In this document: positions 1 to 64,000 of the stretch, in pieces | Position numbering within the stretch: position 1 is the stretch's first letter | Layout: every line of letters starts with the position of its first letter | DNA from: Escherichia phage vB_EcoM-RPN187 | Length of the DNA: 64,000 bases | Reading direction: 5' to 3' (one strand) | Sequence record: OL770074.2 | Program-made: the position numbers and the translations under genes | The notes under the pieces: generated by a model | What the model saw: the letters and a program-made list of their open reading frames with translations, nothing else | The model's database searches: none | Told to the model about the DNA's origin: nothing

Positions 1-2214
1 TTATTTGGCCGCTTCCACGGCCTTCATGAATTTAACGATTTGAGCGACCTGTTCTTTAGAAAGAGTACCACGTCGTCCCATGTATTCTGACACAATATGA
101 TAATTGGTTTCAAATTCAATAACCATTTTATCATCATTATCGTAAGCATTATCTTTAAGCTTATCGAAAATTTTAGCACACAATTCTAACTTCTTATTCA
201 GATCTCTGTTAGTAGCACCTGAGAATCGATTCCATCCCCAACGATTATTTACTGTTGAAAGTTTTGCAAAATCTTTACTGATTTCTTTGTTCTTAGAGCT
301 AAAATACTTACTAAGGAAGTTAAGCTCTTCATTACGAGTAATATGATTCAAATAAGGCTGTGCTCTACGACTTGGTGATACATACTCATCATAATCCACT
401 TTATCAATTAGCGTAATATAGTCATTAATTGATTTTTCGAACAAGCATTCTACTTCACCAAGTTTACGAACTTTCTTAGCAATCTGTGGACGGACTACAG
501 TGAACTCTTTAATACCTGACAAATCAGCAATACGGGTCAAGAAATTGGAGTCATAGTTCAACCAACCTTTATCTGCGTCAAGACATTCAGCATTAGAACG
601 ATTACGAACTATAGCATAACCTTGGATTTCATCAGCTTCACTCGCTGGAATAAAGAGATCTTCTGATACCCAAACATCGTTTTCATTCTTAAAGAACCGA
701 TGAGCACTTGGGGATTTAGGACGAGGCCCATTAGAACGAGTCTTGACTTCAATCCATGGCTTAACGATTTGTAAAAGCTCTGAAGTCTTGTACATGTTAA
801 TGTTGTCGCCATCAAAGATAACTTTAAGGCGTTCCAGAAGTTTCATTGCATCTTCGTCTGTAGGGTCAACGAATAGTACGCTTTTACCAAAACCGCTTGG
901 AACTTTACCGGTTAATTTAACCTCGTCTTTAGACATTTCAATTGAATTAAGAGCTCGCATTAATGGAACACGTCCCTTAACGTCGTCAATAACAATTTCA
1001 ACGTTTTTAATGTTAATGCCAATCAGACTGTTAATTGAAATAGTTGCAGATGAGCTACCACTTTCACGAATACGACGAAGACGAGGGTCTTCAATGATAT
1101 CGTATACGACGCCGAGATTACACCATTCAGGTCCCATTTTAAAACGTTTGTACAACTCAGAATAAGTTAGCTGTTCTTTAGAATATTTCAGTGATTCAAT
1201 ATTAGTCCCAGCCTTTTCCATGTATTTGCGAGCGGTATAGCCAAGAGAATCAATTTCACGGAACACATGACGCGGGTATTTACAATCAATCCATTTCTTA
1301 GAATCTTCAGCAAATAATTTTGCATCGATTTCTGCAACACGTTTATGGATATTTGCTACTGTACGTTTATCAAATGACAATGCTTCACGAGACGGGGCTA
1401 CATCTAGTTCACCCATAGGGAATTTAATATAAGCTGTAGTGCATCGCGTCATCATCCATGTTTGTTCTTTAATAACACTTCCGATTGGATATACAATACC
1501 ACCATAAACAGCCATGATATTACCACGTTCACCCCATGGAGCTTCCTTGGCTAAATAAACATCATCGAATTCCGGGAAGTATTTGATATCTTTAACACCA
1601 CGAACTTCTGCAATATCGCCGAGAGGACGCATAACATAAGCAATTTCGGATGCGAACTTTTCAAAATCTTCTGGGTTAACAGGCACAACTACTTCTACAC
1701 CCGTACGGTCATCAGGACCCATCTTATCTACGAAGGTTGGCTTAATCTGTGGACCGCTGTCATCTTGATAAATTACATAACCACGAACTTCACCATTGTG
1801 ATAAGACGTAAGGTTAAACGTATCGGTATATGCTAGTGGAGCTTTAGAGCCGAGTCCGAATCCACCAATGAAATCGTTACTCGATGTTTTAGTTGAAGCA
1901 AAATATGAGTTATAGATTCCTGGCTCTTCGTCATTACCTCGAATGGTGAAATCACTCATACCAGGACCAAAGTCTCGAACTACAAAACGTGGGTCTAAAC
2001 GACCTGGAGCCTGAACAATAAACTTATCAGTGCAACCATTAAGAATTTGACCATCGATACAGTTTGTGATTAATTCACGTACACAAGCCAATTCTTTGTT
2101 TGTATAAAGGTCATTAGACAAAATCTTATAAACTTTGCTATTGCCTTGAATAGTAAATGCTGTGCTCTTACCGCCTGAACCAATAATCGTTTCTTTAGCC
2201 GTTTCAATAATCAT
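1..2214 (-). CDS. rIIA: rIIA protein (N-terminal GHKL/HSP90-like ATPase fold)
   Basis: 737 aa ORF, ATG at 2214..2212, stop at window nt 1-3; size and position match T4 rIIA; followed by rIIA.1-size ORF. Confidence 0.88.
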   Translation of the reverse strand: MIIETAKETIIGSGGKSTAFTIQGNSKVYKILSNDLYTNKELACVRELITNCIDGQILNGCTDKFIVQAPGRLDPRFVVRDFGPGMSDFTIRGNDEEPGIYNSYFASTKTSSNDFIGGFGLGSKAPLAYTDTFNLTSYHNGEVRGYVIYQDDSGPQIKPTFVDKMGPDDRTGVEVVVPVNPEDFEKFASEIAYVMRPLGDIAEVRGVKDIKYFPEFDDVYLAKEAPWGERGNIMAVYGGIVYPIGSVIKEQTWMMTRCTTAYIKFPMGELDVAPSREALSFDKRTVANIHKRVAEIDAKLFAEDSKKWIDCKYPRHVFREIDSLGYTARKYMEKAGTNIESLKYSKEQLTYSELYKRFKMGPEWCNLGVVYDIIEDPRLRRIRESGSSSATISINSLIGINIKNVEIVIDDVKGRVPLMRALNSIEMSKDEVKLTGKVPSGFGKSVLFVDPTDEDAMKLLERLKVIFDGDNINMYKTSELLQIVKPWIEVKTRSNGPRPKSPSAHRFFKNENDVWVSEDLFIPASEADEIQGYAIVRNRSNAECLDADKGWLNYDSNFLTRIADLSGIKEFTVVRPQIAKKVRKLGEVECLFEKSINDYITLIDKVDYDEYVSPSRRAQPYLNHITRNEELNFLSKYFSSKNKEISKDFAKLSTVNNRWGWNRFSGATNRDLNKKLELCAKIFDKLKDNAYDNDDKMVIEFETNYHIVSEYMGRRGTLSKEQVAQIVKFMKAVEAAK

Positions 2215-2226
2215 ATTTTTCTCTCA

Positions 2227-2427
2227 TCACAAGTTACGTTTAAAAATTTCTGCTACTTCAAGAAGTTCTTCTTTAGTAGCTGTATCGGTTTGTATTTTAT
2301 ATCGAATTTCCTTAAAGCGTTCTTTAAAGGCTTCAGCTGATTCGATATCAAAAAATCTTTGGATAAGCCGGAATTCCCGGAGCACAGCTTTATCAAAAAG
2401 TTCCAAGTCCACGTTATATGTTCTCAT
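2227..2427 (-). CDS. hypothetical small protein (rIIA.1 position)
   Basis: 66 aa ORF with ATG start directly upstream of rIIA. Confidence 0.5.
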   Translation of the reverse strand: MRTYNVDLELFDKAVLREFRLIQRFFDIESAEAFKERFKEIRYKIQTDTATKEELLEVAEIFKRNL

Positions 2428-2451
2428 AATATTCTCTTCAGTAGATTCCTA

Positions 2452-2503
2452 GGGCACTATTACTAAAGACCATATAATCTATCATCTTATGTGTAATAGT
2501 GCC
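2452..2503. repeat. 11-bp perfect inverted repeat (ggcactattac / gtaatagtgcc) with 29-nt loop, rIIA.1-upstream intergenic
   Basis: read directly from sequence. Confidence 0.6.
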
Positions 2504-2519
2504 TCAGGCTATTCAGGAT

Positions 2520-3620
2520 TTACGCTGTGAAGATTTTATCCCACATCGCAACAACTGCATCTCGATTATACTTCTTCCATACTGCTTCAGCACGTTTAAC
2601 TCGAGCTTCGTATGTGTCAGTGAATTCTAATACAGCTTTTGTGTAAAGCGCAACTACTTCTTTCTTAGGAGTAGAGGAATCAATTTCTACACGCACAGTA
2701 TCTGGGTCGTATTCGAATGTCGCATGAGGATAATCCTTAAAAACTAACTGGATTACAGGGACACCTTTAGAGATAGCTTCAATAGAACTATTCTCTACTG
2801 TACCTGTGTCAGGACACGTATTAATAAGTGCTTTAGCTGTTTTAAGACGTTCCATGATTTCACTGTGTGGAGCATCAATAATAACAGGATATTTAGCTGG
2901 TGGTGCCCATTTACTAGGACAGTATCCTACACCATTTTCGCCTAGTGCTTTAATCGCTTCAAGAGCAACATCAGTACGACGCATTTTAGTGTCATAACGT
3001 TGTGCACTAATAATCAAATCAGTCGCCGGAAGAACTTCCGGTTTTTCAGTCAAACAAATAACCGGATAATCTTCGGCTTCAAACAATGGATTTGCTCGCC
3101 AATAATCATAATCAATTTTGTCAGTCAGACCTGAAGTCATATAACAATATTTGCGTTCAAATTCACGGAAGGCTTTAGTAGGAGCATAACTCTTACCACC
3201 ATTCTTATGAATTTGAATAGTCTGGTCCCAAATTTGAACAATGCCACGAGATACTGGTTCAAATGGTGTTGCCATAAAATTCTTATGAACTTTAGAGAGA
3301 CCTGCGTCTTTAATTGCCTGAACGGTTAGTTTAGTCGGTTCCATAGTAACAACAAAATCGTATTCATGGATGCCGGCTAGTTCAACAATCTTACGAGCCA
3401 TAGTATAACTCATACCTAGACTGAATTTAGTCAGATGACCAACAGGATGGTGTGTAACTTTCCAGTCACCAAACGTGTCATTATCAAAGCCGATATAATC
3501 AATATCAGCACCAATAGAAACTAAATATTTCAACACATTTAAATGTACTGCTTCAAGGCCACCTTGTACACGGTCAGGATTAAATGGGACTGCACGAGAT
3601 GGGATAAACATAACTTTCAT
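2520..3620 (-). CDS. GT-B fold glycosyltransferase; candidate DNA (hmC) sugar transferase, Aat-like
   Basis: 366 aa; C-terminal GTVENSSIEAISKGVPVIQ resembles the E..EA..G.PVI sugar-donor motif of GT-B (GT4-like) enzymes; sits between rIIA.1 and gp39. Confidence 0.65.
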   Translation of the reverse strand: MKVMFIPSRAVPFNPDRVQGGLEAVHLNVLKYLVSIGADIDYIGFDNDTFGDWKVTHHPVGHLTKFSLGMSYTMARKIVELAGIHEYDFVVTMEPTKLTVQAIKDAGLSKVHKNFMATPFEPVSRGIVQIWDQTIQIHKNGGKSYAPTKAFREFERKYCYMTSGLTDKIDYDYWRANPLFEAEDYPVICLTEKPEVLPATDLIISAQRYDTKMRRTDVALEAIKALGENGVGYCPSKWAPPAKYPVIIDAPHSEIMERLKTAKALINTCPDTGTVENSSIEAISKGVPVIQLVFKDYPHATFEYDPDTVRVEIDSSTPKKEVVALYTKAVLEFTDTYEARVKRAEAVWKKYNRDAVVAMWDKIFTA

Positions 3621-3662
3621 AATTAAGCCTTATTAAAATTAAAATGAAACTCCCGAAGGAGC

Positions 3663-5480
3663 TTAGGACATCCATTCTTTACGAAGTTCTGAATCGTCAC
3701 CCAACAACATTTCAAAGAGTTCTTTCCAATTTTCAGGAAGTTTAACTACGTCGTACACAGGGTTCTGAATCATTTCACGATATTCTGACTTTTCAAGGGA
3801 GCCTAATCCCTTGATGTATCGAATACTATGCTTAGGAAGTGTATCTTTAGCTTCTTCATACTCAGCTACAGTATAAAACCATTTTTGAGTTTTGCCAATT
3901 TGTGCAATAATTACAGGCGTTTTAACAAAGCGAATACGTCCTTGTTCAAACAATTCAGGCCAATTACTAAAGAAAGCAAGCAAAGCCGGATAAATACTTC
4001 CAAGACCATCATGATCGGCATCGGTCATAATTGCAATATTACGATAGTTCGTATTCTCTGCCTTTTCACCAAGAATAAGACCTGTGATAGCACAGATATC
4101 AAAGAGCTCTTTGTTCTTCATCATATCGGCATATGACATACCCCAGCTATTCATCACCTTACCACGTAATGGGAATCCGCCGTGTAGTTCACGGTCACGA
4201 ACATCAATGAGATAACCAATTGCCGAATCACCTTCTGTTAAAAACAATGTCGTATCTGCATCTTTACCACATTGGTTAGCTTTAATATGCTTATGAACCT
4301 TAGCTTTAGTTGCCTTTTTAGCTGCTTTAGTTTCTGCAGCCTTTTCTGCCGCCAATTTACGAGCTAATGCTGCTTCAACAATAGGCATAATCAAGGCTTC
4401 GTTTTTAAGAAGTGCCTGAGCAATTTTCTTAGCATCTAATTGGATATGATTACGAATATCACCATACGTTGACGTTAAACGTTCTTTAGTCTGAGAATCA
4501 AAACGCATGTTGCTCATGTCTCTAATAAACATCAACATTGTGAGGCATTCTTTAACACGAGCTTTAGTGACTTCAATACCCTTATATTTCTTTTTAATGC
4601 CAGGCAAAAGATGTTCGCAAATATCATCCATTACACATTCAACATGATGACCACCATTTTTAGTATGGATGTTATTCACATAAGTTAAATGACGGAAGCC
4701 ATCTGGTGATGTTGTGAATGCTATAGAGACTTTATCATTTTCTTGAATGATGTTATCTTCACCAAATTGTTTAGCAAATCGTTTAAAATTACCATCAACC
4801 TTTTTACCATTAAATGTGAACTTGATATCAGGATAAACGACTGCCAATGTTTGAAGACGGTCTAAAGTAATATCTAAATAAATTTGAGATAAATTATGCT
4901 CTTCAAATGAAGAGAAATCAGGAGTGAAGATTACTTTAGTGCCTTTACCTTTAGATTTCTTAGAAGACCATGATTTGTTTTCCATTCCGTTTGAACAGTT
5001 AACAGTGATTTCATTTTCGCCATCTGACGTGATGCCTGTAAACAACGTAGAGAAGATATTAGTTAAACTACTCCCGACGCCGTTCATACCACCAGTCTTG
5101 CGTTCAGAGTCGTCACCAAAGTTACCGCCAGCCTTTGGAATAGTCCAGGCTGCTACAGGCCCAGGAATCTGTTCACCATTTTGGTCGGTGACCATTGCTT
5201 GAGGAATACCACGTCCGTTATCTTCCACTGAGACTTGATTATTTTTAATTTGCACATCAATTTTATTTGCAAACTTAAATGATGTACGAATAGCTTCATC
5301 AACCGAGTTGTCAATAATCTCATCGATTAATTTAACCAGACCAGGAACATATTCAACTTGTTGATATTTACCAAACAAAAAACGCTCGTGGGCTTCTTTG
5401 GCCGAAGAACCAATATACATGCCACTACGTTTCTTAATATGTTCTACATCTGACAATACCTTAATTTCATTTTTAATCAT
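3663..5480 (-). CDS. 39: DNA topoisomerase II large (ATPase, GyrB-like) subunit, unsplit gp39 including the gp60 segment
   Basis: 605 aa, GHKL ATPase motifs, strong SD GAGGAG; T4 has this as two genes 39 (516 aa) + 60. Confidence 0.9.
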   Translation of the reverse strand: MIKNEIKVLSDVEHIKKRSGMYIGSSAKEAHERFLFGKYQQVEYVPGLVKLIDEIIDNSVDEAIRTSFKFANKIDVQIKNNQVSVEDNGRGIPQAMVTDQNGEQIPGPVAAWTIPKAGGNFGDDSERKTGGMNGVGSSLTNIFSTLFTGITSDGENEITVNCSNGMENKSWSSKKSKGKGTKVIFTPDFSSFEEHNLSQIYLDITLDRLQTLAVVYPDIKFTFNGKKVDGNFKRFAKQFGEDNIIQENDKVSIAFTTSPDGFRHLTYVNNIHTKNGGHHVECVMDDICEHLLPGIKKKYKGIEVTKARVKECLTMLMFIRDMSNMRFDSQTKERLTSTYGDIRNHIQLDAKKIAQALLKNEALIMPIVEAALARKLAAEKAAETKAAKKATKAKVHKHIKANQCGKDADTTLFLTEGDSAIGYLIDVRDRELHGGFPLRGKVMNSWGMSYADMMKNKELFDICAITGLILGEKAENTNYRNIAIMTDADHDGLGSIYPALLAFFSNWPELFEQGRIRFVKTPVIIAQIGKTQKWFYTVAEYEEAKDTLPKHSIRYIKGLGSLEKSEYREMIQNPVYDVVKLPENWKELFEMLLGDDSELRKEWMS

Positions 5481-5525
5481 GTTGTCTCCTCGTTATGAAG
5501 GTATTCTATCATCCGAAATCTAAAG

Positions 5526-5544
5526 CAAAAAGGGCCGAAGCCCT
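5526..5544 (-). terminator. intrinsic terminator-like hairpin (AGGGC-UUCG-GCCCU) followed by U-run on minus strand
   Basis: hairpin with cgaa/UUCG loop immediately after stop of ORF 5544..5969, A-run on plus. Confidence 0.5.
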
Positions 5545-5969
5545 TATTTAAATTTAATTTTCTGAAGTGCATCAATTGCAGCCAAACGCCCTTGTTCACT
5601 TTTAACTGTAATGACCACATCGCCTGATACGATCACCGAACCATCAACAAATTCTATAGAGCCTTTTTTGAAATCGACAGCTGTATCTGGTTCCGGAACT
5701 TCTTCAAAGAATTTAAATTCTGCACCATAAATCAGAATATCACCTTGCATACTATGAATAGTTCGGCCATAATCGCCTACGGCTTCTACAGCAATCACCG
5801 AAACGCCGTAACCAATCATCTCTTCCACAATAAAATCTTTGGACAATAAAGTAGTATGCAGATTAGTATTAAGACGTTTACCAGTCGTATTAAGCATTCT
5901 CAAGAAATTATCTTCTTGACCTTTGATAATACGATATTTCTTACCAACTTCAAAACCTTTAAAAGCCAT
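5544..5969 (-). CDS. hypothetical protein
   Basis: 141 aa ORF, ATG start. Confidence 0.55.
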   Translation of the reverse strand: MAFKGFEVGKKYRIIKGQEDNFLRMLNTTGKRLNTNLHTTLLSKDFIVEEMIGYGVSVIAVEAVGDYGRTIHSMQGDILIYGAEFKFFEEVPEPDTAVDFKKGSIEFVDGSVIVSGDVVITVKSEQGRLAAIDALQKIKFK

Positions 5970-5971
5970 AA

Positions 5972-6151
5972 TTAACCCTTCTTAAGTAAGTCGTAAAAAC
6001 CACCGTTCACATGTTTAGGAGCAGAAACCCGACGAGTAGACAGACGATGACATTCAGGGCAAACATCGGTTTCTCGTTCAGAAATCCTTTTAATTTTTTC
6101 ATATTCATGACCACAATCTTCAGATTGACATTTATAGTCGTATAACGGCAT
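5972..6151 (-). CDS. FmdB-family zinc-ribbon small protein (59 aa)
   Basis: my own translation MPLYDYKCQSEDCGHEYE...CPEC; below ORF-track cutoff; fits between neighbours with TAATAATG junction. Confidence 0.5.
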   Translation of the reverse strand: MPLYDYKCQSEDCGHEYEKIKRISERETDVCPECHRLSTRRVSAPKHVNGGFYDLLKKG

Positions 6152-6153
6152 TA

Positions 6154-6564
6154 TTATTCCTTAAAATGTGCTTTCAACATTTGATACAAAGACCATGCCT
6201 GGTCGTTATTTTCGATAGTAATCGTCATCACCGGAAATTCAGACAATTCGTCAAGTTCATCAGAATCTTGCTCTTCGGACGCTTGATATGGATTTTCAAC
6301 TTCATCAAAGAACTCTGCTTCATTCGTGGAGAGCCAGATAAAGTTTTCATCAAGGATATCACCACCTGTTGCGTATCCAACCGTGCCAGTAGATGTCACA
6401 ATTTTAGTAGGACGTCCGAGATGGTCAACATCTAAAATTTTAAAAGGTTCCATGCCAAGACGTCGTGCATAAATCCCATTATCAGTGTGGTCTTTAATAA
6501 ACTCTTCTTGGGCACGTTTATCTATAAATTGGTACCATGAGTTAACTCGGAATTTATTAGCCAT
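6154..6564 (-). CDS. hypothetical acidic protein
   Basis: ORF-track start is TTG; first ATG (MANKFRV) has SD AAGGAAA. Confidence 0.55.
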
Positions 6565-6791
6565 TAGTAAGTTTCCTTCCAATAAGTTGTACCATTTTCA
6601 GTGATTTCACGGAAGATACCATAGATAGGCATTTCATCACCGAGTTTTTCGTAAACGTAAACCACTTCAGTGTAGCATAAAAATTCTGTCCAGTTTTTCT
6701 GTACAACAACTAAATCAGGATTAAACAGAACATCTTCAAACTCATCGATGTTTGAATCAGTAGTTACATTTTTAATGATTTGGCGTTTCAT
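6564..6791 (-). CDS. hypothetical protein (75 aa)
   Basis: ORF-track N-terminus translates the promoter cassette; ATG (MKRQII) with SD GAGGAG chosen. Confidence 0.5.
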
Positions 6792-6819
6792 AATATTCTC
6801 CTCTTGTTTTGATAGGTCT

Positions 6820-6849
6820 ATAGTATCATAGGCCATAGTTGTTGTACAT
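6820..6849 (-). promoter_or_regulatory. early-type promoter cassette, variant -35 TGTACA, -10 TACTAT
   Basis: member of gataggtctata repeat family upstream of gene start. Confidence 0.4.
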
Positions 6850-7373
6850 CATTTTAGCAAAATAAAATCAACTTGTTCTGCCAATGAACGTCTGAACATT
6901 AATTGACAACTTCCGAGGATGAAATCAGGTGCTTCATAGACCGCGATGTAGTATCCTTTAGCTTTCAAGAGTTCAACATCCACCTGGTCATCAAACCATG
7001 CATAAACCGCGTCAACACTTTCAAATCCAAAATAGAACCCTTTAGCCCAATCTTCACTCAATTCAAATGTTTGCTCAATTCTATAGTATCTTAAGATATT
7101 TTGTTCAAGGAGTTTGTCTTCATTTACTGTAGGACGATTAGGGACATTGTAGTTGTCGCCGTGATGGTAGAAGTTACCTGAGAGTATTCCATGCTTATCA
7201 AGGAACTCCCATGTTTCTTCAGAGTTGTCGGTGCCCGACCAACCGTATGGCGAACGAGGTTCTTTATTCCAAGAGGTTTCCCAAATTCTGACGGCTTTAC
7301 CATCTTCGATAGCAATTCCTGGTAATGATTCACGTTGAGTACAAAAACTACGTTCTACGCGGTAAACTAACAT
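6849..7373 (-). CDS. hypothetical protein
   Basis: 174 aa, ATG start. Confidence 0.55.
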   Translation of the reverse strand: MLVYRVERSFCTQRESLPGIAIEDGKAVRIWETSWNKEPRSPYGWSGTDNSEETWEFLDKHGILSGNFYHHGDNYNVPNRPTVNEDKLLEQNILRYYRIEQTFELSEDWAKGFYFGFESVDAVYAWFDDQVDVELLKAKGYYIAVYEAPDFILGSCQLMFRRSLAEQVDFILLK

Positions 7374-7398
7374 ATTATTCTCCTCTGGTTGTTATGGT

Positions 7399-7427
7399 TA
7401 TAATATCAAAACCAGAGGAGAAGTAAA
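7399..7427 (-). promoter_or_regulatory. early promoter cassette: -35 GTTTAC, 17-nt spacer, -10 TATTAT; flanked by 9-bp inverted repeat overlapping the SD
   Basis: read on minus strand; arms cctctggtt 7381-7389 and aaccagagg 7410-7418. Confidence 0.6.
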
Positions 7428-7432
7428 CAACT

Positions 7433-7852
7433 TTATGCGAAAGCAGCTGGGCTATATTTTTTAATTTGGAATTCAGGAACTACCATGAACTGACCAGCGA
7501 AAACGATGTTATAAAGCTTAACACCATCTTCTACCCAACGGTCGCTAATAAATCCGGCGATTTGCTTAGTTTTCCACGGTGTTCCATCAGTTGCCGCAGC
7601 AATAGTGAATTCATGGTCTTTTTCAACAGAAACTGATCTGCATAGTCCCCATTTGAATGCTTTTTCTTCCGGTTCAATGAATTGGCTTTTAACATAACCA
7701 ATGTTACCATCGGCGTCACGAACTTTAACTTCGTTACGTCCAAAAACCGGATCACTCACAGAAAGAACTTCAACCAACTTCCCGGCAACTTTAGAGCGAG
7801 AAGCAACAGATACATATACGTAATCACCTGTAGAGAGATTTACAATATTCAT
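7433..7852 (-). CDS. hypothetical protein, paralog of 7862..8317
   Basis: 139 aa; shares SRSK.AG.LVEV and GFISD.WVEDG.KLYNIVF motifs with neighbour. Confidence 0.55.
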   Translation of the reverse strand: MNIVNLSTGDYVYVSVASRSKVAGKLVEVLSVSDPVFGRNEVKVRDADGNIGYVKSQFIEPEEKAFKWGLCRSVSVEKDHEFTIAAATDGTPWKTKQIAGFISDRWVEDGVKLYNIVFAGQFMVVPEFQIKKYSPAAFA

Positions 7853-7861
7853 AATAATTCC

Positions 7862-8317
7862 TTAAGCTTTACGAGGAGACACATAACGAGTGATTTCAGA
7901 TTCTTTAACAACTCGGAAGTCACCTAAGAATACGATATTGTATAACTTTTCGCCATCTTCAACCCATTGGTCACTAATGAAGCCACACATAGTATCAGTT
8001 TTGCTTGGATAACCGTATTCATCGATGAAGTCAAATTCTTTATCAGTCTGGAATTCAACACCTTTACAAAGCTCCCATTTGAACTGTACATTAGGTTCAG
8101 TAGAAGAAAAATGAGCGCTCACACGAGTTTCCAGGAATTTAGGACTTACGTAAGCGTACTGAGTATCCTGACGTCCAAAACTAGGAACGATTCGAACTTT
8201 AACTTCTTTAATGCGTCCCATGCCATTTGTGCGAAGTCCGACAACTTCAACCAGACGACCTGCGGCTTTAGACCGGGATGCAGTTGATACACGCTTAATT
8301 TCACCAATAGTAATCAT
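7862..8317 (-). CDS. hypothetical protein, paralog of 7433..7852
   Basis: start set to MITIGEIKRV (aligns with paralog); ORF-track N-terminus MEYNEF is the TATAAT promoter region. Confidence 0.55.
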   Translation of the reverse strand: MITIGEIKRVSTASRSKAAGRLVEVVGLRTNGMGRIKEVKVRIVPSFGRQDTQYAYVSPKFLETRVSAHFSSTEPNVQFKWELCKGVEFQTDKEFDFIDEYGYPSKTDTMCGFISDQWVEDGEKLYNIVFLGDFRVVKESEITRYVSPRKA

Positions 8318-8347
8318 AATTTTTCTCTCTTTGTTTAAGTTGAATTC

Positions 8348-8377
8348 ATTATACTCCATCCATCCATGGATGTAAAC
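8348..8377 (-). promoter_or_regulatory. early promoter: -35 GTTTAC, 18-nt spacer containing CCATGG palindrome, -10 TATAAT
   Basis: minus-strand read upstream of 7862..8317. Confidence 0.55.
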
Positions 8378-8382
8378 TGGTT

Positions 8383-9060
8383 TTATCGCTGTTTTACACT
8401 TAACGGGTCAGGATTTTCAGGGACATCTTCAAGACCAAGCGCATAACGCTGAGCATATTTTAACATCAAAATATCTTTAGCACAATCATGAATACTATCA
8501 TGGGCAACGAATCCTTTTAGCGTACCCATCGGTAATGGACACATACTTAATCCTCGTGTCAACGAGTAAGCTTCGATTGCCGTACGAATATCGCGTTGAG
8601 CCCAGAATTTAACCGGTTCTAATTTATCAGTATCAATATCTGGTTCAAGAACACCTTCATCACGATAGAGGTCACGAATCAAATCGACCAAGATCGGGAA
8701 GTCAAAGCTCATACCACGGCACCACATCTGTGATTTCCATTGGTCAACTTTATTAGCTCGGCAATAGTCTAAAAAGATTTTAATGCCTTCAAGCGTAGTG
8801 ACATCGTCTTCAGACGGAGCCAAGTTTTTACGTGCTTCAGCCGATTGTTCTTTCCACCATTTCATAGTGGATTTAGCGAAAACTCGCTTCCCTTTCTGAG
8901 AAGCTAAATTAAATTTAATTCGCTTACCTCGTTGAACAAGTTCTTCAAATGATTCAACAACTTCAGGGTCGGAATTATATGCAATAACCGCAAGGTCAAT
9001 AACAGCCGCTTTTGATGTATTGCCGAATGTTTCAAAATCTATAATAACATCAGTGCTCAT
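8383..9060 (-). CDS. dexA: exonuclease A (DEDD 3'-5' exonuclease)
   Basis: 225 aa; N-terminal IIDFETFG exo motif; T4 dexA position and size. Confidence 0.8.
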   Translation of the reverse strand: MSTDVIIDFETFGNTSKAAVIDLAVIAYNSDPEVVESFEELVQRGKRIKFNLASQKGKRVFAKSTMKWWKEQSAEARKNLAPSEDDVTTLEGIKIFLDYCRANKVDQWKSQMWCRGMSFDFPILVDLIRDLYRDEGVLEPDIDTDKLEPVKFWAQRDIRTAIEAYSLTRGLSMCPLPMGTLKGFVAHDSIHDCAKDILMLKYAQRYALGLEDVPENPDPLSVKQR

Positions 9061-9069
9061 AATTTTCTC

Positions 9070-10383
9070 TCAAATAAAATGGACGTCAAACCGGCCACGA
9101 GTTGTGCCGACATACAATAACTGTTTAGCTAATTCTGAATCGGCATAATGGATACACGGTGTATAAACAAAGGCCGTGTCAACAGACATACCCTGGGCCT
9201 TATGGAAGGTTGATACTGGTAGTGCCTTCACCTTAGTGAACATACGTTTAGCATCCCAGAATTCGCTCCATGGAGCTTTACCACCTTTATTCCAAAATTT
9301 GTATGTTTCTGCGGCCTTAGCCAAAAACAAATTGAATTTATAAAGCTCTTCTTCAGAAGAAATAACCTTTATATCTTCGCGGATGTATTCTTCATCATCC
9401 CCATATGTTTCTACTGTAAGATTCCAGTATCGTATCATATATTCGCCTGAAACACCACGTGCTTTAACGAATGTAGACGTTTCTACAGCATCTCGAATAC
9501 GAACGAATTGGCCGTTATTGAAAAGCATTTCGGTCATATTTTTACCATCTAGCTTATATGTCTTAGTAAATGGCTCTTGTAGAACAATGACTTCGTCTTT
9601 AATAAATGGTTTTTCTGTTTCAAGAAGTTTTCGGCGAATAATTGAATTTAACTTGTCCACCGACTTATTTGTGAATGCCATCATTCGATTTTCGAAAAGG
9701 TCTTCAGGAGTTTTAACGACGTTAAAATAGTTCATCATATACGATTTAAGGTCTGTATATCCGTGAACACCATGTCCATCAACTACTTTATCGTAAATCC
9801 ATTTGCCATTACGAATATCAGTCGCAACATCAATAATTGGTGCATTGCTACGTTTAACTTCTGTAAGGTTGCATTGCACGAAGTCTTTGTGAGTGAAGAA
9901 AGGACTTAGATACGCAGTTGATTCGCCTGGGTCTACCGGACGAATCTGGCATCGGTCGCCGATTCCAATTACTGTACACCATTTAGGGATACTAGCTAAC
10001 ATTATTTTAAACAGAGAACGGTCGCACATTGACGCTTCATCAAATAACAGTACACGGCACAAGGCTAAGTCTGGAACCTTTTTCTGTTCAAACAATACGT
10101 TTTCTTCGTATGTAGTTGGGTTGATTTTAAGAATGCTATGAATAGTCGATGCTTCTTGACCCGCAAGTTTGCTTAGAACCTTTTTAGCAGCATGTGTAGG
10201 GGCTGCTAAAATAATACCTGATTCTCCAGAAGAAATAAGGGCTTCAACGATGAATCTAGTAAGGGTTGTTTTACCTGTACCAGCAGGCCCATTAATAGTT
10301 ACGTGATGTTTCTTTTCTTTAATAGCGTTCATAACAACGTTGAAGGCGTTTTTCTGGCCTTCAGTCAAATCATCAAATGTCAT
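9070..10383 (-). CDS. dda: Dda DNA helicase (SF1)
   Basis: 437 aa; Walker A GPAGTGKTT; T4 Dda size and position. Confidence 0.9.
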   Translation of the reverse strand: MTFDDLTEGQKNAFNVVMNAIKEKKHHVTINGPAGTGKTTLTRFIVEALISSGESGIILAAPTHAAKKVLSKLAGQEASTIHSILKINPTTYEENVLFEQKKVPDLALCRVLLFDEASMCDRSLFKIMLASIPKWCTVIGIGDRCQIRPVDPGESTAYLSPFFTHKDFVQCNLTEVKRSNAPIIDVATDIRNGKWIYDKVVDGHGVHGYTDLKSYMMNYFNVVKTPEDLFENRMMAFTNKSVDKLNSIIRRKLLETEKPFIKDEVIVLQEPFTKTYKLDGKNMTEMLFNNGQFVRIRDAVETSTFVKARGVSGEYMIRYWNLTVETYGDDEEYIREDIKVISSEEELYKFNLFLAKAAETYKFWNKGGKAPWSEFWDAKRMFTKVKALPVSTFHKAQGMSVDTAFVYTPCIHYADSELAKQLLYVGTTRGRFDVHFI

Positions 10384-10691
10384 CGTAAAGTCCCTGCAAT
10401 TGGAATACTAACAATACGGCCTGTATCCAGGATTCGTTGATACAATTTTTGCGTCTCCGCATCTAGTTTAACGTGTTTCATTTCAAGCTTATTAAACCAG
10501 AACTTACGCGGAGTTTCGACCATTCTTAGAACTCCCATTTTTAAATCTGTTTTATACTGTGTTTTCAAAGTATCGAAAACTTTATCTGCAATATCCTTTC
10601 TAAAAAATACTGCAGGACGATGCTCATCAAGTGGAACCGGGACAGTAAATCCTTCCATATCTCGATAAACTATTGCATATACATAAACCAT
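10380..10691 (-). CDS. hypothetical protein (dda.1 position)
   Basis: 103 aa, ATG, overlaps dda start by 4 nt. Confidence 0.55.
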   Translation of the reverse strand: MVYVYAIVYRDMEGFTVPVPLDEHRPAVFFRKDIADKVFDTLKTQYKTDLKMGVLRMVETPRKFWFNKLEMKHVKLDAETQKLYQRILDTGRIVSIPIAGTLR

Positions 10692-10693
10692 AA

Positions 10694-11440
10694 TTAACCT
10701 TTAATCAGTTGGAATAATGATGCGCTAAGTGGTAAGCCGCGTTTCAATTTTAATTTACCAATGAAACCGATCTTTTCAAAACGTTGCAGACCTTGGATAA
10801 CTTTATCATATGTATCGAAAAGCGATTCAGCGTCAGTTAATTTAGTTTTAGTTTTCCAGTCAGAGCCTTTAAGAAGAACGTTGAGTTTAGTAAGTTCATG
10901 GCCTTCTGCTTGATGTGAGCCATTAATGCGTGCTTTCAAAGCAACAATTCTAAGTTTAGATTCGTTAGATAAGGGTTGATTTTTCATCATGTTCGCCATA
11001 TGCTTAACACGATTTTCACGTTTTGCTCGGATTTTTAAAATAGTGCCATAAACCTTTTTAATTTGGGCCCATTTCTTCTCGTCGAGATTAAGTTTCTCTA
11101 CTTTACGGGCAGAAGGATTAGCGATACGTCTTGCAATGGCATCACGTTTCTCAATAAGTTCTTCTAATGTTAAATCAGAACGAGCCGTGTTATATTTTTT
11201 CTTAACTGGGATAACATTACCTTTAATGTAGCCGATATCGTTATTAAAACGTTCTAAGGATAATTTCTCACCTTCAACAGAGTTATTGAAAGATTCACCT
11301 GAGTAAGCGCAGACCTTTTGATCAAGAATGTTTTTAAGGTAATTAAAATCTAAGTTAAAATCCTTAGAGCGTCTCTTTGCAGAAGCTCTAGTGTGGTCAA
11401 GACGACGATTGATTTTGTTAATTTTATTATTTGATAACAT
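10694..11440 (-). CDS. srd: Srd-like protein (assigned by synteny only)
   Basis: 248 aa basic protein between dda.1 and modA as in T4. Confidence 0.45.
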   Translation of the reverse strand: MLSNNKINKINRRLDHTRASAKRRSKDFNLDFNYLKNILDQKVCAYSGESFNNSVEGEKLSLERFNNDIGYIKGNVIPVKKKYNTARSDLTLEELIEKRDAIARRIANPSARKVEKLNLDEKKWAQIKKVYGTILKIRAKRENRVKHMANMMKNQPLSNESKLRIVALKARINGSHQAEGHELTKLNVLLKGSDWKTKTKLTDAESLFDTYDKVIQGLQRFEKIGFIGKLKLKRGLPLSASLFQLIKG

Positions 11441-11593
11441 AATATTTTCCTCTGTCTTACGGACGTTAAGGTCATTTAGCTGATAGGTCTATAATATCAT
11501 GCCCTCAGGTAGTGTACACTCTTTTTTCGTAAAATGCTTTAATTTTTTATGTGTTATAATGGTTCTGAGTTCCATCCGGTTATTCCAATCCAG

Positions 11594-12202
11594 TCAGTAA
11601 CTGACAATAGACATATTCCAGATTGTATAACTTCCATCTTGAATAATAGAATCTACACGCAGTGTAGTCCCTATAGGGAGCATAAATTCACATTCGTCAG
11701 ATATAAGTCTAGCATTAGACCGTCTTGTCGCTTCAGGGAAAGCTCCATTGAACTCACAAGATGGCGCAGCCAGAATCATGTTAAGCATATGTTCACGGAA
11801 GTTGAAAGCAAATGGTGCATCTTTGATGCAGAACATATTAAATGTTCCGTAAAAATTATACGAAGCAAAGTTACGTGCTACACCAAACACTGGACTAAAG
11901 CTCATTACTCTGTCAAATTTAATAATACTACCAATGCCTTTATCGTCGAGTGTGGCCATAGTTTTCTTAGAGATTCCACGATACATTGTCTCAGGAACTG
12001 AAGAAGACCAATTTCTACGAACAATTGCACTTAAATCTTGTTGGATGCTGTCTGGCTTGTTTTCCATACACTGCCATAGTACACTTTGTTCAATGTCGCT
12101 GAATTGCTCATCGATTTTGTACTGAAGCATATCTTGATAATCCGGGCATTGAGCACGTCGAACCATTTCTTCAATTTCACACTCGTTATACGGCATAAAC
12201 AT
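11594..12202 (-). CDS. modA: ADP-ribosyltransferase ModA-like (R-S-E class)
   Basis: 202 aa; YRG, SFS..ARNF and ECEF motifs; SD AGGAG. Confidence 0.75.
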   Translation of the reverse strand: MFMPYNECEIEEMVRRAQCPDYQDMLQYKIDEQFSDIEQSVLWQCMENKPDSIQQDLSAIVRRNWSSSVPETMYRGISKKTMATLDDKGIGSIIKFDRVMSFSPVFGVARNFASYNFYGTFNMFCIKDAPFAFNFREHMLNMILAAPSCEFNGAFPEATRRSNARLISDECEFMLPIGTTLRVDSIIQDGSYTIWNMSIVSY

Positions 12203-12259
12203 TTAGATTTCTCCTATGGTTGATAAAGGTATAGTATCATCATCGGAAGAGTTTGTACA

Positions 12260-12841
12260 CTAAAAATTCAACATTTTCAAATGAATGATTTTGTATAATC
12301 GAGATAAAGGGTCATATTCTAAGTCTTCAATTTCCACAATCTCAAATCTAGAGATACCTGAGACCATGTACTCTTGTTCAGATTCAATCATATCTAGGAC
12401 GTCAACACGTGTTTCTTCCATAACATGCTTAGGGTTCTTTCCGGCAAGTACAATGTTAACCATGTTTTGGTAGTAATCAAAAATGAATGGAGCATTCCTG
12501 AGACTAAGAATAGTGTACGTCTGATATTCCCAATTCCCAGAGAATTGACGAGCTGTACTGAAATCAGTTGTGAACGATGTTACTCGTCCAGGAGACCAAT
12601 GACATCCAACAGAAAGAAGGGAAAGACGTTCTACTTCTTCTGGAGTTACACCACGGTAGAGTTCTACTGGTACTGTAGAAGTCATATGCTTACGAACAAG
12701 ATGGTCTAATTCATAGTGGAAATCCGGGTCTTCCTTAGAATCAGTGCAAGCCCAGAGAATGTTTTGTTCTTGGCGGGTGAATTTGCTATCAATCAGATTT
12801 GTTAGGTATTCACGTTCTTGAAGTTCAGATTGACATGTCAT
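12260..12841 (-). CDS. modB: ADP-ribosyltransferase ModB-like (R-S-E class)
   Basis: 193 aa; YRG, STARQF, EQEYMV motifs; paralog of modA. Confidence 0.75.
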   Translation of the reverse strand: MTCQSELQEREYLTNLIDSKFTRQEQNILWACTDSKEDPDFHYELDHLVRKHMTSTVPVELYRGVTPEEVERLSLLSVGCHWSPGRVTSFTTDFSTARQFSGNWEYQTYTILSLRNAPFIFDYYQNMVNIVLAGKNPKHVMEETRVDVLDMIESEQEYMVSGISRFEIVEIEDLEYDPLSRLYKIIHLKMLNF

Positions 12842-12868
12842 GATAGACCTCCATTTAAAGATAAGCCT

Positions 12869-12897
12869 ATCATAACACGAGAGGAGGGAATGTAAAC
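12869..12897 (-). promoter_or_regulatory. early promoter: -35 GTTTAC, 17 nt, -10 TATGAT
   Basis: minus-strand read upstream of modB-like gene. Confidence 0.5.
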
Positions 12898-13057
12898 TAC
12901 TTTTTAAGCTTTCCTACTAAAGGTCCATCAGGTCCAGGTTGTTCTAACATGAATAAGGATGCTTTAAAAAGCAATGCCAACCCTTTCACCATTCGATACC
13001 ATGTCTCAAAGTCTTTTTCCTTGATTTCTAGTAAGAATTTCTCTTTAAATTTCTCTT

Positions 13058-13237
13058 TCATTTCCAAGGACTCCATGGTGGAGGGTCGTCATAATAAGAG
13101 GCAAGGTCTTTCAGGGCTTCAACAGGTAAACTAAAGCCGTGACGTTGTATAATACTATCTAGTTCATCAACAAGTTCACTACGATGCACTTTAGGAGCCT
13201 CAACTTCGGGCTCATCAAACATACTCATCAAGTCCAT
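13058..13237 (-). CDS. hypothetical small acidic protein
   Basis: ORF-track start is GTG; ATG (MDLMSMF) with SD GGTGA. Confidence 0.4.
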   Translation of the reverse strand: MDLMSMFDEPEVEAPKVHRSELVDELDSIIQRHGFSLPVEALKDLASYYDDPPPWSPWK

Positions 13238-13238
13238 A

Positions 13239-13703
13239 TTATTCACCGAGATAAAAACTAGCAGGTTCAGAGAATGTTTCTAGTGCTACGCCTTTTGTCT
13301 TAAAAAATTTCCAAATAGCTCGTTGCAAATGGATTAAATCTGCTAATGATGTAATAAAGTATTTTTTAGCAAAATACTTATGGTCTCGCTTTTCAAACAA
13401 ATCTAAACGCTTTTCTGGATTCACATAAATGGCATTTTCCGTAGATTCATAACCTAAGTCCTTTATGCCTTCTTCAAGACTAAACGGAGAATTTTTAGAA
13501 TGAGTAATAGCTCCAACTCGCTCTACACGAATTTTGTAACCTTTAGGAATCTGCAATTTGCAGAATTCTTCTACGATATATTGCGGATTATTTAGACTTT
13601 TGTTAATGAGAATAGCTATTTCTAGTGGAGTCTTATCTTCTACTGGTATATGTTTAAACGACTTGGCTTCAAGCAAATACATTTTAAATAACATAGCATC
13701 CAT
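13239..13703 (-). CDS. hypothetical protein
   Basis: 154 aa, ATG, SD GAGGAAA. Confidence 0.55.
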   Translation of the reverse strand: MDAMLFKMYLLEAKSFKHIPVEDKTPLEIAILINKSLNNPQYIVEEFCKLQIPKGYKIRVERVGAITHSKNSPFSLEEGIKDLGYESTENAIYVNPEKRLDLFEKRDHKYFAKKYFITSLADLIHLQRAIWKFFKTKGVALETFSEPASFYLGE

Positions 13704-13882
13704 TATAATTTCCTCGATGGTTCACCCATATAAAGTTTTACAATACGTTCGCCTTCATCTTCGATGAGCTTCTCTTCGTGTTTCTGGAATTCTTTAGCCA
13801 TATTCTCTTCAAGAACATCCAGCCAATCTTCCAGACCGACACCATCGTCCCAGCTTTTAAACCATCTTACCACTCTGTTCAT
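13703..13882 (-). CDS. hypothetical small protein
   Basis: ORF-track start TTG; ATG (MNRVVRW) with SD AGGGAG; ATGA overlap with upstream stop. Confidence 0.4.
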   Translation of the reverse strand: MNRVVRWFKSWDDGVGLEDWLDVLEENMAKEFQKHEEKLIEDEGERIVKLYMGEPSRKL

Positions 13883-14127
13883 TCGCAGCTCCCTGAGATT
13901 GAACCACAATCAGAATAACTTGTCCCAGAATCACCAGGCCAAGACGATACGTATGAATGATTATAATCGGAAGAGCTTGAAGCATTAACCTGTTTTGTTT
14001 TTGGACGAACAACTTCTTCCATCATTCCGTCACCGATATATTCCCAACTTTTTTCGTGTGTATCAGGAATAGGCATCATACCTTCGCCTGGATTAACAGC
14101 AAACAACTTCTTCAGCATCGTAAGCAT
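13879..14127 (-). CDS. hypothetical protein (start uncertain)
   Basis: internal ATG with SD GAGGAA chosen to limit overlap with 14093..14320. Confidence 0.35.
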   Translation of the reverse strand: MLTMLKKLFAVNPGEGMMPIPDTHEKSWEYIGDGMMEEVVRPKTKQVNASSSSDYNHSYVSSWPGDSGTSYSDCGSISGSCE

Positions 14128-14320
14128 TAATTGTTCCTCGAACAAAACGAACACCGCCATCGTCCCAACGGATTTCGGCATTAAATTTGACGTCTTCACC
14201 ATCCATCATGAATGAGTGTACGACTACATCATCATAGTATCCAAGACCGTATTTCAACGAAACTTCTTGAGCAATCAAAGCACCTAATGTGTTATTAGGT
14301 TTAATCCAACGATTTAACAT
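14093..14320 (-). CDS. hypothetical protein (75 aa)
   Basis: ATG (MLNRWIK) with SD GAGGAG; ORF-track N-terminus reads through terminator and promoter. Confidence 0.5.
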   Translation of the reverse strand: MLNRWIKPNNTLGALIAQEVSLKYGLGYYDDVVVHSFMMDGEDVKFNAEIRWDDGGVRFVRGTINAYDAEEVVCC

Positions 14321-14387
14321 ATTGTTCTCCTCTTGAGTAAGTAAGAATATCTTAACACAGTTTTTAGTGGTTGTAAACTGTAGAAAC

Positions 14388-14412
14388 AAAAAAAGGAATC
14401 CCGAAGGATTCC
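14388..14412 (-). terminator. rho-independent terminator downstream of soc: GGAAUCC-UUCG-GGAUUCC followed by U7
   Basis: perfect 7-bp stem, UUCG loop, 7 A on plus (U-run on minus). Confidence 0.7.
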
Positions 14413-14420
14413 TTGAATTA

Positions 14421-14657
14421 TTAACCACCTACTGCTGTAGGCGTAAACATTGCAGCATTCTTAGTTTTCCAATCAGATGCATCAGAAACTACAGTAGAAT
14501 ATGCTGCCTTTTCTGATGGAAAGATTTGGTAATGAGAATCTGCAATCCGATGTTCGTTTGAATAAATCTCAAACGGTACAGAAACTTCCATACCTTTAAC
14601 TTCTTTGCCTTCACCAGCAGGATGCGTAAAGGTTTTGATGTTTACATAACCACCCAT
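14421..14657 (-). CDS. soc: small outer capsid protein Soc
   Basis: 78 aa; GYVNIKTF...HYQ.FPSEKAAYSTV matches recalled T4 Soc. Confidence 0.85.
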   Translation of the reverse strand: MGGYVNIKTFTHPAGEGKEVKGMEVSVPFEIYSNEHRIADSHYQIFPSEKAAYSTVVSDASDWKTKNAAMFTPTAVGG

Positions 14658-14703
14658 AATTAACTCCTTTGTTGTTTAATTACAGGTGTATTTATATCAG
14701 TAA

Positions 14704-15225
14704 TCAGTAACCATTATCTTGGCGTTCAAAGTTGTGTTGGTTTTTCAAGTAGTAAAGTTTAAAGATTTCTTCAGCCGTAAGACCCAGACCTTGGAACATA
14801 TTCAGAACAAAGTGCAGAATATCAATCATCTCGAATTTAATTTCAAGCTGGTCTTCAGGAGACAGTTCATCGATACGACGATTTCGATATTCAACATGTT
14901 GAGCTTTCCACGGCTTCCATACAGAGCTAGCGGCTTTTTCACCATTGCTCATACCACCAAGTGAAGTCAGCAGTTCACGGAATTCATCATCAATATAATC
15001 TTTCTGATTACGCAGCCAATCAACAACATCACCAGCAGTGGCCAATTCATCAGGATGTTTGTTATGTTCAGGCTTGTCATTTGCCAGACGAACCTGTAAA
15101 GATTTCTGCATATCAAGCATTACCTGCAGAGGGTCTTTATCTTCGTGAATCAGAGCATTAAAATAAGCTTCTTCTGCTTTATCAACACCAGAAATAAGTT
15201 GTGAACATTCGTTAAAGTGTGCCAT
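14704..15225 (-). CDS. 56: dCTP pyrophosphatase gp56 (MazG-like)
   Basis: 173 aa from ATG (MAHFNE) with SD AAAGGAAAA; T4 gp56 171 aa; ORF-track start is TTG. Confidence 0.8.
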   Translation of the reverse strand: MAHFNECSQLISGVDKAEEAYFNALIHEDKDPLQVMLDMQKSLQVRLANDKPEHNKHPDELATAGDVVDWLRNQKDYIDDEFRELLTSLGGMSNGEKAASSVWKPWKAQHVEYRNRRIDELSPEDQLEIKFEMIDILHFVLNMFQGLGLTAEEIFKLYYLKNQHNFERQDNGY

Positions 15226-15315
15226 TATTTTTCCTTTCAATTCAGTATAAGAGAAGTTAATTCTAACATTAATTTTATAAAGCGTAATAAATAATAAGGT
15301 AACTAAGGAGATATT

Positions 15316-15513
15316 ATGTTTAAACTTCCATCGTTAATCAACGCTATTAAAGGCAATAAAAAGAAAACTGCTATCGCTGCAATAGTTGTAGGTGGCATTA
15401 TTTCATGGAACTTCGGGATTGCACCATTGTTAGTTGCCCATGGTGTTATGGTTCCTTCTGTTCCATTGGATACTGTAGTTGATTTAGCCTTTGCTATTAT
15501 AGGGCTTGTCTAA
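15316..15513 (+). CDS. hypothetical small hydrophobic/membrane protein, plus strand
   Basis: 65 aa, strong SD AAGGAG 6 nt before ATG; convergent with gp61, stop codons overlap. Confidence 0.55.
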   Translation: MFKLPSLINAIKGNKKKTAIAAIVVGGIISWNFGIAPLLVAHGVMVPSVPLDTVVDLAFAIIGLV

Positions 15514-16532
15514 ATCTTAGAATAATGAGATAATCTCATTTTAGCATGCAACCCACTTGAAATATTCTGTTTCATATATTCTAAAATTTCTTGTGGTGTT
15601 GCATTTTCTTTCATTACCATATCATTCACATCCTTTGATCTCCATGGAGCTCGGTCCCAGAACATGACACGTTCGCCTGCATCAACTAATCGCTTCATGC
15701 GAGCTATAGTATCCGGATGCCTAGGTTCATTATCCATTACCCATACCCGACGTTCTTTAAATGGTACCACATCTAAATCTATTGAGCCGCCTGTAATAGC
15801 GATTGCGTTGGGTATGAATAAACTATCAATAGGGCCTTCCATTACCCAGACGTCTCCTTCCTTAACACGTTCAGCACCATAAATTTTTGTTGCAGACTCA
15901 AACGCTTTAATAGTGATATATTTCTGAGGAGCATCTTTACGAAGTGCACGTCCTTGGAATGACTCAGCCTTCCCATCTTTATTAAAAATAGGAATCACTA
16001 AACGTGGTTCGGGAATCTCTTTCTTATACGTACCAGGTTGAATCTTGTTGACCAATTTGGGCCATTCTAATGTGAACCATAATCTGTTCCATGATTCTTT
16101 AGGAATGCATCGAGACTTAACATATTTCACAATAGGATGCTCTTCAGGCAGCTTGTCCAGACGAGAACAAGACGGCAAAGAATTTATAGTCTTTTTCTCT
16201 GGTTCTGGTTTATGTTCAGGAACCTTTTCAATCTTTGGTTCCATTCTAGCTTTTTCTTTACGAACTTCCATTAGATATTCGCGATAAAGCTCTTCATCAT
16301 ACTCTTTTAAGTATCCGGAAATTGTATTGTGGTATTGGCAGTTATAGCAATGTACATTACCAGGAGTACCACCATAATACCATCCGCGAGCTTTCATTGC
16401 ATCTGTCTGGGAGTCGCCACAAACTGGACACCGAAACGTTAATTTAAATGTGCTTGAATTATTGATTTGTCTAAAACGAGGGAGGTGAGAAAACGCACGA
16501 TAAGCAAATTCATTATCTATCCATTCAGCCAT
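15510..16532 (-). CDS. 61: DNA primase gp61
   Basis: 340 aa; zinc-ribbon CPVCGD...CYNC; T4 gp61 342 aa; SD GGAG. Confidence 0.9.
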   Translation of the reverse strand: MAEWIDNEFAYRAFSHLPRFRQINNSSTFKLTFRCPVCGDSQTDAMKARGWYYGGTPGNVHCYNCQYHNTISGYLKEYDEELYREYLMEVRKEKARMEPKIEKVPEHKPEPEKKTINSLPSCSRLDKLPEEHPIVKYVKSRCIPKESWNRLWFTLEWPKLVNKIQPGTYKKEIPEPRLVIPIFNKDGKAESFQGRALRKDAPQKYITIKAFESATKIYGAERVKEGDVWVMEGPIDSLFIPNAIAITGGSIDLDVVPFKERRVWVMDNEPRHPDTIARMKRLVDAGERVMFWDRAPWRSKDVNDMVMKENATPQEILEYMKQNISSGLHAKMRLSHYSKI

Positions 16533-16571
16533 AGTATTCTCCAGAGGCCTTAAATTAATAAGGCCATCATA

Positions 16572-17039
16572 TCACAACTTATTAATATTTACTTTAATTC
16601 GCTTTCTTTTCTTGGAAGGAATTTGTTCTGGACCTTTATTTACGACTGCACCTGTAGTTGTTCCTGATGCAATAGCTTGAGGACTACCGCCTGAATCACC
16701 AGCAACCATATCCTCAAATAAAGGGAGTTCTTTAAATATTTCTTTCTGTTGTTCTTCCGTAATGTTATAGCGTGAAGCTACAGCACTCCAGGCAGACATC
16801 ATTGAGGCCATTCCATTAAGACCTGGAACAGTGCTCATCATTCGCTTCATTGAACGAACTGAAGCATGAAAAGGTGTATAAGCCGCTTTCTCTTCGGGAG
16901 TAGAAGGACGTTTAAGAACACTTCCACGTTCATCGATGATTTTGGCTTCGTATGCTTTCCATTCGGTAAAAGGTTTTTGCATTAGTCGAATAAACTTATA
17001 TGCATAAACAGAATCTATTGCAGTGTTAATAATACCCAT
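16572..17039 (-). CDS. hypothetical protein (61.1 region)
   Basis: ORF-track start TTG; ATG (MGIINT) with strong SD AGGAGGT. Confidence 0.5.
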   Translation of the reverse strand: MGIINTAIDSVYAYKFIRLMQKPFTEWKAYEAKIIDERGSVLKRPSTPEEKAAYTPFHASVRSMKRMMSTVPGLNGMASMMSAWSAVASRYNITEEQQKEIFKELPLFEDMVAGDSGGSPQAIASGTTTGAVVNKGPEQIPSKKRKRIKVNINKL

Positions 17040-17058
17040 AGGTACCTCCTGAGTATAT

Positions 17059-17256
17059 TTAATCAATTACAAAGATTGCTTTGTCACCATTTATATCTGT
17101 GACTTCATACGTAGTGCCTTCATACTGCGGAATATTCCAAATTACACCATCATTAGCTTTTACGCTAATATGGTATTGGTGTTTTGAAACAACTTCATAA
17201 TCTTCAAAACTTGTAAAAACACTAATTTTAGAACCAGTGCAAATTGCAGTAGTCAT
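17059..17256 (-). CDS. hypothetical small protein
   Basis: 65 aa, ATG, SD GAGGT. Confidence 0.45.
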   Translation of the reverse strand: MTTAICTGSKISVFTSFEDYEVVSKHQYHISVKANDGVIWNIPQYEGTTYEVTDINGDKAIFVID

Positions 17257-17257
17257 T

Positions 17258-17908
17258 TTAACCTCGATTCATAAATGCATTAAATATTTGGTCATCAACA
17301 GAAATTTCTAATTCGACTTCAATTGCTTCAGCCTTTTCTTCAGGTGGTAATTCGTATCCACACACTACAATTTTTTCATCGATATCAAAATATACAGAAG
17401 CAATATGATTAATGTTATTTTCGGTTAAGTCTAAATCAACATCAACATCTTTTTGACCTACACTTAAAGGATAACTAATACGGGTTATTTTATTATCTTT
17501 AACAAAGAGTCCACCGACATACTCTGTGCTATGTTTGAAGCTTACACGTTTCCGAAATGAAAGATATGATGCATCTTTACCGTGAGCTCGGCTCATAGGA
17601 CATAATGAATAGCTAGAATAAGAGATGTCAAATCCTACACCTTCAATATGAGCCAACGCGTCATGATTAAACCAATTATAATCATATGCCAAATCCATTA
17701 TATTGTAATATGTGAAAGGCACTGGATTAACATCATACGTTGTACCTTTAAAATCTGCCCAGGCAACAATTTCGTTATCTTTAACAATTACAAAAATTAC
17801 ACCAATATGGTATCCGTTATTATTTTCATTCGGCGTTATATTATAACATTGTGCATTAGGAAATTTACCATATTTAAATGGTGCGTTTTTGTGCATGTAA
17901 TAAATCAT
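17258..17908 (-). CDS. hypothetical protein
   Basis: ORF-track start GTG; ATG (MIYYMHK) with SD AGGTGA; TAATATG junction with sp. Confidence 0.5.
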   Translation of the reverse strand: MIYYMHKNAPFKYGKFPNAQCYNITPNENNNGYHIGVIFVIVKDNEIVAWADFKGTTYDVNPVPFTYYNIMDLAYDYNWFNHDALAHIEGVGFDISYSSYSLCPMSRAHGKDASYLSFRKRVSFKHSTEYVGGLFVKDNKITRISYPLSVGQKDVDVDLDLTENNINHIASVYFDIDEKIVVCGYELPPEEKAEAIEVELEISVDDQIFNAFMNRG

Positions 17909-17909
17909 A

Positions 17910-18203
17910 TTATTCACCTGTGATTTCGGTTACGATATCTTTGTTATCGAAATTAGGGTCACAATACAAAACATAGTTGTACTGCATGATACCGCCAGAC
18001 TTAAGTTGTCCAACAACTTTATTAACCATATTAGGACGGTCTCGTTTAGTGATGTTCATGATATCAGAGAAGATTTGTTGTTCAACATCTTCTTGATTTG
18101 CAGTCATTGACCACTCACAGAGGTCTTTATCATAACCTGCCGTAACTGGAGCTGGTGCACATGATACTGCAAGTAAGATTGCTGCCAATGATAACTTTTT
18201 CAT
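17910..18203 (-). CDS. sp: spackle-like periplasmic protein with signal peptide
   Basis: 97 aa as T4 Sp; N-terminal signal peptide MKKLSLAAILLAVSCAPA; SD AGGAG. Confidence 0.65.
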   Translation of the reverse strand: MKKLSLAAILLAVSCAPAPVTAGYDKDLCEWSMTANQEDVEQQIFSDIMNITKRDRPNMVNKVVGQLKSGGIMQYNYVLYCDPNFDNKDIVTEITGE

Positions 18204-18232
18204 TTTAACTCCTTAGTTGATTTGATAGGACT

Positions 18233-18262
18233 ACTATACCATAGTCCATCTATAATGTAAAC
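18233..18262 (-). promoter_or_regulatory. early promoter: -35 GTTTAC, 18 nt, -10 TATAGT
   Basis: minus-strand read upstream of sp. Confidence 0.5.
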
Positions 18263-18266
18263 AACT

Positions 18267-18515
18267 TTATTCTTTTTCGCGAATAATAATTACTTGTTGA
18301 GGCTGCTGGGCAGATTTCTTTTCGGCAACGATAGACCAAATTAAAGTTCCAATCCAACCAACCATCGTCCAGTTAAAGAGTAAAGACACAAAGAAGATTG
18401 CTGTTGTGCTTTTTGTGCCACGAATAAGTGCGATTACCCAAGGCAACATGTAAATGATGATTGAACCAATACCTGCGATTAAAACCGCTACTGAACTAGC
18501 TACGAATAATTCCAT
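18267..18515 (-). CDS. hypothetical membrane protein (2 TM)
   Basis: 82 aa hydrophobic, ATG, SD GGAAA. Confidence 0.55.
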   Translation of the reverse strand: MELFVASSVAVLIAGIGSIIIYMLPWVIALIRGTKSTTAIFFVSLLFNWTMVGWIGTLIWSIVAEKKSAQQPQQVIIIREKE

Positions 18516-18543
18516 GTTAATTTCCTCTTGATTTGTTATGTTT

Positions 18544-18573
18544 ATAATATCTTATTTTAACTTTGGTGTAAAC
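18544..18573 (-). promoter_or_regulatory. early promoter: -35 GTTTAC, 18 nt, -10 TATTAT
   Basis: minus-strand read upstream of 18267..18515. Confidence 0.5.
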
Positions 18574-18576
18574 CAA

Positions 18577-18945
18577 TTAGTTAAATTTGTTTAAACGTTC
18601 AATACACTGGACGTAGTTATTTGCAATTTGTTTCTGGGTGGGCTCTTTACCAGTTGTTTCAACATAACGAATGAATGCGATTTCAGTAGCCTGTAGACAA
18701 TGTTCTTTAACACGTTGTTCTTTTGACAATGCTACAGTATCAGAGTCACGATAACGTTGAGCATAGGCATCAGCTTGAATCATTCGATTACCTACAGTAA
18801 CAGGGTCTTCCACTTCAACTTTAGGTTGGTCATACTGTTTAACATTCGGATTGTAAATCAGTTGGCCAACGTTATTAGGGATAAAGCCATGGGCACCACA
18901 TCCGGTTAATCCAAATACCATTGCTAAAGCGATTAATTTTTTCAT
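18577..18945 (-). CDS. putative lipoprotein
   Basis: 122 aa; signal peptide with lipobox LTGC. Confidence 0.6.
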   Translation of the reverse strand: MKKLIALAMVFGLTGCGAHGFIPNNVGQLIYNPNVKQYDQPKVEVEDPVTVGNRMIQADAYAQRYRDSDTVALSKEQRVKEHCLQATEIAFIRYVETTGKEPTQKQIANNYVQCIERLNKFN

Positions 18946-18973
18946 TTCAATTTCCTCTGTAGTTGATAGAAAG

Positions 18974-19003
18974 ATAGTAACACAGTATGTGGTGCTTGTA
19001 AAC
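18974..19003 (-). promoter_or_regulatory. early promoter: -35 GTTTAC, 18 nt, -10 TACTAT
   Basis: minus-strand read upstream of lipoprotein gene. Confidence 0.5.
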
Positions 19004-19015
19004 AGTTATTTAAAA

Positions 19016-19204
19016 TTATCGAAAATCTGCTTCAAAAACTTTCTCGTCATTAACAAATGCTTTAACTAATGCGTTGTTCACTTCAGCAAGTTGTACCGTA
19101 ACCCACTCGATTTCTTCGCGATCACCTGATAACATGATATCTTTAGTGAACATCTCGCCGCTTTTAAACCAACCGATAAAAGTAACTTTAGTTAATTTGC
19201 TCAT
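19016..19204 (-). CDS. dmd: Dmd-like antitoxin (discriminator of mRNA degradation)
   Basis: 62 aa from ATG (MSKLTKV) with SD GAGGA; FIGWFKSGEMFTKDI...AEVNNALVKAFVNDEKV matches recalled T4 Dmd; T4 position upstream of gene 41. Confidence 0.7.
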   Translation of the reverse strand: MSKLTKVTFIGWFKSGEMFTKDIMLSGDREEIEWVTVQLAEVNNALVKAFVNDEKVFEADFR

Positions 19205-19518
19205 ATTTCCTCGCAAAATGCCCATTCAGCGTGATAAACTGTAGCACCTTTAGTATTATTCATTTGAACTACGTCTACCGGAGAAATTACTCGATAGAGA
19301 CGTGGTTCACCTCCATAAGAGCGTGCTGCTCGTCCTGCATAAATCTTTGCTAAACCGATATCTTCAGTAAAGAATACACGATCCAAGTTTTTCTTACGTC
19401 CTGTTTCAGACAGAACTCCTGTTTCCTCAGGAGGACAAAGCATGTTTTCGATGTTAGCTGAACTACTTGAACCGTGATAAAAAATCTTAAATTCTGCTTT
19501 ACAATCGATGGTTTTCAT
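19201..19518 (-). CDS. hypothetical protein
   Basis: 105 aa, ATG, SD GGAG inside cassette stem. Confidence 0.5.
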   Translation of the reverse strand: MKTIDCKAEFKIFYHGSSSSANIENMLCPPEETGVLSETGRKKNLDRVFFTEDIGLAKIYAGRAARSYGGEPRLYRVISPVDVVQMNNTKGATVYHAEWAFCEEI

Positions 19519-19544
19519 TTTGTTCTCCAGTAGTTGATAGGTCT

Positions 19545-19573
19545 ATAATAACACAACTACTGGAGAAGTAAAC
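19545..19573 (-). promoter_or_regulatory. early promoter cassette: -35 GTTTAC, 17 nt, -10 TATTAT, flanked by 12-bp perfect inverted repeat containing the SD
   Basis: arms ctccagtagttg 19525-19536 and caactactggag 19554-19565. Confidence 0.6.
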
Positions 19574-19948
19574 TTAAAAATGTAATTTAGATATATCTGC
19601 GTTGATTTCGTTTTGGTTTGCGTCATATGCAATTAAACGAACCGCTTTAGATGGGTCATTCAATGCATAGAAATGATGGAACATTGCTCGAACGATATCA
19701 CCATTTACGAGTTTTACCTGGATAGGAGAACCTTTTTCGAGTTGGAAATGTTCATAAGCTTTGATGGTTCGCAGATAATCAAGTTTTTGATTTCCGGCTC
19801 CAACAATTTGTACGATACGTTTGCCCATGTTTTCCATACGAGATACAATAGTTTTAGGAGCAAGAATAACGTAGGTTGCCAGCGGAGAAACTACTTCAAC
19901 AGTTGTGTTTTCGGTGATTGCAGTAAAAATTGCTTGAGACATATTCAT
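19574..19948 (-). CDS. hypothetical protein
   Basis: 124 aa, ATG, SD GAGGAAAA. Confidence 0.5.
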   Translation of the reverse strand: MNMSQAIFTAITENTTVEVVSPLATYVILAPKTIVSRMENMGKRIVQIVGAGNQKLDYLRTIKAYEHFQLEKGSPIQVKLVNGDIVRAMFHHFYALNDPSKAVRLIAYDANQNEINADISKLHF

Positions 19949-19977
19949 AATGTTTTCCTCTTGTTTGGTGTAAATAC

Positions 19978-20007
19978 ATCATATCATGCCTAGAGGAAGA
20001 TGTAAAC
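19978..20007 (-). promoter_or_regulatory. early promoter: -35 GTTTAC, 18 nt, -10 TATGAT
   Basis: minus-strand read upstream of 19574..19948. Confidence 0.5.
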
Positions 20008-20010
20008 CCC

Positions 20011-20033
20011 GAAAGGAGACCGAAGTCTCCTTT
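20011..20033 (-). terminator. stem-loop after gene 41 (GGAGAC-UUCG-GUCUCC), terminator-like
   Basis: 6-9 bp stem with UUCG loop right after gp41 stop; U-run imperfect on minus, stronger on plus. Confidence 0.45.
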
Positions 20034-20036
20034 TTG

Positions 20037-21479
20037 TTAAAATTTTAACTCATTGGCTAAGCTATCTAGGTCAGCACGTGTTGTTTTGGCTTTACCTACG
20101 CGTTCCGTACGATTCATCTCTGCCTGACGCATCTGAGCACCTGCGTTTTCATTTACTGTGTTAGGTGTGTTCATGCCTTCTTGCTCAATCTCAACCCATT
20201 TCTGGTTGCCTTTACGTACACCCATCAGGAATTTATTCCACTTATTCTTATCACCGTATCGTGATTTGATTTGTTTGATAAGTTGTTGTTCAGCTTGTGC
20301 AAGTTCTTCAGTTTCAATTACGGCCAACATGAAATCTGCCGTTGCTGGTAAACCTGCTGATTCTGCAATATCGCTCATGTTCATATCCGAAGCATCCCAT
20401 GCTGCACGTCCTACTTGAGCTGCAGTCCATAGAACTGTTTCAGATTCTACTGCTAATGCACGAAGTTCTTCTGCGATAGCTTTAACTAATGTGTAACTAT
20501 TTTCAGTGTAAACTCTGATACGACAAGACCCACAAATACCTAAGTAATCAACCATGATTACAGATGGCACAAAGTTCTTCTTGAGTTTCAATTCATTAAG
20601 CAATGCACGGAATGTATTAGCATTAGCTCCACCAGTAGGATACTGTTTAACTACTAAACGTCCTAATGTAGATTTTGAACGCCATTTTTCCATCTTGGCT
20701 TTATATTCAGCATAAGATACGTTACCATCATCAATATCATCAAGCGATACGTCAAGCATGTTTGCATCTATACGCTTAGCGCAAACTTCTTCGGCCATTT
20801 CCATAGAAATATAAAGAACATTATGACCTGTTTGAAGATAATCTGCAGCAAGTGAACAAAGGCCTAAAGATTTACCAACGTTAACACCAGCCATTAAAAC
20901 ATTCAGTGTACCGGTTTCAGCACCACCTTTAGTGATTTTATTCAGAATGTTTAATTTGAACGGGACCTTACGTGCTTTGTTCAGATAAGAAAGCCAGCGG
21001 GCTTCGTAGTCTTCCATCCAGTCATGTCCAACATAACTATCAAACGAAATTGAAAGTGCTTGACGCATAATATCAGGAATAGCTCCTACGTCAGGCATTT
21101 TCTTGTTACGTTGTTCTGGAGGTAGTTCAGCATTAGACTGAATCTCAATGATTTTGGACGTAGCGTTATACATCGCTTTTTGCTGGACATATTTCTCAGT
21201 TTCTTTAACCAACCATTCGTGGTCTTCAGGAGTATCAGCCAATTTTTCAATTAAGTCTGAAGTTCCTTTATATTCGGCTTCAGTTAAAGAACTGTTATCT
21301 AAAGCCACCTTTAACGCATTGATAGATGGCATTGCATTATATTCGTTAACGTGGCTCTTTATAATTTTAAAGACGTTTTTTGCCGGTCCACGCTCAAAAT
21401 ACTCAGAATCCATATAAGGCCAGACCTTAGAAAAATAAGCCTGGTCATATACTAGATGAGACAAAATAATTTCTACCAC
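20037..21479 (-). CDS. 41: replicative DNA helicase gp41 (DnaB-like)
   Basis: 480 aa; Walker A GVNVGKS; GTG start preceded by SD AAGGAG; MVEIILSHL matches recalled T4 gp41. Confidence 0.9.
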   Translation of the reverse strand: MVEIILSHLVYDQAYFSKVWPYMDSEYFERGPAKNVFKIIKSHVNEYNAMPSINALKVALDNSSLTEAEYKGTSDLIEKLADTPEDHEWLVKETEKYVQQKAMYNATSKIIEIQSNAELPPEQRNKKMPDVGAIPDIMRQALSISFDSYVGHDWMEDYEARWLSYLNKARKVPFKLNILNKITKGGAETGTLNVLMAGVNVGKSLGLCSLAADYLQTGHNVLYISMEMAEEVCAKRIDANMLDVSLDDIDDGNVSYAEYKAKMEKWRSKSTLGRLVVKQYPTGGANANTFRALLNELKLKKNFVPSVIMVDYLGICGSCRIRVYTENSYTLVKAIAEELRALAVESETVLWTAAQVGRAAWDASDMNMSDIAESAGLPATADFMLAVIETEELAQAEQQLIKQIKSRYGDKNKWNKFLMGVRKGNQKWVEIEQEGMNTPNTVNENAGAQMRQAEMNRTERVGKAKTTRADLDSLANELKF

Positions 21480-21488
21480 GATAACTCC

Positions 21489-21830
21489 TTAAAAGAATTT
21501 AAATTTTTTCTTGGCCCGTTCATTAAAAGCTTGTTGTACTTGCATTGTAACACATTTTTCAACATGTGGTGCAAGTTCTGCTTTTCTGTCCTGGTCAAGA
21601 ACTGCAAAGTCCATTACGATTTTACCATCAACCCAGTCTAGTTTTGTAATATAGACTATATGATGAGAACCATCTTCAAGTGTAATCAGAATCTCTTGAA
21701 TGACATTTTCCATTGCTGAACGGATAATTTTAAGAGATTCATTAAACACTCGTTCTTTGCGAATGTCTTCCCCTTCCGAAGAAGGGGATTCATCAACGAT
21801 TTCTAGATTTAAATCATCGAGATTATTCAT
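21489..21830 (-). CDS. 40: gp40-like protein (assigned by synteny), start uncertain
   Basis: between gp41 and uvsX as in T4; internal ATG (MNNLDD) chosen to limit overlap with uvsX. Confidence 0.45.
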   Translation of the reverse strand: MNNLDDLNLEIVDESPSSEGEDIRKERVFNESLKIIRSAMENVIQEILITLEDGSHHIVYITKLDWVDGKIVMDFAVLDQDRKAELAPHVEKCVTMQVQQAFNERAKKKFKFF

Positions 21831-22995
21831 CGAAATCTTCCATTTCGTCAAGGTCATTTTCTATATCTGCTGCAGACGGAGCATCAGAAGTTTTAACCGG
21901 AACTTTAGTTGTTGCTTTGCAATTAATAAGGTCGTTAACAGCGTCATCAACTTCTTTAATAGAAGAGATAGCACCTAGTTTATATTTAGTTTCAATTGCA
22001 TCTCGGAAAGGTTTGTGTTTAAACAAAGGTCCCCAGAATTCTACACAATCAGTAGCTTTAGCACGCCATGATTTTTCTTCACGAATCATTTCGCCAGTTT
22101 CTTCGTCAAGGAATTCACGAGCATACCACCCGGCTTTAGGCTTAACTACAAAACCAATTTCAGTTGCCATTTCCAACAAGCCACTGAATGGGTCGATACC
22201 ACCATCAAAATTAACCGTGATTGGGAAAGTAGATTTTTCTTTAACGGTGCGAGATTTTTCTGCTTTCAGTGTGAAATCGTATCCGGTCAATTCTGTACCT
22301 TCTTTAACCTGACGTTTAGAGATAAAGAATACGGTGTTAGCAGAGTAAAGAATACCTGTACCACCGCCCATAATCTCTTTAGGATACAATCCGCCGATTT
22401 CCATTGCTGTATGGTTGATTGCAACACACGGAATATCTTTAATAGTCAGATACGGAGTCACAATGCGGAATAGAGATTTAAGTGCCTTAGCACGAGACAT
22501 ATCACCTACGACTTTCTCGTTCAATGCATCTTCAGTTTCTTTCTTAGATGCAGTATTACCGATTGAATCGATAAAGATAATAACTTTATCACCGCGTTCA
22601 ATAGCGTCAAGCTGATTAGTCATATCAACTTTAAGCTGTTCGACAGATTGAATCGGAGTATGAACTACACGGTCTAAATCAACACCCATTGAACGAAAAT
22701 AAGATTCCGAAGCACCAAATTCTGAATCATAGAACAAACAAATTGCATCTTTATATTTCTTCATATATGCTGCAACCATGGTCAGACCAAACAACGTTTT
22801 AAAGTGTTTAGAAGGAGCAGCAAAAATAGTTAAGCCTGATTGCAACCCGGCATTCAGTGCACCACCTAATGCAATATTCAACATCGGAATACGAGTAGGG
22901 ACTTCATCGCGATTATTAAACAACTTAGACTTAGTCAAGTCTGCAGTCATTTTAGAAGTAGAAGCTTTAATCAGACGAGATTTTAAATCAGACAT
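21823..22995 (-). CDS. uvsX: UvsX recombinase (RecA-like)
   Basis: 390 aa; N-terminus MSDLKSRLIKASTSK matches recalled T4 UvsX. Confidence 0.9.
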   Translation of the reverse strand: MSDLKSRLIKASTSKMTADLTKSKLFNNRDEVPTRIPMLNIALGGALNAGLQSGLTIFAAPSKHFKTLFGLTMVAAYMKKYKDAICLFYDSEFGASESYFRSMGVDLDRVVHTPIQSVEQLKVDMTNQLDAIERGDKVIIFIDSIGNTASKKETEDALNEKVVGDMSRAKALKSLFRIVTPYLTIKDIPCVAINHTAMEIGGLYPKEIMGGGTGILYSANTVFFISKRQVKEGTELTGYDFTLKAEKSRTVKEKSTFPITVNFDGGIDPFSGLLEMATEIGFVVKPKAGWYAREFLDEETGEMIREEKSWRAKATDCVEFWGPLFKHKPFRDAIETKYKLGAISSIKEVDDAVNDLINCKATTKVPVKTSDAPSAADIENDLDEMEDFDE

Positions 22996-23094
22996 TGTAT
23001 TTTTCCATAGGCATCATTATATTTTACTCATGTTTAAAAGATAAGACGATTATATACTAAGGGTTATACAGCATTTAAAACTTTAAACAGGCTC

Positions 23095-23643
23095 TTAACG
23101 AGCCCATTTGATAATTTCTGTAATCAAATTATTACGTTCGCTTGCATTAAATCCTATAACTTTGTTAGCACTATCATGATTAAGTAATTGATACGTTTGG
23201 ATTTTGTTATGAATTGCAAACTCTTCAAAATATGAAATGACTGTATTAAAACCGAATGAAGACAAAGTAATAAGGTCGTCTTCAAAACTTTCAGTCATTT
23301 CGTTACGTGTTAAAATAATTGTGAACACATCATGGTTTTGGCAAAGACGAACATAATCCTGTTCATAAACGTCAAGAACCGAGTCCACATCTTGTCGAAT
23401 ACGTCCATAAACCCAGTTACTAATATATCCACGGTCTAACAGATAAATCTTAGTAGGGTCTAAATAATTCAACATCGTTTCGAAACAGCCAACTTCATTT
23501 CGAGACTTAACATCAAAACGTCCATCAACTGTTCGTTTAGGGAAATCAATCTTTACATATCTTTCACTAATTTCCATTATGTCATTAATGAAAGTTGTTT
23601 TACCAGCATTATCCGGGCCATCTACTAAAATAATTTTAGCCAT
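23095..23643 (-). CDS. thymidylate kinase-like P-loop nucleotide kinase
   Basis: 182 aa; N-terminal ILVDGPDNAGKTT P-loop and LLDRGYIS (TMK DRY-like) motif; SD GAGGAA. Confidence 0.55.
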   Translation of the reverse strand: MAKIILVDGPDNAGKTTFINDIMEISERYVKIDFPKRTVDGRFDVKSRNEVGCFETMLNYLDPTKIYLLDRGYISNWVYGRIRQDVDSVLDVYEQDYVRLCQNHDVFTIILTRNEMTESFEDDLITLSSFGFNTVISYFEEFAIHNKIQTYQLLNHDSANKVIGFNASERNNLITEIIKWAR

Positions 23644-23644
23644 T

Positions 23645-24544
23645 TTATTCCTCGATTACGACATCTTCATATTTAGGTATATTATACGGCGAAGAAATTA
23701 AAGCATTAAAGTAGATGAACTCGCCAAGACCTGGATGGAATACTTCTTCAGGATTTTCGAAGTATTGAATCTTCGGACGTCCTTTAAGAATTTGATAGTA
23801 CTCAGTTTTAGTTGGTTTAAAAATTCGAATCAGCGCTTCTTCAGGATACTTATTTCTGTCGAAGCTATTATTTGGATCGGTTATATAAAGCGGTTGACCT
23901 AATTGAATTGCACATTCAACCACTTGTTCAAAACGATAACACGGGTCACTAATTCGAAATGGATGAAAAATACCATCTAGATGAATAGGAGCCAAATCAC
24001 CTACAAGACGCTGCATGATGGAAGGACGTATAACTTTCTGGGTTACGATAATCTTATTACCATCTGCACCTGCGTTAACCAGCACTTCTTTTTGACGTTC
24101 ATTCAACACAGTAGTTTGAAGTGAACGATTAACCGACAACATGTCGGTTTTTAAGAATTCGTCAATGTAAAAACGTGGTTTATTAGGGTCTGCAGTGATA
24201 TTGAAATTGAATTCTACATCAAAAGCGCCGTCATATCCAGTGATATCTGTGATTAGAAAATCACAATCATAATAAGCAATTAATGAATCAACCACAAATT
24301 CATTTTCAGACCAGAAATATTTACGAGTGTTATACGCGTTATCTTTATACCATAATGGAACAAACTTAAATTCTGGGAAAAGACGTTCGCATTCTTTAAT
24401 ATCAGATGCATTACGTGGATATGTAATAACATCACCTGGATTAGCACGGTGCAAATGAAGTTGGAAGTTGCCATCCTTAAGGATAGCATACTGTCCAGTT
24501 TCATAAGACCGCATACTCAAGATAGGTACGCGGAAAATAGCCAT
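23645..24544 (-). CDS. hypothetical protein at the T4 beta-glucosyltransferase locus
   Basis: 299 aa, ATG overlapping gp42 stop (TAATG); no motif recognised. Confidence 0.5.
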   Translation of the reverse strand: MAIFRVPILSMRSYETGQYAILKDGNFQLHLHRANPGDVITYPRNASDIKECERLFPEFKFVPLWYKDNAYNTRKYFWSENEFVVDSLIAYYDCDFLITDITGYDGAFDVEFNFNITADPNKPRFYIDEFLKTDMLSVNRSLQTTVLNERQKEVLVNAGADGNKIIVTQKVIRPSIMQRLVGDLAPIHLDGIFHPFRISDPCYRFEQVVECAIQLGQPLYITDPNNSFDRNKYPEEALIRIFKPTKTEYYQILKGRPKIQYFENPEEVFHPGLGEFIYFNALISSPYNIPKYEDVVIEE

Positions 24545-25260
24545 TAGTCAAGAAATCCTTTAACATAATCAAAATCACGTTCAAACACATGGGCACTTAC
24601 CATGGTATGAGTATAATCACCAACTTCTACACCACATTCGTTAGCGATATAATGAAGTAATTTTCCTTGGAGATAAAAATCCAACTGCATAACAACAGCA
24701 CAGTTCTGAGAACGCATATGACAGTGGGTATAAAGCTTACCATCACGAATATAATAAGTCACTGAGTCGGTACATGGATATTCAAGTGTTTCGTCTGAAT
24801 CAAGCAAAGCCTGATCAGAACTTTCTAGAATTTGGAACACAACTCTTCGAGAGTTAGGTTTTTCTTTAAGTTCTTTTAGAAGAGTTGGTAACTGGGCCGC
24901 AATGCGAGGACCATAGAAAGTGTTGAAGTTCGCAGGCAAAGCATCTGATTTTGGTTTAGAAATAAATTTAGCGACGTTAGGATATGCCTTAAATGCTTCT
25001 TCTGCATCAGTACCACCAGAAATCATAAATTTCCAGAAATCTTCAGCATATTCATAAGAGATGCGATTAATACGTGGGTCGGTCATTTTGAATGATGAAG
25101 GGGTATCAACAACTACTGTCATAGACCCAATTTCATTACAACGTCCAATACGAGAATCAGTTACGAATTCCGGGTTTTCTAAAATTTCACGATTGACTGC
25201 TTTAAATGCGGATTGAAAATCTGCGGCTTTAATATATTTCATTGTGTTATGTTTTCCCAT
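24544..25260 (-). CDS. 42: dCMP hydroxymethylase gp42 (thymidylate-synthase fold)
   Basis: 238 aa; CTDSVTYYIRD...MRSQN resembles recalled T4 gp42 active-site region; SD GAGGT. Confidence 0.7.
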   Translation of the reverse strand: MGKHNTMKYIKAADFQSAFKAVNREILENPEFVTDSRIGRCNEIGSMTVVVDTPSSFKMTDPRINRISYEYAEDFWKFMISGGTDAEEAFKAYPNVAKFISKPKSDALPANFNTFYGPRIAAQLPTLLKELKEKPNSRRVVFQILESSDQALLDSDETLEYPCTDSVTYYIRDGKLYTHCHMRSQNCAVVMQLDFYLQGKLLHYIANECGVEVGDYTHTMVSAHVFERDFDYVKGFLD

Positions 25261-25278
25261 GTTTACCTCAATACAGTT

Positions 25279-25302
25279 ATTATATACTCAATTCATAAAG
25301 CT
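25279..25302 (-). promoter_or_regulatory. possible middle-type promoter (MotA-box-like AGCTTTA 11 nt upstream of -10 TATAAT) before gene 42
   Basis: box deviates from TGCTT consensus at first position. Confidence 0.3.
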
Positions 25303-25393
25303 TATTTGAATTTCTTAGCGATGTTGATATAACGTAGAGCTTCGGCATCGATACTTCCAAGGACGCTATGAAGGAACGCGTCGACATAGTATT

Positions 25394-25543
25394 CTAGTTG
25401 AACAGGTTCTCTTTAATCACTTTAGCCGCTTTAGTTTCAAACAGGCCCATAAGGGCCTTTTTAAGAATTTGTTCGTTGTTGTTAATTTTAATAGTCAAAA
25501 TCTCTTCGTTAAGTTGGTGATTAAAAGTTTTTCTAGAAATCAT
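25394..25543 (-). CDS. possible small ORF (49 aa) coupled to upstream gene by ATGA overlap
   Basis: own translation MISRKTFNHQL...; contains a GGCCC/GGGCC hairpin, so may be non-coding. Confidence 0.25.
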   Translation of the reverse strand: MISRKTFNHQLNEEILTIKINNNEQILKKALMGLFETKAAKVIKENLFN

Positions 25544-26709
25544 TCTGGGTACCTCAAAGCGTCATCAGAGTTAGTTATATCAATAATAGATATAGAGTTT
25601 TCCGATAACCCATTTTTAGATAACTGACGTTTATAATATCTTTCACAATATGTACACGTCGTCCCGCAGATTTCATTAGCACAATCGAAATCTGGATGTT
25701 TGAACCACCTTTTTTCTAAAAAGCCATCTAACAAAGAGGTTTCAATATTTACCGTATGTGAAAACTCAGTCTCATTTTCAAGAGTGAAAATGGTCTCTAA
25801 AGGCTTCCACAATTCCAACAAATTACCTTCAAATTTTTCGGAAGCATAAGCTTCAAGAACTTTCAAAATGTAGTCTGTGCTACCTGTACGTCCTGAAACT
25901 TTGAATTGAGTGATACCAATATCATTATAAAGTTTCAAATCTTGAGGACGAACAAAACGAGTTCTCAACCAGTTAAATGGGTCTGTATCACGAGCTTTAA
26001 TACAGTGTTGCATTGGATATCCATTTAAGGATTTGGCATCATCTACTGTAACGTCGGTGCTATGGAAAATATAGCAAGAGTCACGATAACTACAATGTGT
26101 TGTATACCCTTTACCAGCATTAGAACAGAACTCATTTACAAGAACTTCAAATATTATATTGTTCTTATTGCAAAACTCTGCTGCACGCTTCAGGAAAGAA
26201 ACTGAACGGTTCTTATGAATTCCACAACAGACCTTTTTGATATTATACTGGTCATGCAAGTATTTGATTTGAGTTACAGCATCGACATGTAGAATTGTTG
26301 AAACTTCAATCTCAATGTCTTTATTGACTTCACGAACAATTTCCATAACAACAGGGTTAGCGATAGTAATACGCCATACGCCTATTGACCAAAGATACTG
26401 AACATAATCCTGAATAGCTTTCTTCTTCCACTCAACTAGTTCTCTTTTTGAACCAGGATTTATCGTGTTGAGTGTATAGTTAAAGCAAATACCTAATTCG
26501 TTACAACGTTTAACGTAATCTTCTAACATCTTTTTGTCAACGTCAGGAAGCCTAAAATCAGGTCTGGCTGCTACAAAAGCCATTTCTCTTGTAGAGCCGT
26601 ATACTTCGTTTATCAAGCTATTAGGATAAGTTTTATTGAGCTCTACGATTTTATCAAGAAGAGCTAAATCAAAATTCGTTCCGATTTTAAAGGTATTCAT
26701 TTTTTGCAT
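25540..26709 (-). CDS. hypothetical protein with weak resemblance to peptidase U32 (PrtC/RlhA/UbiU-type) family
   Basis: 389 aa; Cys-rich EFCSNAGKGYTTHCS and FKVSGRTGS reminiscent of U32 signature/LKIEGR motif; assignment tentative. Confidence 0.45.
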   Translation of the reverse strand: MQKMNTFKIGTNFDLALLDKIVELNKTYPNSLINEVYGSTREMAFVAARPDFRLPDVDKKMLEDYVKRCNELGICFNYTLNTINPGSKRELVEWKKKAIQDYVQYLWSIGVWRITIANPVVMEIVREVNKDIEIEVSTILHVDAVTQIKYLHDQYNIKKVCCGIHKNRSVSFLKRAAEFCNKNNIIFEVLVNEFCSNAGKGYTTHCSYRDSCYIFHSTDVTVDDAKSLNGYPMQHCIKARDTDPFNWLRTRFVRPQDLKLYNDIGITQFKVSGRTGSTDYILKVLEAYASEKFEGNLLELWKPLETIFTLENETEFSHTVNIETSLLDGFLEKRWFKHPDFDCANEICGTTCTYCERYYKRQLSKNGLSENSISIIDITNSDDALRYPE

Positions 26710-26756
26710 CTCGCCGTTAATTGATGCGATGGTTTTTGCAGGTCTTACTTAAATTA

Positions 26757-27158
26757 TTATAGATTCGGTTTATATGATTTAAATGTTTCGAATTCGCCTT
26801 TATTCATAAGAGCTTTGAATTCGTCAGGACGCATAGCTTTGTCGTCGATAATCCAATCATATACTGGTTTATGTGTTAGCAAATTATGGTACTTCAATCC
26901 AATGTTTGCCAAGTTCTGAATCAGACTTGGGAGAATGTCAATTGCTATACGACCCGGACCGACTGACTTCATACCGCGAGCAGTGTAAAGCGTTATGGTA
27001 TGCCCTGCATCATACAGGGCATTAATGGCAGACACCATTTCGACGTCTGGTTTGAAGTTCACGTAATCACGATTGTTATTCCACTCTGTTATACAATCAT
27101 CGACATCAAAACAAAGATTAAGCATGTTTTCTACACGGTGCATTAGATTCGTTCCCAT
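26757..27158 (-). CDS. small HAD-superfamily-like phosphatase (start uncertain)
   Basis: LCFDVDDCIT resembles HAD motif I; alternative starts at M6 (TAATG coupling) or M12. Confidence 0.45.
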   Translation of the reverse strand: MGTNLMHRVENMLNLCFDVDDCITEWNNNRDYVNFKPDVEMVSAINALYDAGHTITLYTARGMKSVGPGRIAIDILPSLIQNLANIGLKYHNLLTHKPVYDWIIDDKAMRPDEFKALMNKGEFETFKSYKPNL

Positions 27159-28828
27159 TGATGAGTGATATCGCCACCGATTGGACGATAGGAAACACCA
27201 GTTTCTTTATCAGTTAGTACCCATTTACCAGGATTTTTTGTAATCAGAGTAGCCGTTACAGGTTCTGCTACGTCATAACTAATAGAGCCGTCCTGAAGTA
27301 CACGGCCCATGTTACGTAATTGCTTAGTCAGAAGTTCCATACCTTTATAATATGCGGCTACCGCTTTAAGTGGATTATTCTTGAAATAACCACCTAATGC
27401 AATCCAGATAATTGCCACTGCCAAATGATGATACTCGTTAAACGAACTCATCTTTCCATATTTGTAAACTAATGGATTGATGTTAATAGTCACATTACAA
27501 GTTGTTTCATCAATAGTAAACTGTCCCCAGGTCGGATTAGCGTTGAATTCATCATACCCTGAAACAGCATAAAGCACTTTAGCTTCGTCATACAATTTTG
27601 GCCCGTAAATCTTGGTTTCACCAAAATATCCACGAGGGTCAATAAACTTGACTTCACCATTATCAGTAATCATAGTATTACTGAAGTTCGGGTCACCATG
27701 AATAACAGAGTACTGTCCCTGAGAACGGTTATGATAACGAATAAGGTGTTCTAAAGCTTGTCTCAACATTGGCTTCAGACGTCCAATCTTAGTGTAGTTC
27801 ACATGTGTGATTTTACCAAATGAATCAATCAATGGTTGAATACTTTCACAACGATCAATAACTTTCGTATAGAATTCTTTAGTGAAATCACGACGAACAG
27901 TTTCAGGACTTACAAAATAAGTGTCTGTGCTGAATTTCAGTGCATCTAAAATTGCATCAACAATTTGTGGACGAGCAAGACTTGATTTGGATTTAATATA
28001 TTCAAATGCCGGCTTACCTTTAATGCGTTCCATTTCAAAGTTATTTTCATTAACAGAAACTAACTGAGGAACTGAATCTGATTTCACTTTAAGATACCAT
28101 GAAATCTCATCTTTCTGAAGAGCTCGGCCCTGTTCGGTTAATGCGAATTTAGTTACAGTTTCTTCACCAATTTCAACTGCGTTAAAACTACGATTAAGTT
28201 CACGAACTTCATGAGCTTTTTCAAGTTTAGGCATATCACCTAAATCAATTAGATTCATAAGCTCTGATTTATTGAATGCGCTGCCGTAAAGGAATTCTAC
28301 GAAATCACGTCCTTTGCAGTATTCATGAATTTCCTCATCAGTAGAACCCATATAGAATTCCCAGTCTTTGAACTGATAAATTCCTACAACATTACCACCT
28401 GTTGAACCTACGTTAGTGATATTTTCACCGTCGAAATTATATCGACATTCGTCGCCCTTAACATAGATTGCGTTAACATTCCAAGACCACGAACCAAAAT
28501 CAGGAATAATATCACACCAGTTAACAATTACATTATGGCCGTCTAAATCTTTGTGCAATTTAGCAAGAGCATAAGCAGAACCATATGCTTCATCAACTGT
28601 ACGAATAGTCACATTGAACCCTTCTTGCTCACAATAAGCTCGAACAGTTTCAGCAAATTTTGAATGAACTACTACAATAATTTCATCTGCGCCAAGGTCA
28701 GAATAAATTGTATACAAATTGCTCAGAATAGTGTCTTGTTTATAGTTAACAAGCACCTTAGGAATATGATGCGTTATTGGATACAAACGAGTTGCCAGTC
28801 CAGCACCAAGAATAACAGCTTTTTTCAT
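27143..28828 (-). CDS. bifunctional sugar-phosphate nucleotidyltransferase (N-terminal) / APH-like kinase (C-terminal)
   Basis: 561 aa; N-terminal ILGAGLATRL (GxGxR NTase motif); C-terminal HGDPNFSNTMI and FIDPRGYFG (Brenner/APH kinase motifs); SD GAGGA. Confidence 0.7.
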   Translation of the reverse strand: MKKAVILGAGLATRLYPITHHIPKVLVNYKQDTILSNLYTIYSDLGADEIIVVVHSKFAETVRAYCEQEGFNVTIRTVDEAYGSAYALAKLHKDLDGHNVIVNWCDIIPDFGSWSWNVNAIYVKGDECRYNFDGENITNVGSTGGNVVGIYQFKDWEFYMGSTDEEIHEYCKGRDFVEFLYGSAFNKSELMNLIDLGDMPKLEKAHEVRELNRSFNAVEIGEETVTKFALTEQGRALQKDEISWYLKVKSDSVPQLVSVNENNFEMERIKGKPAFEYIKSKSSLARPQIVDAILDALKFSTDTYFVSPETVRRDFTKEFYTKVIDRCESIQPLIDSFGKITHVNYTKIGRLKPMLRQALEHLIRYHNRSQGQYSVIHGDPNFSNTMITDNGEVKFIDPRGYFGETKIYGPKLYDEAKVLYAVSGYDEFNANPTWGQFTIDETTCNVTININPLVYKYGKMSSFNEYHHLAVAIIWIALGGYFKNNPLKAVAAYYKGMELLTKQLRNMGRVLQDGSISYDVAEPVTATLITKNPGKWVLTDKETGVSYRPIGGDITHQWERI

Positions 28829-28869
28829 GTTGTGGTCCTCATTGGTAAGTAGGAGTATTGTACACTATT

Positions 28870-29013
28870 CTAGTTAAAGCATTCATACTTTGCTTGTAGT
28901 CCAATCATAATCCATCCGATTATAAGAGTCGGAATCATTACTGGAGCCGTTAAGCTCCAGTAGATAGTCATGACAAGCATCAATAGTAAAAGTCCTATTG
29001 TTATTGCTTTCAT
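28870..29013 (-). CDS. possible small two-TM membrane protein (47 aa), coupled to the SIS gene stop
   Basis: own translation MKAITIGLLLLMLVMTIYW...; ATG overlaps upstream TGA. Confidence 0.4.
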   Translation of the reverse strand: MKAITIGLLLLMLVMTIYWSLTAPVMIPTLIIGWIMIGLQAKYECFN

Positions 29014-29645
29014 TGTTCGCCTCGTAACATGGCACCTAGTGCACCGCCAGGGTGGAACTTAAGGAAGTCATTAGAGGTAAATCCACGTTCAGACGAAAGG
29101 TTGATAGCAAACGTATCGATAAGCGCTAACAACAATGTAGTGGACATGGTCGGAGCCAGAGAATTCTCATCAACCTCTACTGCGATGCCTGTACAGAACG
29201 TATAATCAAAAAGAGCTTCGTATTCTTGTGGAATGTCCGGGTTACAATGCAACAGAATCTGTTTGACGTTCGGACGAATCATTTTAAGATGCTTAGCCAC
29301 GCCTATCATTTCTTCAGTTTTACCAGAACGACTAATATGAATCAACACATCATTAGGCGCAATGAATCCTGCATCACCGTGAGAATAATGTCCAGTGTTC
29401 AAGTACATACTCGGGATACCGAGTGAAGCAAATGTCTCAGAAGCTTTAGTTGCAATATTAGCATTCTTACCAACACCTGTAATAATTACTCGGCTTTCAT
29501 AATTACTAAGTCCAGGACGTCGAAGAGTTTCTAGAATAGCATTATAACGAGCAGGGTTTTGACTAATTACTTTGGCCATAGCGGCCAAAGAAGAAGCTTG
29601 TTTTATGATTGCGTCAATAGCGATAGTAATAGGAGTAGTTTTCAT
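29010..29645 (-). CDS. SIS-domain sugar-phosphate isomerase (KdsD/GutQ-like arabinose-5-phosphate isomerase)
   Basis: 211 aa; ITGVGKNANIA and ISRSGKTEE SIS motifs; SD GAGAG. Confidence 0.7.
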   Translation of the reverse strand: MKTTPITIAIDAIIKQASSLAAMAKVISQNPARYNAILETLRRPGLSNYESRVIITGVGKNANIATKASETFASLGIPSMYLNTGHYSHGDAGFIAPNDVLIHISRSGKTEEMIGVAKHLKMIRPNVKQILLHCNPDIPQEYEALFDYTFCTGIAVEVDENSLAPTMSTTLLLALIDTFAINLSSERGFTSNDFLKFHPGGALGAMLRGEQ

Positions 29646-29685
29646 ATTTCTCTCATTTAATTAGTTTGCCGTCCATGTCATTATA

Positions 29686-32397
29686 TCAAAAATCGAACAT
29701 ATCGAACAGAGATGCTTTCTTCTCGTAATCGAGTTTCGCTGCTGATGTGAATCCTTCAAGTGGTTTAATAAATGTCTTCTCAAGGAGAACAGTGTAGTCC
29801 ATCCAATGAAGTACGTCGTCTTTAATTAAATCTGTGATTTCAGTACCAGAAGGCCATGCGATACATTTATCACCGAATGGGTTTCCTTCACGTAAAGGCA
29901 GAACATATACTTTTTCACCTTCTACAACTTGTGGTGCATCGATATTACCTTTGATAGCACGGTTATACGTCAGAATTCCACGAATATGGAATGGGCATTT
30001 AGGACCAGGGAATCCACCTACATCATATTTAGCAATGTTATTCGCAGAAGATACTGACGCGATGCTAATATAATTCAATTGACGGAATTCTTTTTCAAAC
30101 TCTTTAAAATATTCTTGTAATGATTCTTCGCCTTCCTGAAGCATACGACGAATACATTCTTTAAGAGCTTTCTGTACTGCTTTAGGAGTCGAAGATTTCT
30201 GAGTCTCTAGACCCATGATTTTGAGTTTAGGCTCAGCGTATCTGGTTCCTTCCATATCCCACACGTTTAATGCATAACGTTTCTTACCAGTCCAGAATCC
30301 ACCAATACCTTTAGAACCGAGTGGAGGCCCAGCGATAGCTTCTCGGTCCATGAACATTAAGTGTTGTTTATTGTTCATGTATTCACACATTTCACGGAAA
30401 CCTCTATCAATAGCTGGTTCCATACGTTCACGTGCAAACTTATCTAAGAAGTCTACCCAATGGTTGGTATCACGGAATTTAGATTCACCAACCTTATCGA
30501 TAATTTTATCAGCAGATACGTAAATAGAGTCTGTATCACCATAAAGAACGAAAGCTTCACCTTCTGTGCCACAAACTTCATTCAGATATTCATTAACTTT
30601 ACGTTCAATCCACTGTAAAGCCATTTGCCCGAATGTTGTGATTGCAGTAGCATTACGCAAATCGTAATAACGGAACCAAACGTTGCCAAGTGCACCATAA
30701 AGTGAGTTGATAAGCAATTTACGGTTAATTTGGGCAGTCATACCTGCAACTTCAGTACGTTGAGCTCTAAACAACATTTCATTAAGAGATTTAGCAGACA
30801 ACTTTTTAATCTTTTCTTTAATCTCATCACTGAAGTCGAAACGATAATCAACATCTAATGGTTCGTCAACAGAAAGATTAGGATTATGCAATGCCTCTTT
30901 AATTATTTCACCATTACGTTGAGCTGCAAGCATGTAACCTTTATGTTCTTTACGTTGATTAAAGACCTTAGTGATTTCAGTTGGAACAACACCGTCACGG
31001 TCTTTATAATACATCATGCCGTTAGGAGAACAACTGTACACATCAGAAGGACGTTCAGCAACAGCGTTAATATAATCATGTAATGGAGCTACTTTAAACG
31101 TTCCTGCTATTGTTTCTGGGCTAATATTCACTTGGCGAATAATACTTGGATACAGAGATGTAAGGTCGAAACTCATTACATATTTGTATCGATTTGGAAT
31201 AGGTTCCTTAACAAAAGCGCCTGGATAAGGTTGAACCGGGTGAGAACGACCTTGTGGAATCACCTTGTTCTGCTCTTTAAGGCTATTAAAAATAATAGCA
31301 TCCCATGTTTTAATTGGACTAAACACAGATTGAATCTGTATCTTAGCATAATAACCCATATCCAAACTCAAGTTGATGAACTGACGCTTAGCATCAATTT
31401 GCAATACACGATACACGTCGATAATGTTATAAGAAATATATCGTTGGTGATTGCTTTCACGAAGCTTAGAAATAGGGCCGTCATATTTCAGTTTACCAAC
31501 GTTCAATTCAAATTCTGAAATGTAATCCAGAGAATATGACGGTTGATTGGTAAAAGAGAATTTTTTGTAAAGGTCAATGTAATCAAGAACAGAGATACCG
31601 AACAATGTAATGATTTCACGAGAACCATACATGTTTTCGATAACTTTAACACGAGTTTTACGATGTGGTGATAAACGTTTCGCAGTAGATTCGCCAAAAA
31701 TATTCTTTATTCGGTTATACACATACGGAATATCAAATGACTCAACGTTCCATCCAGTCAAAACGACAGGAGTTTTCTGTTGCCAGAAGTTGAGATATTC
31801 CATCAACAATTCTTTTTCGTTATCGAACGGCATATAAATGATTTTATCGATAATTTCGGATGGAACTTCATCACCACCTTGTTCTTGAAGCTTAGCCGCA
31901 ATTTCGATAGACCATTCTTCTACATTACCATATGGAGAATTCAAAAGGTCAAATACGTAGAACCTGTCGTCAATTGAGTCATAATGAGTGATAGCATCAA
32001 TCGGGTGTTTTGCTTGTGACGGCTCAGGGAACCCATCCGGAGATGTTACTTCGATGTCGAAGTTAGCCACACGAATTTTTGTATGGTCGTATTTGATTTC
32101 ATAGTTATAAGTGTCAGACAAATACGCCAATTTGAAATCGTCCATGCCAAGTGCTTCAAGTCCGATATCTTCCATGCGTTTAATCCATTGGGAGGCATCA
32201 CGCATATTGGCGAACAACTTACGAGTACACGGCTTACCGTAGATATCGAAATATTTCGTAGCCTGACTTTCTGGACAATGAGCAAACAGTGATGGTTTAT
32301 ATTCTACTTCACGAGTACGTTCACGGCCGTTAGAATCGATGTAACGTTCAAAAATTGAATCACCAATCTGTTCAACCGTTAAGTAAAATTCTTTCAT
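29686..32397 (-). CDS. 43: DNA polymerase gp43 (family B, with 3'-5' exonuclease)
   Basis: 903 aa; exo and pol motifs (FDIE, YGDTDS, SLYGALG); T4 gp43 898 aa. Confidence 0.92.
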   Translation of the reverse strand: MKEFYLTVEQIGDSIFERYIDSNGRERTREVEYKPSLFAHCPESQATKYFDIYGKPCTRKLFANMRDASQWIKRMEDIGLEALGMDDFKLAYLSDTYNYEIKYDHTKIRVANFDIEVTSPDGFPEPSQAKHPIDAITHYDSIDDRFYVFDLLNSPYGNVEEWSIEIAAKLQEQGGDEVPSEIIDKIIYMPFDNEKELLMEYLNFWQQKTPVVLTGWNVESFDIPYVYNRIKNIFGESTAKRLSPHRKTRVKVIENMYGSREIITLFGISVLDYIDLYKKFSFTNQPSYSLDYISEFELNVGKLKYDGPISKLRESNHQRYISYNIIDVYRVLQIDAKRQFINLSLDMGYYAKIQIQSVFSPIKTWDAIIFNSLKEQNKVIPQGRSHPVQPYPGAFVKEPIPNRYKYVMSFDLTSLYPSIIRQVNISPETIAGTFKVAPLHDYINAVAERPSDVYSCSPNGMMYYKDRDGVVPTEITKVFNQRKEHKGYMLAAQRNGEIIKEALHNPNLSVDEPLDVDYRFDFSDEIKEKIKKLSAKSLNEMLFRAQRTEVAGMTAQINRKLLINSLYGALGNVWFRYYDLRNATAITTFGQMALQWIERKVNEYLNEVCGTEGEAFVLYGDTDSIYVSADKIIDKVGESKFRDTNHWVDFLDKFARERMEPAIDRGFREMCEYMNNKQHLMFMDREAIAGPPLGSKGIGGFWTGKKRYALNVWDMEGTRYAEPKLKIMGLETQKSSTPKAVQKALKECIRRMLQEGEESLQEYFKEFEKEFRQLNYISIASVSSANNIAKYDVGGFPGPKCPFHIRGILTYNRAIKGNIDAPQVVEGEKVYVLPLREGNPFGDKCIAWPSGTEITDLIKDDVLHWMDYTVLLEKTFIKPLEGFTSAAKLDYEKKASLFDMFDF

Positions 32398-32446
32398 TTA
32401 ATTTCCTTTAGACGAGTTATTGTCTTTTGTTTGTTGATGAACTTAT

Positions 32447-32466
32447 TATACTCCAAATGGGACCGA
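32447..32466 (-). terminator. stable stem-loop AAUGGGAC-UUCG-GUCCCAUU between regA and gene 43 (terminator-like, no clean U-run)
   Basis: 8-bp perfect stem with UUCG loop about 60-80 nt upstream of gp43 ATG. Confidence 0.4.
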
Positions 32467-32482
32467 AGTCCCATTGCTTGCT

Positions 32483-32851
32483 TTAATTACCAATTGTATA
32501 TTTTGCTTTCAAAGTCCAGTCATCTTTCTGTTTAAAAGAGATAACACGGAAGTTATTAGTCAGGCTAAATAGATCTTCACGAGCAGAGTCTTCAATAACA
32601 ATCAATCCCCAGTCTTCAAGCAACTGAGCAATCGAATCACGTCGCTGATAGTCTTCACCATCAATATCAACCTGACGTCCGTCCATACGCAGCATTTCTT
32701 TAAAGTGGACGATATAGTACTTACCTTGCTTTTGGAGGATATGACAAGACTGGTAAAGGACTTTATCCTTGTTATTAGCGATGCCCATACGGGTCAAAGT
32801 CTCTTTGACTTTCAGAAAATCTTCAGGGTTCTTCAATTTAATTTCAATCAT
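32483..32851 (-). CDS. regA: translational repressor RegA
   Basis: 122 aa from ATG (MIEIKLKNPEDFLKVKETLTRMGIANNKDKVLYQSCHILQK), matches recalled T4 RegA. Confidence 0.85.
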   Translation of the reverse strand: MIEIKLKNPEDFLKVKETLTRMGIANNKDKVLYQSCHILQKQGKYYIVHFKEMLRMDGRQVDIDGEDYQRRDSIAQLLEDWGLIVIEDSAREDLFSLTNNFRVISFKQKDDWTLKAKYTIGN

Positions 32852-32853
32852 TT

Positions 32854-33417
32854 TTACCATTCCAATGCTAATTTTTTAAATTGTTTTTGTTCTTTCACAT
32901 TTTTTGTAACTTCTTTGAGAAACTCATCAGTGACCATGGCCTTCAGTTCTTTAAGGACTATTGGCAACTTGTTATTTTTTTCAAGGAGCCGCTTATACTC
33001 AGTAGCATCATTCATGTTGATTGTGTAATGTTTCATCAACAGTTTGATAACTAGTAACTCTGAAGTGTCTTCGACTAGTTTAGCCCATTTAGAGAATCGA
33101 CGACCACGCGGAATTGCCGCCATCATATAGTTGAAGTGCGCTTCATCACTTAATTCAGAACCGACTAAGTTCATCATGTAAACAGCTGGCATACATTCTG
33201 GGAACTGGGATAATGAGTTCTCAACCATAAATTTTGAGTAGTCGACCTGAGCAATTGACATAGATTTCTTTTCATTAATAGCATTAATGATTTTAAAGAA
33301 TTCATTCTCAGGTTTTTCTTTAAACATATCAGCACATTTTTGAATCGCATCAGCGTCATTAGACTTCCATGCAATTTGGTGCTCGTTAAGCTGGACGTCA
33401 TCATCGAATAAGTTCAT
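32854..33417 (-). CDS. 62: clamp loader small subunit gp62
   Basis: 187 aa as T4 gp62; between gp44 and regA; TAATATG junction. Confidence 0.8.
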
Positions 33418-33418
33418 A

Positions 33419-34381
33419 TTATTTCCAAGTCAGTTCGCAGGTCAGTTGAAGAAGCATATACATAACATGTAATTCAATATTACTTGCTAATCCATGAAAC
33501 TTATTGTTTTCGCCTGCAATTTCATAAAGCGAAATAATACTTTTACCAGGTGCAACTTGGTCATAACATTCTGAAACTAATTTATCGATGAACCATGAAT
33601 AATCTGCGGCATATTTTGGAGCTAATGCACGAAGCTGTTTGATATCTTTGTTCTTCATTGCTTCGATAACATCAGAGACTGTGCCACGGTCATTAGTTAC
33701 GATAGACAAAATACCCGCATCAAGAACACCTTTAGACGAGTACTGGTCTAATTGACCAATTGTGCGACGAAAGTCTGGGAAGTTCTTTTTAACCAGAGCT
33801 GCAACAACTTTCATATCAGCGATTTCGATATTTTCGTTCTTACAGATTTCAACCATACGATGAATCATTTTCTTCATCATCGAGATTTTATCTTCTTCGG
33901 TTGGACGTCCGAATTCGATAACTCGACAACGACTACGTAATGGTTCAATAATTCCATCGATGTTGTTAGCAGTAATAATAATAGAGCAGTTACTAGAGAA
34001 TTCTTCCATAAACGTACGAAGGTGACGTTGTGATTCGGCGAGACCACTACGGTCAAATTCATCGATAACAATAACTTTCGGCTTGCCTTCCATTGAGACT
34101 GAACGAGCAAATGCGGTTAACGGTCCCCGTACAAAATCAATCTTACAATCAGAACCGTTGACGAACATCATTTCGGCATTGATATCATTACATAATGCTT
34201 TTGCTACGGTTGTTTTACCTGTACCAGGAGAAGGAGAGTGCAAAATAATATGAGGAAGTTTTCCTTTAGATACTAAAGACTTGAATGTTTCATGGTCATA
34301 CGCAGGCAGAATACATTCGTCAATGGAAGAAGGACGATATTTCTGTTCTAGAATGTGTTCTTTGGAATTGATAGTAATCAT
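33419..34381 (-). CDS. 44: clamp loader ATPase gp44 (AAA+, RFC-like)
   Basis: 320 aa; Walker [14 protein letters not shown] motif (LRSRC). Confidence 0.9.
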
Positions 34382-34415
34382 GTAATTTTCCTCATTATCA
34401 TTAAACTGGAGGATT

Positions 34416-34431
34416 TCTCCTCCATAATAGT
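34416..34431 (-). promoter_or_regulatory. hairpin GGAGGA-gaaa-UCCUCC in the gene 45-44 intercistronic region
   Basis: perfect 6-bp inverted repeat about 30 nt upstream of gp44 ATG. Confidence 0.35.
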
Positions 34432-34456
34432 ACTACATTAAACGTAAAGCTTTGAC

Positions 34457-35143
34457 TTAGAAGTCGTGAGTAGAATCGGCTTCCATCGCAATAACATAAC
34501 TTACTTGGGAGCTTTCAAACTTGGCTGCAACTTTATCACCAGCTCCCCACAACATTACTTTATAGTTACCTGGCTGGATTTTCATATTAGCCATATTGAT
34601 TACGAAGTTAAAATTGTTAGAACCGTCATAATCGGTAAGAGTCAAAGAATACTTAGGACGAGTTAGTCCAGAATCTTCAACTTTATTATAGCCATTGATA
34701 ACAATTTTACCATCTTTATTTGTAATAGCAATTGTATCAATCTGAAGACCACGTGAAACTCGAAGCAATTGTTGAAGGTCTTCAGCTTTAATTTCAGTAA
34801 TCACAGAAGCCACTGGGAATTGAATTGGCTTATTAGGAAAAACAATGGTGCTCTTGTCAGCGGCAGGCCAATAAACCGTGGAACGTGTATCTGCAATTTT
34901 AATATTGCCATCGGTGTGCATTGAAATTTCAGCATCATCAGACACTAGACTCAAAATGCTTAAGAAGCTATTCAAATCATAAAGTGCTACGTCAAAATCA
35001 ATTTCATCAGAGATATTTGCTTCCGCATAAGTGGTGCCATTAACTGCACGAGTCATAATAAATTTACCTTGACTCAGCAGAATGCCAGAGTTAATAGAGG
35101 CAAAGTTTTTCAGAATAGCGATAGTATCTTTAGACAGTTTCAT
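34457..35143 (-). CDS. 45: sliding clamp gp45
   Basis: 228 aa from ATG (MKLSKDTIAILKNF) matching recalled T4 gp45; ORF-track start is TTG. Confidence 0.9.
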   Translation of the reverse strand: MKLSKDTIAILKNFASINSGILLSQGKFIMTRAVNGTTYAEANISDEIDFDVALYDLNSFLSILSLVSDDAEISMHTDGNIKIADTRSTVYWPAADKSTIVFPNKPIQFPVASVITEIKAEDLQQLLRVSRGLQIDTIAITNKDGKIVINGYNKVEDSGLTRPKYSLTLTDYDGSNNFNFVINMANMKIQPGNYKVMLWGAGDKVAAKFESSQVSYVIAMEADSTHDF

Positions 35144-35183
35144 TTTATTTCCTTTCAAGACAATTCAAAGTTTAACAAATTTA

Positions 35184-35600
35184 TTATGCAGTAACCATTT
35201 GCTTTTTAATAGCTTCAGGCAGTGATTCAATATATTCTGGAATTTTAGAAGCAACAATTTCGCCGGCTGCAATTAGTTGTTCGTCGGCATCAACACAGTA
35301 GAAATCTTCCAGACGCTCAGAACCATCTTTATCAAGAACGATTTTTCCGCCGGCTTCAATAGAATCTTTATAGTGCTTACGCATCAGATGAATCCACATA
35401 TCAGATACATCGTTATCAATAAAACCATAAATCATAAAACGAGTTTCTTGTGGCAAAGATTGGAGTTTTTTAGCACTTGCGTCATCACAATGCAGGACCC
35501 ATGCTTTACGAACACGATTATGGTTATGTGGGTTAGCGTCAGTACGGATAGAAGTAACTTTCAGATCAGCAGCAGTGAAACCTTTAGCAGTAGTAAACAT
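35184..35600 (-). CDS. rpbA: RNA polymerase-binding protein RpbA-like (by synteny)
   Basis: 138 aa immediately downstream of gene 45 as in T4. Confidence 0.55.
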   Translation of the reverse strand: MFTTAKGFTAADLKVTSIRTDANPHNHNRVRKAWVLHCDDASAKKLQSLPQETRFMIYGFIDNDVSDMWIHLMRKHYKDSIEAGGKIVLDKDGSERLEDFYCVDADEQLIAAGEIVASKIPEYIESLPEAIKKQMVTA

Positions 35601-35612
35601 ATTATTTCTCTC

Positions 35613-35813
35613 TTATTCGTAGAAGTCGGTAACTGTCCATGCGGAATTGCGATTAGACATTATTTTATTATACTCATCTTTAAAAGCAGATTTGAGCATT
35701 TGTTCAGTAACAATATGTTCTTCACCTGAAAACGTATTGGTCAAAACATATTTTTTAATTTCAGGGACAACGAGAAGATGTTGGCCAGTTGAATACTCCA
35801 TGTTGTTCTCCAT
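35613..35813 (-). CDS. hypothetical small protein
   Basis: 66 aa, ATG. Confidence 0.45.
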   Translation of the reverse strand: MENNMEYSTGQHLLVVPEIKKYVLTNTFSGEEHIVTEQMLKSAFKDEYNKIMSNRNSAWTVTDFYE

Positions 35814-35855
35814 TTAATTTGATGTGGTCATTATAACCACATCGTGTTAAAGCGT

Positions 35856-37544
35856 TTATGAAACAGTCATTACCGTAAATCGTCCAACTTTGCTCATCTG
35901 AAGATGCTGTCCATACCGTTGAGGGTCATGGTCTCGATGAGAGATAATGAACACATTAGTATTTTGTAAACTTCCAAGAATGGTATCTATAGCCTTAACA
36001 GCCTCAGAATCGACAGCGCCATCAAAAACCTCATCAAGAATCAGAGTGTTGATTTTAACACCAGAGACCTTTTCAGCAATATCTCGCCATGTAAACAACA
36101 ATGCGATATCGATACGTGCCTTTTCACCTTGACTAAATGAAGCATAACTAAAATCTTCACGACCACGTGATTTTATAGATTCATTGAATTCTTCGTCAAT
36201 AGAAAACACGTAATCAGCTTCCATGATTTTAAGATAATAGTTAATCTGCTTGTTGAACAGAGGCACATATTTTTTAATGATAGCACCTTTAATACCAGAA
36301 TCTTTTAACATATCTGTGATAATACCACGATGGTATTTTTCAAGAACGATATCCGATTTTGTTTTAATGATTTTATCAAGTTCTTTTTGAAGCAAAGCTA
36401 TCTCATCGGCATGGTCGATAAATTCCGCTGAGGCTTGTTCTATTGCAGCTTTAACTTTCTTAGCTTTATCAATAGTGGCAATCATTGCTTGTTTCTTGGT
36501 ACGAATATCAGATGCAAGGTCCTGTTTAGTCTTAACATTAGCTCTATATTCGTCCACTAGGACACTCAGATTATCTCTGTGACATGTAAGTTGCTCGAAT
36601 GAGTGATTACATTCGTGAAGCTTATCGGTAATCTTAGAGACAATAGGATCACCCTGGTGCAACTGTGATGCACAAGTAGGACATGTGCCGCCGTCATGAT
36701 ACATCTTAATAACTTTGTTATATGAGTCAATTTTAGATTTAATCAAGAATGCTTCTTGTCCTATCTTGTTGAATGCCTCAGTAGGGTCTTCATCAAGAAC
36801 GATATTAAGTAGTCGCTCATTAGCTTCTTCGATTTCTGCTTTTAATGAACGAGCTTCTTTGGCTAGGTCGTCATACATATTCTGTAGACGCGCTACATTA
36901 TCACCAGATAATTTCTTTTGACGTTCGATATTCTCGTTATAAATCTTAATTTGTTGGATAACACCATCTTTCTTGGCATCGAGAACTTGTCCCTGGGAAT
37001 TAAGTTCTCGAACTTGAGACTTATTGATTTTATCCATTTCAGCGAGTGTGCCGACTTCTAAAAGGTCTTCAACAAGTTTTCTGCGAGCAGGGGTGCTAAG
37101 AGCCATGAAAGGGGTATACCCTGCCGTCCCAAGCACAACGATTTGTTTAAAAGACGCGTATGACATTCCGATGCTACGTTCAAATTCTTCTTGGAAGTCA
37201 CGACTGCTGGCAGATTCATCAAGACGAACACCGTCAACGGAGATTTCGAAAATATTGGGCTTTTGGCCACGTTTAATGAAGTATTTTTTACCATCAAATT
37301 CCATCCAAAGCTCAACTAAGAGCTCTTTCTTGTTCGTGCTATTAATGATTTGCCCTTTCTTAACATCACGAAATGGTTTACCGAAAAGTCCAAAAGTAAT
37401 GGCTTCTAACATCGTAGATTTACCACCACCATTTTTACCAGTGATTAATGTCTTTTGGACTTTATCTAATTGGATGTCAATAGGATTCCCGCCTACCGAC
37501 ATGATGTTTTGATAACGAACACGATTTAATTTAAATGATTTCAT
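35856..37544 (-). CDS. 46: recombination/repair ATPase gp46 (Rad50/SbcC-like)
   Basis: 562 aa; Walker A GKNGGGKST, coiled coil, CPTC zinc hook, C-terminal LILDEVFDG. Confidence 0.88.
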   Translation of the reverse strand: MKSFKLNRVRYQNIMSVGGNPIDIQLDKVQKTLITGKNGGGKSTMLEAITFGLFGKPFRDVKKGQIINSTNKKELLVELWMEFDGKKYFIKRGQKPNIFEISVDGVRLDESASSRDFQEEFERSIGMSYASFKQIVVLGTAGYTPFMALSTPARRKLVEDLLEVGTLAEMDKINKSQVRELNSQGQVLDAKKDGVIQQIKIYNENIERQKKLSGDNVARLQNMYDDLAKEARSLKAEIEEANERLLNIVLDEDPTEAFNKIGQEAFLIKSKIDSYNKVIKMYHDGGTCPTCASQLHQGDPIVSKITDKLHECNHSFEQLTCHRDNLSVLVDEYRANVKTKQDLASDIRTKKQAMIATIDKAKKVKAAIEQASAEFIDHADEIALLQKELDKIIKTKSDIVLEKYHRGIITDMLKDSGIKGAIIKKYVPLFNKQINYYLKIMEADYVFSIDEEFNESIKSRGREDFSYASFSQGEKARIDIALLFTWRDIAEKVSGVKINTLILDEVFDGAVDSEAVKAIDTILGSLQNTNVFIISHRDHDPQRYGQHLQMSKVGRFTVMTVS

Positions 37545-37780
37545 ATGTATTCTCTTCGAATGAAGTCCTCTACATATTTTAACATGTCATCTCTATCAGC
37601 AAAATATTCATCTAGTTCTGCATACATAACAACACCCGGTGCGTACTCACAGGTAACATACATTGTTCCAAAGAAACGAGGAGTTGATTCCTCGTAATTC
37701 TCAGTCCATTCAACGACACCAATATAACCGTCACCAATACTAAATTCATGACGTTGGATTTCGTAATCAGTCTTCGTCAT
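37541..37780 (-). CDS. hypothetical small protein
   Basis: ATG (MTKTDY) with SD GAGGA; ORF-track start TTG. Confidence 0.45.
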   Translation of the reverse strand: MTKTDYEIQRHEFSIGDGYIGVVEWTENYEESTPRFFGTMYVTCEYAPGVVMYAELDEYFADRDDMLKYVEDFIRREYI

Positions 37781-38024
37781 TATACGCGTCCTCAATACAC
37801 GCTTCAGCCATTTTAAGAATAGAGCCAGGAGTATCGTTGTCCATTATATTAAAGCTAAATTCAATAGCCCAGTCAGTGCAGACATGAACTGCTTTAACTT
37901 CATTGCCTTCAACGCGTAATGGCTCAATCCAATACTTGATAGTGTTCTCGAATCCATCATCATCTTTAACGTCCATTTCAACTTCAAGCCTGAGTCCAGC
38001 ATTGTTAAATTCATCTAAAGTCAT
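37767..38024 (-). CDS. hypothetical small acidic protein
   Basis: 85 aa; ATGA overlap with gp47 stop. Confidence 0.45.
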   Translation of the reverse strand: MTLDEFNNAGLRLEVEMDVKDDDGFENTIKYWIEPLRVEGNEVKAVHVCTDWAIEFSFNIMDNDTPGSILKMAEACIEDAYNDED

Positions 38025-39040
38025 TGTGTTGCCTCAATATAAAGTTCGTTGGAATATTTGACCAGCGCTTCTCTGTCTTCGTCTGAGATATCTGGAATCG
38101 CGTCAATATATTCTTTAATGATATCTTGAAGTGATTTAATCTCGATTTCCTGGTCGTCATCAGATTCAACACTGTTATCAACTTTAGAAACCATACGAAG
38201 AGAGTGAACTACTTTTTCAAGTTCAGATTCAAACTTAGTCAACTCTGAATCAATTTCTGATACTATAACACGTACGGCTAGATTAGTATAATCAGAATAA
38301 TTGATTTTGCCTTTAAACGGATAAGTGATTCGTCGATGCCATGTTGTTTCATTAGGAATAAATTCCATACGTTCAACATCGGTGTCAAATACCCAGAATC
38401 CTCGAGGGTCGTTTTCATCACCTGCAGTAAGGGTCCATGGTGTCCCAATATATTTGACGTTAGCAGCTTCAGAGATTGTGTGGAAGTGGCCGGACCAGAC
38501 TTGTTTATAGGTCTTTAAAAAATCAGGTTCAAGCCCATGAGACTTCATTCCTTTATAGAAATAAAAACCATTCAGTTCCCAGTGCCCAACACAATACGCG
38601 GCAGAAGAAGTCTTGATGTGCTCTAAGATTTCACCAGTATTTTCTTCGCACATCCAAGGAATTAAATCAATCAAACATCCGTCAAAATCTACTGTAGTAG
38701 GCTTATCATATACTTTAACATTAGGATATTTAGCTAAAAGCTCAGTAGAAGCGTTTGGAGTTAAAGTATTTTTAAAGTGCATATCATGGTTTCCTACAAC
38801 AGTATGTAGGGTAATACCAGCCTCATCAAGCATTTGAACTATTTCACGTGCGAACTCCATAGTTTTATGCGTGATTGCTTTTCGCACATCAAAAATATCG
38901 CCGTATTGAATCCATGTAGTAATTCCATTTTTCTTAGAATATTCTATCGCCTGCTTAATTCCATCCAACTGAATGGATTGAACCCACTCATCATCGGCTT
39001 TAACACCTAAATGCCAATCACCTAAATTTAAAATTTTCAT
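38021..39040 (-). CDS. 47: recombination nuclease gp47 (Mre11/SbcD-like)
   Basis: 339 aa; phosphoesterase motifs GDWHLG, GDIFD, GNHD; SD GAGGAAA. Confidence 0.9.
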   Translation of the reverse strand: MKILNLGDWHLGVKADDEWVQSIQLDGIKQAIEYSKKNGITTWIQYGDIFDVRKAITHKTMEFAREIVQMLDEAGITLHTVVGNHDMHFKNTLTPNASTELLAKYPNVKVYDKPTTVDFDGCLIDLIPWMCEENTGEILEHIKTSSAAYCVGHWELNGFYFYKGMKSHGLEPDFLKTYKQVWSGHFHTISEAANVKYIGTPWTLTAGDENDPRGFWVFDTDVERMEFIPNETTWHRRITYPFKGKINYSDYTNLAVRVIVSEIDSELTKFESELEKVVHSLRMVSKVDNSVESDDDQEIEIKSLQDIIKEYIDAIPDISDEDREALVKYSNELYIEATQ

Positions 39041-39086
39041 ATTATTTCCTCATTAGTTAATTCATTCTATCATCCGTTTATAAAGC

Positions 39087-39114
39087 AAAAAAAAAAGGAA
39101 CTCCGAAGAGTTCC
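39087..39114 (-). terminator. rho-independent terminator GGAACUC-UUCG-GAGUUCC followed by U10
   Basis: perfect 7-bp stem, UUCG loop, 10 A on plus strand. Confidence 0.7.
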
Positions 39115-39287
39115 TATCCACATAGTACACCGTACAGAGGCTCATTTGAACTTTTAAATCGAATGGGCTTGTATGTAATAGTTCCTTCGGCTTTAGCTTT
39201 ATCATAAGACTCTTTAAAACGTCTCATTCTTTCTGCTTTGCCTTTACGGATTTTATCGAAATTTTCAGAAGTCGGGATGTTCGTCAT
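39114..39287 (-). CDS. possible small basic protein (57 aa)
   Basis: own translation MTNIPTSENFDKIRKGKAERMRRFKESYDK...; SD GAGAGG; stop inside terminator stem. Confidence 0.3.
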   Translation of the reverse strand: MTNIPTSENFDKIRKGKAERMRRFKESYDKAKAEGTITYKPIRFKSSNEPLYGVLCG

Positions 39288-39326
39288 GCATAAGCACCTC
39301 TCAGAAAATGCCTAAATCGATTTCTC

Positions 39327-39533
39327 TCATCGTTTCCACCATTTCTTAACTTGAAATGAATCAACCCACACGAGTTGTTTTGGGTCTGCCTTTACAATAG
39401 GCGGACAAATTTCTGTAATAGAACCGTCGTGATATTCCTTTTCAGAGATTTTAACGCAAAGAGGACCTCCCAATTTAAGGGTGAACCCTGCGTTCAGCTT
39501 CAGACGTTTAAACTTTGTTTGAACTAGCGCCAT
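39327..39533 (-). CDS. hypothetical small protein
   Basis: ATG (MALVQTKF) with SD GAGGA; ORF-track start TTG. Confidence 0.4.
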   Translation of the reverse strand: MALVQTKFKRLKLNAGFTLKLGGPLCVKISEKEYHDGSITEICPPIVKADPKQLVWVDSFQVKKWWKR

Positions 39534-39831
39534 TAATGATGTCCTCAATAGCCTGACGAGTAGTAACCCACTGGATTTTAATTAACTTGTCGTTATATGG
39601 TTGTCGTAGAATATCCCGAGATTTCTTAATAGCATATTCGTAAGCTTCGAAGTTGTTTTGAATTGCTGCTTCTTGAGCATGAGCATAAAGACGGTTTAGT
39701 TCAAAACGATTCTTTTTAAGAATCTTTTCGGATTTTTTACGTGCTTCAGCTTCATTTTTCTTTTGGATTTCTTGTAGCATTTTAGCTACTGCATCTTCTG
39801 CTTCTTTATTTTCAATAATCTCGGTAGTCAT
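39508..39831 (-). CDS. hypothetical protein
   Basis: 107 aa, ATG. Confidence 0.5.
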   Translation of the reverse strand: MTTEIIENKEAEDAVAKMLQEIQKKNEAEARKKSEKILKKNRFELNRLYAHAQEAAIQNNFEAYEYAIKKSRDILRQPYNDKLIKIQWVTTRQAIEDIINGASSNKV

Positions 39832-39832
39832 A

Positions 39833-40048
39833 TTATCTCATTAAATTAAAATAAAAACGTCCATCCTCTTCAATACAGAACTCATACTCAACCGGAGTCC
39901 CATTTATCGAAAATGACACGTCATGTGGGTTCAAAGGGTCGATGTCAAAATTAATTTTAAATTCACGACCCAACAGTTTTACCAAATAAGGGATTGCTTC
40001 GTCAAAAGGTTCTTCTAAGTAGTTAGAGATGTCAATTGTCATCCTCAT
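39833..40048 (-). CDS. hypothetical small protein (start uncertain)
   Basis: internal ATG chosen because longer ORF overlaps gp55 by about 95 nt. Confidence 0.35.
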
Positions 40049-40589
40049 ATAAAAAATCCAAACTAGGCGAATCGCTAACAACTTCCTTCTTTTCAGCCCC
40101 AGGAGCTTTATAAGCGGATTCTTCATAATGCGTCATTTTATCGTAGATGTCTTGAATAAACGTTTCATCTACCAACGCTACCATATCATCGTCATGACTG
40201 TCGTAGACGTTATGAACGAAGTAACTATATTTCTTTGCAACTTCCTTACGTTCTTTTTTGATACGTTGGACAAAAGCATTAAAACAAGCTCGAGTTATGT
40301 ATGCATGTGGGTTATTGTACTTAGTTTCGTCGAAATTATGAAGTCCCTTAATAGAGGCTTCAATCCCATCTGCAATCATCTCCTGCTTCCAAGACTGGGT
40401 ATATCCTGAAAAGTTGAAACGTTTGGACAGGCCTTCAGCGATAAGCATAATTGCTAAACCGATGGTATCATTCTGACGAATAATTTTGTTTGGGTCTTTA
40501 TTATTTAAGAGCTCCTTTTTCCACTCGATTATAGCGGCGAGAAGCTCTTTATTATTCACATAGTTATTTTTAGGTTTTTGTTCAGTCAT
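40032..40589 (-). CDS. 55: late-transcription sigma factor gp55
   Basis: 185 aa as T4 gp55; N-terminus [17 protein letters not shown] resembles recalled T4 gp55; SD AGAGGT. Confidence 0.85.
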
Positions 40590-40661
40590 AAGTACCTCTT
40601 AGCTCAATTCATAGGTCTATTATATCATAATATTTAGAGACCTATCTTAAAGCACGAGATA

Positions 40662-40931
40662 CTATCGGAGCAAACAATAAGCCTGAAACACTTTTTCCAT
40701 TAAACGTTTGAACTCATGGATATCGATATAAAGCTCAGTAAGACCGGCATTATAAAGAAAATCTAAAAAGTTCTCATGTGTTTCGTTATAGTCGCCTTCG
40801 TTTAATTGAGATACATGAGTTTCCCAAAAACCAACACCTTTAACGAATGGAAAATACGTGACTTTCATGTATTCGTCAACATAAAATTCGCCCAGCTTTT
40901 CTTCAGTTATACTGATTCGAGTTAATTTCAT
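40662..40931 (-). CDS. hypothetical protein
   Basis: 89 aa, ATG, SD AGGAA. Confidence 0.5.
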   Translation of the reverse strand: MKLTRISITEEKLGEFYVDEYMKVTYFPFVKGVGFWETHVSQLNEGDYNETHENFLDFLYNAGLTELYIDIHEFKRLMEKVFQAYCLLR

Positions 40932-41155
40932 TCTAGTTCCTTTGCTGCTTCAAGAGCATCATCCAACGAATCAAATTGGTCAACGAAATCGATATTCAAC
41001 GCATCGTCAGCCGTAGCATATAGCCACCATTGTTTGAATTCATATTCTAGGATAAATCCAAGCCCTTCAATCTGAGAAAGACCTAGGCTATTTGTACCAA
41101 CTTCGTAACCAGCTAGACGCAGGTCATTAATCAAAGATTCTGTTAATACGCTCAT
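40928..41155 (-). CDS. hypothetical small acidic protein
   Basis: 75 aa, ATGA overlap. Confidence 0.5.
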   Translation of the reverse strand: MSVLTESLINDLRLAGYEVGTNSLGLSQIEGLGFILEYEFKQWWLYATADDALNIDFVDQFDSLDDALEAAKELE

Positions 41156-41484
41156 TTTACCGCCTTAACAATTTTCAGGTCAACGAATTTTTTCTTACGT
41201 TGATTTTTCATACGACGGATAGTCTTTTCAGAGATTTCATGTTTCTGATAAGCTTTAGATTCAACACCAAATGCAGCAACGTCAAATTCAGAAAGAATAT
41301 ATTGTACTAGAATTTCACGAATAGAATTACGTCCAATTTTCTGGTCGTGTTTTTGCATGATTTCATAAAGACGGAATTCCCATGCGTCAAGGACTTGAGG
41401 AGTAACAATATTGCCGGATTCCAGAAGAGCAACAACTTTATCGAAAGCGAAAGAATTAACTACGTTTTTGATTTTAGTAGACAT
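41152..41484 (-). CDS. hypothetical protein
   Basis: ATG (MSTKIKNV) with SD GAGGAAA chosen over longer ORF. Confidence 0.5.
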   Translation of the reverse strand: MSTKIKNVVNSFAFDKVVALLESGNIVTPQVLDAWEFRLYEIMQKHDQKIGRNSIREILVQYILSEFDVAAFGVESKAYQKHEISEKTIRRMKNQRKKKFVDLKIVKAVK

Positions 41485-41550
41485 ATTATTTTCCTCGGTT
41501 ATTTTATTATCCAATGAGAGCATTATACTCTGCTCTCAAGAGTTTGTGCA

Positions 41551-41790
41551 TTATTCCGTGATAAGATAATGTAAATAGTTTGCTTGACGAACACTGATAT
41601 CAACACCCATATCAAAGATACCTTTATAGAACGGGTATTTGTTTTCAGTAGAATCTAGACTAAAAGCCTTTCCACCACAACTAACGGTAATAGCATCAGT
41701 TAAAGTGTCATATACAAACTTAATAGTTGAGCCATTCACTACGACTTCAAGACGTTTTTTCGATGTAATAACGTCTAATTCTTGTTCCAT
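41551..41790 (-). CDS. hypothetical small protein
   Basis: 79 aa, ATG, SD GAGGAAA. Confidence 0.5.
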   Translation of the reverse strand: MEQELDVITSKKRLEVVVNGSTIKFVYDTLTDAITVSCGGKAFSLDSTENKYPFYKGIFDMGVDISVRQANYLHYLITE

Positions 41791-41853
41791 GATATTTTCC
41801 TCATTTTAAGACGATAGGAAGATAATAACACGTCTTCCTATCGTTGTACATTA

Positions 41854-42054
41854 TTAACCGAACTTTTTAGCGCCTTTCCAGCCTTCATACATAGCTGCAC
41901 AAGTCAGTAGTACAGCGTGCTGGCATTCTTTGTATTTGTAAATCCAGAACCAACGTAAAAAGTCTTCGTCCTCAACGCCGTTGAGTTTCATATTGGCAAA
42001 GAATTCGGCACGTTCTTCACGAAGTTGCCATGACACAATATTTTCAGGATTCAT
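41854..42054 (-). CDS. hypothetical small protein
   Basis: ATG (MNPENIV) with ATGA overlap; ORF-track start GTG. Confidence 0.4.
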   Translation of the reverse strand: MNPENIVSWQLREERAEFFANMKLNGVEDEDFLRWFWIYKYKECQHAVLLTCAAMYEGWKGAKKFG

Positions 42055-42185
42055 TTTGTGTTCCACGTCCCATTTTCATCGATGAACTTAATCCAGTCAT
42101 TTACAGACCATTTAGTTGTATCACCCTTTGGATTAACATTTAAAGTATATAATCCCTGCTTAAAAAGCATTCGTTTGATATTCAT
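42051..42185 (-). CDS. possible small protein (44 aa)
   Basis: ATG (MNIKRML) 4 nt after strong SD GAGGAAA; longer track ORF overlaps neighbour by 86 nt. Confidence 0.35.
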   Translation of the reverse strand: MNIKRMLFKQGLYTLNVNPKGDTTKWSVNDWIKFIDENGTWNTK

Positions 42186-42192
42186 AATTTCC

Positions 42193-42486
42193 TCAACTGT
42201 AACGATAACATTCATTAGCTTTACGTTTGGCTTCAGTATGAGAAGTATTATAATCATAATCTTCTTTACTGTAAACATCTTTTTTCAACTTACGAACTTC
42301 TTTGCGGAGTTGTCGATTCATTTCGTTCTTGACTTCAGAATCAACGCCTTTCATACGTTTCCATTTATCTGAGCGGAAAATGTTTTCAACCATGTCTTTG
42401 TGGCTAACACCGTCAGGAGCTTTACGTTTACCAAAATAGTCGTAATCACGAACTTTCAAATCTTTACGACGATACGTTTTACCCAT
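42193..42486 (-). CDS. hypothetical basic protein
   Basis: ATG (MGKTYRR) with SD GAGGT; ORF-track start TTG. Confidence 0.45.
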   Translation of the reverse strand: MGKTYRRKDLKVRDYDYFGKRKAPDGVSHKDMVENIFRSDKWKRMKGVDSEVKNEMNRQLRKEVRKLKKDVYSKEDYDYNTSHTEAKRKANECYRYS

Positions 42487-42493
42487 AAGTACC

Positions 42494-42742
42494 TCAGAGG
42501 TTGATTGATACAATGCGTTTGATAAAATTTACTTCACTTACTGAAAGGTCTTTAAGACCAATTGATTCTAAACGCTGAGTAAGCGTCAACATTGGGATAT
42601 AGTCCCAATGTATTTTAGACGTTTGATAAGTACGGACGCCATTAGCAATTTCAACGTTCAAATCGGAAATGGTAATGAACACCAGACGTTCGTTGTTTAC
42701 ATTAAGAGTTAGAACAACTTTCTTTGAATCTAAACTAATCAT
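42494..42742 (-). CDS. hypothetical small protein
   Basis: 82 aa, ATG, SD AGGAAA. Confidence 0.5.
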   Translation of the reverse strand: MISLDSKKVVLTLNVNNERLVFITISDLNVEIANGVRTYQTSKIHWDYIPMLTLTQRLESIGLKDLSVSEVNFIKRIVSINL

Positions 42743-42921
42743 GGCTTAATTTCCTTCGCAATTGAACAGAAGATACCACGGTCACAAAGCATTTCACCAA
42801 TTTCTGGATATTTGATTGAACGGTACCAAACATCCAGGCTTGAAACTCTGGTTATCTGTACTGCATTACCATTGACAGAATAGTACTGGTCGACCTTAAT
42901 TTCTTTATCTTCAATTGTCAT
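42739..42921 (-). CDS. hypothetical small protein (60 aa)
   Basis: ATG (MTIEDKEIK) with SD GGAAA; track N-terminus translates intergenic cassette. Confidence 0.45.
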   Translation of the reverse strand: MTIEDKEIKVDQYYSVNGNAVQITRVSSLDVWYRSIKYPEIGEMLCDRGIFCSIAKEIKP

Positions 42922-42949
42922 TTTATTTTCCTCTATAGTAGATGGTTTA

Positions 42950-42978
42950 ATCTTAACACATCTATTGAGGATGTAAAC
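42950..42978 (-). promoter_or_regulatory. early promoter: -35 GTTTAC, 17 nt, -10 TAAGAT (weak)
   Basis: minus-strand read upstream of 42739..42921. Confidence 0.4.
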
Positions 42979-43070
42979 TGTTTTATGAAAATATTTTCGA
43001 TTTGAGAGGGGCACAAGGAGATAGTGAAGTGAAGATTCCAATTGGATTATATTAGAAATGAGATAAAGAA

Positions 43071-43089
43071 GACCAGGCGGCACCTGGTC
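43071..43089 (-). terminator. hairpin GACCAGG-ugccg-CCUGGUC followed by U-rich tract (terminator-like)
   Basis: 7-bp stem overlapping stop of 43088 gene; U-rich on minus. Confidence 0.45.
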
Positions 43090-43411
43090 AATCTTCTATG
43101 ATATCAGAGTCATATCCTAATGAAATCAAGGACTTTTTAAACTCTGCAATATTCTTTTGTTTCTTATCATTTAAAAATATGACAGGATAACGAATATTAA
43201 GTGAAGTGAATCCTGCACGTTTAGCAAGAGATACGATTAAAGGACGGTCATATTCAATCTTACCATTATTAGTGAGGACTTTATAAAATGTATAAGGAGC
43301 ATTGAGCTCCTTTAAAAGTTTTGTAACAGTATAACATCCCGGACAACGTCCTACTTCTTCAGGGATGCCATAAATTTCAATCTTGTTCTTTAAGTTCGAG
43401 TTTTGTTCCAC
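43088..43411 (-). CDS. glutaredoxin/NrdH-like redoxin (start uncertain, possibly GTG)
   Basis: CPGC active-site motif in C-terminal about 85 aa; longer ORF overlaps upstream gene; no internal ATG. Confidence 0.45.
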   Translation of the reverse strand: MEQNSNLKNKIEIYGIPEEVGRCPGCYTVTKLLKELNAPYTFYKVLTNNGKIEYDRPLIVSLAKRAGFTSLNIRYPVIFLNDKKQKNIAEFKKSLISLGYDSDIIED

Positions 43412-43694
43412 GAGAAATAATTCCTTGGTAAGCCCAATAAGGAGGATTAACAGAATCCTCACCAGAGTTTTCTTCAGGAAAATAAACCTGGATAACAAAT
43501 CCAGATTCATCAAAGGTAAAATAAACTGTAGGTAATTCACCTAACAATTCAGCACGATTATTAATTTCTTCGAGTTCTCGTTCACATCCAGCCCAAAAAC
43601 TAGGATTTAAACTACATTCGTAAAAATAATAGTCATTACCGAACATATCAAAACCATTCCAACTCTCAACCACATACCGCTCAAAACTAATCAT
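43377..43694 (-). CDS. hypothetical acidic protein
   Basis: 105 aa, ATG. Confidence 0.5.
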   Translation of the reverse strand: MISFERYVVESWNGFDMFGNDYYFYECSLNPSFWAGCERELEEINNRAELLGELPTVYFTFDESGFVIQVYFPEENSGEDSVNPPYWAYQGIISRGTKLELKEQD

Positions 43695-43696
43695 AA

Positions 43697-43912
43697 TTAA
43701 GCCTTTTTATCAAGAACAGAATTCAGTTTATTAGTAATTTTGTCCAAACGTTCATTGAATTCGCTGGAGGATAAACCCTTTTCCGGAGAAATTAAACTAA
43801 TCACGAAAAATACAACAGTAAAAGGAATAAGAAAAATAGCTCCAACTGCCATAAACAAAAAGAACGTTACAGTTGTAAGAAAATCAGCTAAACCTTTACG
43901 AAATTTATACAT
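43697..43912 (-). CDS. hypothetical membrane protein (1-2 TM)
   Basis: 71 aa, hydrophobic core, SD AAGGGT. Confidence 0.5.
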   Translation of the reverse strand: MYKFRKGLADFLTTVTFFLFMAVGAIFLIPFTVVFFVISLISPEKGLSSSEFNERLDKITNKLNSVLDKKA

Positions 43913-43921
43913 ATTTTACCC

Positions 43922-44035
43922 TTAATTGATTATCCAAGCATTGATAAGCACTAAACTATATTGTGAATAAAATTCTGGACCAAAATTAAAAATCATATCA
44001 TTTATAGTATCCATAATATAATTCAATTTAATCAT
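43922..44035 (-). CDS. possible small ORF (37 aa)
   Basis: ATG overlapping nrdG stop; longer track ORF overlaps nrdG by about 120 nt. Confidence 0.2.
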   Translation of the reverse strand: MIKLNYIMDTINDMIFNFGPEFYSQYSLVLINAWIIN

Positions 44036-44498
44036 GTTTCCACACCCCATCGGTATTTGACCAAAGTCGCTGATTATCTGATCCTCGCCACAGTTTTTTG
44101 GTCGGAAGATTTTTCTCATACTTCCCATCAATAATAACATCAACATATTTAAGCATTTCTAGTTGTTTAATATCTTCAAACTTATATCCTGTCCACAACC
44201 AAATGCTTTTATTGGGATAAAGATTTTTTACTGTTTGAACGATGCAATGAACAACATCTCGGTTATCAGGATAGAGAGGGTCTCCTCCAGTTATAGTTAA
44301 TCCTTCTATATAATCGTTATTCAAACATTCAATTAATTGCTCTAGTGTTTCACCCGTAAATGGAATACCATTTCTAGCGTTCCATGTTGATTTATTATAA
44401 CACCCCTCGCATTTATGCAAACAACCTGTAACGAAAAGAACGACCCTGCAACCAGGGCCATTCACAAAATCGCAAGGATAAAATCTATCATAATTCAT
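44028..44498 (-). CDS. nrdG: anaerobic ribonucleotide reductase activating protein NrdG (radical SAM)
   Basis: 156 aa; CDFVNGPGCRVVLFVTGCLHKCEGC motif; ATGA overlap with nrdD. Confidence 0.9.
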   Translation of the reverse strand: MNYDRFYPCDFVNGPGCRVVLFVTGCLHKCEGCYNKSTWNARNGIPFTGETLEQLIECLNNDYIEGLTITGGDPLYPDNRDVVHCIVQTVKNLYPNKSIWLWTGYKFEDIKQLEMLKYVDVIIDGKYEKNLPTKKLWRGSDNQRLWSNTDGVWKHD

Positions 44499-46312
44499 TG
44501 GTGTTTAACCCTATGCATGATTTCTTTATTTTTGCCGAGATTAAATCCGCGTTCGTTCGGATTTCCAAGATATCCGCATGTTCTTCTTATGGTGTTCATC
44601 TTTTTAGGATCAGTTTCTCCACAAACTGAACAAACAAATCCGTTTTCAGTAGGAGTCATTTCATGGGTACTTCCGCACGTAAAACATTTATCTACTGGCA
44701 TATTAACACCAAAATAATCTAAATGTTGTGCAGCATAATCCCATACAGCCTCAAGACCTTTTAGGTTATTTTTCATATCAGGAAGTTCAACATAAGAAAT
44801 GTGACCACCTGTCGCAATGAAATGATATGGCGCTTCACGAGAAATCTTTTCAAATGGAGTAATATTTTCTTCTACTGAAACATGGAAACTATTAGTGTAC
44901 CAGCCTTTATCAGTAACATCTTTTACACTTCCATATTTTTCTGTATCAAGTTTACAGAAGCGATAACAAAGGTTTTCAGCAGGAGTAGAATACAGGCTAA
45001 AAGCAAAACCGGTTCTTTCAGTCCACTGCTTAAGACGAGCATTCATTTTAGTCAAAATTTCCTGTCCAATATCACGTCCGACAAGAATATTCAATTCGTG
45101 AATACCAACGTATCCTAAAGACACCGAACTTCTACCGTTTTTAAATAACTCAATTATGTCGTCATCAGGTTTAAGACGAACCCCGAATGCACCTTCTTGG
45201 TAAAGAATAGGAGCAACAGTAGCTTTAACTCCTTTTAAGGAACTAATTCTACACATCAATGCTTCAAAACACAAATCCATTCGTTCATTGAACAATTCGG
45301 CAAATTTCTGTTCATTGAACTGTGTTCCAATATAAGAATCTAATGCAATACGAGGAAGATTCAGTGTTACAACGCCAAGATTATTACGTCCATCAAGAAT
45401 TTCATTACCAGTCGAATCTTTCCATACGCTCAAGAAACTGCGGCAACCCATTGGAGAAACAGGAACAGATGAACCGGTGATAGCTTTATTATTCTTAACT
45501 GAAATAATATCAGGATACATTCTTTTGCTTGCGCATTCTAAAGCAAGCTGCTTAATATCATAGTTCGGATCGTCTTTATAAAGATTAACACCCTCTTCAA
45601 CAAACATAACAAGTTTAGGGAAAATAGGAGTTATCCCATCGCGTCCAAGGCCTTTAATACGATTTTTCAGAATTGCTTTCTGAATCATTCGTTCAGTCCA
45701 GTCAGTTCCCGTACCAAACGTAATTGTTACAAAAGGCGTTTGTCCGTTTGAACTAAAGAGAGTATTTACTTCATATTCATACGCTTGGAATGCATCGTAT
45801 ACATCTTTTTCTGTTTTAGATTGGGCATAATTCAACGCATCAGCGATTTGCCATTTTTCTGCATCCTCAATATGTTTTGCATAGGTGCGTTTAACATAAG
45901 GAGAAAGAACTTTATCGACATTCGCAAATGTAGTTCCACCATACTGATGCGAAGCAACCTGTGCAGTAATTTGCGCCATAATTGCAGTAGCAACACCGAT
46001 TGATTTAGGAGTTTCAATCTGTGCATTACCGAGCTTAAATCCGTTCTCAAGCATTCCTTTTAAATCTACTAAACAGCAATTAGTAAACGGAAGAGCAGGG
46101 GAATAATCAATATCGTGCACGTGAATAATTCCGCTTTCATGCGCTTTCATAATAAAAGACGGGACCATATTTTTGGCAATGTGCTTAGACACAATACCAG
46201 CCATAAGGTCCCGTTGAGTTGGAAAAACACGAGAATCTTTATTAGCATTCTCGTTTAAAAGGTCTTTATTAGTTTTATGAATCAATCCTTCAATTTCTTT
46301 TTCAATTGTCAT
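44495..46312 (-). CDS. nrdD: anaerobic ribonucleoside-triphosphate reductase NrdD (glycyl radical enzyme), intron-free
   Basis: 605 aa; C-terminal zinc ribbon CFTCGS...CSVCG and glycyl radical motif RTCGYLG. Confidence 0.9.
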   Translation of the reverse strand: MTIEKEIEGLIHKTNKDLLNENANKDSRVFPTQRDLMAGIVSKHIAKNMVPSFIMKAHESGIIHVHDIDYSPALPFTNCCLVDLKGMLENGFKLGNAQIETPKSIGVATAIMAQITAQVASHQYGGTTFANVDKVLSPYVKRTYAKHIEDAEKWQIADALNYAQSKTEKDVYDAFQAYEYEVNTLFSSNGQTPFVTITFGTGTDWTERMIQKAILKNRIKGLGRDGITPIFPKLVMFVEEGVNLYKDDPNYDIKQLALECASKRMYPDIISVKNNKAITGSSVPVSPMGCRSFLSVWKDSTGNEILDGRNNLGVVTLNLPRIALDSYIGTQFNEQKFAELFNERMDLCFEALMCRISSLKGVKATVAPILYQEGAFGVRLKPDDDIIELFKNGRSSVSLGYVGIHELNILVGRDIGQEILTKMNARLKQWTERTGFAFSLYSTPAENLCYRFCKLDTEKYGSVKDVTDKGWYTNSFHVSVEENITPFEKISREAPYHFIATGGHISYVELPDMKNNLKGLEAVWDYAAQHLDYFGVNMPVDKCFTCGSTHEMTPTENGFVCSVCGETDPKKMNTIRRTCGYLGNPNERGFNLGKNKEIMHRVKHQ

Positions 46313-46782
46313 TTTAAACTCTTTCTAAGCTGCTTTTTGAATGAAGCTATTAATTGTGTTTTAGTATCAGATTCATTATATTCAAATCCTCTTTGAAGCA
46401 TCTCAGCCATCATTTCCTCTTTACCTAGTCTTGAGAACTCTTTAGTTTTGTCTGGAACAAAATTAGGATGGATATTATTATCAGAATAATCTTGTTTCAA
46501 ATAAGCGAGAAGAGCTTCAAGCCATTCGAGGTAGTCGACATCACGTCCTTTAAGACCGGAACGGTTGAACTTATGCTTCATTTGACCTTCTGCTGCGTTG
46601 CACAGATTACAGAGTAATCCACGAACTCTACCGGCTTTTGGCCCGTTTAATTCATGGTCGTGGTCAAGATGGTTACCTTGAACATCAGGGTCTAATTCAC
46701 GGTGGCAAATAGGACACTTACCGTTCTGTGCATCATAAAATTTTTGTTTTTCTTCTTTATATTTTGCGCCTGATAATAACAT
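46309..46782 (-). CDS. 49: recombination endonuclease VII gp49
   Basis: 157 aa; CPICHREL...HLDHDHELNGPKAG.VRGLLCNLCNAAEG matches recalled T4 endo VII. Confidence 0.9.
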   Translation of the reverse strand: MLLSGAKYKEEKQKFYDAQNGKCPICHRELDPDVQGNHLDHDHELNGPKAGRVRGLLCNLCNAAEGQMKHKFNRSGLKGRDVDYLEWLEALLAYLKQDYSDNNIHPNFVPDKTKEFSRLGKEEMMAEMLQRGFEYNESDTKTQLIASFKKQLRKSLK

Positions 46783-46807
46783 GATAAACCCTTACCTTAA
46801 ATAGATA
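46783..46807 (-). promoter_or_regulatory. hairpin CCCUUA...UAAGGG whose 3' arm contains the gene 49 SD
   Basis: 6-bp inverted repeat directly upstream of gp49 ATG; T4 gene 49 is known to have SD-sequestering structure. Confidence 0.4.
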
Positions 46808-46817
46808 AGGGTATTTA

Positions 46818-47243
46818 TTAACTTAAACGTCTTTCTAAATATTCAATGTATTCTGCGGCTGCTTGCATCAGGTTACCTTCATAGCCGTCGTTATTTTCTT
46901 GTCCAGCTAATTTAGCTAATGCATAAGAAATTCGTTCACCTTCGAATTCACCAAGTTTACTACCTAGCACATCCGCAATATCAGCCGAATCAATTTCTTC
47001 GAGTTCATCTATTGAATGGGATTCCCAGAAGCACCAAAGAGAAGTATCACGGTCATAGATGCAAAGTTTCTCACCTGTGTTCAACATCACTTCGATAATG
47101 CCATGGCCGCCATAACCATCTTCGGTAGTAGTACCAATTACCTTGATGATTGTTCCTTTCTTTAATTCAGGAAACTTGTCTTGTAGTTCTTCATCTTCTT
47201 TAACAATCTTGAACCATTTACCGCGAGTTTCAGAAATATTCAT
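46818..47243 (-). CDS. hypothetical acidic protein
   Basis: 141 aa, ATG, SD AGAGGA. Confidence 0.5.
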   Translation of the reverse strand: MNISETRGKWFKIVKEDEELQDKFPELKKGTIIKVIGTTTEDGYGGHGIIEVMLNTGEKLCIYDRDTSLWCFWESHSIDELEEIDSADIADVLGSKLGEFEGERISYALAKLAGQENNDGYEGNLMQAAAEYIEYLERRLS

Positions 47244-47244
47244 A

Positions 47245-47415
47245 TCAATATCCTCTATAAAAGTTGCGATGCGTGCGTTTCGCTTTGCGAAGCTGACGTT
47301 TAGTTGGTCGAACCGTAAATGGTCGTCCGGAGAAAAAATTTGGTTCGGTTTTAATCAACACATACCAATCGTGTTCGCCACTTTTTAATAAACGGTACAA
47401 TAATTTAACTTGCAT
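47245..47415 (-). CDS. possible small basic protein (56 aa)
   Basis: ATG (MQVKLLY) with SD GGAAGAG; ORF-track start TTG. Confidence 0.35.
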   Translation of the reverse strand: MQVKLLYRLLKSGEHDWYVLIKTEPNFFSGRPFTVRPTKRQLRKAKRTHRNFYRGY

Positions 47416-47464
47416 AATAATCTCTTCCCATTTCCAAATCAATCATATCGTTTACTGTAGGTTC

Positions 47465-47494
47465 ATCATAACACGTTTCTTCGTCGTTGTAAAC
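47465..47494 (-). promoter_or_regulatory. early promoter: -35 GTTTAC, 18 nt, -10 TATGAT, preceded by 8-bp hairpin CGGCUCGA/UCGAGCCG
   Basis: minus-strand read. Confidence 0.45.
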
Positions 47495-47543
47495 TGTTTC
47501 GACGTCCGGCTCGACAGTTTCCCATCGAGCCGAATACCATGGT

Positions 47544-47861
47544 TTAACCCCGGAGTTTATTGAGCTCTTCATAATCAATCCAGGATTCTAGCCCTGACGG
47601 CAGGTCACATTCAATGTTCCACAGAAGCTCTTCGATGGCTTGTAGGCGATTATATTCTTCAACAGTAATAGTAACCATTGTTTCAGGCTTTTTAACCATC
47701 ATGTCATTCATCAGAATGTACAGGTCGTCCCATGTCCATATTTCAGCATCTCGAACTAATGAAGTCGGAATCGAATTTAAAACTTCAATCTTAGTAGGAG
47801 CGTCAGGGCCGAGAAGAGTTGCTACAAATTTATACGCTCTGGCGAAATCAATATCATTCAT
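47544..47861 (-). CDS. hypothetical protein
   Basis: 105 aa, ATGA overlap with nrdC stop. Confidence 0.5.
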   Translation of the reverse strand: MNDIDFARAYKFVATLLGPDAPTKIEVLNSIPTSLVRDAEIWTWDDLYILMNDMMVKKPETMVTITVEEYNRLQAIEELLWNIECDLPSGLESWIDYEELNKLRG

Positions 47862-48121
47862 TTAAAATATTCTCGCAGTTGGTCAAATCCACCAATGTGA
47901 CTTCCGTCAGGAGCAAACACTTGAGGCATAGTCAATCCGACTTGTGATTCACGTCCAAGCTTAACCAGAAGCTCAGCAATTTTCTCATCATCAAAAACAC
48001 CTTTTTCTGGCATAACATTAATGAATTCAAATGGCTGTTTCTTAACAGTCAGCAATCGTTTCGCATTATCGCAATAAATGCATTTATGAATAGTAGAGTC
48101 ATACCCATACACTTTAAACAT
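47858..48121 (-). CDS. nrdC: thioredoxin/glutaredoxin NrdC
   Basis: 87 aa from ATG (MFKVYGYDS...CIYC), nearly identical to recalled T4 NrdC. Confidence 0.85.
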   Translation of the reverse strand: MFKVYGYDSTIHKCIYCDNAKRLLTVKKQPFEFINVMPEKGVFDDEKIAELLVKLGRESQVGLTMPQVFAPDGSHIGGFDQLREYFK

Positions 48122-48527
48122 TATTTTTCCTTTCATCAATTAAATATGCAATGCCAAATACAATACATGTAATAAAACCTGTGATACAGATAGAAACCAA
48201 CAACACTGTACCAAAGAACCAAATCAAGTTATCTTTAGTAGTTTGTTTGATATCCATCTCACGAATTTCTATAGCTATCGTATCACCTTTATTAAGAAGC
48301 GTATAAAACGATGGTGATACATGCCTGTCAAAAACTCGTCCTTGTTCATCTTTATAAACTGCAATAAATTCTAATTTAGAATATTTTCCTGTAGATTGAC
48401 CTGAGATTAATTCTACTACCTCCACAGGAATTACTTTAGTTTCCATGTAAGTATTCTGGCTGTTCCAAATGAATGGAATGATGGCAAAAACTAAAGCTGT
48501 AATAAAACAACGAAGGCTATATCTCAT
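48114..48527 (-). CDS. hypothetical membrane protein
   Basis: 137 aa; N- and C-terminal hydrophobic segments. Confidence 0.5.
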   Translation of the reverse strand: MRYSLRCFITALVFAIIPFIWNSQNTYMETKVIPVEVVELISGQSTGKYSKLEFIAVYKDEQGRVFDRHVSPSFYTLLNKGDTIAIEIREMDIKQTTKDNLIWFFGTVLLVSICITGFITCIVFGIAYLIDERKNNV

Positions 48528-48832
48528 TATAATGTTCTCTCAAATTTGTGGAAGCATTTACGGCATTTCAATTTCAAGTTATCAGTGGTCCAGTTAACCA
48601 GTTGGACTTGGATAGTTCCACATTCCGGACATGGATGTTTTGCTGCCGATTTGGCAGCATTTTCACGTCGTTCAACCATTTTCATTATTTCGTTCCATGC
48701 CGGAGGAACGAACTCTTCTTCACCGTGGATTTTATCTCGCTGAACAAATTCAATCTTTGAACTATCGTCGATAAACTTAACCAAGCTGTGATTAGTGCTC
48801 ATGTCAATATCCTCTAAAAGACGTAGTTTCAT
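48527..48832 (-). CDS. hypothetical zinc-ribbon protein
   Basis: 101 aa; CPECG...CRKC; SD GAGGT. Confidence 0.5.
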   Translation of the reverse strand: MKLRLLEDIDMSTNHSLVKFIDDSSKIEFVQRDKIHGEEEFVPPAWNEIMKMVERRENAAKSAAKHPCPECGTIQVQLVNWTTDNLKLKCRKCFHKFERTL

Positions 48833-49782
48833 TATAAAACCTCAATGGCATTTCGTAAACCATCCGCTTTCGCATTCAGAGCTTTTAACGATTTAGTTTT
48901 TTCTGCAATCTGGGCTTCGACTTCTTTCAGTCGAGATTTGAGATATTCGCGTTCTTCTCTTAAATTATCAACTTTTTCTACTTTAGGTTCTTTAATAGGC
49001 TTAGGTTTATACGTATTAGGGTTCTTCAGTTTAATTAGAATGTGTGAACTGTACAGCATTGAACCATTATCTTCGGTTTCGTCATACATTTCCACTACGT
49101 CCATCATCTCCACCATCGTGCAGAGTTTATAAGACAACGAACGAATAGTTTTGTTGTGCTTATTAATTTCTTTAGAGTTCATGGTGCCTAGATTACGCGA
49201 GTAGTAATAAGGAACCTGGATATCAATTGTCAATGATGCGTTACCATTACCAGTTGGTTTGAATACTGCAGTAACCCAATCTTTAACATGAACTTTATTT
49301 GTACGACCATCGCCACCTGTGAATAATTTACGAGAATGTTTAAAAAGCATATTCACTTGGTTATTGAATTCACAAGCAAATTTATCAGCAAATTTAGTTT
49401 CAGGAATGGTAGATAACCAATCAGCCAAGTAGGTCTTTTTAACATCGTTAACAATAGTAAATTCAACCAAATCGGTTATAGATGTCGCAGTTTTAATGAA
49501 GCTCGGCTTCATAAAGTTTTTAATGTTATCGCGAGCTACAGTAGAAGATAATAAACGAGAACGTTTGAACCATTGAAGCAGTGTCCCTAATGAATGAGAA
49601 TACGCGTTTTGAGTATCTTTACAGATATGATTTTCTTGGCCTGTGTATGTACCAAAATCGCGAAGAATGCCACTTACTACAACTCGGTGTGGAACATCAA
49701 ATCCTAATGATCCAGAAGCACGTTGGGCATGAACGTTAGCGATAAGACCTGCAAAATAATCAATGTAATGTGAACGTGTCAT
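48832..49782 (-). CDS. hypothetical protein with C-terminal coiled coil
   Basis: 316 aa, ATG, SD GAGAGGAAA. Confidence 0.55.
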   Translation of the reverse strand: MTRSHYIDYFAGLIANVHAQRASGSLGFDVPHRVVVSGILRDFGTYTGQENHICKDTQNAYSHSLGTLLQWFKRSRLLSSTVARDNIKNFMKPSFIKTATSITDLVEFTIVNDVKKTYLADWLSTIPETKFADKFACEFNNQVNMLFKHSRKLFTGGDGRTNKVHVKDWVTAVFKPTGNGNASLTIDIQVPYYYSRNLGTMNSKEINKHNKTIRSLSYKLCTMVEMMDVVEMYDETEDNGSMLYSSHILIKLKNPNTYKPKPIKEPKVEKVDNLREEREYLKSRLKEVEAQIAEKTKSLKALNAKADGLRNAIEVL

Positions 49783-49810
49783 AATATTTTCCTCTCGTTA
49801 AGATAGAAAG

Positions 49811-49840
49811 ATTATACTCCAACCATCCTTGGTTGTAAAC
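49811..49840 (-). promoter_or_regulatory. early promoter: -35 GTTTAC, 18-nt spacer with small hairpin, -10 TATAAT
   Basis: minus-strand read; near-identical copy at 50804..50831. Confidence 0.55.
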
Positions 49841-49844
49841 TGAT

Positions 49845-50777
49845 TTATGATTTTAATGCATTCATTGCGTTAAAAAGTTTAGAGTACTGCAACTGGAGCT
49901 TGGTGACTACTTGTTGAGCATCACGAAGCTTAGCTTGTGCTTTGTCAAGTTCAACAGACAGTTGGTCCACAGTGCCTTTGATTTGATTATAATAGTAATC
50001 TTCTGCAGGAAGAAGACCGTTAGAGATTTCCAGTTTAGTCGACGGTGTGCCATTAAACATAACAGGTTGTGCTGAAGCCGCATTAATCTTACCGATAGTC
50101 GGGGCGACAATAATTGACGCTTCGAACGTTGCATTTTCCTTTTTAAGATTTTTATAATATTCAGAGTCTTTGTGCCACCATGGTGCAGGAACCTTTTTAC
50201 CAATAGATACACGAGCCTGGATAGCGATATGGCCCTTATTCTTGATAGGGTCGATAATATTAAGCTCACGAGAATAAATTGCTTTAATCTGGTGGATATT
50301 ATCACCTAACACTTCCAACGCTTGGTGGAATACACGAGCAACGTTATCATTCTTAGGTTTATACGTAAGAGTGAACTCGTTCTCACTGATAACCATGATT
50401 TCTAACTTATCGTAAGTATATTTCAAATGTTTCATGTTAATTGCTTGAGGACGAATACGAGAAGCAATGGCCATCAAATTGTTAAGGTTATTCCGGAACT
50501 GCTTAGCGAAATATTGTCCTTCACCGCCAATACAAAAATTACGAAGTTTCTGTTTGGCTAATAAACGGCTGAACTCACCATTTTTAATGAACTCTTTAAC
50601 GGGTGTGTTAGTAACGCATTCAAATTGAGTAAACTTACGAGAAGTAATCCCATAATATGAACAGATTTCCTCAATCTCTTCAGGAGTCTTTACAGGCATA
50701 CGGATAGGATTAGGACCTGGGGTATATGCGTTCGAGGTAAATTCTTTGATAAGTTCTCTACGTGTAATAGAAGCCAT
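49845..50777 (-). CDS. hypothetical protein with C-terminal coiled coil
   Basis: 310 aa, ATG, SD AGGA. Confidence 0.55.
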   Translation of the reverse strand: MASITRRELIKEFTSNAYTPGPNPIRMPVKTPEEIEEICSYYGITSRKFTQFECVTNTPVKEFIKNGEFSRLLAKQKLRNFCIGGEGQYFAKQFRNNLNNLMAIASRIRPQAINMKHLKYTYDKLEIMVISENEFTLTYKPKNDNVARVFHQALEVLGDNIHQIKAIYSRELNIIDPIKNKGHIAIQARVSIGKKVPAPWWHKDSEYYKNLKKENATFEASIIVAPTIGKINAASAQPVMFNGTPSTKLEISNGLLPAEDYYYNQIKGTVDQLSVELDKAQAKLRDAQQVVTKLQLQYSKLFNAMNALKS

Positions 50778-50803
50778 TTTATATTCCTCATGTTGAAAAA
50801 TTT

Positions 50804-50831
50804 ATTATACTCCAACCATCCTTGGTTGTAC
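50804..50831 (-). promoter_or_regulatory. early promoter, variant -35 GTACAA, -10 TATAAT
   Basis: near-identical to cassette at 49811..49840. Confidence 0.45.
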
Positions 50832-50832
50832 A

Positions 50833-51828
50833 TCATTCCTTAAGAAGTTTTACTACTTGAATAAGATTAGCTCGTTCTGTTTTATTTTTACCGTTTAAGC
50901 CTGCTAATCGTGAGATTTCATCGTCAGTCTGTTGAATAGTTACATTAAGTTCGTTAATCAAAGCTTCAAAGTATTTGATTTGCTCAGCATGTTTTGATTC
51001 AAATTTCTGAACCGGAATAACGTCTTGGTTCAGTTCATCAATAAGGTCTTTAAGAGCATCTTCTTGATTGATATCATATTCAACTTCTTTTATTTCTTCA
51101 ACGAGCTCGTCTTTATATCTAACGTCTTTTAGTCCTGGTGCTGGTCCTGAAATCTCTTCTTTAAGAGTACAAACATATCCAATACGGTATCCAATGCCGT
51201 CTCGCTTGATATCAACTTCGTCAATAAATCCACAATGTTTAAGACCAGAGCCGATTAAGTCAAAATATCCTTGACGACGTCCTTCAAACGTTACACGAAC
51301 TACTAAGACAGTTTTACCTGCAACCTTTTGAAGCTCACATTTATAAAAGTTTGTTGAACCTGAATAACGTGGATGAGTTTTAAAGTTCATCTGACGATCT
51401 AGGCCCATTTGTAAGCGTGCTGATACGGCCATAAAACGTGTTTGGTTCTCGTTAAGATGAGCAACAATCCATTTCAAAGGCATTTTACACTGTTCACGTC
51501 CGAACAAATCAGTACGTCCTAGATTACGCAGGATGTTGTTAGAGTTAATCATCGACAGAACGTTAAGTTTATTCAGCGCGCTGAAGATTCCATCGGCCAT
51601 TGATTTTCCGTAACCTTTACACGCTTTAATAAGCGCTCGCGGTAGATTAGTATAGATTTCAGACGGCATATGAAAATCAAATTTACTAGTCAGTAATTGA
51701 TGAACTTGGATAGCAATTTGCTCATAATTAAGTGCTCTGCGATCATTATGGTCTTTAAACCACACTTTAATCTGTGAAGCACATAAACCGTTAATTTCAT
51801 GTTTTACCGCATCAGATGTAATGCTCAT
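50833..51828 (-). CDS. hypothetical protein with C-terminal coiled coil
   Basis: 331 aa, ATG, SD GAGGAAA. Confidence 0.55.
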   Translation of the reverse strand: MSITSDAVKHEINGLCASQIKVWFKDHNDRRALNYEQIAIQVHQLLTSKFDFHMPSEIYTNLPRALIKACKGYGKSMADGIFSALNKLNVLSMINSNNILRNLGRTDLFGREQCKMPLKWIVAHLNENQTRFMAVSARLQMGLDRQMNFKTHPRYSGSTNFYKCELQKVAGKTVLVVRVTFEGRRQGYFDLIGSGLKHCGFIDEVDIKRDGIGYRIGYVCTLKEEISGPAPGLKDVRYKDELVEEIKEVEYDINQEDALKDLIDELNQDVIPVQKFESKHAEQIKYFEALINELNVTIQQTDDEISRLAGLNGKNKTERANLIQVVKLLKE

Positions 51829-51863
51829 AACTATTTCCTCAGATTGAATTGGAACTCAAAACC

Positions 51864-51889
51864 ATTATAACCCGTCCTTGGGTAAAGCG
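51864..51889 (-). promoter_or_regulatory. possible middle-type promoter (CGCTTTA box 13 nt upstream of -10 TATAAT)
   Basis: box deviates from TGCTT consensus. Confidence 0.3.
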
Positions 51890-51890
51890 T

Positions 51891-52418
51891 TTATGCGTGA
51901 ACCGTCTTTAAACGTTCTTCAAATTTCCGAAGAGTACTAATACGTTCTGCTTTCTGTTTTGTATAGTTTGCAATACGTTCTGAAGTGAGAGCGTATCGTT
52001 CATTTACTGTTTCTTTCATGAAGTCAGGGATTTCACGAGAAGCTTTAATTTCATCAAACTTATCGAGTACTGCCTGGTCTTCAGTGATTAAATTTTCGTA
52101 CATCTCGATATCTTTCTTGATGAAGTCGATATCTTCCTGGGTTACTTTGGATAAACGAGATGCTTTATCCTTTTTGTACTGCTCGTTAGTTTCACGAGAC
52201 CAGAATAATGTACGTTTTTTGTTAGTGTTTTTGTAGACTTCCACAATTCCAACTGAATCAATGATAGCAATCCAATTCCAGCGAGATTTGAAAATCTGAC
52301 CTCCGTCCACGGTAATCTCGTTACCATAAGCAACGTCATTAAAGAACTTGCTTTGTGCTTCAGATTTAAATTTACCGTCGTTATAATTTACCAGGTTGAA
52401 AATATCTTTAGCGTTCAT
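51891..52418 (-). CDS. hypothetical protein
   Basis: 175 aa, ATG, SD GGAGGT. Confidence 0.55.
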   Translation of the reverse strand: MNAKDIFNLVNYNDGKFKSEAQSKFFNDVAYGNEITVDGGQIFKSRWNWIAIIDSVGIVEVYKNTNKKRTLFWSRETNEQYKKDKASRLSKVTQEDIDFIKKDIEMYENLITEDQAVLDKFDEIKASREIPDFMKETVNERYALTSERIANYTKQKAERISTLRKFEERLKTVHA

Positions 52419-52445
52419 GTTTTACCTCCAGTAGTTGATAGGTCT

Positions 52446-52474
52446 ATAATAACACAACCATAGACCTTGTAAAC
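52446..52474 (-). promoter_or_regulatory. early promoter: -35 GTTTAC, 17 nt, -10 TATTAT
   Basis: minus-strand read; contains gataggtctataata core. Confidence 0.55.
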
Positions 52475-52476
52475 AA

Positions 52477-52764
52477 CTAAAAGAAACTTTTTTCGGTATT
52501 TTTTCCACTGAACCAAACAGACTTCGGGACTTTCTGTAATTTTTCAGATTTAAGTTTCTCTTCCTGTTCTTTCTTATATGCATCCTTGTCGTACTGGAAC
52601 AACTCTAGGGCATTCTTTTGTAGACGGTCTAAGGTAATTAAGGCTTTAGTTTTTCCTTTCAAGGAAGAGTCCTGGCGAACCTCCTCGCTATATTGCATCG
52701 TAGAACTAACCATACGATGAGCATACAGTTCGACTGCGGCTTTAATTTTTTGCATAAAATCCAT
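52477..52764 (-). CDS. hypothetical protein
   Basis: 95 aa, ATG, SD GAGGA. Confidence 0.5.
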   Translation of the reverse strand: MDFMQKIKAAVELYAHRMVSSTMQYSEEVRQDSSLKGKTKALITLDRLQKNALELFQYDKDAYKKEQEEKLKSEKLQKVPKSVWFSGKNTEKSFF

Positions 52765-52902
52765 AACATATCCTCTTTGATTTGTACACCATTATTTTTA
52801 AATATTTCTATGCCCTCAGTAGGTTCCTGGTGTCCTTCTTTGAGGTAAGCCATATGATTATTCATCTTTATGGCTTTTGTTACCTCAGAACTTCCTATAA
52901 GC

Positions 52903-53883
52903 TTATTTCAGTAAAGTTACTTCAGAGATTTCTTCCCAACCATCTTTATCAGTTGAAATAAAATCTGCTACATAAAGAGCCGTACGTAATGATACATTGC
53001 GAAGACGAGATACGTTAGCCTTCATCCAGGACAATGCTTTATACGTTTCTGCATCGGTCAGACCACGTTTCTGCATCATGTCAGTAGATAATATTACATC
53101 TTCAACTCGAACCATAATCTCTTCATTAGAGTGTACTCCAAGGTCGAGATACACCGAACGAGATACTAAAGCTTGAAGGTGTGGGGCAAGTTTCGAACCG
53201 CGTTCTAACTCTTTATCGATATCAACGTTTGTAATGAAAACGATAGTACCTTCAAACTCAAATTCTTTATCAATACCCTTATCATCGAGATAAGATGACG
53301 CAGTGCTCCAGCAAACTTTGCGTTTATCTCCAGTATCTAATGCTGCTTTAAGAAGGTTCAAGATGTCCATATCTGAGAATACGTCAACGTCGTCGATTAA
53401 GAGAACGCTGTCTGCATCACGGTTGAGCCAAAGTTGTTCGTAAAGGCCAATACCGGAGATTTTACCATTAATGCTTTTGTATTTGATGAAACCATTATCA
53501 TTAGCGTTATTAAGTGCTTTATCCAGAGAATACGTCTTACCAATACCAGCTGCACCTGAAATAATGAGTGAACGAATTTTGCCATCGATAATGCCATTCG
53601 TCATCATGTTCATTACTTTAAAGCGTTTGTTGATACGAGTTTTCATATCTTCAGTGCTTTCAACAACTGCAACTGGTGATGTCTCAACTCCTTCCATTAC
53701 GATGTCTGATTTGAAGACCCATACTCCACGTTCAGAACCATCAATCATAACGAAAATTTTACCATCACCTAAGTGGGAACATTCAGGATTAAGCTTTGCC
53801 GGGAACCATGTCTTTGTGGCGACATAAGAACCAGAGATTTCGTTATTACGATAGATACCTTTTTTGATTTGAACGTTGAACAT
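52903..53883 (-). CDS. P-loop NTPase (AAA-like) of unknown function
   Basis: Walker A GAAGIGKT, Walker B LLIDDVD; ATG (MFNVQIKKG) with SD GGAG chosen. Confidence 0.55.
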   Translation of the reverse strand: MFNVQIKKGIYRNNEISGSYVATKTWFPAKLNPECSHLGDGKIFVMIDGSERGVWVFKSDIVMEGVETSPVAVVESTEDMKTRINKRFKVMNMMTNGIIDGKIRSLIISGAAGIGKTYSLDKALNNANDNGFIKYKSINGKISGIGLYEQLWLNRDADSVLLIDDVDVFSDMDILNLLKAALDTGDKRKVCWSTASSYLDDKGIDKEFEFEGTIVFITNVDIDKELERGSKLAPHLQALVSRSVYLDLGVHSNEEIMVRVEDVILSTDMMQKRGLTDAETYKALSWMKANVSRLRNVSLRTALYVADFISTDKDGWEEISEVTLLK

Positions 53884-53921
53884 TTTATTCTCCAATTTAC
53901 TCATTTCGTTTCGATAGGTCT

Positions 53922-53950
53922 ATAATAACATGTTTAAAGCAAAAGTAAAC
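53922..53950 (-). promoter_or_regulatory. early promoter: -35 GTTTAC, 17 nt, -10 TATTAT
   Basis: minus-strand read. Confidence 0.55.
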
Positions 53951-53952
53951 AA

Positions 53953-54171
53953 TTATTTGCGACGAGATTTTTTGGTAAGAGGTTGAAAGAACACTGCTTT
54001 ACCTGCTGGGGTTAAGGTGACTCGTAACGCATTACCGATTCCCAAGGATGCTTTAACTAGACCTTTAGCTTTCAGTTCACCGAATGCTTGACGTTGGTCT
54101 GCATCACGAGTGTTAACCATAAGACCTTTATCACCAGCTTCACGAATCATTTCTAACATTTTGGTTTTCAT
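53953..54171 (-). CDS. hypothetical small basic protein (72 aa)
   Basis: ATG (MKTKMLEM) with SD GAGGAG; track N-terminus is translated cassette (IDLSKQEEN). Confidence 0.5.
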   Translation of the reverse strand: MKTKMLEMIREAGDKGLMVNTRDADQRQAFGELKAKGLVKASLGIGNALRVTLTPAGKAVFFQPLTKKSRRK

Positions 54172-54199
54172 TTTGTTCTCCTCTTGTTTTGATAGGTCT

Positions 54200-54227
54200 A
54201 TAATAACATATCCTAAAAGCATGTACA
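54200..54227 (-). promoter_or_regulatory. early promoter, variant -35 TGTACA, -10 TATTAT
   Basis: gataggtctataata core. Confidence 0.45.
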
Positions 54228-54280
54228 CTACTTTTTTAAAAATATTTTAACCCCCTAAAGGGACCCGAAGGTCCCCACAT

Positions 54281-54562
54281 TTACTTATCACACTTAGCAA
54301 CATAATTAGGCATATCACAGAATACGGAGCGAGTAACTACTCGGCCCTTTGACCATGCTTCAGTTGCTTGTCCGGCTGTGCTATTGATATAGCTTGATCT
54401 AATGTTCTCAATACCCTGAGAATGTGATGCATTTACCGAACCATTAGAAGACCCAGAAGACTGGTTACCACCAGCTCCTGCGCTACCGCTGGCTGCACCC
54501 GTGGTAGCACCGACAGAGAATGCCATCATTACTGCGAATAAACCAATTACTAATTTTTTCAT
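54281..54562 (-). CDS. hypothetical secreted Gly/Ser-rich small protein
   Basis: 93 aa; signal peptide MKKLVIGLFAVMMAFSVGA; SD GAGGT. Confidence 0.5.
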   Translation of the reverse strand: MKKLVIGLFAVMMAFSVGATTGAASGSAGAGGNQSSGSSNGSVNASHSQGIENIRSSYINSTAGQATEAWSKGRVVTRSVFCDMPNYVAKCDK

Positions 54563-54593
54563 ATTTACCTCAAGTTAATGGTTATTTATCTAC

Positions 54594-55583
54594 TTATTTA
54601 TAGTAAGAATTATGATTTTCGAGATAGACTTGTTCAAGGAAGTCATCCCAGAAACTCATATCTACTTTTTGTCGCATACCGTTCTTGGCAGCTTGTTCTG
54701 ACGCATGTTCAACTTGGTCAACGATATCTTCTAGGAATTCTTGTACAGTTTTAAACGTATGTTTACCAAGCTTAACATCGAGAATAAATGGAGCATCCTG
54801 AAGTGGGTAAACCAGGTCGCCGGTTTTATAAATTTCTAATAGTTGAAGTCCACCACGACATGCATGACTCAATGCTTTCCAGTCAATACCTTCGTTAGCT
54901 TCTGCCTTACGAGCACGTTCACCATAGTTCTCTTCCAGTTTAACCAGGATGGCATTGAACTCTTTATTGGTTAATGTGTCTTGGAATTTACGGTCTAACA
55001 GATTATAGAATGTTTGCTTACCTGTTTTCTCGTTTTCAGTTTCAACCCACGAAGCAAATTCACCTACAGGCAGAACATTCTTCATATGTGATAAACGAAT
55101 TACTGCACCATTATCAAAGTATTGTCCCCATTCATTAGAACGTTTAAGGGCTTGACGAAGAACAGCCAGTCGAGAACCCTTGACACCGTATTTAGAAGCT
55201 TGCTTACGGACATACCCTAAATAAGATTTCATGTTAGTGGTATAGAAACGAGACCTGTTATCTTGAATATACTTCCATACATCAGGCAAATCAGATTTAA
55301 CTACTAAACTTGGTGGAGTGTGAAGCATATCTAATGCGACGGTTTCACCATCCGCCGCTAATTTAAAGAAATATTTGAGACTATACAACTCATGGTCCAC
55401 GTCGTCTTTTGTGTTCTTAGAAGATGTGTTATTCGTGTTCTTGCTCATGTGTTCTTTAACGTTACCTGTCAAGATGTCACGAGCATGAGGGACATAAATT
55501 TCTTTAAAATCGACGTCAGATTCAGGAGTAGACGTTCCGTAAAGGTGGCTACCAAAGTAGCCTTTCATAATTGTTTTCATCAT
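54594..55583 (-). CDS. predicted nucleotidyltransferase (Pol-beta/minimal NTase fold)
   Basis: 329 aa; N-terminal GSHLYGTSTPESDVD fits GS-x(9-13)-DxD NTase signature. Confidence 0.55.
   Translation of the reverse strand: MMKTIMKGYFGSHLYGTSTPESDVDFKEIYVPHARDILTGNVKEHMSKNTNNTSSKNTKDDVDHELYSLKYFFKLAADGETVALDMLHTPPSLVVKSDLPDVWKYIQDNRSRFYTTNMKSYLGYVRKQASKYGVKGSRLAVLRQALKRSNEWGQYFDNGAVIRLSHMKNVLPVGEFASWVETENEKTGKQTFYNLLDRKFQDTLTNKEFNAILVKLEENYGERARKAEANEGIDWKALSHACRGGLQLLEIYKTGDLVYPLQDAPFILDVKLGKHTFKTVQEFLEDIVDQVEHASEQAAKNGMRQKVDMSFWDDFLEQVYLENHNSYYK
54595..54602 (-). promoter_or_regulatory. T4-type late promoter box TATAAATA (minus strand), about 33 nt upstream of 54281..54562 start
   Basis: exact match to late promoter consensus; overlaps 3' end of upstream gene. 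Confidence 0.45.
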
Positions 55584-56053
55584 TTAGCCTTATATTCAAG
55601 AGTAGGACAGATTTTTTCTTTACGAGCTTTAAGGTATTCACCTATTAATGATTTCTTACGTTCAATAGGTTCAAGTCCGTTTTTAATTCGTTCTTGGTTT
55701 TGCGCAATGAGCTCAATTTCTTTATAATATTTTCTGTCGTTATATTTGTCTAACAACCAAGACGGACCAATTACCAACCCGGTAGCAATAAAAGCCATGA
55801 CTGCTACCATTAAAATGCCTACACCAATTGAGGCCGGAACTAATGTCCATAGACTGCTAAAAACAAAGAATCTAGTTAAAATTTCCTGGCCAATGATTAC
55901 GACTGCTGCTAAAATAGCAAATCCGATAATTGAAACAGACAATACCGGGATTAACGTTTTCCAAAAATAAGCACACAACGTTTTCGGGCGATTCCATGTA
56001 CTATTGAACGCGGCATAAATTTTAAAGTGCCAAGAGTTTTCATTAATAATCAT
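55580..56053 (-). CDS. hypothetical integral membrane protein (about 3 TM)
   Basis: 157 aa, hydrophobic segments, SD AGGAA. Confidence 0.55.
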   Translation of the reverse strand: MIINENSWHFKIYAAFNSTWNRPKTLCAYFWKTLIPVLSVSIIGFAILAAVVIIGQEILTRFFVFSSLWTLVPASIGVGILMVAVMAFIATGLVIGPSWLLDKYNDRKYYKEIELIAQNQERIKNGLEPIERKKSLIGEYLKARKEKICPTLEYKAK

Positions 56054-56062
56054 AATAATTCC

Positions 56063-56593
56063 TTATTTCAAAGTCGGGATAATAGAATCAAGATAAGCTT
56101 TAAGAGCAACTGCTTCATCTTTGTCTAATGTAATGATATGTTGACGAAGGTCATCAATTTGACGAATAACTACGACATCACCATCTTCATACGAAGGATT
56201 AACGCCTAAGACCGTTGTAGAGTCAGGGTTGGCCGGATTTGTAATAAAAGCATTACGGCATTTAGCCCATTGAAGTTTGGCCTTTTTGGCTGTTTCAGAT
56301 TCCACGAATTCTTTCACCTTAGTGACGAATGTTTTCCAATTATTAATAGAAAAACATTCGTCTTCAGTTTCGATATTAACCCCACTATAAAGTCCATGAT
56401 AAAAACGAACTTGAAGGTCTTCATTAATGTTAATTACAGATGCATGACCCGGTGGATTGAGTTTCAAAATCTTGTCCAGTTCCATAGGAAGAATAGTAGC
56501 AGCATCATCTTCTTGTGTCAGAACATACACATAACCACGTTTTTCGATACATAAATCACCAAACAACTCGGTTGTTTCAATTACAGTTTTCAT
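56063..56593 (-). CDS. hypothetical protein
   Basis: ATG (MKTVIETT) with SD GGTGA; ORF-track start TTG. Confidence 0.5.
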   Translation of the reverse strand: MKTVIETTELFGDLCIEKRGYVYVLTQEDDAATILPMELDKILKLNPPGHASVININEDLQVRFYHGLYSGVNIETEDECFSINNWKTFVTKVKEFVESETAKKAKLQWAKCRNAFITNPANPDSTTVLGVNPSYEDGDVVVIRQIDDLRQHIITLDKDEAVALKAYLDSIIPTLK

Positions 56594-56594
56594 A

Positions 56595-56774
56595 TTATTC
56601 ACCAATTAAAGTTTCAACAAAATTCACCAAAGCATTCTGACAAGCATCAACCTGATTTTCATAAAAGCCTACATTATCATTTACCGCATGATAAGCTACA
56701 TCATTCAAATCTGAATCAGCTTCGCGCAAGTCACGAATAAGGTCCATCAATTTATTAGCTTGTTCACGGGTCAT
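56595..56774 (-). CDS. possible small acidic protein (59 aa)
   Basis: own translation MTREQANKLMDLIRDLREADSDL...; TAATATG junction with downstream gene. Confidence 0.35.
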   Translation of the reverse strand: MTREQANKLMDLIRDLREADSDLNDVAYHAVNDNVGFYENQVDACQNALVNFVETLIGE

Positions 56775-56881
56775 TTTACCATACTCGTTTCAATAAGATT
56801 CACTATGCCGTTTACCATGTTATAAGTAAACATCGGATAATTGTATTGTACTACAACATAAGCGATAAGCAAAAGTTTCAT
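56771..56881 (-). CDS. possible small hydrophobic peptide (36 aa)
   Basis: own translation MKLLLIAYVVVQYNYP...; SD GGAG; ATGA overlap with next ORF. Confidence 0.25.
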   Translation of the reverse strand: MKLLLIAYVVVQYNYPMFTYNMVNGIVNLIETSMVK

Positions 56882-56909
56882 TTTGTTCTCCATTTGTTTT
56901 GGTAGGACT

Positions 56910-56939
56910 ACTATAACATAGTCCTACCAAGACGTAAAC
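56910..56939 (-). promoter_or_regulatory. early promoter: -35 GTTTAC, 18 nt, -10 TATAGT within 10-bp inverted repeat GGTAGGACTA/TAGTCCTACC
   Basis: minus-strand read. Confidence 0.55.
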
Positions 56940-57154
56940 TACCGATTATGTTTTAAAATACTATAAAGAGCTTCTACTTGGCTTGCATCCAGGTAAATAA
57001 CATCATCATCTTGCTCAATGGAAATTCCGCCAGTATTACCTTCAACGAAATTACATTCGCATACTTCAACGGTGCGATATACATCACCAACTGGATGCCC
57101 AGGCTCCAGAACAATCACACCATCTTCAGAACAACCGCTTGGGTCATATAACAT
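56939..57154 (-). CDS. hypothetical small Cys-containing protein, paralog of 57246..57410
   Basis: ATG (MLYDPSGCSEDGV) with strong SD GAGGAAA. Confidence 0.45.
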   Translation of the reverse strand: MLYDPSGCSEDGVIVLEPGHPVGDVYRTVEVCECNFVEGNTGGISIEQDDDVIYLDASQVEALYSILKHNR

Positions 57155-57245
57155 TACAGTTTCCTCGCTAACCATGAAAAGAATAAACCAATTAAAACAG
57201 GTCCTACAGCCATTGTTAACCAAGCCCAAGGTTCAAGATAATAAA

Positions 57246-57410
57246 TCATCTCATGCTCCTGTGCCAACAGTTTCTTGGTTCACGTTTAAAAATTTCATCA
57301 TGCATTGATTGACAACCAACACAATATATCACCACCATATCATCTTCAGCGCTTTCAGGTAAAAGTTCAAGTACACCGTCTTCAGATTTTCCAGTATAAT
57401 CGTAAAGCAT
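57246..57410 (-). CDS. hypothetical small protein, paralog of 56939..57154
   Basis: ATG (MLYDYTGKSEDGV) with SD GAGGA; CVGC motif. Confidence 0.4.
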   Translation of the reverse strand: MLYDYTGKSEDGVLELLPESAEDDMVVIYCVGCQSMHDEIFKREPRNCWHRSMR

Positions 57411-57417
57411 AATATCC

Positions 57418-57597
57418 TCACATAATCTCGTTAACATACATTTGCAATTCGGTGTGGGCTTCGGCCATCTTTTTCATAGCTCTGTTAATGTCGATGTCTC
57501 CATCTTCGCAACCATGAGCATTTTCCCAATCAGATACAGCATTAGCGTACTCTTCAATCAAAAACATTAACTTAGAAATTTTTTCTTTACGTGACAT
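57418..57597 (-). CDS. hypothetical small protein
   Basis: ATG (MSRKEKI) with SD GGAG; ORF-track start TTG. Confidence 0.45.
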   Translation of the reverse strand: MSRKEKISKLMFLIEEYANAVSDWENAHGCEDGDIDINRAMKKMAEAHTELQMYVNEIM

Positions 57598-57624
57598 AAC
57601 GTTCTCCTCTAGTAAGTAAAGACT

Positions 57625-57653
57625 ACTATAACACAACCTGAGGAGAAGTAAAC
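57625..57653 (-). promoter_or_regulatory. early promoter: -35 GTTTAC, 17 nt, -10 TATAGT; 7-bp inverted repeat includes the SD
   Basis: minus-strand read. Confidence 0.55.
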
Positions 57654-57663
57654 TGCTAAATGC

Positions 57664-57691
57664 AAAAAAGCCCCAACCGTAAGGAAGGGGC
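57664..57691 (-). terminator. rho-independent terminator GCCCC...GGGGC followed by U6
   Basis: GC-rich stem then 6 A on plus (U-run on minus), just downstream of 57699..58001. Confidence 0.6.
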
Positions 57692-57698
57692 TAGTAAA

Positions 57699-58001
57699 TT
57701 AGATAGATGTAGGCTCTAATTTTATTTTCATGAACTCGGCAAATTGTCTGGCAGTTTTTATGCCTTGTTCATGACATTCAAATGCATCATCACAGGGGCT
57801 ATTTTTGTAATGCTTTACCATATACTTATAGAATTTTTCAGAATTCTCAACATTTTGAATTTCAAACAAAGTATATACGTTTTTAATCCCTGATTCCATA
57901 AAGTTATCAAAATATGGGTCGGTATACGCAGTACCAACGTTAGGAGTTGTTGCTGCAAAAAACCCCAGCATCGCCATTACAGCTATCGCTCTTAAGGCCA
58001 T
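57699..58001 (-). CDS. hypothetical secreted protein
   Basis: 100 aa; signal peptide MALRAIAVMAMLGFFAA; strong SD AGGAGG. Confidence 0.55.
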   Translation of the reverse strand: MALRAIAVMAMLGFFAATTPNVGTAYTDPYFDNFMESGIKNVYTLFEIQNVENSEKFYKYMVKHYKNSPCDDAFECHEQGIKTARQFAEFMKIKLEPTSI

Positions 58002-58013
58002 ATAGGCCTCCTG

Positions 58014-58226
58014 TTAATTTTGGCCAGTATTTATTTTTCGCCTTTGGACGGCCTTAACATCTGTGAGGTATTTTTCCAGCTTGCGCTTGCGTGTATAATC
58101 AGCTTTAGAACCGGTTTGACGGATATCCTCGTTTAAATGAGAAATAGAATGTCCTAATTCTCTTCGGATTTCATCCAATTGGGTTACAGTAAGATTACGA
58201 AGTTGTCTTTCGTTTAATTGCTGCAT
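58014..58226 (-). CDS. hypothetical small basic protein
   Basis: 70 aa, ATG, SD GAGGT. Confidence 0.5.
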
Positions 58227-58250
58227 ATATACCTCTTGGTTAGATATTAG

Positions 58251-58258
58251 TATTTATA
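58251..58258 (-). promoter_or_regulatory. T4-type late promoter box TATAAATA (minus strand), about 25 nt upstream of 58014..58226 start
   Basis: exact consensus match; overlaps 3' end of tk. Confidence 0.45.
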
Positions 58259-58835
58259 ACAACCCTGTCAAATCATTCCAATGCTTCCGGCATAATGACA
58301 CATATCTATCAGTATCACCAATTTCAATTTGACTGCCATCTGTAATTGGAAGTCCGTCTTCCGTGACTCTAGCTACCATTGTGGCCTTTTTACCGCAATG
58401 ACAGACACCTTTAAGTTCAACAAGCTTATCGGCAATAGCCATTAATGCTTGAGAACCTTCAAATAGATTACCTTTAAAATCTGTTCGTAGTCCATATGCC
58501 ATTACCGGCACATTGTATACGTCAACAATACGACTAAGTTGATACACCTTTTCAGTAGTTAAGAACTGAGCTTCGTCAACAAATACACAATGAATATCCT
58601 TTTGTGCTGCGGCCCATTTATAGAATTCAAAGATATCCATGTCTTTTGTAATTATATTGGCGTCCTGACGAATACCAATACGAGAGACTATTTCACCTTT
58701 TGAATCGCGAGTATCAATAGCCGGTTTAAGAACTAATACACCCATGCCACGTTCTTTATAGTTATGTGCGGCAGTAAGTAATGAAGCAGACTTACCAGCG
58801 TTCATAGCGGCATATGTAAAAATTAAACTAGCCAT
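58254..58835 (-). CDS. tk: thymidine kinase
   Basis: 193 aa; P-loop AMNAGKS, zinc ribbon CHCGKKA...CRKHW; T4 tk 193 aa. Confidence 0.9.
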   Translation of the reverse strand: MASLIFTYAAMNAGKSASLLTAAHNYKERGMGVLVLKPAIDTRDSKGEIVSRIGIRQDANIITKDMDIFEFYKWAAAQKDIHCVFVDEAQFLTTEKVYQLSRIVDVYNVPVMAYGLRTDFKGNLFEGSQALMAIADKLVELKGVCHCGKKATMVARVTEDGLPITDGSQIEIGDTDRYVSLCRKHWNDLTGLL

Positions 58836-58844
58836 AAGAGTCCC

Positions 58845-59027
58845 TTATAGTGAATTCACGTAGTCAATGAGTTCTTGTTCTTTCCTATCAAATGATTCCA
58901 ACAATGCTTGATATTCTTCATCTGTTAAAGGAGCATATTCATCGTACGCATTGGTGGCTGCTTGCTCATCCAATAGGTCATGGATAAGATCAAACAGTTT
59001 AGCTTTCTCTTCTTTAGTTAATTTCAT
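58845..59027 (-). CDS. hypothetical small acidic protein
   Basis: 60 aa, ATG, ATGA overlap. Confidence 0.5.
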   Translation of the reverse strand: MKLTKEEKAKLFDLIHDLLDEQAATNAYDEYAPLTDEEYQALLESFDRKEQELIDYVNSL

Positions 59028-59230
59028 TTAGGTTCACCTTCTTTAACGAAATCTGGGTAAGGGTAAAATCCTGAGTAAAACCCTTCACCTTTATGATTGC
59101 TACAACCTTTGTTCGAACAGTAACACCAATAATCAAAATCACAAGCCATTTCGTCATTGCATAAAGCAAAAACTACAGGCCATTCGCATTTTTCGCATTT
59201 AGCACCTGTAAGAATTTTTGTTTGACTCAT
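59024..59230 (-). CDS. hypothetical Cys-rich small protein
   Basis: ATG (MSQTKIL) with SD AAGGTGA; CEKCEW...CYCSNKGC. Confidence 0.45.
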   Translation of the reverse strand: MSQTKILTGAKCEKCEWPVVFALCNDEMACDFDYWCYCSNKGCSNHKGEGFYSGFYPYPDFVKEGEPK

Positions 59231-59439
59231 AGCCATGTCACCTTTAAGCAATATTCTTCTACATGTTGTTTACGACCTTTCTTATCAATAAAGGTATATT
59301 CAACGAATGTTCCGATGTAGTCTTTATCTACATCATGTGGACTATTAATTGGACATTTGGTACGACAAATGCGTTCCCATTGACGAATAATTACTGCCTT
59401 ATTCTTTGGGTCATACGGATGTGGATAATGTATATTCAT
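59227..59439 (-). CDS. hypothetical small protein
   Basis: ATG (MNIHYPH) with SD GGGAA; ATGA overlaps both neighbours. Confidence 0.45.
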   Translation of the reverse strand: MNIHYPHPYDPKNKAVIIRQWERICRTKCPINSPHDVDKDYIGTFVEYTFIDKKGRKQHVEEYCLKVTWL

Positions 59440-59903
59440 AATAATGGTTCCCAATCAACAATCACAATTTCTAGTTTAGTGGAATACGTATCTAAAATCT
59501 CTTCGATGACATCCCAGTTTCCACCACCGATACCTGCACCAATTCTTGGCATGTAAATTACAGGCTTTGTTATCTTATTCTTTCCGAATTCATTTAATTC
59601 TATTATACAATTCATTAAAGCAAAGTACTCAAAATTAGGTCCAGGCTCAAACTGCGTATAAAGATTAAAGCAATAAGCTTTATGTGTCTTAAAATATTTT
59701 TCATAAACTGAATAAGTCCCGAGTTTAGACTCGTCTCCGAATTCAGTTTGAAGTTTATCGGCTTCTAGAATTTTTGGATAAGCCTTTGCTAATTGTCCTG
59801 CCACACCAGCGCCCATTGTATGAAAACAATTACACCCATGAGCAATATTATTACCTTTAGAAAACAGGGCGACAATATCGCCCTTGATATAGTTTTTAAT
59901 CAC
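59436..59903 (-). CDS. macro-domain protein (ADP-ribose binding/hydrolase fold); start uncertain, probably GTG
   Basis: NIAHGCNCFHTMGAGVAGQLA and RIGAGIGGG macro-domain motifs; no ATG upstream of domain; GTG with SD GAGGAC. Confidence 0.65.
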   Translation of the reverse strand: MIKNYIKGDIVALFSKGNNIAHGCNCFHTMGAGVAGQLAKAYPKILEADKLQTEFGDESKLGTYSVYEKYFKTHKAYCFNLYTQFEPGPNFEYFALMNCIIELNEFGKNKITKPVIYMPRIGAGIGGGNWDVIEEILDTYSTKLEIVIVDWEPLL

Positions 59904-60243
59904 TTGCTGCAAGTCCTCTAGTATAAGAGTCAACTAGACGGTCCACCATAGAATTGCATGCTGCCTTATCTTTAGGTTCCGCCACCGAGCATTCTAATAT
60001 TTGCCATTTTTTATAGTATCTTTTAATTAAGGTGGACGCCTTGAACCTACTAGTCGCCCCATCTTTTTCTCCGTCTTTATACGCATATAACAATTTTTGT
60101 GAAAAATCTACTTTACACTCTTGACTTTTACCACAATAATCAGACGCTGTTCTGTTTGTATACTCCGTTACATCAGTATATGTAGTATTAGCAAGAGCGT
60201 TAAACGAAACCAAGCCAACTATTAAAGCCAACATTTTGGTCAT
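59896..60243 (-). CDS. hypothetical secreted protein
   Basis: 115 aa; signal peptide MTKMLALIVGLVSFNALA. Confidence 0.55.
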   Translation of the reverse strand: MTKMLALIVGLVSFNALANTTYTDVTEYTNRTASDYCGKSQECKVDFSQKLLYAYKDGEKDGATSRFKASTLIKRYYKKWQILECSVAEPKDKAACNSMVDRLVDSYTRGLAASD

Positions 60244-60782
60244 TCTTTTATTTCCAGTAGTTTGTTTGATTTAAGGTAATTAGCCTTTTCTAGGACTTCA
60301 GAAGCATATTTACTTCCAGCACTTGTCTTCCATCCCGCATTATATGAGGATATAGCTTTTCTTATATCCCCGTTATGTATATTTAACCAATAAGAAAATT
60401 CGATATAAGCCCATCTGGCTGAATTAGACCGCTTAGATAGCATTTTCTTAATTTGGGCATCAGTCATATTATAACCAAGCTGGTTAATTCTTGCCCTCAT
60501 TGTTGGTAGATAATTTTGGAACATTCCATACGCATGGTGACCTTTCTTATCTTTAAGATTAATACCGGCAGATGATTCCTGCCATAGTATTGCGGCCATT
60601 ATGTATCCAAGTCCTTTCTTATGCATGTTTTCATGCGTTTTAAATTTTCCATCCTTAGAAAACTGTTCCCCAAACTGATAAGCATAATTCAAGTTATCGA
60701 GTTGGACATTACTAAAAGTATGCTCGGAGCTATGTGCTGATAATGAAAGAGCAAATAGACCAGCGAGTAGTGCTTTTCTCAT
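60240..60782 (-). CDS. secreted lytic transglycosylase-like protein (SLT domain)
   Basis: 180 aa; signal peptide; LWQESSAG...AYGMFQ resembles SLT catalytic E-S and GLMQ motifs. Confidence 0.55.
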   Translation of the reverse strand: MRKALLAGLFALSLSAHSSEHTFSNVQLDNLNYAYQFGEQFSKDGKFKTHENMHKKGLGYIMAAILWQESSAGINLKDKKGHHAYGMFQNYLPTMRARINQLGYNMTDAQIKKMLSKRSNSARWAYIEFSYWLNIHNGDIRKAISSYNAGWKTSAGSKYASEVLEKANYLKSNKLLEIKE

Positions 60783-60790
60783 GTTTACCT

Positions 60791-61249
60791 CTAGATTTTA
60801 ATCACTGCTTTAGAAGCTTTTCCTGGTAGTCGTTTACTGTTAATAATAGCCATTCTGCATTGAAGAGTCTTCATTTTGAACGCTGGATTTTCGCGACAAA
60901 CTGTAAGTCCTAACCAAAGATTTCCGTCAGTTATTTCTAAACGGCCTGGGCGATATTCGACACCTTCGACAAAATCTTCATCAACATCTGGACGTGCCGG
61001 CATTGATAAAAATTCTGTAACTTCTTTAACATGATTTTTTACTTTACGAAATAATTCAAAAACGTAGTTCTCATCTATTTCTCTCTGGATGGCACGATCT
61101 AAGAGATGTTGAGAATACTTGATATGAAAGCCTGGTAGTCCAAGAGACTTTGCAGCATCTTTTATACCGGCATTTATTTTGCGGAACTCCGTTTCAAAGA
61201 TTCGACGGAGTTTATTACGGCGGATAAAAACGTCAGAATTGATAGTCAT
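60791..61249 (-). CDS. regB: endoribonuclease RegB
   Basis: 152 aa; closely matches recalled T4 RegB (FHIKYSQHLLDRAIQREIDE...RPGRLEITDGNLWLG). Confidence 0.85.
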   Translation of the reverse strand: MTINSDVFIRRNKLRRIFETEFRKINAGIKDAAKSLGLPGFHIKYSQHLLDRAIQREIDENYVFELFRKVKNHVKEVTEFLSMPARPDVDEDFVEGVEYRPGRLEITDGNLWLGLTVCRENPAFKMKTLQCRMAIINSKRLPGKASKAVIKI

Positions 61250-61277
61250 TTTTTATTTCTCCTCTAGTTGACAGGTC

Positions 61278-61306
61278 TATAGTAACACAACTAGAGGAGA
61301 AGTAAA
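61278..61306 (-). promoter_or_regulatory. early promoter cassette: -35 GTTTAC, 17 nt, -10 TACTAT, flanked by 9-bp inverted repeat CTCTAGTTG/CAACTAGAG next to regB SD
   Basis: minus-strand read. Confidence 0.6.
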
Positions 61307-61311
61307 CTACT

Positions 61312-61527
61312 TTATTGATAAAATGGAGTTAAAGCCCAAGATTCTTTAGATACCATATCGGCGAAATGCCTCATCTCTTCGATTTGGCGACGACGCTGGT
61401 CAGCATAGTCTTCTTCGCCTTCTTCCTTACAATCTTCAAGGTCTTCTTCAAGATACTTTAAGTATTCACTACAAATTTTGTTGACCTTTTCTTGAAAGTC
61501 CAATAACCCAGTAATAGTAGAAGCCAT
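61312..61527 (-). CDS. hypothetical small acidic protein
   Basis: 71 aa, TAATG overlap. Confidence 0.5.
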   Translation of the reverse strand: MASTITGLLDFQEKVNKICSEYLKYLEEDLEDCKEEGEEDYADQRRRQIEEMRHFADMVSKESWALTPFYQ

Positions 61528-61793
61528 TAGTATTTTTCCTCAGGTCGAAATACTGCACGACATGCCCACATGCTGGCTTCTTTTAGATGTTGCTTAGCAT
61601 ACTTAAGAGCCTGCACTGCATCCATATCTTCTTTGGTTTGTTGCTCTGATTCATTTTCTTTCAAGATATATGCTTCTTCAATCAGAGCATCAAACATCAA
61701 TCCAAGACGGACTTCTGCATCTTTAATAGCGTTCACTTTACTGATTTTATCATCGGTATGCGGCTTGTAGCCTTTGATGTCTTCAATCGACAT
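61527..61793 (-). CDS. hypothetical protein (88 aa)
   Basis: ATG (MSIEDIKGY) with strong SD GAGGAAA chosen over long track ORF. Confidence 0.45.
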   Translation of the reverse strand: MSIEDIKGYKPHTDDKISKVNAIKDAEVRLGLMFDALIEEAYILKENESEQQTKEDMDAVQALKYAKQHLKEASMWACRAVFRPEEKY

Positions 61794-62007
61794 AAGGAAT
61801 TTCCTCATCGGTGGCAAGGTCATATTCGACCAATTGGATAGGCTCATTAATACCATATCCGCGTACAGTGATATCGGTTGACGGATATTTTCCAGTAATA
61901 TCACCAATTCTAAATGATTCAATGAATGATTGCTCGCCTGAGCAACTAAACCAGGCGGCAAAACATTTTAAAACATCTTCAGACCCTTCTATAATCAATT
62001 TAGCCAT
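61783..62007 (-). CDS. hypothetical small protein
   Basis: 74 aa, TAATG overlap with grcA stop. Confidence 0.5.
   Translation of the reverse strand: MAKLIIEGSEDVLKCFAAWFSCSGEQSFIESFRIGDITGKYPSTDITVRGYGINEPIQLVEYDLATDEEIPYVD

Positions 62008-64000: not shown

Follow-up and report, generated by a model that had tools for sequence, protein, structure and literature searches.

What are the genes at positions 48832-53883 of Escherichia phage vB_EcoM-RPN187 (sequence record OL770074.2)? The initial annotation saw a plastic region of large proteins of unknown nature, a place where anti-defence genes would be expected. The 64,000-nucleotide stretch that we analysed, hereafter the window, comes from a Mosigvirus-like relative of T4 (98.6% DNA identity to phages AV112 and AV113). 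In it nrdC occupies 47858-48139 and tk 58254-58835, so that the block sits in the nrdC-to-tk interval as annotated. The interval proves to be a block of uncharacterised early genes that the phage can dispense with. Judged by sequence comparison, the block is the Mosigvirus (RB69-like) counterpart of the T4 nrdC.3-nrdC.10 early gene block, and is thereby an already known kind of accessory region, not a novel one.

Gene content of the block

Six open reading frames, all on the minus strand, make up the block; all are real genes, hundreds of phage genomes containing homologs of each, and the predicted C-terminal heptad helices and P-loop are present where expected. The proteins regarded as unknown turn out instead to be named T4 and RB69 ORFs: on their matches, among them DUF7235, DUF7203 and PHROG families to which the T4 proteins also belong, A is assigned to NrdC.3, B to the NrdC.5 family, D to NrdC.8 and F to NrdC.10, with C being NrdC.6-like and E NrdC.9-like. 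An NrdC.7-like membrane protein adjoins nrdC, a BLASTP comparison detected no NrdC.1 homolog in the window, and the phage differs from T4 in the absence of NrdC.4.

Genes A, B and C encode the three consecutive 310-331 aa coiled-coil proteins noted initially, with heptad stretches at residues 267-316, 258-310 and 278-311, respectively, as called by a crude heptad heuristic. Gene A (48832-49782; 316 aa) is the ortholog of T4 NrdC.3 (57% identity over the full length; phrog_1435, E 1e-104; newer Pfam id PF26897) and has homologs in 653 phage records. Its layout comprises N-terminal helices, a small alpha/beta middle and the C-terminal heptad helix, and its AlphaFold2 model, which is of low confidence (pLDDT 53), contains one terminal helix at 275-315. 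Gene B (49845-50777; 310 aa) belongs to the NrdC.5 family (Pfam DUF7235, PF23882; phrog_2351) as a divergent member, scoring 373 bits against the DUF7235 model at a cut-off of 30, compared with 421 bits for T4 NrdC.5; its orthologs in RB69 and JS09 carry the annotation NrdC.5. B is 24% identical to T4 NrdC.5 over 305 aa, its allele type was found in 132 records, all of them from Mosigvirus, and matches in an exhaustive phmmer search were confined to its own cluster. Gene C (50833-51828; 331 aa) is NrdC.6-like (38% identity to T4 NrdC.6 over residues 27-152; phrog_2257, E 2e-127; newer Pfam id PF26899), with homologs in 741 phage records, 151 of them at 95% identity or more and 587 below 60%.

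The 175-aa protein reported earlier is confirmed as gene D (51891-52418), the ortholog of T4 NrdC.8 (82% identity; phrog_2274), with homologs in 745 phage records; its N-terminal half is beta-rich, its C-terminal half is helical and, by the same crude heuristic, heptad-like (146-175), and no sequence relative of it was found in the PDB. Gene E (52477-52764; 95 aa) is NrdC.9-like (Pfam DUF7203, E 8e-24; about 30-35% identity to T4 NrdC.9); this ORF had been overlooked in the initial annotation. Gene F (52903-53883; 326 aa) is the ortholog of T4 NrdC.10 (phrog_1250). Its longest ORF spans 52903-53904, yet translation almost certainly begins with the ATG at 53883, since all homologs start there and a GGAG Shine-Dalgarno sequence precedes it; this is exactly where the annotated region had been ended. 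F is indeed a P-loop ATPase, whose AAA+ core (77-250) is flanked by an N-terminal beta domain (1-64) and a helical lid (253-324); the motifs GAAGIGKT, LLIDDVDVF, FITN, SRS and SLRTAL are invariant in 11 genera, and the structure model is a confident AAA+ fold (pLDDT 90). F was found in 1,311 phage records, among them those of Vibrio, Aeromonas and Acinetobacter phages and of jumbo phages.

Relatedness of the A, B and C proteins

Profile-profile comparisons indicate that A, B and C are distantly related paralogs with a common architecture, and suggest that the T4 NrdC.3/.4, NrdC.5 and NrdC.6 proteins belong to the same superfamily. With hhalign, the A and B families matched at a probability of 87% (E 3.8e-6), a value that ranged from 14% to 88% with alignment composition, the underlying A/B/C alignments being small (Neff ~2-2.6). 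Position-equivalent proteins of ~350 aa in JD18, EnA02 and STP4-a matched both the A family (95.8%, E 6.5e-9, 221 columns) and the B family (60%, E 8.5e-5, 208 columns), and a merged A+X+B profile, which takes part of the paralogy conclusion for granted, matched the C family at 93.9% (E 1.5e-7, 179 columns). In control comparisons, reversed targets reached at most 20 and column-shuffled targets at most 24, against 40-68 for real pairs; unrelated neighbours, coiled-coil protein D among them, gave probabilities of 2.4% or less.

The shared architecture was read from sequence, the sole structural model for the superfamily being the low-confidence one of A. A joint alignment makes shared motifs visible at both ends: the short N-terminal M-(x)-TR-x-E-[YL]-I is common to A and B, and all three proteins have a C-terminal heptad helix terminating in L..AL..LK. 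Between the ends, the three share a helix-linker-helix that is conserved (LS..A...L.NF ... F..N...L..A.R), then a small middle part rich in beta structure and a Pro/charged linker.

Promoter cassettes and plasticity

The initial annotation gave each gene its own promoter. This holds, at the level of promoter-like sites, for A, B, C, D and F, but E has no convincing promoter. Although a generic sigma-70 scan was not enriched over shuffled sequence (36 sites found, 36.3 expected), a TATTATAGACCTATC cassette was, with five exact copies and 15 matches at up to three mismatches (2.9 expected); the promoter activity of these cassettes is predicted from such sequence features. The sites of A, D and F read GTTTAC-N16/17-TATAAT or TATTAT. 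The cassette before A (49783-49844, minus strand) combines GTTTACA, a spacer with a 6-bp hairpin (CAACCA/TGGTTG; weak, z -0.7) and TATAAT, matches the sigma-70 consensus at 11/12 positions, and is of the type borne by T4 nrdC.4. The one before B (50778-50832, minus) reads TGTACA-N17-TATAAT and shares with it an exact repeat of the 26-mer ACAACCAAGGATGGTTGGAGTATAAT, of which a third copy lies at 8348-8373 (three copies, 0 expected). The site before C (51829-51890, minus) is instead of the middle type, with a MotA-box-like GCTTTA (the consensus is TGCTT; PMC4122927), an N13 spacer with ACCC/GGGT and TATAAT; its hairpin is not significant (z +1.4), and T4 carries this element after the stop codon of nrdC.8, ahead of nrdC.7.

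Before D (52419-52476, minus) lies an early cassette, GTTTACA-N16-TATTAT followed by AGACCTATC, in which an 11-bp stem pairs the spacer sequence AGGTCTAT with sequence past the -10 element (MFE -13.6 kcal/mol, z -1.6); T4 nrdC.8 has a homologous promoter, and its leader is moderately cleaved by RegB (PMC1702504). The early cassette and leader of F (53884-53952, minus) likewise join GTTTAC-N17-TATTAT to AGACCTATC, and the translation start region of F, GGAGAATAAAATG, perfectly matches the RegB/S1 site consensus (GGAGRAYARAA; T4 form GGAGAAUAAAA; PMC1702504). The cassette hairpins of A, B, C and F did not outdo those of shuffled sequence. The 138-nt F-E spacer (52765-52902, minus) appears, by comparison with the cassette before gene G, to hold a truncated class-1 cassette, TTTAAAAATAATGGTGTACA...GGATATGTT, joined straight to the E ATG, and no convincing -10 element was found in it.

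Cassettes coincide with changes in gene content. JS09 lacks all sequence between the F cassette and an identical one at 54191-54205, gene G included; in phage moha, the counterpart of the gene B cassette bears 22 nt that duplicate the 3' terminus of gene B, and an additional 66-aa membrane ORF lies upstream of this cassette. Recombination between repeated promoter cassettes is the probable route by which small genes are gained or lost; the other source of plasticity is that A, B, C and E diverge rapidly. These four are among the proteins least conserved between this phage and T4 (24-57% identity); B, E, C and A reach 24%, 30%, 38% and 57%, whereas D, F, NrdC.11 and NrdC reach 82%, 77%, 78% and 92%. 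The label "plastic" is apt for this divergence, for small-gene turnover and for nrdC-to-nrdC.10 content, which varies between genera (at the level of the virus family), but not for gene order, which stays stable within Mosigvirus and Tequatrovirus (coverage of the region is at least 80% in 141 records), nor for D and F. Within Mosigvirus, pairwise dN/dS for genes A-F spans 0-0.42: 0.15-0.16 for A, 0.21-0.42 for B (the highest in the block), 0.12-0.16 for D and 0.24-0.25 for E, with no amino-acid change in F (dN = 0). Gene-wide values were below 1 for every gene, and a direct signal of positive selection was absent from them. None of D, E and F is an arms-race cassette; F is an extremely constrained ATPase with a distribution that takes in Straboviridae and some jumbo phages, D is likewise well conserved, and D and F have conserved roles that are dispensable in the laboratory.

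Possible roles and known counterparts

One explanation for these observations, which we hold to be somewhat probable overall, is that the block combines fast-evolving A/B/C paralogs, likely directed against the host or its immunity, with conserved D, E and F, and owes its plasticity to the cassettes. Its accessory genes would be expressed in a row before replication, most under a repeated cassette of their own, either early (sigma-70-type) or middle (MotA-type); each A/B/C paralog would oligomerise through its coiled coil, and the variable bodies would each bind and block a different immune or host-takeover target. Such blocking is suggested by fast evolution together with T4 NrdC.5, which counteracts the Dsr1 sirtuin NADase defence (Srikant et al. 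2022, PMC9391042). The expectation of anti-defence genes here has further precedents in the T-even neighbourhood, since experiments have shown that T4 nrdC.1 inhibits Septu (bioRxiv 10.1101/2025.11.20.689424) and that T6 gp49.2 inhibits OLD (PMC13096335); by the same preprint, all T4 nrdC.1-.11 genes are non-essential in K-12. Given these precedents and this dispensability, an anti-defence role is a reasonable guess for A, B and C. B is a candidate Dsr1-type inhibitor, although its target may differ from Dsr1 because identity to T4 NrdC.5 is only 24%.

Alternatively, A, B and C may be host-takeover or regulatory early proteins acting on host metabolism, the nucleoid, proteolysis or phage gene expression, with NrdC.5/Dsr1 a special case, as many T4 early accessory genes target host physiology. 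The Lon inhibitor Pin is encoded just upstream with similar dN/dS (0.13-0.29), retention of A and C in 650-740 genomes suggests a general over a host-specific benefit, and the available HIDEN-SEQ text (bioRxiv 10.1101/2025.11.20.689424) reports nrdC.1 alone as anti-defence, and not nrdC.3,.4,.6,.8 or.10. We nevertheless regard this as the less likely account, though a serious one: the sole functional datum for the superfamily is anti-defence (PMC9391042), inter-genus divergence is very fast, as is typical of proteins tracking variable host targets, and the genes are dispensable in laboratory hosts.

For F, a conserved DNA-metabolism role within the block, as a clamp-loader-like or initiator-like replication or recombination accessory, is doubtful. 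Its weak matches to clamp-loader PHROGs (E 1e-4 to 3e-4) and Cdc6 (E 0.011), its SRS and SLRTAL motifs, which on our reading of the alignment recall the clamp-loader SRC and sensor-2 motifs, its extreme purifying selection, and a topoisomerase II subunit gene that adjoins it in KVP40 and LPCS28 (~6 kb off in Aes012) point that way. T4 encodes its own clamp loader. To our knowledge (from AAA+ classification), clamp loaders have no insertion ahead of the sensor-1 strand, whereas F has one at residues 189-209; T4 nrdC.10 is moreover non-essential (bioRxiv 10.1101/2025.11.20.689424). Confident homology to structural or replication proteins was sought and not found, F resembling replication AAA+ proteins at the level of the generic fold only. 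Some GenBank records name F a "putative clamp loader" or "thioredoxin", two names for which the analysis gives no support.

Coiled-coil adaptors are common partners of AAA+ proteins. A single multi-component system in which A, B, C and D serve F as adaptors or substrates would fit this, the co-linearity of the genes on one strand and the similar distributions of A, C and D (653-745 records), but is very improbable, as the number of genomes with F is about double, KVP40, Aes012 and LPCS28 lack A-E homologs near F, the genes evolve at rates an order of magnitude apart, most genes have separate predicted promoters, and T4 nrdC.5 alone is enough against Dsr1 (PMC9391042).

The favoured reading, of anti-host paralogs beside conserved genes, can be set against known systems. 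T4 nrdC.1 (anti-Septu) and T6 gp49.2 (anti-OLD) share with A-F the nrdD-to-tk early region and laboratory dispensability, but are unrelated to them in sequence. B and T4 NrdC.5 both match DUF7235 over their full length, occupy a common slot between the NrdC.3/.4 and NrdC.6 genes in a similar early-gene context, and end in a C-terminal coiled coil (...KL.NA.NALK); B has 30 aa fewer and shows large gaps in its N-terminal and central parts, and its allele type is restricted to Mosigvirus. C shares the N-terminal two thirds of NrdC.6 but is ~55 residues longer than the annotated T4 protein (an acidic linker plus coiled coil). Databases keep the NrdC.3/.4 and NrdC.6 families and DUF7235 separate, whereas profile comparison suggests one superfamily. 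The cassettes resemble the promoter-early stem-loops (PeSL) of T4-type phages (Arbiol 2010, PMC2839356; Comeau 2014, PMC4122927): both are short intergenic repeats uniting a TTTACW-N17-TAYWAT promoter with a stem-loop that may overlie the -35 and -10 boxes or lie between them, both stand ahead of accessory genes, and both coincide with breakpoints of gene gain or loss. The window's cassettes differ in that the one before C is of MotA type, the stem-loops of A, B, C and F are short and at shuffle level, and all are known from sequence alone. Finally, F and T4 NrdC.10 (77.5% identity) are alike in length, motifs and promoter/RegB-site leader, with differences that are essentially nil.

Identity and evolutionary rates of the nrdC-to-tk genes

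The block at approximately 48832-53883 is flanked by nrdD, gp49, pin and nrdC on one side and by rI and tk on the other, with every gene on the minus strand; its initial placement between nrdC and tk is therefore correct. The five ORFs recognized at the outset, A (48832-49782, 316 aa), B (49845-50777, 310 aa), C (50833-51828, 331 aa), D (51891-52418, 175 aa) and F (52903-53883, 326 aa), are all present, and a sixth that had been missed, E (52477-52764, 95 aa), lies between D and F. The start of F at 53883 is preceded by a GGAG Shine-Dalgarno sequence; a longer ORF reaches 53904, beginning seven codons upstream of the start common to all homologs. That A-F are non-coding or spurious ORFs is ruled out by homology (132 to 1,311 phage genomes per gene) and by pairwise dN/dS below 1 (0-0.42 versus three other Mosigvirus genomes). 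A megablast search with the 48.5-54.3 kb region matched 661 phage records, the top matches being Escherichia phages AV112 and AV113 (98.6% over 100%) and the next ones further Mosigvirus (RB69-like) phages; at least 80% of the region was covered in 141 records.

Using BLASTP against the T4 nrdC region, we matched A to NrdC.3 (57% identity, full length), B to NrdC.5 (24% over 305 aa), C to NrdC.6 (38% over the N-terminal 127 aa), D to NrdC.8 (82%), E to NrdC.9 (about 30-35%), F to NrdC.10 (77.5%) and the next large gene (54594-55583) to NrdC.11, an RlaP-type nucleotidyltransferase (78%); NrdC.4 had no counterpart in the window phage in this comparison. In addition, phrog_1435 is common to A, NrdC.3 and NrdC.4, phrog_2257 is common to C and NrdC.6, E is assigned to DUF7203, and the same nrdC.x names had already been given by the annotators of RB69 and JS09. 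We regard the identification of the block genes as T4 nrdC.x counterparts as close to certain. The initial description of "unknown proteins" does not hold for the genes, which are known in the T4 family and already named as nrdC.x ORFs in T4 and RB69, although most of them are uncharacterised. A-F gave no matches in PADLOC or NCBIfam, and a literature search found no published function for NrdC.3,.4,.6,.8,.9 or.10.

The assignment of B, at only 24% identity to T4 NrdC.5, was examined with profiles. B matched Pfam DUF7235 at 373.4 bits (cut-off 30) over profile positions 1-307 of 307, T4 NrdC.5 matched it end to end at 420.6 bits (cut-off 30), and both matched phrog_2351. Judged by a curated HMM threshold that is exceeded over the full length, B belongs to the NrdC.5 family. 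It also keeps the NrdC.5 slot, between NrdC.3/.4-type and NrdC.6-type genes: the order is NrdC.2-NrdC.3-(NrdC.4)-NrdC.5-NrdC.6 in T4 and NrdC.2-NrdC.4-like-NrdC.5-like-NrdC.6-like in dhabil, while JS09 and the window have the T4 order minus NrdC.4.

Across approximately 39 orthologous pairs, identity between the window and T4 ranged from 24% to 100%. The lowest or nearly lowest values were those of B (24%), E (30%), C (38%, partial), the NrdC.7-like protein (41%) and A (57%), and high ones those of NrdD (98%), NrdC (92%), gp49 (89%), D (82%), NrdC.11 (78%) and F (77%). Within Mosigvirus, B had the highest dN/dS of the block (0.21-0.42), and F had zero amino-acid changes versus three Mosigvirus genomes despite a dS of 0.04-0.16. 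The B-type allele occurred in 132 phage records, all Mosigvirus, versus 653 for A, 741 for C, 745 for D and 1,311 for F. Given this contrast in rate and distribution, the block mixes fast-evolving genes (A, B, C and E) with strongly constrained ones (D and F), and the "plastic" character first ascribed to it fits the former but not the latter. Presence/absence comparison showed that gene content differs between genera and that small ORFs differ within Mosigvirus; the A-F order is kept in the 141 near-identical records, and the ortholog order is kept in T4. NrdC.3 of Tequatrovirus-like phages falls into two allele classes, approximately 76-78% and 54-57% identical to A of the window, a pattern that suggests allelic mosaicism at the locus.

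Several neighboring features also differ from T4. The NrdC.7-like membrane protein (48114-48527) adjoins nrdC, its place in T4 being between nrdC.6 and nrdC.8. The window nrdD (44495-46312) is a single uninterrupted 605-aa ORF, the aligned part of which is 98% identical to T4 NrdD, whereas a group I intron carrying I-TevII interrupts T4 nrdD. The T4 homing endonuclease genes mobC and mobD had no counterpart in the window by BLASTP, and a 157-aa multi-pass membrane protein (55580-56053), the stop of which overlaps the NrdC.11 start, stands in place of mobD. A 93-aa protein at 54281-54562 (minus strand; phrog_2243) has a signal-peptide-like N-terminus, a Ser/Gly/Asn-rich body and a weak YbgS-like match (E 7e-4), and is preceded by the T4 late-promoter motif TATAAATA, unlike its early-gene neighbors. 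In many T4-like GenBank genomes all nrdC.x ORFs, NrdC.3,.5,.6,.8,.10 and.11 included, are labeled "thioredoxin"; we reject this label, which appears to be an artefact spread from the gene-name prefix of neighboring nrdC. The proteins have no Pfam thioredoxin match. The analysis corrects this widespread misannotation of the whole block.

NrdC.10, a constrained AAA+ ATPase

The P-loop initially noticed in F is confirmed: Walker A (GAAGIGKT) and Walker B (VLLIDDVDVF) are invariant in F and across 11 genera and 83 sequences. N226 (FITN), R249 (ALVSRS) and R307 (SLRTAL; 333-aa ORF numbering) are also invariant, and by their position these motifs would be sensor 1, a candidate arginine finger and a sensor-2-like element, respectively. 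An AlphaFold2 model built from the 83-sequence alignment (pLDDT 90.1) comprises an N-terminal beta domain (residues 1-64), an AAA+ core (77-250) and a helical lid (253-324; 326-aa model), with an additional strand-helix-strand ahead of the sensor-1 strand. Foldseek against the PDB returned AAA+ proteins only among the matches listed, from many clades and at E of about 1e-5 to 1e-4, and model and search together place F within the AAA+ three-dimensional fold; a PDB sequence search returned just one match, to Cdc6 and centred on Walker A (E 0.011). On this predicted structure, F is a bona fide AAA+ ATPase with no close characterised relative. Some records name it "clamp loader", a label that we reject as unsupported: a clamp loader would have RFC, gamma-complex or gp44 subunits as closest structural and sequence relatives and no insertion before sensor 1, a pattern that F does not show.

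Homologs of F span Escherichia, Klebsiella, Vibrio, Acinetobacter and Aeromonas phages as well as RaK2-like jumbo phages. In KVP40 (L006, 7989-10325) and LPCS28 (L010, 6604-8996) the NrdC.10 homolog adjoins a topoisomerase II subunit gene (gp52 / ParC-like), and in Aes012 (L009, 469-8975) gp52 and motA are found 4-6 kb upstream (topoisomerase II subunit approximately 6 kb). In all three phages it is far from any A-E homolog, detached from nrdC.3-.9, which counts against F forming one system with A-E; given its topoisomerase II subunit neighbors, F may have a DNA-related role. Our analysis therefore adds to the initial annotation a separation of the constrained NrdC.10 from the fast-evolving genes: a very strongly constrained, widespread AAA+ ATPase, set apart from arms-race genes, is worth a functional study of its own.

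Probable relatedness of A, B and C and the anti-defence reading

C-terminal coiled coils had been reported in the three large proteins, and a simple heptad heuristic likewise marked A 267-316, B 258-310 and C 278-311; it was also positive for D at 146-175. Pairwise BLASTP among A, B and C gave no matches, and any paralogy is visible with profiles only. Comparing small family alignments with hhalign (shallow, Neff about 2-2.6), we obtained a probability of 87% and E 3.8e-6 for the A-family versus the B-family, E 7e-4 for A versus C and E 0.08 for B versus C, all on one common helix-linker-helix segment; the A-versus-B probability depended on alignment composition, from 14% to 88%. Position-equivalent proteins of approximately 350 aa from Klebsiella phage JD18, Enterobacter phage EnA02 and Salmonella phage STP4-a (famX) matched the A-family at 95.8% (E 6.5e-9, 221 columns) and the B-family at 60% (E 8.5e-5, 208 columns), and merged profiles matched the C-family at 79-94% (E 1.6e-5 to 1.5e-7, up to 179 columns). 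Controls were clean: reversed targets scored at most 20 and column-shuffled ones at most 24, versus 40-68 for real pairs, and unrelated neighboring proteins, including the coiled-coil D, gave probabilities of at most 2.4%. In the joint alignment, an N-terminal M-(x)-TR-x-E-[YL]-I is common to the A and B families and a C-terminal ...L..AL..LK to all three. With moderate confidence, given the shallow alignments, A, B and C are probably distant paralogs in one superfamily.

The AlphaFold2 model of A, built on a shallow alignment from a mixed A/B/C search, had a pLDDT of 53, too low to confirm a shared fold, and was left out of functional inference; its one terminal helix (275-315) was of low confidence. 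Searching BFVD with this model retrieved the NrdC.3 ortholog and weak full-length matches to T4-like phage proteins of approximately 350 aa, which are suggestive only. A word-indexed search with the mixed A/B/C alignment retrieved just close A- and C-type sequences, and PDB sequence searches (profile or single) of A/B/C, B and D returned coiled-coil noise only. B is without a deep alignment because an exhaustive phmmer search against 1.84 billion representatives gave matches confined to its own cluster.

Anti-defence functions had been expected at this locus, and there is published precedent in the neighborhood: the HIDEN-SEQ preprint describes T4 nrdC.1 as a Septu inhibitor, and its supplement lists nrdC.1-nrdC.11 as all non-essential in K-12 (10.1101/2025.11.20.689424); T6 gp49.2 is an OLD inhibitor (PMC13096335, 2026); and plasmid-expressed T4 NrdC.5 neutralised the SIR2 defence Dsr1 (Srikant et al., PMC9391042). 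The precedent is direct for the family of B alone; anti-Dsr1 activity was reported for T4 NrdC.5 only, to which B is 24% identical. By analogy, B may be a candidate inhibitor of Dsr1-type sirtuin defences. A, B and C would be oligomeric coiled-coil early proteins with variable bodies that bind host targets, and D, E and F may have conserved non-essential roles outside that arms race. That A, B and C all have an anti-defence role is a tentative reading with slightly less than an even chance. A broader proposal, which we consider rather unlikely, is that NrdC.3,.4,.5 and.6 and the position-equivalents of approximately 350 aa in Klebsiella, Salmonella, Enterobacter and Yersinia T4-like phages make up a single, rapidly diversifying coiled-coil superfamily kept as a tandem array. 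Each paralog would be adapted to inhibit another immune protein of the host, on the model of NrdC.5 and Dsr1, and the array, evolving through duplication and divergence, would be the phage's equivalent of a defence island.

Beyond the initial annotation, B is now linked to the anti-Dsr1 family, with evidence for NrdC.3/.4,.5 and.6 as one superfamily. A, B and C rank among the largest uncharacterised T-even early genes, and one relative is a proven counter-defence factor. If they share the NrdC.5 superfamily, there would be three or four more candidate inhibitors per phage, testable against defence-system libraries and relevant for host-range engineering of therapeutic T4-like phages.

Promoter cassettes and gene gain or loss

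Two classes of promoter-like sequence are repeated between the genes. Class-1 cassettes, composed of (G)TTTAC or GTGTACA, N16-17, TATTAT and then AGACCTATC, lie ahead of D, F and G, the last a 72-aa ORF (53953-54171, minus strand; phrog_6001) between two identical copies. The class-1 15-mer TATTATAGACCTATC occurs in the window as 5 exact copies and 3 near ones; allowing up to 3 mismatches gave 15 matches, versus 2.9 expected. The class-2 26-mer ACAACCAAGGATGGTTGGAGTATAAT has three copies, identical ahead of A and B, the third (8348-8373) bearing compensatory changes in the hairpin arms. The idea that each gene has its own promoter held in part: sites are predicted before A (TTTACA-17-TATAAT), D (TTTACA-16-TATTAT), F (TTTACT-16/17-TATTAT), B (a TGTACA variant, also before G) and C, but E has no convincing promoter. 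Those before A, D and F fit the T4-type early promoter TTTACW-N17-TAYWAT and, from sequence, would be active as such; that before C (GCTTTA-N13-TATAAT) is a predicted MotA-box-like middle promoter, and the same element occurs 3' of nrdC.8 in T4. In the 138-nt gap at 52765-52902, the ATG of E is joined to a truncated class-1 cassette, the 3' part of which it replaces (…GGATATGTT-ATG), and E therefore seems to be without a -10 element of its own. A 68-aa ORF in another frame overlaps this gap.

RegB/S1 sites that match the consensus of PMC1702504 perfectly or almost perfectly are present in the F and G leaders (GGAGAAUAAAA and GGAGAACAAAA) and fit early mRNAs that would be shut off by RegB. Outside the block, in two class-1 cassettes (19515-19580 and 61248-61315, minus strand), the -35/-10 spacer is complementary to the 5'UTR downstream of it, Shine-Dalgarno sequence included. 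The spacer/5'UTR pairs are CTCCAGTAGTT/AACTACTGGAG and CTCCTCTAGTT/AACTAGAGGAG; both pair, so the changes are compensatory, and the folds have MFEs of -21.5 and -22.6 kcal/mol (z -4.5 and -5.1). Such pairing would conceal the ribosome-binding site in read-through transcripts but not in those started at the local promoter.

Cassettes also bound differences in gene content. Gene G, present in the window, S143_2 and moha, is precisely missing from JS09 together with the F -35 region, the lost segment being exactly that between two class-1 copies. Upstream of the G promoter is a strong GC hairpin (GGGGACC-UUCG-GGUCCCU). In moha, the insertion of a 66-aa membrane ORF separates C from the class-2 cassette ahead of B, and that cassette holds 22 nt duplicated from the B 3' end. 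Hydrophobic ORFs of approximately 66-71 aa (VOG8838) separate the NrdC.6-like gene from the NrdC.5-like gene in moha (L012, 5199-5399) and dhabil (L003, 10930-11145) and are absent from the window, JS09 and T4. In the JS09 and moha comparisons the cassettes act as recombination points, and such cassette-mediated indels are a further addition to the initial annotation.

At the corresponding genes T4 carries these cassette types too, although its class-1 tail is a version of its own (TACTATACAACTATC); a genome-specific tail suggests that cassettes may be homogenised within each genome. Folding statistics do not support the spacer hairpins of the A, B and C promoters as terminators: the A and B cassettes form 6-bp stems (z -0.7 and -2.2), the C and F hairpins folded no better than shuffles, and the only 11-bp stem among the A, B, C, D and F cassettes is that of D (-13.6 kcal/mol, z -1.6). 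Compared with the promoter-early stem-loop (PeSL) cassettes of T4-type phages, the window cassettes differ in the stem-loops of A, B, C and F, which are no better than shuffled sequence, but share the early-type promoter, the intergenic position and the occurrence as repeats at gain/loss boundaries.

Follow-up and report, generated by a model that had tools for sequence, protein, structure and literature searches.

Nearly the same short sequence, ending in TATAAT, precedes consecutive genes in the phage vB_EcoM-RPN187. What are these copies, why are they so alike, and what does their repetition allow the phage to do? These questions were addressed in a 64,000-nt stretch of sequence record OL770074.2, referred to here as the window, in which the region concerned is 95–98% identical to Mosigvirus (RB69-like) phages such as AV112, HX01 and JS09. 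The reading that best accounts for the evidence, to which a probability of roughly 0.8 is given, is that the copies are early promoter cassettes of the kind described as promoter-early stem-loops (PeSLs), that they also act as recombining direct repeats, and that they carry a selected GGA-loop hairpin, possibly marking read-through RNA.

Repeat copies and the genes behind them

The 30 nt at 49811–49840 (attatactccaaccatccttggttgtaaac), which the preliminary description had quoted, recur at 50804–50833 with 28 of 30 positions matching, 27 nt of them (50804–50830) in unbroken identity, and at 8348–8377 with 27 of 30. These are the only three sites in the 64 kb at three or fewer mismatches, and the repeat found no match in any of 100 dinucleotide-preserving shuffles. 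A repeat finder grouped the same three sites as one family (D9), extending to about 49 nt. All copies lie on the minus strand, as do all genes in these regions, and read there as a −35 element, a spacer and a −10 element: GTTTAC-AACCAAGGATGGTTGGAG-TATAAT in copy A (49811–49840), aTGTAC-AACCAAGGATGGTTGGAG-TATAAT in copy B (50804–50833) and GTTTAC-ATCCATGGATGGATGGAG-TATAAT in copy C (8348–8377). Each occupies a gap of 55–62 nt between the stop codon of the upstream gene and the Shine–Dalgarno sequence (SD) and ATG of the next (Table 1). The preliminary description had missed the strand, the embedded hairpin and the prior description of such elements as PeSLs.

Table 1. Positions of the promoter cassettes, their component elements and the neighboring genes in the window.
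Feature	Position	Strand	Description
Cassette A	49783..49844	−	Whole intergenic gap, nrdC.5-like gene to nrdC.3
Cassette A, parts	49840–49835; 49820–49817; 49816–49811	−	−35 GTTTAC; GGAG; −10 TATAAT
Cassette A, hairpin	49835–49830; 49829–49826; 49825–49820	−	CAACCA-AGGA-TGGTTG; −6.9 kcal/mol
Cassette A, translation signals	ATG 49782–49780	−	SD GAGAGGAA; ATG
Cassette B	50778..50835	−	Gap, nrdC.6-like to nrdC.5-like gene
Cassette B, parts	50832–50827; 50813–50810; 50809–50804; 50777–50775	−	−35-like TGTACA; GGAG; −10 TATAAT; ATG
Cassette B, upstream edge	50835–50833	−	TGA stop codon of nrdC.6-like gene, adjoining TGTACA
Cassette B, hairpin	50828–50823; 50822–50819; 50818–50813	−	CAACCA-AGGA-TGGTTG
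Cassette C	8318..8384	−	Upstream of motB
Cassette C, parts	8377–8372; 8357–8354; 8353–8348; 8317–8315	−	−35 GTTTAC; GGAG; −10 TATAAT; motB ATG
Cassette C, hairpin	8372–8367; 8366–8363; 8362–8357	−	CATCCA-TGGA-TGGATG
Diverged cassette relative	51829..51890	−	Between nrdC.8 and nrdC.6-like gene
Diverged relative, parts	51888–51883; 51883–51870; 51869–51864	−	MotA-box-like GCTTTA; hairpin ACCC-AAGGAC-GGGT; −10 TATAAT
nrdC.5-like gene	49845..50777	−	310 aa; DUF7235, PF23882 E = 1.3e-111; bracketed by B and A
nrdC.3 homolog	48832..49782	−	316 aa; 57% identity to T4 nrdC.3; downstream of cassette A
nrdC.6-like gene	50833..51828	−	331 aa; upstream of cassette B
motB	7862..8317	−	151 aa; Pfam motB E = 5.8e-37; downstream of cassette C
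P43-type middle promoter (non-member)	32445..32475	−	Upstream of gene 43
P43-type site, parts	32475–32456; 32454–32451; 32450–32445	−	UUCG hairpin; GGAG; −10 TATAAT

The near-identity claimed for the first two copies is borne out by these counts. Two further relatives had been proposed, of which the one upstream of 7862..8317 stands as copy C and the one upstream of gene 43 does not. The gene 43 site has in common with the cassettes only TTGGAGTATAAT (32456–32445); it matches the motB copy at 72% over a 39-nt register (repeat family D20), and has neither GTTTAC nor CCAAGGATGG, a UUCG hairpin lying upstream instead. The T4 P43 middle promoter starts at 29933 (Hinton 2010, PMC2988021), about 5 nt beyond the T4 TATAAT, and the T4 gene 43 site has the same layout. 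A MotA-box-like element, ACTTCG, lies in the loop of the gene 43 hairpin of the window. By this layout the gene 43 site is assigned to the T4 P43-type middle class and is not a cassette copy. A diverged fourth relative of the cassettes, absent from the earlier list, is found at 51864–51888 (GCTTTACCCAAGGACGGGTTATAAT).

The nrdC.5-like protein is 24% identical to T4 nrdC.5, and the nrdC.6-like protein, annotated as nrdC.6 in RB69, is 38% identical to T4 nrdC.6 over 127 aa. An all-against-all BLASTP comparison of the nrdC.3, nrdC.5-like, nrdC.6-like and other flanking proteins gave nothing better than E = 0.6, and the proteins belong to different Pfam and PHROG families. Since the flanked proteins are mutually dissimilar, the repeat is confined to regulatory DNA, and the claim that a separate gene follows each copy holds in the sense that promoter cassettes stand directly ahead of non-paralogous genes. 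A spacing of 993 bp between copies A and B, before consecutive genes whose products are about equally long (316 and 310 aa), would suit remnants of a tandem duplication of a gene with its promoter; with the flanked proteins unrelated, this explanation was rejected at the sequence level and is hardly credible.

Promoter identity

Copies A and C fit the T4-type early pattern exactly (GTTTAC-N18-TATAAT), and copy B has a degenerate −35 element, TGTACA. No other site in the surrounding 9 kb matches sigma-70 as well as cassette A (11/12). In the cassettes the SD and ATG fall 22–30 nt beyond the −10 element, the ATG itself at 28–30 nt, in the correct orientation. The elements are those of T4 early and middle promoters (PMC2988021), with a −35 element of GTTTAC/TTTACA, a spacer of 17–18 nt and a −10 element of TATAAT. 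Related elements in T4 itself, in homologous positions, precede nrdC.3 (AGCCAAGGATGGCTCGGAGTATAAA), nrdC.4 (GTTTACTTTGCCACAAGGATGTGGTATAAT, with a near-identical copy ahead of rIIA.1) and nrdC.7 (GCTTTATACCAAGGATGGTATAAT). For the last, PnrdC.7 has been mapped as a MotA-dependent middle promoter with its start at 53325 (PMC2988021), a position 7 nt beyond the T4 −10 element. The diverged relative at 51864–51888, with its MotA-box-like GCTTTA at 51888–51883, is the positional homolog of PnrdC.7. The consensus match and the T4 mapping of a related cassette together suggest that each copy is a T4-type early (sigma-70) promoter cassette.

Promoter function would not by itself explain the likeness of the spacers. 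Ordinary T4 early promoters do not have identical spacers, in contrast to the cassettes, in which 18/18 spacer bases are common and encode a hairpin. About 25 other GTTTAC..TAT(A/T)AT sites stand before minus-strand genes in the window, and because their spacers are quite different, the 18/18 identity is not required by the promoter. The 27-nt identity of copies A and B thus extends well beyond promoter need, which argues that the copies serve as recombination repeats.

Two other explanations for conserved letters within the cassettes were considered and rejected. An extended −10 element (TGn) as the cause of the conserved GGATG/GGAG is at odds with a register to TATAAT that varies and with the G at −15 and A at −14 of the window copies. 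A four-codon mini-ORF (ATG GTT GGA GTA TAA) in the cassette lacks a suitably spaced SD, and its frame is not conserved in the T4 copies.

Gene gain or loss at the cassettes

Comparative genomics, which the preliminary description had suggested as a check, gave a clean natural example of the gain or loss of a T4-type accessory gene: the nrdC.5-like gene, which has a near-identical copy on either side, is found in 132 phage records and is precisely missing from 21. The query for its absence was a synthetic 458-nt deletion junction composed of the 3′ end of the nrdC.6-like gene, the shared repeat and the 5′ end of nrdC.3. This junction aligned over its full length, in one piece, with 21 phage records at 90.4–98.3% identity; in F2 and AV109 it was read at base level, and the other 19 records are represented by their one-piece alignments at 90.4–98.3%. 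In the annotations of both F2 and AV109, the nrdC.6-like gene is followed after 57 nt by nrdC.3. Their junction reads GGAATGATGTAC / AACCAAGGATGGTTGGAGTATAAT / CTTTCTATCTTAAC, in which the shared core joins the upstream flank of copy B to the flank downstream of copy A (in short form, GGAATGATGTAC-AACCAAGGATGGTTGGAGTATAAT-CTTTCTATC). This is the exact B/A hybrid cassette that would be expected from recombination within the shared 27 nt, and its presence in both genomes argues that the repeats do recombine.

A search of IMG/VR with the nrdC.5-like protein returned two loci only. The records of AV112, which has the gene, and AV109, which is without it, both list Danish wastewater/pig-waste E. 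coli ESBL hosts.

At the motB locus, an IMG/VR contig (L077) has a motB.1-like ORF (164 aa) and a second cassette, compared with the single cassette of the window, and the two blocks of homology overlap on the cassette. The motB.1-like gene is likewise present or absent at the motB copy. For annotators, what varies as a unit in the nrdC and motB regions is a promoter plus gene of approximately 1 kb.

Comparison with more distant phages places further breakpoints at the cassettes. Nucleotide homology between the window and T4 ends within the cassette downstream of nrdC.8 (51860) and resumes exactly at the −35 element of cassette A (49839). Cassette A is 80% identical over 80 nt to a JS10 cassette that precedes a different gene, nrdC.4, and one 72-nt cassette is found ahead of unrelated genes in different phages. 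The gene order is nrdC.8-.7-.6-.5-.4-.3-.2 in T4, nrdC.8-.6-.5-.3-.2-.7 in RB69 and the window, and nrdC.8-.6-x-.4-.2 in JS10 and SP18; from these differences it follows that nrdC.3 and nrdC.4 are alternatively present and that nrdC.7 has moved.

It might be argued that the copies are alike by convergence on an optimal T4 early promoter, with neither a common origin nor a role in recombination, given that the consensus of T4 early promoters includes positions outside the −35 and −10 elements (Hinton review, PMC2988021) and that many other GTTTAC..TAT(A/T)AT sites occur in the window. However, the roughly 25 other early-type promoters differ from the cassettes in their spacers, the between-phage similarity of approximately 72–80 nt spans the 5′ UTR and the first codons, and F2 and AV109 have the exact hybrid junction. 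Convergence is very unlikely on these grounds, and common origin with recombination between the repeats is preferred.

The preliminary description had gone further, to module-wise acquisition of each gene with its own promoter. Modules that are variably present, each with a predicted promoter of its own, remain from that proposal; the direction does not, since T4 and RB69 have distant homologs of nrdC.5, which makes loss by repeat recombination no worse a fit than acquisition. A single ancestral event could account for all 21 deletion genomes, and that event could have been a loss or a gain.

A covarying hairpin in the promoter spacer

In all three copies a hairpin with a 5–8 bp stem and a four-base loop lies between the −35 and −10 elements. 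Its apex, CA-NGGA-TG, is constant, and the outer stem varies by compensatory substitutions. Relative to A and B, the stem of cassette C has a compensatory T/A swap. The JS10 hairpin is CATCCA-AGGA-TGGATG, that of SP18 is CTTCCA-AGGA-TGGAGG, with one G-U pair, and those of T4 are (G/A)CCACA-AGGA-TGTGGT and, ahead of nrdC.7, TTATACCA-AGGA-TGGTATAA. Other T4-like contigs have CACCA-(C/T)GGA-TGGTG and GGCCA-TGGA-TGGCC, the latter with six occurrences in one 54.7-kb contig. The compensatory stems are AACCA/TGGTT, ATCCA/TGGAT, AGCCA/TGGCT, CCACA/TGTGG, CACCA/TGGTG and GGCCA/TGGCC. Single hairpins are weak (−5 to −10 kcal/mol), and because folds of the whole intergenic gaps were no better than those of shuffles (z −1.0 to +1.3), the case for the hairpin is built on covariation.

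Covariation was scored in 69 distinct promoter spacers chosen only for containing CANGGATG, and not for stems, in an ungapped 18-nt alignment; a MAFFT alignment of 28-nt segments was discarded, as its 3′ arms were shifted. The score was 0.329, compared with 0.159 ± 0.021 in shuffles, none of 500 of which reached 0.329. Paired cells made up 70.6% in register and 24–45% in slid registers, and a permutation test gave 108 consecutive outer pairs against 29 ± 6.

The hairpin was also sought in IMG/VR. An initial pattern, CCAAGGATGG-N0-8-TATAAT, returned mostly chance hits among the matches listed, and patterns containing the −35 element were used instead. At least two extra stem pairs were present in 15 of 49 TTGACA..CANGGATG..TATAAT promoters (expected 6%, p = 2e-7), compared with 3 of 24 for a reversed-apex control (CATCCNTG) and 3 of 38 for a permuted-apex control (CANAGGTG). 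The same pattern in bacterial and archaeal genomes gave 4 of 114 (viral contigs vs. genomes, Fisher p = 4e-6). The hairpin is orientation-specific, and is enriched in viral contigs and not in bacterial genomes. The hairpin-bearing viral sequences come from approximately 10–11 contigs, among which L130, L149, L307 and L356 are T4-like by tblastx, and with some contigs T4-like the cross-phage signal may partly reflect shared ancestry. Megablast of three others (L058, L309, L027) against the phage collection gave no match, and PHROG searches with their ORFs were uninformative. No Rfam family matched at E ≤ 1 within 47500–53000. Taken with the covariation, the counts suggest that selection maintains the CA-NGGA-UG hairpin.

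An inverted repeat at this position might act as duplex DNA and not as RNA, as the operator of a dimeric protein, a cruciform or an integron-attC-like recombination site. Its location within a promoter, where repressors often bind, would suit an operator, and Arbiol et al. (PMC2839356) speculated that PeSL stems may be targets of a recombination protein. However, the arms covary and are not conserved, which points to base pairing rather than sequence read-out; the asymmetric apex has a specific orientation with respect to the promoter; and the register to the −10 element shifts by 0–7 nt. At the first non-Watson–Crick position, G-T mismatches outnumber A-C mismatches by 12 to 1 on the sense strand, an excess that speaks for a structure in RNA or on the sense strand, with base composition as a confounder. 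A DNA site is thus unlikely, and a structure formed in RNA is the preferred interpretation.

Possible roles on read-through RNA

The hairpin precedes the predicted start site of its own cassette and can therefore occur only in read-through transcripts begun at promoters farther upstream. An analogy is offered by other early promoters of the window: there the spacer (UUCUCC...) is base-paired to the SD downstream of it (GGAGAA) around a loop containing the −10 element, in structures of −19 to −24 kcal/mol (z −3.4 to −4.7), and such pairing would hide the SD in read-through RNA alone. By analogy with these promoters, the GGA-loop hairpin probably acts on or marks read-through RNA. Masking of the T4 gene e type (PMC3014915) is similar in that the promoter lies within the structure and the 5′ element is found only on read-through RNA. 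In contrast, the cassette spacer does not pair with the SD and forms a self-contained GGA-loop hairpin.

In the original PeSL reading, the stem-loop is an attenuator or terminator that insulates modules from upstream transcription, and the GGA apex would then be incidental. The stem-loop of one RB49/phi1 PeSL lowered lacZ expression by as much as rrnB T1 did, and the same authors count "between −35 and −10" among the common positions of the stem-loop (Arbiol et al., PMC2839356). The hairpins of the cassettes fit such a role poorly, having stems of 5–8 bp and −5 to −10 kcal/mol that are followed by GGAGUAUAAU and by no U tract, so that they do not qualify as intrinsic terminators; a terminator scan of the minus strand found none at these gaps. 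An attenuator would also leave unexplained why the NGGA apex, closed by a CA/UG pair, is invariant and orientation-specific. Attenuation is accordingly possible but doubtful as the role of these hairpins, and marking of read-through RNA is preferred.

If the hairpin marks read-through RNA, a factor recognizing a GGA loop would be required, for which host CsrA and phage RegB are the candidates. The CsrA SELEX consensus (Dubey et al. 2005, as summarized in PMC4347634) is RUACARGGAUGU, with GGA in a hairpin loop and ACA and GGA invariant, and the hairpin apex matches its core. Every copy places GGA in a tetraloop with CA/UG as the closing pair, a feature in common with high-affinity CsrA/RsmA sites. 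Agreement with ACARGGAUGU is exact in the T4 copies (ACAAGGAUGU), and the Mosigvirus copies differ in having CCA/UGG for ACA/UGU, matching at 8 of 10 positions. A second GGA lies 8 nt downstream of the hairpin, and a third is found in the SD, 34–36 nt downstream, for nrdC.3 and the nrdC.5-like gene; the motB SD (AGAGAGA) has no GGA. A promoter spacer is not a known setting for CsrA sites, and a literature search found no paper connecting CsrA to T4 promoters. The role of CsrA homologs in phage life cycles has been called untested by a recent study (PMC11879866).

RegB cuts GGAG/U in intergenic early mRNA, preferring an unpaired GGA with the fourth base constrained (PMC3014915). Strong RegB sites are mostly SD sequences with an A-rich 3′ context, and GGAU sites are rare (Uzan & Miller 2010, PMC3014915). 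The loop GGA and paired U of the hairpin fit this preference, and the adjacent GGAGUAUAAU resembles the RegB context GGAGRAYARAA, which it matches at 4 of 7 positions on the 3′ side. It is a tentative possibility that the hairpin is a phage-specific RNA signal that recruits CsrA (or RegB) to silence or cut the downstream cistron on read-through RNA. If so, each gene would be expressed only from its own promoter, and the host Csr system would have a previously unrecognized connection to the way in which T4-like and other large phages express their early genes. The covarying, virus-restricted GGA-loop hairpin in any case suggests an idea for how own-promoter transcripts might be told from read-through transcripts, with CsrA and RegB as candidate factors.

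Comparison with known promoter cassettes

The proposed working of the cassettes can be set out as follows. Host sigma-70 RNA polymerase would start approximately 7 nt past TATAAT, giving nrdC.3, the nrdC.5-like gene and motB each a transcript of its own. The copies, as the comparative evidence shows, provide short direct repeats for phage homologous recombination, through which a gene and one cassette are removed or inserted with the neighbors undisturbed. The spacer hairpin, with its CA-NGGA-UG apex, would mark transcripts that read through from upstream.

PeSLs were described in RB49/phi1 (Arbiol et al. 2010, PMC2839356) and subsequently in PST/T4 and nt-1/KVP40 (Comeau et al. 2014, PMC4122927). 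In that model an ORF is lost or inserted when the conserved promoter/stem-loop cassettes on its two sides recombine (PMC2839356, PMC4122927), and excised mini-circles with an ORF and a single PeSL are among the features of the kind (Arbiol et al. 2010). The cassettes of the window are assigned to the PeSL kind because the modular presence and absence of genes at them fits this published concept, and they would extend the model of modular shuffling to a genus in which it was previously undescribed; the main texts of PMC2839356 and PMC4122927 do not mention nrdC, motB or RB69.

Like PeSLs, the cassettes are small, repeated, intergenic combinations of an early promoter and a stem-loop followed by an SD and ATG, and are concentrated in hyperplastic regions ahead of genes of unknown function. 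They also resemble PeSLs in copy number, with three copies and one diverged relative in the variable nrdC and motB regions, and in that the indel breakpoints between close relatives fall within the cassette. Placement of the stem-loop between −35 and −10 is itself one described PeSL subclass. The differences lie in the genus, Mosigvirus, in the shortness of the stems and in the conserved CA-NGGA-TG apex, where PeSL stems elsewhere have GN-loop-CN (RB49) or AGNA-loop-TCNT (PST). The PeSL kind is thus already known and its occurrence in Mosigvirus is new, and the CA-NGGA-UG hairpin may be a new part of it.

Hairpin promoters in T4 and in uncultivated phages

In T4, two cassettes separated by about 48 kb differ at one base, GTTTACTTT(A/G)CCACAAGGATGTGGTATAAT. 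The T4-like contig IMGVR_UViG_3300016464_000352, for which megablast against deposited phages gave no match, holds at least six copies of GTTTACTTT(C/G)GGCCATGGATGGCCTATAAT; four of six have a near-identical 5′ UTR in common, and three copy-to-copy intervals are as short as 238–461 nt. Two larger contigs (363 and 102 kb) contain perfect TTGACA-N17-TATAAT promoters with several similarly designed hairpins in their spacers, namely GTGCA-GGGA-TGCAC, GCCCA-AGGA-TGGGC, GCGTA-GGGA-TGCGC, TCGCCA-AGGA-TGGCGA, and GCCA-CGGA-TGGC.

Features located in the window, T4, and uncultivated phage contigs
Feature	Location	Remarks
Cassettes ahead of rIIA.1 and nrdC.4	L301 about 2410-2450, L003 about 8930-8970	T4 loci
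IMGVR_UViG_3300016464_000352	L309:966-5649, L307:3077-3106	54.7 kb, uncultivated, T4-like
IMGVR_UViG_3300021514_000002	L027, L159	363 kb, large uncultivated phage contig
IMGVR_UViG_3300013126_000015	L058, L120	102 kb, large uncultivated phage contig
Early promoters, spacer complementary to SD region	window 19510-19580, 7365-7435, 61240-61312	minus strand
Similar spacer-SD arrangement	window 57625-57653, 12869-12897	
nrdC.7 homolog	window 48114-48527	43% identity to T4
Two small ORFs between nrdC.11 and nrdC.10	window 53953-54228, 54281-54562	within 53905-54593
UUCG hairpin between regA and gene 43	window 32456-32475; T4 29945-29965 (L301)	

Other early promoters of the window have a spacer between −35 and −10 (UUCUCC...) with complementarity to the downstream gene's SD region (GGAGAA), placing the −10 in the loop. 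These structures have predicted energies of −19 to −24 kcal/mol (z −3.4 to −4.7). Here the SD would be masked on read-through RNA and unmasked on promoter-proximal RNA.

Variable gene content

The nrdC.7 homolog, located between nrdC.8 and nrdC.6 in T4, lies between nrdC.2 and nrdC in the window, and is displaced in the same way in RB69. Window 53905-54593 is a further variable slot: its small ORF pair is present in AV112 and absent from HX01, while the corresponding RB69 interval holds one ORF, different from the window's two. The pair is flanked by a terminator-like UUCG hairpin (about 54249-54265) and TATTATAGACCTATC-type promoters. Phage F2 (NC_054913) is assigned to Tequatrovirus, yet its nrdC region is Mosigvirus-like, with 98% identity to the window; F2 is either a mosaic genome or questionably classified. 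Record notes in this region cite JS09 and APCEc01.

A motB.1-like gene upstream of motB is found in T4 and in two Mosigvirus-like IMG/VR contigs (L077 and the phiE142-like L081), and is absent from the window (8318-8384, compared with L077:1280-1960). The cassette preceding motB.1 in both contigs shares 90% identity with the window nrdC.3 cassette across 72 nt, 5′ UTR included. A 49-nt direct repeat (71%; 7766-7814 and 8243-8291) links the start of motB and the gene immediately downstream, and the L077 motB.1-like protein matches window 7475-7855 (26% over 130 residues). Together, these sequence similarities suggest that motB, motB.1, and the gene downstream of motB form a small paralog family.

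The gene 43 hairpin

Between regA and gene 43, a UUCG hairpin occupies the place expected for the MotA box of the middle promoter P43. The sequence across its loop and stem is GCTTCG in T4, compared with ACTTCG in the window; given this position, a single sequence may serve as both the 3′ hairpin of regA RNA and the MotA box of P43 DNA.

Follow-up and report, generated by a model that had tools for sequence, protein, structure and literature searches.

An RlaP-family nucleotidyltransferase orthologous to T4 NrdC.11, overlapping a two-helix membrane protein gene, in Escherichia phage vB_EcoM-RPN187

RNA repair was discovered in T4-like phages. Some host anticodon nucleases, for example RloC, not only cut tRNA but also trim a nucleotide from it. 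Nucleotidyltransferases (NTases) of the RlaP family have been proposed to counter nucleases that cut tRNA and remove a nucleotide, a form of damage that lies out of reach of classic repair by T4 Pnk and Rnl. The RlaP enzyme of Pseudomonas adds one or two NMPs onto the 3'-OH of RNA, taking neither DNA nor protein as acceptor, and works best with Mn2+ (preprint, December 2025, PMC12776372). Given a cleaved tRNA it acts preferentially on the 5' half, choosing the broken end in the anticodon loop rather than the acceptor 3' end, and it stops after one or two nucleotides (PMC12776372). RNAs the size of rRNA, tRNA and fragments are all labelled, all four NTPs are used with little specificity, and the characterised RlaP enzymes left E. 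coli proteins unlabelled (PMC12776372). The 3'-OH of the RlaP product suits 5'-phosphate RNA ligases, and the repair model is put forward in the preprint as a proposal only (PMC12776372). The crystal structure of PfRlaP consists of an N-terminal NTase domain and a C-terminal helical domain, the final helix of which packs back on the NTase domain (PMC12776372). In jumbo-phage genomes the distribution of RlaP mirrors that of RNA ligases (PMC7824862). The T4 protein NrdC.11 is named as a member of the family but is uncharacterised, and it belongs to SSN cluster 5, the characterised enzymes to cluster 1a (PMC12776372). The region of T4 from nrdC.11 to mobD.3 can be deleted with viability kept on laboratory hosts (PMC9825161).

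We analyzed a window of 64,000 nucleotides from the T4-like Mosigvirus vB_EcoM-RPN187 (OL770074.2). The initial annotation described a 329-aa ORF carrying a GS-x10-DVD motif next to a 157-aa ORF encoding a membrane protein, and both ORFs are present on the minus strand, at 54594..55583 and 55580..56053 respectively. The two genes share a four-base ATGA stop/start overlap (55580..55583, minus strand; ...AAGGCTAAATGATGAAA...). Their order is the reverse of that first given: rather than the NTase stop overlapping the membrane gene start, it is the TGA of the upstream membrane gene (55582-55580) that shares bases with the ATG of the NTase gene (55583-55581). A Shine-Dalgarno-like AAGG lies shortly 5' of this ATG, and a second ATG at 55580, the start used in many records, would give a protein of 328 aa. 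Judged from its sequence, the ATGA layout is typical of translational coupling, and an identical -3 overlap between the two genes recurs in 11 of the 23 related loci from IMG/VR.

The NTase gene lies inside a long minus-strand stretch of accessory genes, flanked by the membrane protein gene and a gene for a secreted Gly/Ser-rich protein. No promoter of its own was detected, and no MotA-type middle promoter was found 5' of the gene pair. The 17 hits from scans for sigma-70 promoters and terminators are at background level, with 15 expected. The window contains no tRNA genes, and no RNA ligase lies within several kilobases of the NTase. In phi25-307, a close relative, the genes for Pnk, RnlA, and a further RNA ligase sit roughly 55-85 kb from the NTase. 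As neither an RNA ligase nor Pnk adjoins the NTase, the 'ligase-associated' context that defines the family is absent here, and the only link to ligases is an indirect one, through the neighbors that the membrane-gene family has in other phages (see below).

The 329-aa protein is the Mosigvirus ortholog of T4 NrdC.11 (NP_049709; annotated 'nucleotidyltransferase'), to which it is 78% identical over its full length with the same catalytic motif, and it is an NTase of the RlaP family (PF10127) with a Pol-beta fold. The PF10127 match scores 48.8 bits (cut-off 23, E 9.7e-13, aa 7-152), the alignment being confined to the ~130 N-terminal residues and to profile positions 23-148 of 249. An initial homolog search returned near-identical T4-like proteins only; a 50%-cluster representative search provided 49 diverse homologs with 33-52% identity to the NTase. 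All 49 match PF10127, and the only other matches among them are single hits to generic NTase domains. The ORF is not a chance one, as the gene is present in 1567 phage records by tblastn, the protein matches phrog_388 ('nucleotidyltransferase') at 1.7e-126, and public databases already contain an identical protein (100%; P0001). Widely conserved among phages, the gene is an ordinary one of an already known kind, and the copy in vB_EcoM-RPN187 holds nothing beyond what is catalogued.

The N-terminus of the protein (MMKTIMKGYFGSHLYGTSTPESDVDF) contains G11-S12, ten intervening residues, and D23-V24-D25, which correspond to the nucleotide-binding Gly-Ser turn and two metal-binding aspartates (codons at 55509..55553, minus strand). 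G11, G16, S22, D23, and D25 are invariant across the 49 homologs, and conservation reaches at least 90% at S12, D61, D63, and D85 (columns of the conservation alignment are numbered one higher than the protein residues cited here). The D61-V62-D63 codons (55395..55403, minus strand) specify the first residues of the fourth beta strand, which spans residues 61-67 in an AF2 model. From the topology of the Pol-beta fold this is the likely place of the third catalytic carboxylate, with the choice between D61 and D63 a matter of inference. D85 lies in the helix that follows this strand.

The AF2 model (pLDDT 93.5) places the catalytic residues on the expected strands of an NTase domain that is followed by a helical domain. 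The layout consists of an N-terminal Pol-beta domain (~aa 1-135), a variable insert (~aa 146-215), and a C-terminal helical domain ending in a long helix (308-327). The initial annotation had placed the protein in the Pol-beta superfamily from its motif, and the profile match, the conserved catalytic residues, and the modeled fold all bear this out. The variable segment (54939..55148, minus strand), delimited by block-wise identity and column conservation, is 43% identical to T4 NrdC.11 compared with ~90% in its flanks, and is modeled as a helix/beta-hairpin subdomain with strands at 176-200. This insert and the C-terminal half may confer a different substrate than that of the characterised RlaP enzymes. 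Neither the single sequence nor a 49-sequence profile found a solved relative in the PDB, and a Foldseek search of the model against the PDB gave nothing beyond weak NTase matches (E > 1e-3 throughout).

The upstream 157-aa protein was initially called 'multi-TM', and it has two transmembrane helices by both hydropathy (about 33-56 and 70-100) and AF2. It belongs to the phrog_944 family (match at 1.5e-52) and has no match in Pfam. The AF2 model, built with database homologs (pLDDT 86), consists of helices 26-62 and 68-124 followed by a charged cytoplasmic tail, and the N- and C-termini are both predicted to face the cytoplasm. Invariant columns form the motifs S7-W8-H9, C27-x-Y29-F30-W31, and K145-x-K147-x-C149-P150, which lie near the two ends of the protein. 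The model has no structural match in the PDB (best E = 6).

Of 51 sequence clusters in this membrane protein family, 17 have RlaP or an RNA ligase as a gene neighbor. In T4-like phages the gene is found directly 5' of RlaP, in Pakpunavirus it is directly 5' of Rnl1 and a P-loop kinase, and in other phages it lies 5' of PHA02142-type RNA ligases or near Rnl2. The one point here that may be mildly new is that this small membrane gene also adjoins RNA ligases in unrelated phages. No homolog was found in the 38-62 kb region of T4, and the gene is missing from the vicinity of the NTase in T4 and in about half of the sampled NTase-bearing phages. In some phages the NTase can clearly do without the membrane protein. 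Many phages carry the membrane gene but no NTase. The association with RNA-repair enzymes is weakened by the many phages in which the gene has no RNA-repair neighbor and occurs in unrelated contexts, and it is suggestive only. The membrane protein may partner RNA-end-processing enzymes; that it is a dedicated and previously unrecognised partner of phage RNA-repair enzymes appears doubtful.

Judging from the two bacterial RlaP enzymes that have been characterised, the substrate of the NTase is most likely RNA, its activity most likely the addition of one or two nucleotides, and its role most likely repair. We consider it probable, although well short of certain, that this NrdC.11/RlaP enzyme restores nucleotides of nuclease-cut tRNA before ligation by Pnk and Rnl. 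In such a pathway a host anticodon nuclease would cut the tRNA and remove a nucleotide, after which the phage polynucleotide kinase/phosphatase would leave healed ends with a 3'-OH and a 5'-P. The NTase would then add one or two untemplated nucleotides to the RNA 3'-OH, restoring the missing nucleotide, and the phage RNA ligases RnlA and RnlB would seal the break. Genomic context that speaks for this reading includes the kinase and ligase genes of phi25-307, the ProQ-C-like or HD phosphohydrolase genes that overlap the NTase gene in divergent T4-like phages, and the RNA-ligase neighbors of the membrane protein family; the distance of the NTase from any ligase or Pnk gene, the viability of the T4 deletion, and the oligo-dA product of HalB speak against it. 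Fidelity would be a difficulty for this model, as most additions would insert the wrong nucleotide.

The enzyme could instead act in general RNA 3'-tailing or in maintenance of tRNA 3' ends, for instance in repairing the CCA ends of toxin-attacked tRNA or in marking host mRNA for decay, rather than filling gaps in the anticodon loop before ligation. The broad labelling of RNAs by the Pseudomonas enzyme with any of the four NTPs (PMC12776372) would fit such a role, as would the lack of linkage between NTase and ligase in vB_EcoM-RPN187. At 8 loci of divergent T4-like phages the gene overlapping the NTase is ProQ-C-like, and at 5 it encodes an HD phosphohydrolase; the former also favours a tailing role. 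The ProQ-C family name points to RNA binding. However, the bacterial RlaP stops at one or two nucleotides and favours the broken anticodon loop over the acceptor end, and neither the NTase nor any of its 49 homologs matches the class II head-domain Pfam family of CCA-adding enzymes and poly(A) polymerases, and a CCA-adding enzyme was rejected. The initial annotation named two outcomes that would refute it, catalytic residues not conserved on alignment and clear homology to a housekeeping tRNA-processing NTase. Neither applies: the residues are conserved, and the protein is no housekeeping enzyme of the CCA-adding or poly(A) polymerase type. Overall we regard a tailing or end-maintenance role as unlikely. 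Transfer of AMP to a protein or small molecule, in the manner of ANT/KNTase or MntA and perhaps neutralising a host HEPN-type RNase or defence protein, seems more improbable still: the structural matches to such enzymes are weak (Foldseek E > 1e-3, TM about 0.3), no labelling of E. coli proteins was seen with the characterised RlaP enzymes, and the PF10127 assignment is consistent across all 49 homologs. MntA in particular, the antitoxin of HEPN/MNT toxin-antitoxin systems, was rejected: its model (NF047752) reaches only 12.9 bits where 60 is the cut-off, and the neighboring genes encode a membrane protein and a secreted Gly/Ser-rich protein rather than a HEPN toxin.

Another reading is a Hailong-like or anti-Hailong pair, in which an oligodeoxyadenylate or other oligonucleotide made by the NTase would gate the membrane protein or hold a host HalA channel shut. 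We find this very improbable. The membrane partner is a 157-aa protein with two transmembrane helices, not a channel with a cytoplasmic crown, and this reading was rejected on the membrane component, the model of which matches neither HalA nor any other PDB structure. In addition, neither the single NTase sequence nor the profile links it to HalB, the bacterial RlaP does not take DNA as acceptor (PMC12776372), and the NTase and membrane genes frequently occur without each other, as described above. Least credible of all is an enzyme of the CD-NTase, cGAS or OAS type that makes or mimics immune second messengers, a class named in the initial annotation. It shares with the NTase only the GS...DxD motif of the Pol-beta superfamily, PADLOC gave no match, and the fold matches include no structures of this type. 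The suggestion of a 'signalling or anti-defence enzyme' thus loses its first half, and the second survives in the form of RNA repair after cuts by host nucleases, which we infer as the probable function.

More than 1500 sequenced phage genomes carry NrdC.11. If it completes the T4 repair pathway by restoring nucleotides before ligation, a long-standing gap would be closed in how phages survive RloC-type nucleases. The recurring membrane-protein neighbor of phage RNA-repair enzymes is the only lead here that goes further, and it is suggestive, not established. If the partnership is real, it would point to a membrane-tethered module for RNA end healing and sealing, located for example where nuclease toxins enter or where anticodon nucleases are bound to the membrane.

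Several known systems resemble the NTase to different degrees. The closest solved structure is HalB of the Hailong system (PDB 9dbh/9dbj; 16% identity). HalB is a protein of ~217 aa that carries out protein-primed oligo-dA synthesis and is encoded in a bacterial defence operon, whereas the NTase is encoded by a lytic phage, and the HalA channel has no similarity to the membrane protein of the window. The best Foldseek matches are the kanamycin NTase ANT(4') and the NTase-like protein 3c18, which share the two-domain architecture of NTase and helical domains at marginal similarity (E about 2e-3, TM about 0.3, 8-11% identity). Enzymes of the kanamycin NTase type adenylylate small-molecule antibiotics. 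The CCA-adding enzymes and poly(A) polymerases (class II NTases) are functional analogues in tRNA repair that perform template-independent addition to RNA 3' ends, but their C-terminal domains differ from that of the NTase.

The likeness to RlaP (PfRlaP and PaRlaP; Carruthers, Fatma & Huang 2025, PMC12776372) is more extensive. The phage protein shares the Pfam match, the GS and DxD motifs, and the further conserved aspartate, and its AF2 model, an NTase domain followed by a helical domain, appears similar in build. It differs in lying outside an rtcB or RNA-ligase operon and in its extra variable helix/beta-hairpin insert. The correspondence with T4 NrdC.11 extends to genomic position. Both genes lie in the nrdC-tk accessory region between an nrdC.10-like ATPase gene and a mobD.1/y05I-like gene, and the window shares with T4 the order nrdC.10-like ... 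NTase ... mobD.1/y05I ... rI ... tk. The immediate upstream neighbor differs, being the HNH homing endonuclease gene mobD in T4 and the two-TM membrane protein gene in vB_EcoM-RPN187.

Both open reading frames (ORFs) described in the initial annotation are present in the sequence on the minus strand: a 329-aa nucleotidyltransferase (NTase) at 54594..55583 and a 157-aa membrane protein at 55580..56053. The gene order it gave is reversed, as the membrane gene is the first on the coding strand and its TGA overlaps the ATG of the NTase gene in the sequence ATGA, with AAGG a few bases 5'. A second in-frame ATG directly follows the first, and is the start in many database annotations (yielding 328 aa). 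Across the source region, identity is 98% to Escherichia phage AV112/AV113 and 97% to Shigella phage phi25-307 (Mosigvirus, T4-like family Straboviridae). The gene order is that of the T4 nrdC-tk accessory region: an nrdC.10-like P-loop ATPase, two small ORFs, the NTase, the membrane gene and a y05I/MobD.1-like gene, and beyond these small ORFs, an rI-like gene and tk. A search for a promoter specific to the gene pair found none. A T4-type late-promoter motif, TATAAATA, lies within the 3' end of the NTase gene (54595-54602, minus strand), just upstream of a 93-aa ORF (54281-54562) that has a hydrophobic N-terminus, is Gly/Ser-rich, and matches phrog_2243 and, weakly, YbgS-like proteins. The NrdC.10-like ATPase (333 aa, 52903-53904, minus strand) matches phrog_1250 (1.1e-161) with weak AAA/STAND-type Pfam matches, and is kept beside the same region across T4-like phages.

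The NTase is the known T4 NrdC.11/RlaP nucleotidyltransferase, already catalogued, and the literature already flags NrdC.11 as an uncharacterised phage RlaP. It is 78% identical to T4 NrdC.11 over its full length, and matches the RlaP family of RNA-end nucleotidyltransferases (Pfam PF10127; 48.8 bits compared with a gathering score of 23) and phrog_388 (1.7e-126). The motif first noticed, G11-S12, ten residues and D23-V24-D25, can be read directly from the N-terminus, MMKTIMKGYFGSHLYGTSTPESDVDF. A 100%-identical protein in public databases is named 'DNA polymerase beta superfamily protein', and the names given to near-identical ones include 'nucleotidyltransferase', 'RNA repair pathway DNA polymerase beta' and, wrongly, 'thioredoxin'. 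This last name occurs in many GenBank and UniRef records, and looks like a mis-annotation propagated from the naming of neighbouring nrdC.

Using tblastn, the NTase was identified in 1567 phage records, mainly from T4-like phages that infect enterobacteria, Aeromonas, Acinetobacter and Vibrio, but also from some jumbo phages. When 1.8 billion cluster representatives were searched exhaustively, 3215 relatives were recovered, including 742 below 1e-30. In an alignment of 49 representatives (33–52% identity; numbering shifted +1 to the 329-aa form), G11, G16, S22, D23, D25, Y124, Y132, R223, K236 and R243 are invariant, and S12, D61, D63, D85 and H240, among others, are at least 90% conserved. 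All 49 representatives match PF10127, and therefore the catalytic residues, whose loss the initial annotation had named as grounds against its proposal, are conserved.

An AlphaFold2 model of the NTase, with the 49-representative alignment as input, is confident (pLDDT 93.5, pTM 0.83) and shows an alpha/beta NTase domain at the N-terminus, followed by an insert made up of helix and beta-hairpin (strands 176-200) and by a helical domain at the C-terminus. Sequence and profile searches detected no related solved structure. The insert corresponds to residues 146-215 (window 54939-55148), the block in which conservation within the family is lowest and identity to T4 NrdC.11 is only 43%, compared with about 90% in the flanks. 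The inserted subdomain could set substrate specificity, and the segment may be either a specificity module or a recombination patch.

The adjacent protein does contain hydrophobic membrane helices as initially described, but two rather than many, and its C-terminal tail is rich in Lys, Arg and Glu. The protein is assigned to phrog_944 (1.5e-52), with no match in Pfam. The gene is present in 1204 phage records by tblastn, some of them from phages outside the T4 group, for example Vibrio phage ICP1 (gp169), Pseudomonas Pakpunaviruses and Kuraviruses. The sequence motifs common to diverse homologs are S7-W8-H9, C27-x-Y29-F30-W31 (immediately ahead of TM1) and K145-x-K147-x-C149-P150 (close to the C-terminus). 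The AlphaFold2 model (pLDDT 86) consists of two long helices with short N-terminal and C-terminal strands, which in this prediction could pair with each other.

In T4 RNA repair, Pnk generates the 3'-OH and 5'-P ends needed by Rnl1 and Rnl2. Genes for a polynucleotide kinase, RnlA and a second RNA ligase are present at other places in the genome of the close relative phi25-307. Two Pseudomonas RlaP enzymes, whose genes lie between rtcB and rtcA, were characterised in a December 2025 preprint; they extend an RNA 3'-OH by one or two NMP, or dNMP, favour the 5' half when given a cleaved tRNA mimic, have Mn2+ as their best metal, and do not act on DNA or protein (PMC12776372). RlaP partly restored aminoacylation of a tRNA missing one anticodon-loop nucleotide before ligation, and the authors propose that it is an antidote to cut-then-trim nucleases such as RloC (PMC12776372). 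In their similarity network the studied enzymes form cluster 1a, and T4 NrdC.11 falls in cluster 5 of the family, labelled 'unknown function' (PMC12776372). In a survey of jumbo phages, the distribution of RNA ligases is reported to be mirrored by RlaP (PMC7824862). The nrdC.11-mobD.3 region is dispensable in genome-reduced T4 (PMC9825161). Since the ends left by Pnk suit Rnl1 and Rnl2, and the RlaP product is compatible with ligases of this type (5'-P, 3'-OH ends; PMC12776372), a coherent pathway can be drawn in which RNA ends would be healed by Pnk, the missing nucleotide would be added back by the NTase, and the break would be sealed by RNA ligase.

The family membership, catalytic residues and fold of the NTase are documented here; as to substrate and role, we infer that it reasonably likely restores the missing nucleotide in such repair. 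The remaining probability is shared by four other activities. One is general RNA tailing or CCA-type repair, and another is AMPylation, with a protein or small molecule as the target. The third, an oligonucleotide role like that in Hailong, would parallel the HalB NTase and HalA channel; HalB is among the Foldseek matches to the NTase model along with ANT(4')/kanamycin NTase and 3c18, all weak (E > 1e-3), and the membrane-protein model matches no PDB structure, HalA included. Signalling of the CD-NTase type is closest to the initial annotation, which holds at the superfamily level but not for the subclass it favoured, as no cGAS/DncV/OAS-like structures are among the fold matches and PADLOC defence models give no match. 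The MntA antitoxin model scores far below threshold.

Of 80 IMG/VR loci bearing the membrane gene, 23 have an RlaP NTase downstream in the same orientation, directly adjacent or overlapping in 11 and mostly separated by one or two genes in the rest (in one case a homing endonuclease). In five Pakpunavirus loci the next gene encodes an Rnl1-type RNA ligase and the one after it a P-loop kinase; in six other loci the next gene encodes a PHA02142-OB + RNA_ligase protein, which lies upstream in one more. Single loci have a Pol-beta-like NTase or a P-loop kinase (ICP1) next, and Rnl2 or an NAD-dependent DNA ligase is the second gene downstream once each. RlaP or RNA ligase occurs within three genes in 17 of 51 membrane-protein clusters (50% identity), which are not independent of each other. 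As a rough estimate, about three independent cases of direct adjacency in ~25 lineages, against a background of ~1.4% per lineage, correspond to p ~0.006, a value inferred rather than computed by a test.

Several individual loci have further features. In a 150-kb uncultivated phage (L008, 4478-5509) the gene after the membrane-gene homolog encodes 343 aa that include a GDIDVLV motif; the product matches phrog_24943 ('DNA polymerase') and no Pfam family, and is probably a different Pol-beta-type NTase at the same relative position. In Pakpunaviruses of Pseudomonas (L004, 2924-8399) the homolog stands first in a run that continues with an Rnl1 RNA ligase, a P-loop kinase, PRPP synthetase and NAMPT. 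Of six further metagenomic contexts of the membrane gene, five have small or uncharacterised ORFs around it, and in the sixth (L088, 5001-8181) the membrane gene directly precedes PRPP synthetase and NAMPT. In L004 and L088, NAD-salvage (counter-defence) and RNA-repair genes travel together.

Conversely, the membrane gene is upstream on the same strand in 40 of 80 NTase loci, whose NTases are each at least 57% identical to that in the window. At divergent T4-like NTase loci, the NTase is overlapped by an upstream Phage_ProQ_C_like gene (PF24203; 8 loci) or a downstream HD-domain gene (5 loci). NAD-salvage genes lie near divergent NTases (NMNAT-Nudix in 13 loci, NAMPT in 10), as do SPFH and C5 DNA methylase genes. 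Given that T4 and the divergent loci lack the membrane gene near the NTase, and that it also occurs in unrelated contexts, the membrane protein is not required by the NTase. Its link to enzymes of RNA ends is a lead rather than a finding, and the recurrent pairing of this Pfam-less two-TM protein with phage RNA-repair enzymes is all that goes beyond current annotation.

T4 differs from the window phage in carrying the HNH homing endonuclease gene mobD (L001, the T4 region, 18430-19209) exactly in place of the two-TM gene, for which T4 38-62 kb yielded no homolog. In T4 the membrane gene thus appears to have given way to the endonuclease; T2, T6 and many others have the two-TM gene at this position, as in the window phage.
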